Origin: an uncultured virus (IMG/VR IMGVR_UViG_3300043774_000843)
Taxonomy: Duplodnaviria; Heunggongvirae; Uroviricota; Caudoviricetes
Reading direction: 5' to 3' (one strand)
DNA: 20,000 nt
IMG/VR virus record: IMGVR_UViG_3300043774_000843
The notes under the pieces are model-generated. The model worked only from the letters and a program-made list of their open reading frames with translations. It was not told the origin of the DNA and did no database searches. Position 1 is the first letter of the stretch. Each line of letters opens with the position of its first letter. The translations under genes and the position numbers were made by a program. Positions 1 to 20,000 of this stretch are shown one piece after another.

Positions 1-986
1 AATGTAACACCAAATGGCGCAGATGGAGTTGATACTATGTTTGAAACAGTATTAGTTGAACAATTTATAGTATAAATATCAAGCGAACCTGTATTTGTTA
101 CAAACATTGAATTACTAATATTATCATAAATAATATCATAAGGATTTGTACCAACTGGAACGCTACTTACTAATGTATTTGTAGAACAATCAATTACCGA
201 AACATCGTTAGAACCTTGATTTACTACATAAATCGTATTATTAACTGAGCAATACTCTATGGTAAACTGATTCGTTCCAGATGGATTTGTAGTGAGCGTA
301 GTAGTATTTGTATTGCAATCTAAAATAATTATATTTGAAGATGGTGCATTATCTAAAATATAAACAGAATTATTATTTGAGTTATATGTTAAATCAGTAG
401 GAACAAATCCTAAAGGCATTGCTATTGTTGCTACTACTAAATTTGTATTGCAATCAATTATATTTACATCTTGACTTCCTTGATTAGAAACATACATGAA
501 ATTATTTGTAGGATTATAAACTATACCAAAAGGTAGTAACCCCATTCCTATTGGTAAACCAACTACTGTATTAGTAGAACAATTAATTACAACTACTTCG
601 TCATTAGTTTGTCCAACTACATACATAAAATTGTTTATTGGATTGTATGCAATTTGATTTATTTGAGGATTACCAACATTTATGGTTGCCACTATTGTAT
701 TTGTATTGCAATCTAAAACATTAACAAAATTAGTTCCTGCTGTTCCAATATAAACAGTATTGTTATTTGAGCAAAAAGCTAAAAATAATGGAGCTACCAC
801 AGGTACACCTGTGCCGACTGAACTTGGAGCTGATAACTGACTTGGAGTATTTGTTAAAGTAGTTGTATTAAACAAGTCATAAACAATAGGCGCAGAAGTA
901 ACATTAACCAAATCAAATTCAGTTAAATAATACTGATTTTGATTAATACCATACTTTTCTCCCTCTGTTTTATTAATTATACTCAT
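1..986 (-). CDS. YVTN/YncE-type beta-propeller protein, 3' end outside the window; candidate spike or receptor-binding protein
   Basis: Not in the ORF track; translated by hand. ATG at 986-984 overlaps the upstream TGA (ATGA). MSIINKTEGEKYGINQNQYYLTEFDLVNVTSAPIVYDLFN... stays open to the window edge. Six ~42-aa blades, e.g. MYVSNQGSQDVNIIDCNTNLVVATI and IYVVNQGSNDVSVIDCSTNTLVSSVPVGTNPYDI. Confidence 0.85.
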   Translation of the reverse strand, partial: MSIINKTEGEKYGINQNQYYLTEFDLVNVTSAPIVYDLFNTTTLTNTPSQLSAPSSVGTGVPVVAPLFLAFCSNNNTVYIGTAGTNFVNVLDCNTNTIVATINVGNPQINQIAYNPINNFMYVVGQTNDEVVVINCSTNTVVGLPIGMGLLPFGIVYNPTNNFMYVSNQGSQDVNIIDCNTNLVVATIAMPLGFVPTDLTYNSNNNSVYILDNAPSSNIIILDCNTNTTTLTTNPSGTNQFTIEYCSVNNTIYVVNQGSNDVSVIDCSTNTLVSSVPVGTNPYDIIYDNISNSMFVTNTGSLDIYTINCSTNTVSNIVSTPSAPFGVT

Positions 987-1372
987 TCGTATATTTTTGA
1001 AATTATTTCAAGAAATTTTTTGTTTTCTTCTTCCGTTCTATTTATTAATGTCTTATAAATTATATCGTAAAAACTTTTAACATCTTCAAATTTCATTTTC
1101 TCGATGGTTTCTTTTTTATCAACTAATTTACTTAAATCATAACCAAACTGAATAGGTTGTTCGAGATATTTAATCCCCTCAAAGAACTCATCAAGGTTAT
1201 TTATGTTTTTGTACCTCTCTCTTAATTCATTTAACTTTTGTTCGTCTTTACTTTTATTTCTTTTATCAATAAAGTATTTTACAGCAAAATATCCTCCGAC
1301 TAAAATTGTTGGAAGAACAACCCATGCTGTTACTTTTGTTGCCTTGCTATTTAAAATCTTTTTAAAGTCCAT
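983..1372 (-). CDS. Hypothetical membrane protein with N-terminal TM helix
   Basis: 129 aa; hydrophobic VTAWVVLPTILVGGYFAV followed by KYFIDKRNK; overlaps both neighbours. Confidence 0.8.
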   Translation of the reverse strand: MDFKKILNSKATKVTAWVVLPTILVGGYFAVKYFIDKRNKSKDEQKLNELRERYKNINNLDEFFEGIKYLEQPIQFGYDLSKLVDKKETIEKMKFEDVKSFYDIIYKTLINRTEEENKKFLEIISKIYE

Positions 1373-2028
1373 TAAACTAAAATATCTAATAATCCGTTAG
1401 TTCCCACTAATTTTGTTATGTATGCAGATGGCTCTTTAGGTAAAATCCCTACTAATTCATCAACACTACCTTTATGCGATATTGTTTTTTTAGCAATTTT
1501 ACCATAACGACCTGCGTTATAAATTACTGCAACTTTATCTAAACGAGGAACTCCATTTTCAGAAAATTCGTCTGCAAGTTGCTTAACAATGATGCTACCA
1601 ATAAGAATATTTAGTTCAGGATTAAATAATTCTTTTTTGCCAATCCACGTTTTACCAATACTCTTTTGATTTTTCTTTAGCTTTTCAAGATTTTTCATCT
1701 TGCTACCTAAATGCTTTTTCAATATTTCTTCTTCATCGTTGCTCAATCTACCACTTGATTTTTCATAAACTAAAGCATCGGAAGCTGTTGCCAATCCAAC
1801 TTGCATTAATCCAATAGCATAAGGAGTTTCTGCATTTTCCTTTCCTGCTGATTCAATGAAAATGAAACTTTTTATTATTTCATCATTCAATCCAGTAATT
1901 TTAGAAACATTATTAATTATTTTACCATACTTAGTTACTATGACATCTTCAATTTTATCCTTAATCAAAGGAACTTGTTTGCTATCATAGAATTTTAATG
2001 TAGTTGCAGGTATTTTTAATTTTGCCAT
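1372..2028 (-). CDS. Lytic transglycosylase (SLT/GH23-like)
   Basis: Canonical motifs in order: IFIESAG (catalytic Glu), AIGLMQV, LFNPELNILIGS, YNAG. Confidence 0.9.
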   Translation of the reverse strand: MAKLKIPATTLKFYDSKQVPLIKDKIEDVIVTKYGKIINNVSKITGLNDEIIKSFIFIESAGKENAETPYAIGLMQVGLATASDALVYEKSSGRLSNDEEEILKKHLGSKMKNLEKLKKNQKSIGKTWIGKKELFNPELNILIGSIIVKQLADEFSENGVPRLDKVAVIYNAGRYGKIAKKTISHKGSVDELVGILPKEPSAYITKLVGTNGLLDILV

Positions 2029-2032
2029 AATT

Positions 2033-2197
2033 TTATTCTCTTACAAATTGTATTTTACTTTGTTTTGATTCTGCTGTTACTTTATTTTCATCTATGTTAG
2101 GTTCATTCTTTGAAAATTTCTTATAAAGAAAATATCCTCCTACCGCAAGTGCTAAACCACCCACAACATATAAAATAGTTTTTGTTGTATTGTTCAT
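2033..2197 (-). CDS. Small membrane protein (54 aa)
   Basis: Hand-translated: MNNTTKTILYVVGGLALAVGGYFLYKKFSKNEPNIDENKVTAESKQSKIQFVRE. It fills the gap between genes and has the same TM style as its neighbours. Confidence 0.8.
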   Translation of the reverse strand: MNNTTKTILYVVGGLALAVGGYFLYKKFSKNEPNIDENKVTAESKQSKIQFVRE

Positions 2198-2200
2198 AAT

Positions 2201-2725
2201 TTAAACTAATTGATTACTTAATGTGTTTTTTATTGGATTTGCTAATGGACTTTTTGTCAAATCTACGACTTCTTTTATAACTTTAAACTCCACTCTCCTA
2301 TTTTTTTCTCTACCTTCTTCGGTTGAATTATCTGCAATAGGTTTTGTGCTACCAAATCCATCTGCTTCAATTCTTGTAGGTTTTATTCCTTTTTCCTCTA
2401 AATATTTCTTAACAGAGTTTGCTCTTGCTTTAGATAGCTTTAAATTATAATCAGCCGAACCTTTATTATCAGTATGACCTTCTAATTTTAAATTCCACTC
2501 TTTTTCTCTTAAAACATTTACTATTTCATCTAAAAAAGGAAATGAACTCGGTTTGATAACATCTTTGTTAAATTCAAACTGCAAATTATCATAAGCATCT
2601 TTGAAAACTTTTTCAGGACTTAAATTAGGTTTTGGTTTTGGCTTTCTTCTAAATGCTAAATACAACCCAAACGCTAAAGCAACTACTACTGCTCCCCCAA
2701 TAATTAATTTATTCTTATTATTCAT
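2201..2725 (-). CDS. N-terminally anchored OmpA-C-like (OmpA/MotB/Pal family) peptidoglycan-binding protein
   Basis: TM LIIGGAVVVALAFGLYLAF, then LQFEFNKDVI, LEGHTDNKGSADYNLKLSKARANSV, GFGSTKPIADNSTEEGREKNRRVEF. Confidence 0.93.
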   Translation of the reverse strand: MNNKNKLIIGGAVVVALAFGLYLAFRRKPKPKPNLSPEKVFKDAYDNLQFEFNKDVIKPSSFPFLDEIVNVLREKEWNLKLEGHTDNKGSADYNLKLSKARANSVKKYLEEKGIKPTRIEADGFGSTKPIADNSTEEGREKNRRVEFKVIKEVVDLTKSPLANPIKNTLSNQLV

Positions 2726-3168
2726 TTTTTACTTTTTAATATAAACAATCCTACCGTTACACCTAATAATAATCCACCTAAACTATACATTATTTTACTC
2801 TTTCCAAATCTTTCAGCAACAAAATAAGCTAATATTCCACCGCCTAAACCTGTAATACTTGGTATTGTGTAATTATTTTTTTTATCTCCATCAATACTTG
2901 AAGTTTTTTCAAAATATTGTTTAAAGTTTTCTTTTGCTCCCGAATAAATTTTTTGCTCTTTATTTGTATCTGCAAATTTAATTACACGAAAACGATATAT
3001 TATTTGATTTCCCTTTTTAACTTTCTGAATAACGTAAACAGCATCTCCCTCATCGAGAACGCCATCAGTATTCCCATTAGGGAGTAAAAGTTCAAGTTTT
3101 TTTACAACTTCATAAACTTTTTTCCTCCCTCTACGGATTACTTCGTTATCTGAATAATTAGAATACAT
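2722..3168 (-). CDS. Hypothetical membrane protein with C-terminal Gly-rich TM hairpin
   Basis: 148 aa; ITGLGGGILAYFVA and YSLGGLLLGVTVGLFIL followed by KSKK. Confidence 0.8.
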   Translation of the reverse strand: MYSNYSDNEVIRRGRKKVYEVVKKLELLLPNGNTDGVLDEGDAVYVIQKVKKGNQIIYRFRVIKFADTNKEQKIYSGAKENFKQYFEKTSSIDGDKKNNYTIPSITGLGGGILAYFVAERFGKSKIMYSLGGLLLGVTVGLFILKSKK

Positions 3169-3179
3169 TTATTAAATTT

Positions 3180-3905
3180 TTAAACTGCTTCAAATTCAAA
3201 AGGATTTGCAGAAACAAAAACTTTTTCTTTGTCTTTATTTTGCAACCACATATAACCTACTGAATTATATCCTGATATTTTCCAATCAGAAAACAAGTGA
3301 GAACCACCATCAACAATTATTTTTTTACCATCTTTAGTAAAAGTTTTTCTTCCTGAATCAAAGTAATAAGTATCATAAGACATATCTTTACCTCCAATAT
3401 ATCTTACTTTTTTACCTTTTGCCCCTTCATTAAACAATGATTTACCAAACGCAACTCTTTGTTCAATCTTCTTACGATTTGCATCTATAACCGCCTTGTT
3501 ATCTGATGCTTTTTCCTTATCTTCTGCTAATTTTTTAATTTCATCCTTATAAATTGAACCAAATTCTTTATAGGCTGCTCTTATAGTCGTATTATCAAAT
3601 TCCCCTGTTGGCGATAAAATATCTCCCTTTAATCTCCATTCGGGTTTATTTTTGTTTACCCAAGCACGAAAAGCATTTCCTTCTTCTTTTGATTTAAAAG
3701 GTGTCGCAGGATATGTTTCTTTAGGAACAGTATTACTTGATTCTTTTTCTCTCGCTTCCGCTTCTTCTGCTGCTTTTGTCGCTTCTTCTTCGGATTTGTT
3801 TTTTTCTTCTTCGGCAACTTTATTTTTACTTCTCATCCACCAAAAAATTCCACCACCAATTAATAATGCTGATGCTATTCCAATCCAAATTACTTTTTTG
3901 TTCAT
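3180..3905 (-). CDS. Hypothetical membrane protein: N-terminal TM, charged stalk, globular domains
   Basis: 241 aa; VIWIGIASALLIGGGIFWW, E/K/A-rich linker, then PFKSKEEGNAFRAWVN...TGEFDNTTIRAAY. Confidence 0.8.
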   Translation of the reverse strand: MNKKVIWIGIASALLIGGGIFWWMRSKNKVAEEEKNKSEEEATKAAEEAEAREKESSNTVPKETYPATPFKSKEEGNAFRAWVNKNKPEWRLKGDILSPTGEFDNTTIRAAYKEFGSIYKDEIKKLAEDKEKASDNKAVIDANRKKIEQRVAFGKSLFNEGAKGKKVRYIGGKDMSYDTYYFDSGRKTFTKDGKKIIVDGGSHLFSDWKISGYNSVGYMWLQNKDKEKVFVSANPFEFEAV

Positions 3906-3934
3906 CTTTATTAGTTATTATTGTTAATTATTAG

Positions 3935-4123
3935 TTATTCTTGAATTTTTTGCATAGCTTCTTTAAAAGCGTAAATAGCAATTAGAGTTGTTAATGCACC
4001 AACTGCAATTACACCTGCACTTTTGCCTTTAACTCCATTTATTAAAGCATTAATTCCACCATAACCAACTACAATACTACCTACAATTACAGTTGCATCT
4101 GTTACTTTTCCTATTGTTCTCAT
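3935..4123 (-). CDS. Small two-TM membrane protein
   Basis: 62 aa with two hydrophobic segments separated by KGK. Confidence 0.75.
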   Translation of the reverse strand: MRTIGKVTDATVIVGSIVVGYGGINALINGVKGKSAGVIAVGALTTLIAIYAFKEAMQKIQE

Positions 4124-4144
4124 TTTTTTTTGTTTTAATTATAA

Positions 4145-4687
4145 TTACTTTGTTACTTTTTTGTATAGAATATAGCCACCTACACCTATTCCTACTATTA
4201 CTAAAACAGGTATAACATATTTTAATACTTTCAATCCACCAAATATTCCCTCTGATAGATTTGATACTCCTTCCGATACTCCTACTACAACATCAGAACC
4301 TGCGCCTATTGGAGCAGCCAATACACCTAATCCACTATAAAGTTTATTTAATAAATTTTCACTTCTAAAATAATCTCTGAAATTTTTGTTAAATGAACGA
4401 CAGTTATATGTATTTGAAAATGAGCCTTGCATTTCCCACCATTTTAAGAAATTGTTATCAGCAAATTGTTTTCCTTTTTTGGATTTCATTATTTTATGCC
4501 ATTGAACCCAATCTTCGCAATTCCAATAGTCATCCCAACCCCAATCATCCATGTTAGGAACTGAATTTTCGGTTATATCTTCGCCAGTAGATGCTTTATA
4601 ATAAGTTGTTTTAAATGTTTCAGGCTGAAATGTTTCGGACTGAAATGTTTCATTATCAACTTCCCCTGTATAGTTTCTATATATCAT
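4145..4687 (-). CDS. Hypothetical membrane protein with Trp-rich domain and C-terminal TM
   Basis: 180 aa; DDWGWDDYWNCEDWVQWH...KWW; tail YVIPVLVIVGIGVGGYILYKK. Confidence 0.8.
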   Translation of the reverse strand: MIYRNYTGEVDNETFQSETFQPETFKTTYYKASTGEDITENSVPNMDDWGWDDYWNCEDWVQWHKIMKSKKGKQFADNNFLKWWEMQGSFSNTYNCRSFNKNFRDYFRSENLLNKLYSGLGVLAAPIGAGSDVVVGVSEGVSNLSEGIFGGLKVLKYVIPVLVIVGIGVGGYILYKKVTK

Positions 4688-4692
4688 TTTAT

Positions 4693-5049
4693 TTATTTTA
4701 AAGTTTCTAATAAATTAGCCCAAACAGAATTAGATTCTATTGTTCTTCCATTATCAATAATCAATTTTTTACCTCCATTTAGATAAGTACCCTTTTTTAA
4801 TGGTTCAGTAGATTTGTATTCTGCAATTATAAATCTATTATTAGGATAAAATTGTGCTTTATGTTTCTTTTCATTAAAAATTGCTTGAATCATGTCGCCT
4901 CTATCTAAGAAATTACCTAAATTACTTTTTAAATCATCGTAATTCTTAATTTCAGGTTTACCTTTTTTATATATAAAAAAGTAGTAAACTGCACCAATCA
5001 ATCCTAATGTTGATGCTACTATTAAAATTCCTTTAGTTTGTTTATTCAT
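4693..5049 (-). CDS. Hypothetical membrane protein with N-terminal TM
   Basis: 118 aa; GILIVASTLGLIGAVYYFFIYKK. Confidence 0.8.
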   Translation of the reverse strand: MNKQTKGILIVASTLGLIGAVYYFFIYKKGKPEIKNYDDLKSNLGNFLDRGDMIQAIFNEKKHKAQFYPNNRFIIAEYKSTEPLKKGTYLNGGKKLIIDNGRTIESNSVWANLLETLK

Positions 5050-5476
5050 AAGATTTTTTTTCTTCTGTGTAATAAGGTCTTAAAAAACATTTATTGTATT
5101 TTTTTCCATTTATGTAGTCATAAGGATATTTAGGCTCACGACCTAAAGCTATTCTCATATCTTCCATGCTCATTTCAACTACCGTTTCGCCTCCATGCTC
5201 AAATTTCTTTTTTAAATTATCGTCAGAATGTTTTTTATCATCTCTTGATTCGTGATAAATTTGTTTTACATCATCAGGATAATTACCATCGCTATCTTTT
5301 TTATATTTTTCAATTTCAGATTTCAATGGTCTTTTAAATCTTAATTTTTTACCTTTTTTATTTAAAGTTCCATCTTTTTTAGTAAGAGCATCAATTCCAT
5401 CTGTTTTGAAACGATAACCAGTTGGTTTTGCTTTTACTGCCTTATCTTTAGCACTTGCTTTTTTCTTCTTTGCCAT
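5042..5476 (-). CDS. Basic protein with one FxxGG motif and the shared C-terminal EPxYP...LRPYY domain
   Basis: 144 aa; Lys-rich N-terminus, KFEHGGET, then LGREPKYPYDYINGKKYNKCFLRPYY. Confidence 0.8.
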   Translation of the reverse strand: MAKKKKASAKDKAVKAKPTGYRFKTDGIDALTKKDGTLNKKGKKLRFKRPLKSEIEKYKKDSDGNYPDDVKQIYHESRDDKKHSDDNLKKKFEHGGETVVEMSMEDMRIALGREPKYPYDYINGKKYNKCFLRPYYTEEKKSYE

Positions 5477-5498
5477 TTTTATTTTGGGTTTTTGAAAA

Positions 5499-7670
5499 TT
5501 AAATTTTATAAAAATTTCTTAAATATGCTTTTTCTAAAACTAAACTACCTACAACTTGTTTTGGATAGTTTGGTTCATGTCCTAATATTTTTGTTAATTT
5601 ACAAATACAGATTTCGCCATTCTGTAAATTTTCACGAACTAACATTTCAGCAGATTTAGAAAATTCTTTTGATGCTGATTTTAAATCATCTTGGTATTCG
5701 ATTCCACCGCCTGTTTCTTTGTAGTATTCTTTAGGTTTAACTTCATAGTGTAATTTTAAATTTGGTTTATTTAATTTTACAGACAATATTTCCCTTTCTT
5801 TAATAGCTTCATAAGGTGTATTATGTATTGAAATAATTTTATTTGTTTTATTATCTATAACGTATGATATTGATGGCTTATATAACTGCCAACTTTCATC
5901 GTACTTTGCGTTGGGATTTCCAATAAACGTATCGCCTACTTTATAATTCCCAACCCCACCGCCATTGGCGTATCTTTTAGGAATTGTATCAAAATAATCT
6001 TGCATATAAGTTGCCATTCCATCTATGTAATATTCAAAACTATTATATCCATTTTTTTCTAATTTTGATATTTTAGAATAACCTCTTTTTATGCTTTTTG
6101 CAAATTCTTCTGCTTCTTTTAAATTATCTGTCCAAAAAGATTTTGATTTAGGGTTGTTTTCTAATTCATTTACATAACCTACCTGATATTTACTTATACC
6201 ATGACCAACCCCACCGCCATTGGCGTATTCCATAACTTCTGGAAATAAATCTAATCCTTTTTTTGTAAATTTCCATTTTGAAGTGTCAATATCTTCAATA
6301 GTATTCGCTTTTATTGTATTCCATCTATTCCCTAATACATCAACAATATTAATGTAAAATTTTCCCGTTTTTGGTTCAAAGTAGTAACTATTATCTTTAT
6401 ATTCAGCTATTAAAATTTTACTTTCAACCCCACCGCCATTTTTAAATCTCTTTAATTTCCAATTATAAAATTCATCTAATATGTATTTTTCAGCATTTTC
6501 CCAATCTTCGGGTACATTTTGTCCCCATTCAATTTCGTCATTCATCCTACTTGATGATGGTGCTTCAATAATATAACCATCATAATCAAGAATTGATGCG
6601 CCTTCGCTATCTTCTGTTTCAAAAGAGAAATCATAACGACCAAGCCTTCTATCTGTATTGTCAGAAAAATCAATATTTTTAATTATTTCCTTGTTTGACA
6701 AAACCATTCCTCCCATTTCATATCCATTATCGGCAAGGCTATAATAATTATCTGAATTAGGAACTAATATCATACTATCTAAAACTGTTACATTAAACAT
6801 TTTTAATGCAGTTTTAACTTGTTGATACAATTTAATATCTGCTTCGCTTGGTCTATTATTTCCGCTTGGGTGATTGTGTGCTAAAATTACACCTTTAGAT
6901 AATGTTTTTAAAGCTAAAGCGCCAATCATTTCAACATCAACTAAAGTTGCGTTAATTGCACCTTTTGTATGTTCATAATACCCTATTGGCTCATTTGCAT
7001 TGTTTAAAAACAACACATTCATTTCTTCACGAACATTTATACTTTCTTTATTCCAAAGTTGTTTGAAAATTTCGTAAGCATCTTTTGAACTACCAATTTT
7101 TGTTTTTTCAACACTAAAATCTTGACGAACAAGTGCAATATCAATAAGTGCAATATCAATTTCGCTAATCTTTTGATTATTAGGCTCATTTATAACAATA
7201 GGAGTTTCTGAACTTAAATCAGGATATTTCATTATTCCGCCAGTAGCAAATTTGTTTTTACTTGCTCTATTGCCAACTTTATAATCTAAATGGTGATATA
7301 AATTATCAATATCATTAGCAGATATAGCTAATTTATTTTCCTGCCATGACATTAACTTAGAACCGCCTTTAATCATTTCAATTAGCTTATTAGCATATTT
7401 TGAAATTGATAAAAGTTGCTTTTTAAATATCATTCCTCCCTCATCAAATTTTTCCCAGCCCTCTAATGAGTGTGCAACATCAGAAACATTTTGTTCAATA
7501 CGAGTAAGTTTCATCTTTACCCATTCTTCTAAATTACTTTCTTCGGTTACGATAATATCTAATTTAACAGCATACTCATAAATCATATCAAGATTTATTA
7601 ATGCCATTTTTTTATCAAAATCAAATACATCAAAAACTCCACCTAAATCGTATTTATCCCAATGTTTCAT
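5499..7670 (-). CDS. Modular protein with a RadC-like JAB domain, [YF]xxGG-delimited modules and the shared C-terminal domain
   Basis: 723 aa; JAB at ~6725-7100 (REEMNVLFLN...ILAHNHPSGNNRPSEADI); eight GG motifs; C-terminal LGHEPNYPKQ...KAYLRNFYKI. Confidence 0.85.
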   Translation of the reverse strand: MKHWDKYDLGGVFDVFDFDKKMALINLDMIYEYAVKLDIIVTEESNLEEWVKMKLTRIEQNVSDVAHSLEGWEKFDEGGMIFKKQLLSISKYANKLIEMIKGGSKLMSWQENKLAISANDIDNLYHHLDYKVGNRASKNKFATGGIMKYPDLSSETPIVINEPNNQKISEIDIALIDIALVRQDFSVEKTKIGSSKDAYEIFKQLWNKESINVREEMNVLFLNNANEPIGYYEHTKGAINATLVDVEMIGALALKTLSKGVILAHNHPSGNNRPSEADIKLYQQVKTALKMFNVTVLDSMILVPNSDNYYSLADNGYEMGGMVLSNKEIIKNIDFSDNTDRRLGRYDFSFETEDSEGASILDYDGYIIEAPSSSRMNDEIEWGQNVPEDWENAEKYILDEFYNWKLKRFKNGGGVESKILIAEYKDNSYYFEPKTGKFYINIVDVLGNRWNTIKANTIEDIDTSKWKFTKKGLDLFPEVMEYANGGGVGHGISKYQVGYVNELENNPKSKSFWTDNLKEAEEFAKSIKRGYSKISKLEKNGYNSFEYYIDGMATYMQDYFDTIPKRYANGGGVGNYKVGDTFIGNPNAKYDESWQLYKPSISYVIDNKTNKIISIHNTPYEAIKEREILSVKLNKPNLKLHYEVKPKEYYKETGGGIEYQDDLKSASKEFSKSAEMLVRENLQNGEICICKLTKILGHEPNYPKQVVGSLVLEKAYLRNFYKI

Positions 7671-7828
7671 TATTTTAATTTTTTAATTTCTTTCCAATGT
7701 TTAATTGCGCCTAATCCATAGAAAGCAATCATAGTAATTGATATAACGGTAGTCCAAGTAGCAATTTTACCCCAATTAAAATCCTTAATTGTGTCAATTA
7801 TACTGCTATCTTGTTCTTTTTTTTCCAT
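7670..7828 (-). CDS. Small membrane protein (52 aa)
   Basis: Hand-translated: MEKKEQDSSIIDTIKDFNWGKIATWTTVISITMIAFYGLGAIKHWKEIKKLK; TAATG overlaps at both ends. Confidence 0.8.
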   Translation of the reverse strand: MEKKEQDSSIIDTIKDFNWGKIATWTTVISITMIAFYGLGAIKHWKEIKKLK

Positions 7829-7977
7829 TATAGTTTACCCTCTTTTTTTAATTTAGCTGCACCTTGCTTAACCGCATCTGAATATTTCTTTACTTTTCCT
7901 GTCGCCCAAATAGCTTTTGCTTCTTTTTGAATCATTTCCATTCTTGACTTGTTTGCGTTTTTTGTTGATTTTGCCAT
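7828..7977 (-). CDS. Small basic protein (49 aa), possibly DNA-binding
   Basis: Hand-translated: MAKSTKNANKSRMEMIQKEAKAIWATGKVKKYSDAVKQGAAKLKKEGKL; A-rich leader; stop overlaps the next ATG. Confidence 0.75.
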   Translation of the reverse strand: MAKSTKNANKSRMEMIQKEAKAIWATGKVKKYSDAVKQGAAKLKKEGKL

Positions 7978-8066
7978 GATTTTTTGTTTTGGTTGTAAAT
8001 TTAACTAATTAACTACTATTTATTTAATTTAAAAACAATTTTATTTTTAAACATTCTTTCTAACAA

Positions 8067-8849
8067 TCAAGAGTTAGTGTACTCTTTTAGAATAGAAAAA
8101 TCAAAAGGTTTTACCGCTAATTCTTTTTGCCCCTTAAACATATTTTGCTTAAATGGACTTCCTACTGTATAATCATTCAATGCTAAATCTTTTTCACTCC
8201 ACTTTCTTAATTTGTTAGGGCAAAAACATGGAGCAGATGATAGCATATTTGATTTGTCTATTTGCTTGTAAATTAACAATAAACCTATTTCTGAATTTGC
8301 TTCTACAAAAAATTGCCTAAACCATTGATTAACTCCTAAAATACAATTAGCAGTATCAAAATTAACTTGCCCTATCCAATTTTGAAATTGATTTACTCCT
8401 ATTGATAAACTTGGAAATCTCGGTAAAATTCTTCTATTACCATTTGCATCTTTGTATAAATGCTGAATTACTTGATTTAAGTTTGGTTGATTTTTAGAAT
8501 AAAAATAAATTCTTCTTACCCAAGCAGGAGAATAAACAAAATCTCTTACTGTTTCGTTATAATCTTCGCTACCGCCAATCCAAAAAACAGGAGTTATAGG
8601 TGGAGGTAAAGGAGTAGGAGGTATTGGACTTCCTGAAACAATAGGTGGCTGAATATATCCATTAGGAGTATTCGGAACATTGTATTGTTCTACAACAAAA
8701 GGTTGAAATAAATCAAAATATACATCTGAACTTGTCGGGTTGTTAATAGTGAAAAGCATTTCATCGTAATCACCATCTAATCCGTATTTTTCAGCTACAC
8801 TTTTTTTAATTTTAACCTTTTCAATTTCAGGCTGCCAACAAGATTCCAC
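8067..8849 (-). CDS. Hypothetical beta-rich protein with a Pro-rich insert; candidate minor virion shell protein
   Basis: 260 aa from a GTG start; no TM. N-terminal segment is similar to the 1..986 protein. Insert PPIVSGSPIPPTPLPPPITP. Function is inferred. Confidence 0.7.
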   Translation of the reverse strand: MESCWQPEIEKVKIKKSVAEKYGLDGDYDEMLFTINNPTSSDVYFDLFQPFVVEQYNVPNTPNGYIQPPIVSGSPIPPTPLPPPITPVFWIGGSEDYNETVRDFVYSPAWVRRIYFYSKNQPNLNQVIQHLYKDANGNRRILPRFPSLSIGVNQFQNWIGQVNFDTANCILGVNQWFRQFFVEANSEIGLLLIYKQIDKSNMLSSAPCFCPNKLRKWSEKDLALNDYTVGSPFKQNMFKGQKELAVKPFDFSILKEYTNS

Positions 8850-8850
8850 A

Positions 8851-9681
8851 TTATTTTTTTAGTGATTGAGATGTCATTGTCTTATTTTCCAATTCCCCTG
8901 ATTCAAATTTTTTCATAAAGTCATCCAAAATCAAATATCTTTTTTTATTTAATTCGTTATTAGCACCTTTAAATACTTTTAGAAAAGCATATTGTGCCTC
9001 TATCATTGGATAGCCTAAAGATAAATAAATGTTTAGAGCATTAATATCAGCAGAAACTTCATCGCTAATTTCTCTGCCTATTTTTGGATTCATGTATTTA
9101 TGAGAAAATTCATGTAATAAAATAACTAACCTCATAGGAATACTATATTTTTCAAAATCTGATTTTGAAATTTCAATAATACCAGTATTATGTCCTATTC
9201 TTGCAGGTGTTGAAACATACTCTCCCGTTTTTCTATTTCTAATTTTGTTATAATAGTCAATGCAAAACTTACCATCATTAGAGCGATATATACTTGGTTT
9301 TCTATCTCCTGCCGAAATAACACTTGCATTTGCGGAAAATTCTTTTGCAAATTTCACGAAGTTATGAATGTCTTTATCCGCCCAAAGAGGGTATGTTTTT
9401 AATTCTTGTGCATCGAATTTAACAATTGAAAAAGATTTATCCTCATCATTTGGAGTATTTCCTTTTTTAGTATTGAAAATTGAAAAAACTAATAATCTTG
9501 GTGTTTGAGGGAATTTTAATTCATATTCCTGATAACCATTTACTGTTCCTTTTCTACTTATATAATAAGTATTTGGCTTACTAAAATCTTTTGCAACAAC
9601 ACTAATTTCTTCGGGAGATTTTGTTTCTATTCCTAAAATTATAGTAAAAGGCAATCCATTACTCGGTATAGTAAAATTCAT
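8851..9681 (-). CDS. Putative zinc metallopeptidase (HExxH...ExxAD, gluzincin-like)
   Basis: VILLHEFSHKY followed by DEVSADINAL; N-terminal beta-rich region. Confidence 0.75.
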   Translation of the reverse strand: MNFTIPSNGLPFTIILGIETKSPEEISVVAKDFSKPNTYYISRKGTVNGYQEYELKFPQTPRLLVFSIFNTKKGNTPNDEDKSFSIVKFDAQELKTYPLWADKDIHNFVKFAKEFSANASVISAGDRKPSIYRSNDGKFCIDYYNKIRNRKTGEYVSTPARIGHNTGIIEISKSDFEKYSIPMRLVILLHEFSHKYMNPKIGREISDEVSADINALNIYLSLGYPMIEAQYAFLKVFKGANNELNKKRYLILDDFMKKFESGELENKTMTSQSLKK

Positions 9682-9685
9682 TTTT

Positions 9686-10129
9686 TTATTTTCTTAATTT
9701 TTTAACTAAAAATATACCACCAACAACTAAAGCTAAACCACCAACAATTGCTACTGTAATTCCAACTGCTTTAGGCATACCTAAGAATTTATCACTAACT
9801 TGAATGTTTTCAGTTGGTATTTCTTCTTTTTTTCCCAATTCTGCTTTTTGTTTTTCCAACTCTGATTTTTGTCTTTCTAATTCAGAGTTAGATTCTCTAT
9901 CTTTTGATTTTTCCAAATCATACTTTTCTTGTACTTTTCTTGAACAATCTTCCCATTTTGTTTTTTTAGATTTTGAAAACCAAATCTTTCTTTTCTTTCC
10001 ACAATTAAATTGTATTAATCTTGCAACTTCATCTTTTCTACTGTCTTTTTTAGCAGAAGATTCAGCAATTTTACCTACTCCTTTTGAAGCAAATCCAACA
10101 CCCCTTGATATTAGTCCTACAATTGCCAT
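9686..10129 (-). CDS. Tail-anchored membrane protein, FLGMPK-anchor family (copy 1)
   Basis: 147 aa; CGKKRK...WEDC, coiled coil, DKFLGMPKAVGITVAIVGGLALVVGGIFLVKKLRK. Confidence 0.85.
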   Translation of the reverse strand: MAIVGLISRGVGFASKGVGKIAESSAKKDSRKDEVARLIQFNCGKKRKIWFSKSKKTKWEDCSRKVQEKYDLEKSKDRESNSELERQKSELEKQKAELGKKEEIPTENIQVSDKFLGMPKAVGITVAIVGGLALVVGGIFLVKKLRK

Positions 10130-10839
10130 TATTTTCTTAGTTTTTTAACTAAAAATATTCCACCAACAACTAAAGCTAAACCACCAACAACTGCTACCGT
10201 AATTCCAACTGCTTTAGGCATACCTAAGAATTTATCACTATCTTCCATTTTTCTACTTGTTGTGTCTATTCTTTGTCTTTCTAAATCTATTTTTTGTCTT
10301 TCTAAATCTATTTTTTGTTTTTCCAAATCTAATCCGCTTTCTTTACCTTGAGATTTTTCCAAATTGTATTTGTCTTGAACTTCTGAAATACATCTTTGAT
10401 ATGCTTTCTTTTTGTCGCCACATTTACCACCAAATACACATTTTGGTTTTTTACCGCATCTAAGTTTTGCTAATCTTTCTATTTCAAGTTTATTAGAATC
10501 TTTAGTTGCTGATGCTTGTGCTACTTTACCAATACCTTGTGCAGTATCTCCAACTCCTTTTGCAATTTGTCCTGCTTCCGCATTTGAATAATAATAATCC
10601 CCATTCGCACTTAAATAATATCCGTATGGAGTTGATTCATAAACTTCATTTCCTGCCATAAAATAATTAGGGACTACTGGATTTCTAAAGTTATTCATTT
10701 CATCAAACGCAGGGTATCTTGCCGAACCCCCAAAACTATCTTCTAATCTATCGCCTTGTGGCAATAAAGTTGGAACATAGTCCACTAAGTTTGAAAAACT
10801 TTGGTCTAATTTATTTGTATTTGTTAAATCTAACGCCAT
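10129..10839 (-). CDS. Tail-anchored membrane protein, FLGMPK-anchor family (copy 2); tandem paralog of 9686..10129
   Basis: 236 aa; the C-terminal ~145 aa align by eye with the whole neighbouring protein; heptads LEKQKID/LERQKID/LERQRID. Confidence 0.85.
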   Translation of the reverse strand: MALDLTNTNKLDQSFSNLVDYVPTLLPQGDRLEDSFGGSARYPAFDEMNNFRNPVVPNYFMAGNEVYESTPYGYYLSANGDYYYSNAEAGQIAKGVGDTAQGIGKVAQASATKDSNKLEIERLAKLRCGKKPKCVFGGKCGDKKKAYQRCISEVQDKYNLEKSQGKESGLDLEKQKIDLERQKIDLERQRIDTTSRKMEDSDKFLGMPKAVGITVAVVGGLALVVGGIFLVKKLRK

Positions 10840-10850
10840 GATTTTTTATT

Positions 10851-12788
10851 TTATACTAATTTATAATAAGGTCTTAAATAACATTTTTCGAGTTTAATTG
10901 CACCTACAATTTGATAAGGGTAATTAGGTTTGCAACCAATAATTTCAGTTAATTTTTCGCAAGATATTTCGCCATTGAAAAGATTTGATTTTACCATTTC
11001 TTCTATGCTATCCACTTTAATTGATTCTTTTCTTTTTTTCAATTCCTCTTTTAGAGTTTGAATATCATCTTCTGTATTTTCAAATCTTGAAAGATTAATA
11101 ATAGCATCTGTTAAAGCATCATTAGAGTATTCTGAAAAATTGCCAACCCCACCGCCATTAGCGTATTTATTTTTAAATTCTTTTTCAGCTTTTTTTATAG
11201 CATATTCAAATGTTTGTGCGCCTAAAACTCTACCCATAGGTTTGCCATTAATTGCAACTTCCCACATATCACTACCTCCAACTCTTTGAACAGAGATATT
11301 GTCTTTTTTGAAAACCTTATCTTTTGTAAAAGGTCGCTCAATCCCACCACCATTAGCGTATTCATCCATTTCTAAATTCTCATATATATCGTTTATATAG
11401 TATTTATTTTTATTTGCTATACTTAAATATGCTAATATATCTCCATTCTCAATAGCCCTAAAAACATATTCTCCTTTTACTATTTCTACAATATCTCTTA
11501 CGCTTGTTTCTAATATGTCGCCTCTATAACCTCTAAAATAAACTTTTACAACGGTTTCTCCATATATATCTTTTTTAGGATTAGTTAAAACTAAACCAAT
11601 AAGTCCTCTTGTCCCCTCATGTTTGGCAAATACTAAATCTCCCTTTTTTATGCCCATTGCAACCCCACCACCTTTTGCGTATTTCTTTCCGTTTTTAGCA
11701 TCTTCTAAAAGAATATTAATATTTTCTCTTGAAGTTTCTATATCTCCATCACCATCACTACCCATATCATTATCAACTTCAAATTGTTCTTGCAAAACAT
11801 CTTCTTTTTGTTCTTTTGATAATTTTTGGTATATGTTATATGCTTCAATAGATTGGTCTTGTAGCATTTCCAATAATTTCAATTTCCAGTTAAAATCATC
11901 ATTAATGAAATTAGATTTTGCATATAAATCATTTATCTTGTTTTCAATTTCTCCTCCATCTCTATACCAATCGCCAAACCAACCCTCTTTTTTGTATTCT
12001 TTCCATTCACGCTTTCTTTTATATTTTTGTTCGTGTGGTTCTTGCGACTTGAACAAATTATCTCTGCCTGAATTTATTCCACCGCCTTTAGCGTATGTTC
12101 CTTTTTCATAAAAATCAATATCAATTACTTTTTGCATATTTTCATTTGGATATACTCCTACATCAAACATTTTTCCTACAAAATAATTACGAGCTTGTTC
12201 TTCGGTTGTAGTTGAGCTTACATTAGTTTCATAATTATATTTTGAGTCTGCGAATTTAACTCTTACCATTCCTAAAGATTTAGTGTAGTCATTCATTTCG
12301 CCTCCATTTTCGTATTCTTCAAAATCCTTTAATTGATTTAAAGATAACTCAATAGGTCTTAATCCATAAGGTTCTGCATCTAAACCATAATCAAAAGTAT
12401 AACCTAATTGTTCTAAATCTCCTTCTAATTTTTTTAGGTTATCATAATCCCATTCATTTCCACCCATTTCGTAATACATATTAAAAATAGATGAAACATT
12501 TTCAGGCATTAATTCATAATATTGAAATAAATCAACAAATTGAGAATCTACCATTCTATTTAAAACAGCATTTTTAATGCTTTCGGGAACGCTATCTAAT
12601 TTAGTTCCTAAATGTTCGCCCATTTCAACTTCTGTATAATCTCCAATATACTGATTAAATCCCTCTCCACCCTCACTCATTCCATAAACCGCCCCATCAG
12701 GAGTAAAAACGGTATATCTATCGTAAGTTTCTCCGTTATTATCATAAACTTTCGTTATTTCTAATATTCTTTTATCGAGATTATTCAT
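10851..12788 (-). CDS. Modular protein with YxxGG-delimited modules and the shared C-terminal domain
   Basis: 645 aa; YENGG, YAKGG, YRDGG, YAKGG, YANGG, YANGG; C-terminal IGCKPNYPYQ...KCYLRPYYKLV. Confidence 0.85.
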   Translation of the reverse strand: MNNLDKRILEITKVYDNNGETYDRYTVFTPDGAVYGMSEGGEGFNQYIGDYTEVEMGEHLGTKLDSVPESIKNAVLNRMVDSQFVDLFQYYELMPENVSSIFNMYYEMGGNEWDYDNLKKLEGDLEQLGYTFDYGLDAEPYGLRPIELSLNQLKDFEEYENGGEMNDYTKSLGMVRVKFADSKYNYETNVSSTTTEEQARNYFVGKMFDVGVYPNENMQKVIDIDFYEKGTYAKGGGINSGRDNLFKSQEPHEQKYKRKREWKEYKKEGWFGDWYRDGGEIENKINDLYAKSNFINDDFNWKLKLLEMLQDQSIEAYNIYQKLSKEQKEDVLQEQFEVDNDMGSDGDGDIETSRENINILLEDAKNGKKYAKGGGVAMGIKKGDLVFAKHEGTRGLIGLVLTNPKKDIYGETVVKVYFRGYRGDILETSVRDIVEIVKGEYVFRAIENGDILAYLSIANKNKYYINDIYENLEMDEYANGGGIERPFTKDKVFKKDNISVQRVGGSDMWEVAINGKPMGRVLGAQTFEYAIKKAEKEFKNKYANGGGVGNFSEYSNDALTDAIINLSRFENTEDDIQTLKEELKKRKESIKVDSIEEMVKSNLFNGEISCEKLTEIIGCKPNYPYQIVGAIKLEKCYLRPYYKLV

Positions 12789-12843
12789 TTATTTATTTTT
12801 TTATAAAATTAAAAAAAGTAACTAATATAAATTAGTAAAATAA

Positions 12844-13707
12844 TTATTTTCTTAGTTTTTTTACTAAAAATATTCCACCAACAACTAAAGCTAATCCACC
12901 AACAACTGCTACTGTAATTCCAATTGCTTTAGGCATACCTAAGAATTTATCATTGATAGTTTTAATTTCTTTTTCTATTGTTTTTTCAATATTAGATTTA
13001 TCAATAGTTTCAGAATCTTTTTCTTTTACATCAGACTTATCTGATTTTTTAGGAGTTAATCCTTCTAAACTTTTAACTGATTTTGGTATAGAAACAGATG
13101 TAACTGTCGCTTTAGGCTGCGTACTTGCAGTAACAACATTAGGTGCAACTGTTGTATTTACAGGAGCAGTTACAGGCTTTGGAATAGGAGCTAAACCTTT
13201 GGCTTGTAATTTTAATTGAGCAAGTCCTCCTGATTTTTTAAATTCTCTCCATTTCTTTCTCCAACCCCATTTAATTATACCTTTGTTTGTAGCCCTACAT
13301 TTCTCCCAAGATTCTATATTTTTTCTTTGTTCTGCTCTTTTAACAGCTTGATTTCTATTAGTCGCACAACAATCTTTATTGTAGTTTTTAGATTTTGAAC
13401 AATCCCAAAGACATATCACATTAGGGTATTTAATATCTGGATTTAATGGTTTGATACCACATTCCCCAATAGATATTTTAGCTTTACCATATTGCGCTTT
13501 AAGTTCTAATTTTTTATTTTTAACTAAAGCTCTATACTTTGGTAATTCTTCCTCTGAAACGCCTTCCTCATCTGATGGTTCGGAATCAGTATTTTCTTCA
13601 TCCTCATATTCTTTATCATCTTCGCCATCCGCACTGGAATAAACACCATTAGTGTTTAATATGCTTTCATCAAGACCATCTGCATTTAATAATTCTAAAT
13701 CTCTCAT
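12844..13707 (-). CDS. Tail-anchored membrane protein, FLGMPK-anchor family (copy 3), Cys-rich
   Basis: 287 aa; acidic N-terminus with NADG/SADG, CGIKP...WEKC, T/P/V-rich linker, anchor. Confidence 0.85.
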   Translation of the reverse strand: MRDLELLNADGLDESILNTNGVYSSADGEDDKEYEDEENTDSEPSDEEGVSEEELPKYRALVKNKKLELKAQYGKAKISIGECGIKPLNPDIKYPNVICLWDCSKSKNYNKDCCATNRNQAVKRAEQRKNIESWEKCRATNKGIIKWGWRKKWREFKKSGGLAQLKLQAKGLAPIPKPVTAPVNTTVAPNVVTASTQPKATVTSVSIPKSVKSLEGLTPKKSDKSDVKEKDSETIDKSNIEKTIEKEIKTINDKFLGMPKAIGITVAVVGGLALVVGGIFLVKKLRK

Positions 13708-13739
13708 TTTTAAAAAAATTTTGTTAATAAATTATTTAT

Positions 13740-13765
13740 TGCTCACCTTATTAACAAGGCGAGCA
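13740..13765. terminator. Intergenic stem-loop, possible intrinsic terminator or RNA stability element
   Basis: Minus strand TGCTCGCCTT-GTTAAT-AAGGTGAGCA gives a 10-bp stem with one G-U pair. The T-rich tail is on the plus-strand side, so the direction is ambiguous. Confidence 0.5.
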
Positions 13766-13809
13766 TTTTATATTTTATTGTAAATCAAACAATTATACTA
13801 TATTAATAT

Positions 13810-13995
13810 TTATTTTGGAATGTTTGTCCATCCTTTTCCTTGTAGCCAATCTAAACAAGGTTTATTTGAACGGTTTTTGTTACAAACTTCTCCTGCTGCA
13901 TTTGATTTGGTTTCTCCCTTAGATTTTTTCCATAAGTAGTAACCTATACCTGCTACTGCTACTGCTCCTAATCCGATTAATAAATTTTTTTTCAT
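13810..13995 (-). CDS. Small membrane protein with N-terminal TM and two Cys
   Basis: 61 aa; LLIGLGAVAVAGIGYYLWKK, then SNAAG and C-x8-C. Confidence 0.8.
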   Translation of the reverse strand: MKKNLLIGLGAVAVAGIGYYLWKKSKGETKSNAAGEVCNKNRSNKPCLDWLQGKGWTNIPK

Positions 13996-14027
13996 AATTT
14001 TTACTTTTTAATTGTTTTTATTGTTTT

Positions 14028-15017
14028 TTATTTTCTTAATTTTTTAACTAAAAATATTCCACCAACGATTAATGCTAAACCGCCTACAATTGCTACCGTA
14101 ATTCCAATTGCTTTAGGCATACCTAAGAATTTATCTTCTGCATCATCGCTATCATCTTCTTCTTTTGATTTATCTGTCGCACCACCTGCATCATCTTCTG
14201 AGGCTGTTTTTTCAACTTCGTTTATAATATCATTATTTGCTTCTGATTCAGATGGCTCGTTACCTGCATCTTCTTTTTTATCACTATCAAATTCTTTACC
14301 ATCGGGAGAGCCTTCTTCAAAAGGATTTTCATCAGCTCCCTCTTTTTTAAATACACCTTTAAGCCATGCGAAAAATGCTCTAATTCCTTTTACTTCTTCT
14401 TCTTGCGAAGGAACTTCTTCTACATCTCCTTCGGCAGATAATGTTCCCTCTACATAACTATATTCATCACCATCTTGACTATAATAAATATTACAATCAG
14501 GTGCAAAATATGAATAGAAATCTAAACCATTATTCCCATCTGCTGATTTATAAGGCATTTTTAAAAATCTTTTTTTACTGCCCTCTATAATTGCATTTTT
14601 AATTTCATCTTCGCTGCCTCCAAGATTTTTCCACTTAGAAACTAATTTACTATAAATAGATTTAGAAGAATTAACGAATTTAGCCTTGTATTTTCTTTGT
14701 TTTACAACATCAGTATTACCAACAGCAGGATATAATTTAGATGCTACACCATGAATATTATTTTTAATATTAAATAATATTCCTTTTCTCATAACTCTAC
14801 GGAAATTGTTACGAAAATTCTTACCTGCTTTACCTACTTTATCTTTTAAATTAGTAGTTACCTTTTTTATTTTGTCCTTAATTTTATCTTTACCTTTTTT
14901 AATCTTATCCTTGATTTTATCTTTGCCTTTTTTGAATTTATCTCTTAGCTTTTTTCCAATAGCATCAGAATATTCTTCTCCCAAAAGGTCTGAATTTATT
15001 AAATCTAAATCTTCCAT
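14028..15017 (-). CDS. Tail-anchored membrane protein, FLGMPK-anchor family (copy 4); basic N-half, acidic C-half
   Basis: 329 aa; KKGKDKIKDKI twice; D/E-rich region; anchor. Confidence 0.85.
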   Translation of the reverse strand: MEDLDLINSDLLGEEYSDAIGKKLRDKFKKGKDKIKDKIKKGKDKIKDKIKKVTTNLKDKVGKAGKNFRNNFRRVMRKGILFNIKNNIHGVASKLYPAVGNTDVVKQRKYKAKFVNSSKSIYSKLVSKWKNLGGSEDEIKNAIIEGSKKRFLKMPYKSADGNNGLDFYSYFAPDCNIYYSQDGDEYSYVEGTLSAEGDVEEVPSQEEEVKGIRAFFAWLKGVFKKEGADENPFEEGSPDGKEFDSDKKEDAGNEPSESEANNDIINEVEKTASEDDAGGATDKSKEEDDSDDAEDKFLGMPKAIGITVAIVGGLALIVGGIFLVKKLRK

Positions 15018-15037
15018 TTTATTTATTTTTAATTAAT

Positions 15038-15562
15038 TTATTTTCTTATTTTTTTTACTAAAAATATTCCACCAACTATTAAAGCTAAACCACCAACAAC
15101 TGCTACTGTAATTCCAATTGCTTTAGGCATACCTAAGAATTTAGCTGATTCTTCTTTTTCAGGTGCTAATCTTTCTGTGCTTGGTGGTGGAGGTGCTGTT
15201 TCAGTTTTTGTTTCTGATTTTATAACATTTTGAGTGCAAGTTTCATATTTTTCTCTCCTTTTTTTACCTGCTTTCCCTAAAGACAAAACACCAATAGGTT
15301 TTCTGCCACAAACTGATTTAATCTTTTGTTCAATTTCTGATTTAGGTTTACCTTTTATTAAACCTGCTGCAATACTAGTAGCTTGTTTTACTAATTCAGG
15401 ATTTTCTTTAGCAAATTCACCTACTTTTTTAGCAGCTTCAGCTGCATCACCATTTGAAAAATTTTCTCCATTTGCTCCACAGCAATATGAATAATTATCC
15501 CCGATAGCATTTGAAATACTTTCGTCAAGACCATTAGCGTTTAATAATTCTAAATCTACCAT
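15038..15562 (-). CDS. Tail-anchored membrane protein, FLGMPK-anchor family (copy 5)
   Basis: 174 aa; MVDLELLNANGLDESI resembles the start of 12844..13707; CGRKP...YETC; anchor. Confidence 0.85.
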   Translation of the reverse strand: MVDLELLNANGLDESISNAIGDNYSYCCGANGENFSNGDAAEAAKKVGEFAKENPELVKQATSIAAGLIKGKPKSEIEQKIKSVCGRKPIGVLSLGKAGKKRREKYETCTQNVIKSETKTETAPPPPSTERLAPEKEESAKFLGMPKAIGITVAVVGGLALIVGGIFLVKKIRK

Positions 15563-15590
15563 TTTTTTTTATTTTAATTAATTTTTGTTT

Positions 15591-16031
15591 TTAAACTTTT
15601 GTAGTTGCCGAAACATTTGGATTTATTGATGAACTACTTGTTGCACCACCATTTGTTCCTGCTCCTCCCCCTATGCTTATTGTTTTTTTGTTATTTAAAA
15701 GTTTTTTATATAATAAATATCCTCCAACAGCCAAAGTTATTCCTACAATACCATAAAATAATAAAGGCTTCATTCCTAATATTTTATCGTCTTTTTCTTC
15801 CTCTTTTTGTTCAAGCCTTTTTGAAAAAGATTGTTTTTCAAAGTTTGGAGTTTCGTAAGATTCATTTTCTTCTTCATCTTCAATTACCTTTTCAACATCT
15901 TCTTTTATTGGTTGAGGATTTTTAGCTCTTTGTGCTGTTTTTTGAATCCTTTCAGTTTTTAAAGAATTTTTTAAATTACTACTATTTGATACTGTTTCGT
16001 CAAGTAGATTTGCATTTGCTAATTGTGTCAT
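15591..16031 (-). CDS. Membrane protein with a divergent KILGM-type anchor
   Basis: 146 aa; DKILGMKPLLFYGIVGITLAVGGYLLYKK. Confidence 0.8.
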   Translation of the reverse strand: MTQLANANLLDETVSNSSNLKNSLKTERIQKTAQRAKNPQPIKEDVEKVIEDEEENESYETPNFEKQSFSKRLEQKEEEKDDKILGMKPLLFYGIVGITLAVGGYLLYKKLLNNKKTISIGGGAGTNGGATSSSSINPNVSATTKV

Positions 16032-16061
16032 TTGTCTTTGATTTGTTTTTGGTTTATTTAT

Positions 16062-16547
16062 TTATTTCACTATATTGGTTAAAATATCAGCTAATCTATT
16101 TATTATTACATCATAGAATACTTTAAAATCAAATTCTGAAACTTTATAATTTAATAGTATAGCCTTTTTTGTTTTAATATCAGCATTTTCATCCCACTTT
16201 TTATCTTTCTTTGCTAATAGAACTCCATTAATTACTTTGAATACTCTTTCTTTATCAGCATCAGATAATTTTGCTAAATCAATAATTCTTAAATAATTAT
16301 CAACTTCTAATTCTGAATTTACATCTTTTGATAAATCTTTTAAATATTGAGCATCAATAACTTTTTCTTTATTTTTAATACTTAATCCGATTAATCCTAA
16401 AGAACCTAACACTGCCCCGATTCCGCCACCTATTAATAAGGTTTTAGTTAGGTCTAAATTTTTGTTTTTACCTAATGTTTTAATATATAGGTATGATAAA
16501 CCCAATCCTGCTAAAACACCATATATAGGTAATAGATTCTTGTTCAT
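16062..16547 (-). CDS. Membrane protein with N-terminal Gly-rich TM hairpin
   Basis: Start moved to ATG 16547 (MNKNLLPIYGVLAGLGLSYL), just after the upstream stop at 16549; the longer track start overlaps the upstream gene. Confidence 0.8.
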   Translation of the reverse strand: MNKNLLPIYGVLAGLGLSYLYIKTLGKNKNLDLTKTLLIGGGIGAVLGSLGLIGLSIKNKEKVIDAQYLKDLSKDVNSELEVDNYLRIIDLAKLSDADKERVFKVINGVLLAKKDKKWDENADIKTKKAILLNYKVSEFDFKVFYDVIINRLADILTNIVK

Positions 16548-16548
16548 T

Positions 16549-17868
16549 TTATTGAATATTAAGTTTAGATAAAGTAGCTGAAATGTCAAGTGAATATTTT
16601 TTATTTATTTCTTGAATCTTTGCATTTACTTTTTCATTGAATTTTGCAACATCTTGTGAATTTTTTAATGAACTCATTAAGCCATTTTGATATTTTATCA
16701 TTTCAACAACAGCTTGTTTTTCATTATTATTAAAAGCTAATAAAATTTCTTTTAATTTTTTAATTATTTCAGGTTTTTTAGCACCTATTTGTGCATCAAA
16801 ATCTTTTTTTGTTTTATTTACATCTTGCCCAGTAGCTACTGCCATAGCAACAAAATTATTTTTAGCATTTTCAATTAGAGTATCGGCTATTTTATCGTCA
16901 TTACTTGCAGAACTACCTCCTTTAAATTTATTAAAGGCATAACCTAAACCTCCACCAATACCTGCACCTAATAAACTAAACGCTAAAATATTTTTACTAT
17001 TCTTTTTAGCATAAAAATATCCTGCAATACCTCCTATAATTAATAAAATATTAAAAGGATTAGCTATATCAAATGAAATTTTTTTTGTTTCAATTACAGG
17101 TGCAACTGTTTCAGATTCTAATTGCTTTTGAGCATCTTCTCCTCCTCCATTTTCTTCCTCATTTTCAGGTGAAGCTCCACCGCCTCCGCCACCGCCACCA
17201 GCAGCTCCTCCACCGCCTCCACCCCCTGATGGCGCAGATGGTGCAGATGGTGCGATAGGTGCAGCAATAGCAGGTAATGCTATTGCAGGTGTTAATACGA
17301 CAGGAGTAACTGATGGTGTTATTGCAGGTCTTGGTGATATATTTTCAGTTGTGTTTCTTTTTGGTGTAATAGAGGCTAATGTACCAGTAGGAGTTCCGAA
17401 ACTAATATTACCCAAATTTATACTTGGCGTTGAAATAGCGGTTTCGGTAACTGTACCTAAAGTTGAAGTTCCCCCTCTTGGAGTTGTTGTTCCTCTTGGG
17501 GTTGTTGATATAGGCGCAGTTTCAGTTGCGCTAAAAATTGTTCCGCCTCTCGGTGTTGTAGTTCCTCTTGGTGTCGTTGATACAGGCACAGTTTCAGTTG
17601 CGCTAAAAATTGTTCCACCTCTCGGTGTTGTAGTTCCTCTTGGGGTTGTTGATATAGGCGCAGTTTCAGTTGCGCTAAAAATTGTTCCACCTCTCGGTGT
17701 TGTAGTTCCTCTTGGGGTTGTTGCAGGAGGTGATGTTTTAACAAAAACAGTTTTTGGAGCAACAACTCTTTGCTGAACAATACCTCTTGCATTAGAGAAC
17801 TTTTGCCTTACATATCTTGTTGTTATTGGCGAATTTTCGATAATATCGCCATTTGTTAAATCTAACAT
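16549..17868 (-). CDS. Low-complexity Thr/Pro/Gly-rich membrane protein with TM hairpin and helical C-terminal domain
   Basis: 439 aa; 24-aa tandem repeats, AP-rich and poly-Gly segments; ILLIIGGIAGYFYA and ILAFSLLGAGIGGGLGYAF. Confidence 0.85.
   Translation of the reverse strand: MLDLTNGDIIENSPITTRYVRQKFSNARGIVQQRVVAPKTVFVKTSPPATTPRGTTTPRGGTIFSATETAPISTTPRGTTTPRGGTIFSATETVPVSTTPRGTTTPRGGTIFSATETAPISTTPRGTTTPRGGTSTLGTVTETAISTPSINLGNISFGTPTGTLASITPKRNTTENISPRPAITPSVTPVVLTPAIALPAIAAPIAPSAPSAPSGGGGGGGAAGGGGGGGGASPENEEENGGGEDAQKQLESETVAPVIETKKISFDIANPFNILLIIGGIAGYFYAKKNSKNILAFSLLGAGIGGGLGYAFNKFKGGSSASNDDKIADTLIENAKNNFVAMAVATGQDVNKTKKDFDAQIGAKKPEIIKKLKEILLAFNNNEKQAVVEMIKYQNGLMSSLKNSQDVAKFNEKVNAKIQEINKKYSLDISATLSKLNIQ
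17467..17721 (-). repeat. 72-bp coding tandem repeat, about 3.5 copies
   Basis: Unit TTPRGTTTPRGGTIFSATETAPIS; copies are near-identical in DNA. Confidence 0.95.
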
Positions 17869-17883
17869 AATACTTTTTATTAA

Positions 17884-19014
17884 TTATTTTTTTCTCATAG
17901 CAACTATAACAATAACAGAAGTAAGTGCAAGAACTCCAACAGTTACAATTCCAAAAGTTATTGGCGACATACCTAATATTTTAACTTCTTTTTCTCCTTT
18001 TTCATCAACTCCTTTATCAGTTGAATCTGATTTTTCTTTATCAGCATCTTCTTTTTTATCGTCTTTTTTTGCTAATAATACAGTTGCAACATCAAGTGCT
18101 GCTTTTGTAAATTCTTTAACTCCACCTGAACTTAACCACTCTCTTAATGGTTTTTTACTTCCACTTTCTTTGTGAGCCTCTACGATAACTTTAGCTTCAA
18201 CTATATCAGTTTGAGGATTTGCAATAACTTCCGAAGCCTTTTTATCAGATTTATTTTTTTTGTTGAAAGTTTTTTTAAACCAATCCCCTATTCCGTTAGA
18301 ATAATCTTCACCGTCAGCATTTAACAAACTTGTATTTTCTGTTAAGCCATCTAATAAACTTTCATTAATTAAATTAGAGTATTCCCCATCTGCATTTAAC
18401 AAACTTGTGTTTTCAGTTAATCCATCCAATAAACTTTCATTTATTAAATTAGAATGTTTTTCTAAAATACTATCATCAAGTCCACTTGCGTTTGATAAGT
18501 CAAGACCATCAGCTCCATATTTATTCATTGCTGCATTTATGTCATCAAGTCCTGTGAAATTAGAAGCAATTGGCATTTCATCTTTAATTCCAAATCTCTT
18601 TTTAGCTTTTTCAAGCGCACCTGAATAATATCCTTTACCTTCTTTTTTTACAACATCAACGAAGAATGGCTGAACTTTATCTCCATCAATAAATTTGTTT
18701 GCTAATCCACCTTTTTCAATTAATTGTAAGTATTTTTTTGGCTCTCCTAAAGGTTTACCTTTTTCATCTCTATTGATATAAAAAACCATACTTCCTTGAA
18801 TTTCTTCCAATTTATTAACGTAATTATCATCAAAAGAATTACCTTTTTTAGCTAATTGCATTTTTCTTGGTCTTGTCCCAACTAATTCAAAAATAGTTAA
18901 TTCTTGTTGTGGCGACCATAGATTATCAGTTGCAGATAAATTCCCTGAAACTATATCACGTTTAGCTTCACTTGATTTCATTTTAAGATATTCTTCTTTA
19001 GACATTAATTTCAT
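17884..19014 (-). CDS. Tail-anchored membrane protein with a divergent KILGM anchor and repeated NADG motifs
   Basis: 376 aa; KILGMSPITFGIVTVGVLALTSVIVIVAMRKK. Confidence 0.85.
   Translation of the reverse strand: MKLMSKEEYLKMKSSEAKRDIVSGNLSATDNLWSPQQELTIFELVGTRPRKMQLAKKGNSFDDNYVNKLEEIQGSMVFYINRDEKGKPLGEPKKYLQLIEKGGLANKFIDGDKVQPFFVDVVKKEGKGYYSGALEKAKKRFGIKDEMPIASNFTGLDDINAAMNKYGADGLDLSNASGLDDSILEKHSNLINESLLDGLTENTSLLNADGEYSNLINESLLDGLTENTSLLNADGEDYSNGIGDWFKKTFNKKNKSDKKASEVIANPQTDIVEAKVIVEAHKESGSKKPLREWLSSGGVKEFTKAALDVATVLLAKKDDKKEDADKEKSDSTDKGVDEKGEKEVKILGMSPITFGIVTVGVLALTSVIVIVAMRKK
18307..18453 (-). repeat. 75-bp coding tandem duplication
   Basis: SNLINESLLDGLTENTSLLNADGE occurs twice, with synonymous DNA differences. 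Confidence 0.9.
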
Positions 19015-19025
19015 ATCGTTTTTAT

Positions 19026-19346
19026 TTAATTTTTAAATTTTGATTCTCTTTTTGTATCTATTTTATTCAACTCGTAAGCTATATATCCACCTGATAATGC
19101 TCCTATTATTATTCCTAACATAATTTTTCTGCCGATTAATAACCCCCCAATCCCTCCTACTAATCCACCTATAAAAGCACCTTTAGTATATTTTTTCACT
19201 TCGGTATTTTCATTTTCTATAAAATTAGAAAATACATTTTTATTTGTTTTTCTAAAAGATTTTTTTTTATTAATATTTTTTTTAACAACCTTAGTATTAT
19301 CAAGTCGTTTAAATTTTTTTCTAATTATTTTTTTAGAATCAATCAT
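19026..19346 (-). CDS. Basic membrane protein with glycine-zipper TM hairpin
   Basis: 106 aa; K/R-rich N-terminus; GAFIGGLVGGIGGLLIG and GIIIGALSGGYIA. Confidence 0.8.
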   Translation of the reverse strand: MIDSKKIIRKKFKRLDNTKVVKKNINKKKSFRKTNKNVFSNFIENENTEVKKYTKGAFIGGLVGGIGGLLIGRKIMLGIIIGALSGGYIAYELNKIDTKRESKFKN

Positions 19347-20000
19347 TAACTATTCACTTGATTTTGCGGTGTCGTTGAAACATTTATTTGAACACTACCA
19401 GTATTGGCAGCATTTGAATTAGGAATATTAGGTTGTTCAGGTAGTAATACATCAGAAGGTACAGTAAATGCAGGGTCAATAGGTTTTTCAGGAATAGGTG
19501 TTGATGCTTGTGTATTATTAGGTGTTGTTACGTTAGGTTGAGCTATGTTTTTTAGCGCATCTAAGTCGGAAGATTTAGGATTTAAACTCTCTAATCTCAT
19601 TCTTTCTTGTTTTTGTTTATCAAAATATTGATAAATAAAATATCCTGCAACACAAACAACTGTAATTCCTACAATCCATAAAATCGTATTGTCTTTTTTA
19701 TTTAATTGGCGTGTATCATTTCCTGTTACAGACGATTTCAAACCAACCATTTCTTTTAATTGTCTTTTAAAAAGTTTTTCCTTTTTAGGATAATCAATAA
19801 AAGTTTTGGCAATTATTTCTATTCCTTTTGTAATTCTATTAAGTATTTTTTGCCAACTTAAATCTTTATTGTTTTTAACAACTTTGTTGCTTTCTCCAAT
19901 AAGAAACGATAAACCTCTTACAAATTTTTCGTTTTTTTTGATTTCGTCAATAACTATATCAACAAGTTCTTCGTAAGATGCCTTTTTTTTGTGTTTAATT
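19346..20000 (-). CDS. Membrane protein, 5' end outside the window
   Basis: The frame of the 134-aa track ORF stays open to 19999 (IKHKKKASYEELVDIVIDEIKKNEKFVRGLSF...QLKEMVGLK). TM ILWIVGITVVCVAGYFIY; P/N/T-rich tail. Confidence 0.8.
   Translation of the reverse strand, partial: IKHKKKASYEELVDIVIDEIKKNEKFVRGLSFLIGESNKVVKNNKDLSWQKILNRITKGIEIIAKTFIDYPKKEKLFKRQLKEMVGLKSSVTGNDTRQLNKKDNTILWIVGITVVCVAGYFIYQYFDKQKQERMRLESLNPKSSDLDALKNIAQPNVTTPNNTQASTPIPEKPIDPAFTVPSDVLLPEQPNIPNSNAANTGSVQINVSTTPQNQVNS

Follow-up and report, generated by a model that had tools for sequence, protein, structure and literature searches.

Adenovirus protease (adenain) and ASFV pS273R cut virion precursors after Gly-Gly; adenain has the consensus (M/I/L)-x-G-G, with the hydrophobic residue at P4. 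JAB enzymes also cut after Gly-Gly. T4 gp21 and phiKZ gp175 cut after Glu, in HK97-fold heads, and one short consensus is common to the capsid leader and the packaged proteins. Large mosaic chains of unrelated domains are known as polyvalent proteins (Iyer et al. 2017, PMC5512222). In the main-text passages of that paper, the Dar proteins of P1 undergo processing and packaging, zincins are suggested to process polyvalent proteins, and the MPTase-bearing proteins N4 vRNAP, ArdC, and TraC1 are packaged or transferred uncut.

We analysed a window of 20,000 nt from an uncultured lake virus (IMG/VR IMGVR_UViG_3300043774_000843). It probably belongs to the virion gene block, and the virus itself is probably a large, tailless virus of bacteria. 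The three ORFs on which the original prediction was built were confirmed on the minus strand and encode proteins of 723 aa (5499..7670), 645 aa (10851..12788), and 144 aa (5042..5476). The longer chains are mosaics of unrelated domains, like the polyvalent proteins; from the domain set typical of the latter (RadC, MPTase, ART, PBECR, LPDs, and SF2 helicase), RadC is present in the 723-aa protein and the rest in relatives only. In contrast to polyvalent proteins, a fixed tag is present here at nearly every joint, the modules are mostly tiny and unassigned, the candidate zincin has a gene of its own, and the virus is apparently of the jelly-roll type. The main-text passages of PMC5512222 do not mention such a tag. 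Polyvalent proteins reach the host early, inside the particle or together with the DNA; the proteins described here are encoded in the virion gene block.

The 723-aa protein consists of an 11-aa leader, two helical modules that are common to about 100 homologues, a RadC/JAB module, four more modules, and a C-terminal module. The 144-aa protein has a basic N-terminal part, the sequence FEHGG (5189-5203), and a C-terminal module that all three proteins share. This module of about 50 aa lies at 5502..5648 in the 723-aa protein, with paralogues at 10854-11003 and 5063-5209 (minus strand), and is a candidate targeting tag; it was detected in just 26 of 120 homologues.

The motif [YF]xxGG occurs seven times in the 723-aa protein (span 5958..7652, minus strand), at aa 7, 75, 141, 317, 409, 482, and 567 (7638-7652, 7434-7448, 7236-7250, 6708-6722, 6432-6446, 6213-6227, and 5958-5972). 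It occurs seven times also in the 645-aa protein (span 11151..12473, minus strand), at aa 106, 159, 232, 275, 370, 477, and 542 (12459-12473, 12300-12314, 12081-12095, 11952-11966, 11667-11681, 11346-11360, and 11151-11165), and once in the 144-aa protein. Shuffled sequences contained on average 0.34, 0.64, and 0.05 sites, respectively. None of 20,000 shuffles reached seven sites for either of the long proteins; 988 of 20,000 matched the one site of the 144-aa protein, which is non-significant alone. In each of the long proteins, seven of nine Gly-Gly runs had Y or F three residues before them. YKETGG (5706-5723, minus strand) of the 723-aa protein had been listed as a motif but is off-pattern and one residue longer. 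The sites listed for the 645-aa protein were real, and YEMGG at aa 106 had been overlooked. This site probably lies within a module, as judged from its matches: phrog_37263 covers aa 76-146, and homologous modules of 71-73 aa run across it. The 723-aa protein likewise has MIKGG (aa 99-103) within a conserved module.

The 120 homologues contained 782 motif sites versus 53 by chance. At joints, the tag has the consensus (K)-[YFM]-[AK]-[NKDE]-G-[G/A], with A, K, or E just before the hydrophobic position. Y, F, and M interchange, and one relative (G007) has Ala for the second Gly. Together with 78 distinct 15-nt spellings among 101 sites, this variation indicates constraint at the protein level. 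The first Gly codon was GGC in 39 of the 101 sites versus a background of 12%, which means that the motif is kept up by DNA copying as well. Fibre proteins rich in Gly were left out, as their composition produces matches.

The tag lies at the borders between modules and is the place of their gain, loss, and exchange. Only 1 of 38 Pfam domain matches had a motif inside it, while 27 were expected (1 of 25 in one set, 22 expected, and 0 of 13 in another, 4.9 expected); homologous domains among these matches are non-independent. LPD11, peptide deformylase, RadC, and DUF7659 were flanked by sites on both sides. The proposed location of the motifs between domain-sized modules, and not inside folded domains, was thus borne out, also for the JAB domain. 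The RadC-like JAB module (aa 146-321, 6708..7235, minus strand) lies between FATGG (7236-7250) and YEMGG (6708-6722), with a RadC/JAB match at aa 193-316 (E 5e-30) and kept metal ligands (E216, H265, H267, S275, and D278 are present). Segmentation of the 120 homologues at the motif yielded 1006 segments in 266 clusters with mosaic orders, and 25467 of 28456 segment matches spanned at least 70% of both partners. The median module size was 74-81 aa, with a regular tag spacing near 70 aa.

The original prediction had overlooked that the motif is also a breakpoint of module gain and loss. The sister strain G002 has a 711-aa counterpart of the 645-aa protein with one module missing and another added; these two whole modules differ from the window, with borders in motifs. 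A 107-codon module (11361..11681, minus strand) is absent from G002 and from a contig of run X5, and its crossover falls on a stretch of 7 bases that the motif codons share. Among the lake contigs, the one from X5 showed the same deletion as G002, and one from X3 carried an insertion at that place. Overall, crossovers were located in 5-7 shared bases inside motif codons.

These breakpoints bear on an alternative that we regard as unlikely, namely that the tag is a flexible linker and recombination joint only and that the modules stay linked like beads on a string. Crossovers in short shared motif-codon DNA would preserve frame and folds and would spread the motif. The position of the crossovers agrees with this, as do the nine joints within the two genes, four of which had both ends in motifs (three with short sides of 20-40 letters), the over-use of the spelling GGCGGT, and the fact that certain polyvalent proteins travel uncut in the passages cited (PMC5512222). 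However, a linker has no need for a fixed residue before the Gly pair, and an aromatic residue or Met stood three residues ahead of it in 834 of 1135 Gly-Gly runs of the homologues. The number of spellings also speaks against this alternative, as does a related tag on capsid leaders and membrane proteins, which undergo no module shuffling. We consider it likely from these sequence patterns that the tag is a protease site.

The related tag has the form x-A-x-G; its patterns were composed after the sequences had been inspected. In the leaders of 68 capsid-family proteins, [YFMNSG]AxG was present 62 times versus 15.2 expected (maximum 27 in 1000 shuffles), and [YFM]AxGG six times versus 0.6. Plain [YFM]xxGG was not enriched in the same leaders (10 versus 5.4, shuffle maximum 12), and different enzymes may therefore read the two tags. 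In the window, a block of membrane-anchored proteins (10129..19014, minus strand) carries 12 x-A-x-G tags where 2.5 would be expected for the 12 tested ORFs, for example at 13675-13686, 13624-13635, 14535-14546, 15530-15541, 18385-18396, and 18310-18321; hydrophobic anchors were present in most ORFs of the block. The number of tags exceeded the shuffle maximum in this block of the window and of four of seven genomes, while non-structural genes were enriched in none of the seven. A first form of this second motif, [YF]S[NSY]A, showed no genome-wide enrichment. The presence of a related tag on capsid leaders and membrane proteins strengthened the idea of virion precursors.

Alternatively, the tags could be repeated binding sites, recognised by a scaffold, by an ejection channel, or at the inner face of the membrane, and stay uncut. 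Their regular spacing, and the occurrence of related tags in capsid and membrane proteins, are in line with such a role. However, single tags that follow leaders of 5-11 residues or end acidic capsid leaders resemble removal sites, and a targeting role already fits the separate C-terminal module of the three window proteins; we regard a binding signal as distinctly improbable.

The window encodes a conserved 276-aa protein (8851..9681, minus strand), a candidate processing protease with a beta-sandwich (aa 1-94) and a zincin-type metalloprotease domain containing HEFSH (9100-9114) and E208. H190, E191, H194, and E208 were invariant across 80 sequences. The model (pLDDT 90.7) had M48 peptidases among its best fold matches (BepA Z 7.5, rmsd 4.5, 121 aligned), although these Z-scores are middling (≤7.5, and ≤6.2 for the capsid candidate). 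With its HExxH helix, downstream Glu ligand, and zincin fold, the protein is predicted to be a gluzincin. It forms one of just three gene clusters common to all eight genomes; its presence is partly selected, as six of the eight were found via the zincin, and two (G014 and G015) via the capsid. A point against our reading is that Atlas taxon labels of the zincin clusters were Uroviricota. Tagged polyproteins were found at most 10 kb from the zincin in 4 of 20 further viral loci (plus one 222-aa protein), and in G007, with the G-A variant, at 20-35 kb. Of 80 metagenome loci, 41 were examined; 25 had 6 kb or more of downstream sequence, and 14 of these encoded tagged proteins. One of the 14 is doubtful (L104), and two hold the same proteins (L066 and L067). 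A further match (L007), located in a contig from a tailed phage, proved spurious and was dropped. On this evidence, the zincin as processing enzyme has a likelihood just short of even.

The enzyme type of adenovirus and ASFV, which the original prediction had brought in, was not supported. Peptidase_C48 (PF02902) and C5 (PF00770) had no match in five related, incomplete records, with the C5 control also matchless. No Ulp1-like protease was found among 465 ORF scans (incomplete records), and a clan CE pattern search of six genomes yielded nothing. In the relevant passage of PMC4405056, the Ulp1-like protease was gained after the tectivirus stage. A permuted papain-like C92 protein, present in G003, G004, G005, and G007, was set aside as a general enzyme; no homologue was found in G002. 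That the chains are cut only once inside the host, by their own JAB domain or a host protease, is very improbable: a JAB module with its ligands kept does lie inside a Gly-Gly-tagged chain, but the JAB cluster has only 11 members among the 120 homologues, no JAB was found in the scanned tagged proteins of G003-G007, G014, and G015, and passages of PMC5512222 argue that RadC-type JABs are without a ubiquitin-tail groove.

The lineage is large, with contigs of 74-375 kb, and had no match among 50,697 phage records. A literature search, with subscription papers mostly outside it, found no description of the lineage or the tag. The capsid candidate gave a confident beta-barrel model (aa 81-240) with jelly rolls as best fold matches and is by this model a candidate single jelly roll; we infer its role as major capsid protein from conservation and position. 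The window itself encodes a 260-aa paralogue (8067..8849, minus strand), a putative minor capsid protein or spike base. It was rejected as major capsid protein, being a paralogous domain that elsewhere is fused to beta-propellers. Neither the 260-aa protein nor the capsid profile matched solved structures by sequence, Foldseek gave no match with E ≤ 0.001 for either model, and the Atlas gave no usable match for the capsid. A capsid-first search, its alignments drawn from zincin-selected loci, returned 18 viral contigs, 17 of them already known via the zincin. Outside the window, relatives encode a HerA-like ATPase of about 280 aa with a Walker A motif; DUF87/HerA matches were below cut-off (G007, E 7e-4; G014, E 3e-4), and, against our reading, a PHROG named terminase was matched weakly by the ATPase (E 4.5e-5). 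Terminase_6N had no match over cut-off on five virus contigs, and Pfam scans detected no head genes; both used incomplete records. Like the PRD1/PM2/FLiP-like Singelaviria, these viruses combine a single jelly-roll candidate with paralogues, a HerA-like ATPase, and many membrane-anchored proteins, but the contigs are far larger and without sequence match to solved capsids. The Odin group (PMC5894146) was considered and dropped, as its genomes are described there as 7-11 kb, with a double jelly roll and without ATPase.

We therefore lean towards tags that are virion-maturation cut sites and double as shuffling joints. That the chains are cut, where and by which enzyme, that they are packaged, and which host is infected are all parts of this reading that we infer. 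The 723-, 645-, and 144-aa proteins would be precursors of cargo, each a string of small modules independent of one another. The same protease would take off the acidic capsid leader and trim membrane proteins at x-A-x-G, and cutting would thus belong to particle maturation. The precursors would be packed into the particle, some through the shared C-terminal module, cut to single modules, and set free early in infection to act as anti-defence and take-over proteins. Our confidence decreases from the protease site to the shared protease, to packaging and release, and to the zincin as enzyme. Of the original prediction, the modular, cargo-like polyproteins are supported, and their genes lie in the virion gene block; cleavage, packaging, and delivery stand as predictions, and the enzyme type was not supported.

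As with adenain and pS273R, sites of the Gly-Gly type would lie in the precursors of virion proteins of a virus with a jelly-roll capsid. In contrast to these systems, the hydrophobic residue is at P5 and not P4, if the cut follows Gly-Gly, and their host is eukaryotic, whereas bacterial host markers were present here (SLT and OmpA in the window; amidase, DnaB, and DnaA-type HTH in relatives). Compared to T4 and phiKZ, the tag ends in Gly or Ala, the model of the capsid candidate is a jelly roll, and of the two patterns x-A-x-G is enriched in capsid leaders and plain [YFM]xxGG is not. Tentatively, these viruses may form an undescribed, widespread lineage of large tailless bacterial viruses in which a zincin matures single-jelly-roll particles by reading one Gly-ending tag on capsid leader, membrane proteins, and cargo chains, and this tag is also the recombination joint for hundreds of small effector modules, most of them unknown. 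Taken jointly with this, convergence with adenovirus/giant-virus and T4/phiKZ maturation by another enzyme class is a similarly doubtful suggestion.

If true, protease-driven maturation and cargo delivery would extend, via a metalloprotease, to large tailless bacterial viruses. A protease tag doubling as an in-frame recombination joint would be a simple evolutionary device, caught between strains: any tag-tag crossover keeps frame and correct cutting, and the payload could therefore change while promoters and targeting signals stay as they are. The families of the capsid protein and the zincin may serve as markers for a virus group without cultured member in the collection searched. The tag would also give a rule for excising hundreds of small candidate anti-defence and take-over proteins from the 120 proteins. 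In relatives, tagged chains or adjacent tagged proteins contained RadC, ART-PolyVal, PBECR5, LPD1, LPD11, strawberry-notch helicase, GNAT, and SprT-like domains.

The original prediction of three proteins punctuated by [YF]xxGG was borne out. On the minus strand of the window, the 723-aa protein (5499..7670) contained 7 sites, the 645-aa protein (10851..12788) 7 and the 144-aa protein (5042..5476) 1. Shuffle means were 0.34, 0.64 and 0.05, respectively, and 7 sites were reached in 0 of 20000 shuffles. The listed YKETGG of the 723-aa protein was a longer variant. In the 645-aa protein, YEMGG at aa 106 had been overlooked; this site is probably within a module. All three proteins shared a C-terminal module of ~50 aa. 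The 723-aa protein as query gave 135 matches, and the best 120 of these, a set skewed toward proteins that have its first two modules, had 782 motif sites versus 53 expected. Y, F or M was present three places before Gly-Gly in 834 of the 1135 Gly-Gly runs of these best 120, with the consensus (K)[YFM][AK][NKDE]GGx[VI]. The tag is real and family-wide and delimits mobile modules. We consider it fairly probable that the tags are sites at which packaged cargo of the polyvalent type is cut during virion maturation.

Splitting the best 120 of the 135 homologues at the motif resulted in 1006 segments with a median length of 74 aa. They fell into 266 clusters and were arranged as mosaics, and 25467 of 28456 segment-to-segment matches covered at least 70% of both partners. 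As had been claimed, the motifs were located between domains and not inside folded domains when checked by Pfam. In 50 scanned homologues and the query, 1 of 25 Pfam matches contained a site (22 expected), at the edge of an over-extended match, and in tagged proteins of related genomes 0 of 13 did (4.9 expected); these counts are not independent, since homologous domains recur in them.

The nearest record, the sister strain G002 (73.6 kb), showed 95-99% DNA identity across shared blocks. Its counterpart of the 645-aa protein has 711 aa, lacks aa 370-476 and carries 173 additional residues. Both changes start and end in motifs, and the crossovers comprise 7 and 5 shared bases within motif codons. 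The stretch was present in 20 sequencing runs, 16 of them labelled lake water, and 4 of the 20 were compared with the window for joints. A contig of run X5 skipped 11355-11677 (321 bases; 7 fit both sides), and a contig of run X3 had ~500 additional bases at 11143-11156. Of the joints listed inside the two large genes in these 4 runs, 4 of 9 had both ends in motifs, three of these with short sides. Such joints would also fit a tag acting only as linker and recombination joint, a reading we regard as unlikely. The motif is constrained at the protein level despite over-use of GGC at the first Gly, because 78 spellings were found among 101 sites. At 7684-7867, the sister strain and the X3 contig had ~970 other bases with a 321-aa ORF resembling the GIY-YIG endonucleases of the lineage, where the window has a 52-aa membrane ORF. 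An unlisted basic ORF of 49 aa (7828-7977) precedes the 723-aa gene and is also present in the sister strain; its product is possibly a DNA-condensing protein.

Head proteases of T4 and phiKZ read a consensus common to capsid leader, structural proteins and cargo. For the tag of this lineage, the evidence for a protease site is indirect: related tags may be present on capsid leaders and structural proteins as well as on cargo. In 68 capsid-family leaders (<70% identity), [YFM]AxGG occurred 6 times versus 0.6 expected and [YFMNSG]AxG 62 times versus 15.2 expected (maximum 27), with spellings including YANG, FADGG and MATGG; plain [YFM]xxGG was not enriched in these leaders. A similar pattern occurred 12 times versus 2.5 expected in the membrane-protein block of the window; it exceeded the shuffle maximum in the membrane-protein block of 4 of 7 genomes and was at or under expectation in non-structural genes in 7 of 7. 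The A-x-G patterns on leaders and membrane proteins were picked after sequence inspection. That the tag is a binding signal we hold to be improbable. Five membrane proteins (9686-15562) have a nearly identical terminal anchor (KFLGMPKA...KKLRK) with 88-96% DNA identity across ~110 bases, which appears to have been duplicated or exchanged recently. The 439-aa Thr/Pro/Gly-rich membrane protein has repeated TTPRGGT units (17351-17792).

In the 4 closest viral loci, tagged chains lay immediately downstream of the zincin gene. Of 80 metagenome loci 41 were examined; 25 had at least 6 kb downstream, and 14 of these had tagged proteins near the zincin (L104 doubtful; L066 and L067 with the same proteins). 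In G007, G014 and G015, tagged chains clustered beyond the ATPase, with a G-A tag variant in G007. Most modules had no family match. Recognisable were RadC, GNAT, RelA/SpoT, beta-clamp, SprT-like, ART-PolyVal, peptide deformylase, LPD11, strawberry-notch helicase and topoisomerase IB, and PBECR5 and LPD1 in neighbouring singly tagged proteins. This repertoire overlaps that of polyvalent proteins in the parts of Iyer et al. (PMC5512222) considered here, which describe P1 Dar proteins as processed and packaged and propose zincins as processing enzymes, with some examples remaining uncut. The principle of maturation cleavage of packaged cargo has precedents in tailed phages and among polyvalent proteins; in the literature searched, we found no description of the Gly-ending tag, of the metalloprotease candidate, of the module swaps between strains or of the virus lineage.

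The best candidate for the processing enzyme, not proven, is the 276-aa zincin (8851-9681, minus strand), a core gene with the membrane-protein block on one side and the cargo genes on the other. H190, E191, H194 and E208 were invariant, and M48 peptidases were among the best fold matches of its confident model. The adenain/Ulp1-like protease suggested by the original prediction was not detected in 5 incomplete records, in a search whose C5 control was also silent. A C92 permuted papain was not detected in the sister strain. Cleavage after entry by the JAB module or the host is very unlikely; the module is intact in the 723-aa protein but rare in the homologue family. Since, in the part of PMC4405056 considered, a Ulp1-like maturation protease was acquired after the tectivirus stage, a zincin in such a role would be a separate solution. 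Two more partial zincin-profile matches were present in a 375-kb contig (G014:C16:22906-23205 and 278583-278708).

Through the 429 homologues of the zincin, 21 viral loci were reached, and 80 metagenome loci were kept. A comparison of eight long records (G002-G007; G014:C16, 375 kb; G015:C131, 148.5 kb) showed three gene clusters common to all: an anchored LEA_2-like protein, the capsid-candidate family and the zincin. The capsid candidate gene lies outside the window; in G003 and G004 it precedes the zincin gene by ~10 kb. The 260-aa protein of the window (8067-8849, minus strand) is a paralogue of the candidate (87% probability). The modelled candidate has a single jelly-roll barrel after a disordered acidic leader, and its best fold matches were jelly rolls, many from viral shells, with Z ≤6.2, not enough to place the lineage. 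In G007 and G014, an ATPase of ~280 aa with a Walker A motif is encoded upstream; it had weak matches to HerA and to a PHROG named terminase. Terminase_6N had no match on any of five virus contigs, Pfam scans of related records revealed no head or portal families, and the capsid and zincin markers had no match among 50,697 phage records. We infer a tailless single-jelly-roll virus; automatic Atlas labels read Uroviricota. The presence of SLT, OmpA, amidase and DnaB suggests that the host is bacterial, and 2 of 4 MAGs with the capsid gene were Bacteroidota, which is weak host evidence. A membrane-anchored OmpA domain (2201-2725) and an SLT transglycosylase (1372-2028; homologues in 7 of 8 genomes) lie within the virion block.

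Clustered at 50% identity, the capsid-candidate family (L050:11671-12495; P0241-P0390) comprises 722 representatives. In many paralogues (31 of 120), a membrane anchor at the N-terminus takes the place of the acidic leader. A 699-aa protein of G014 contains repeated copies of the domain. The 375-kb contig G014:C16 (L168-L187), binned in a Bacteroidota MAG, is uniform in GC content (30-33%) and carries virus-like genes along its whole length, with the capsid candidate, the ATPase, the zincin and also tagged proteins of up to 3006 aa; no end repeats were found, and it is possibly a jumbo tailless virus. Members filed in a giant-virus, a Parvularculaceae and a Woesearchaeota MAG (L020, L161, L162) are probably misbinned. 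In relatives, sulfotransferase, APS kinase and glycosyltransferase genes adjoin the capsid gene (L039:7249-9471, L194), which suggests surface modification.
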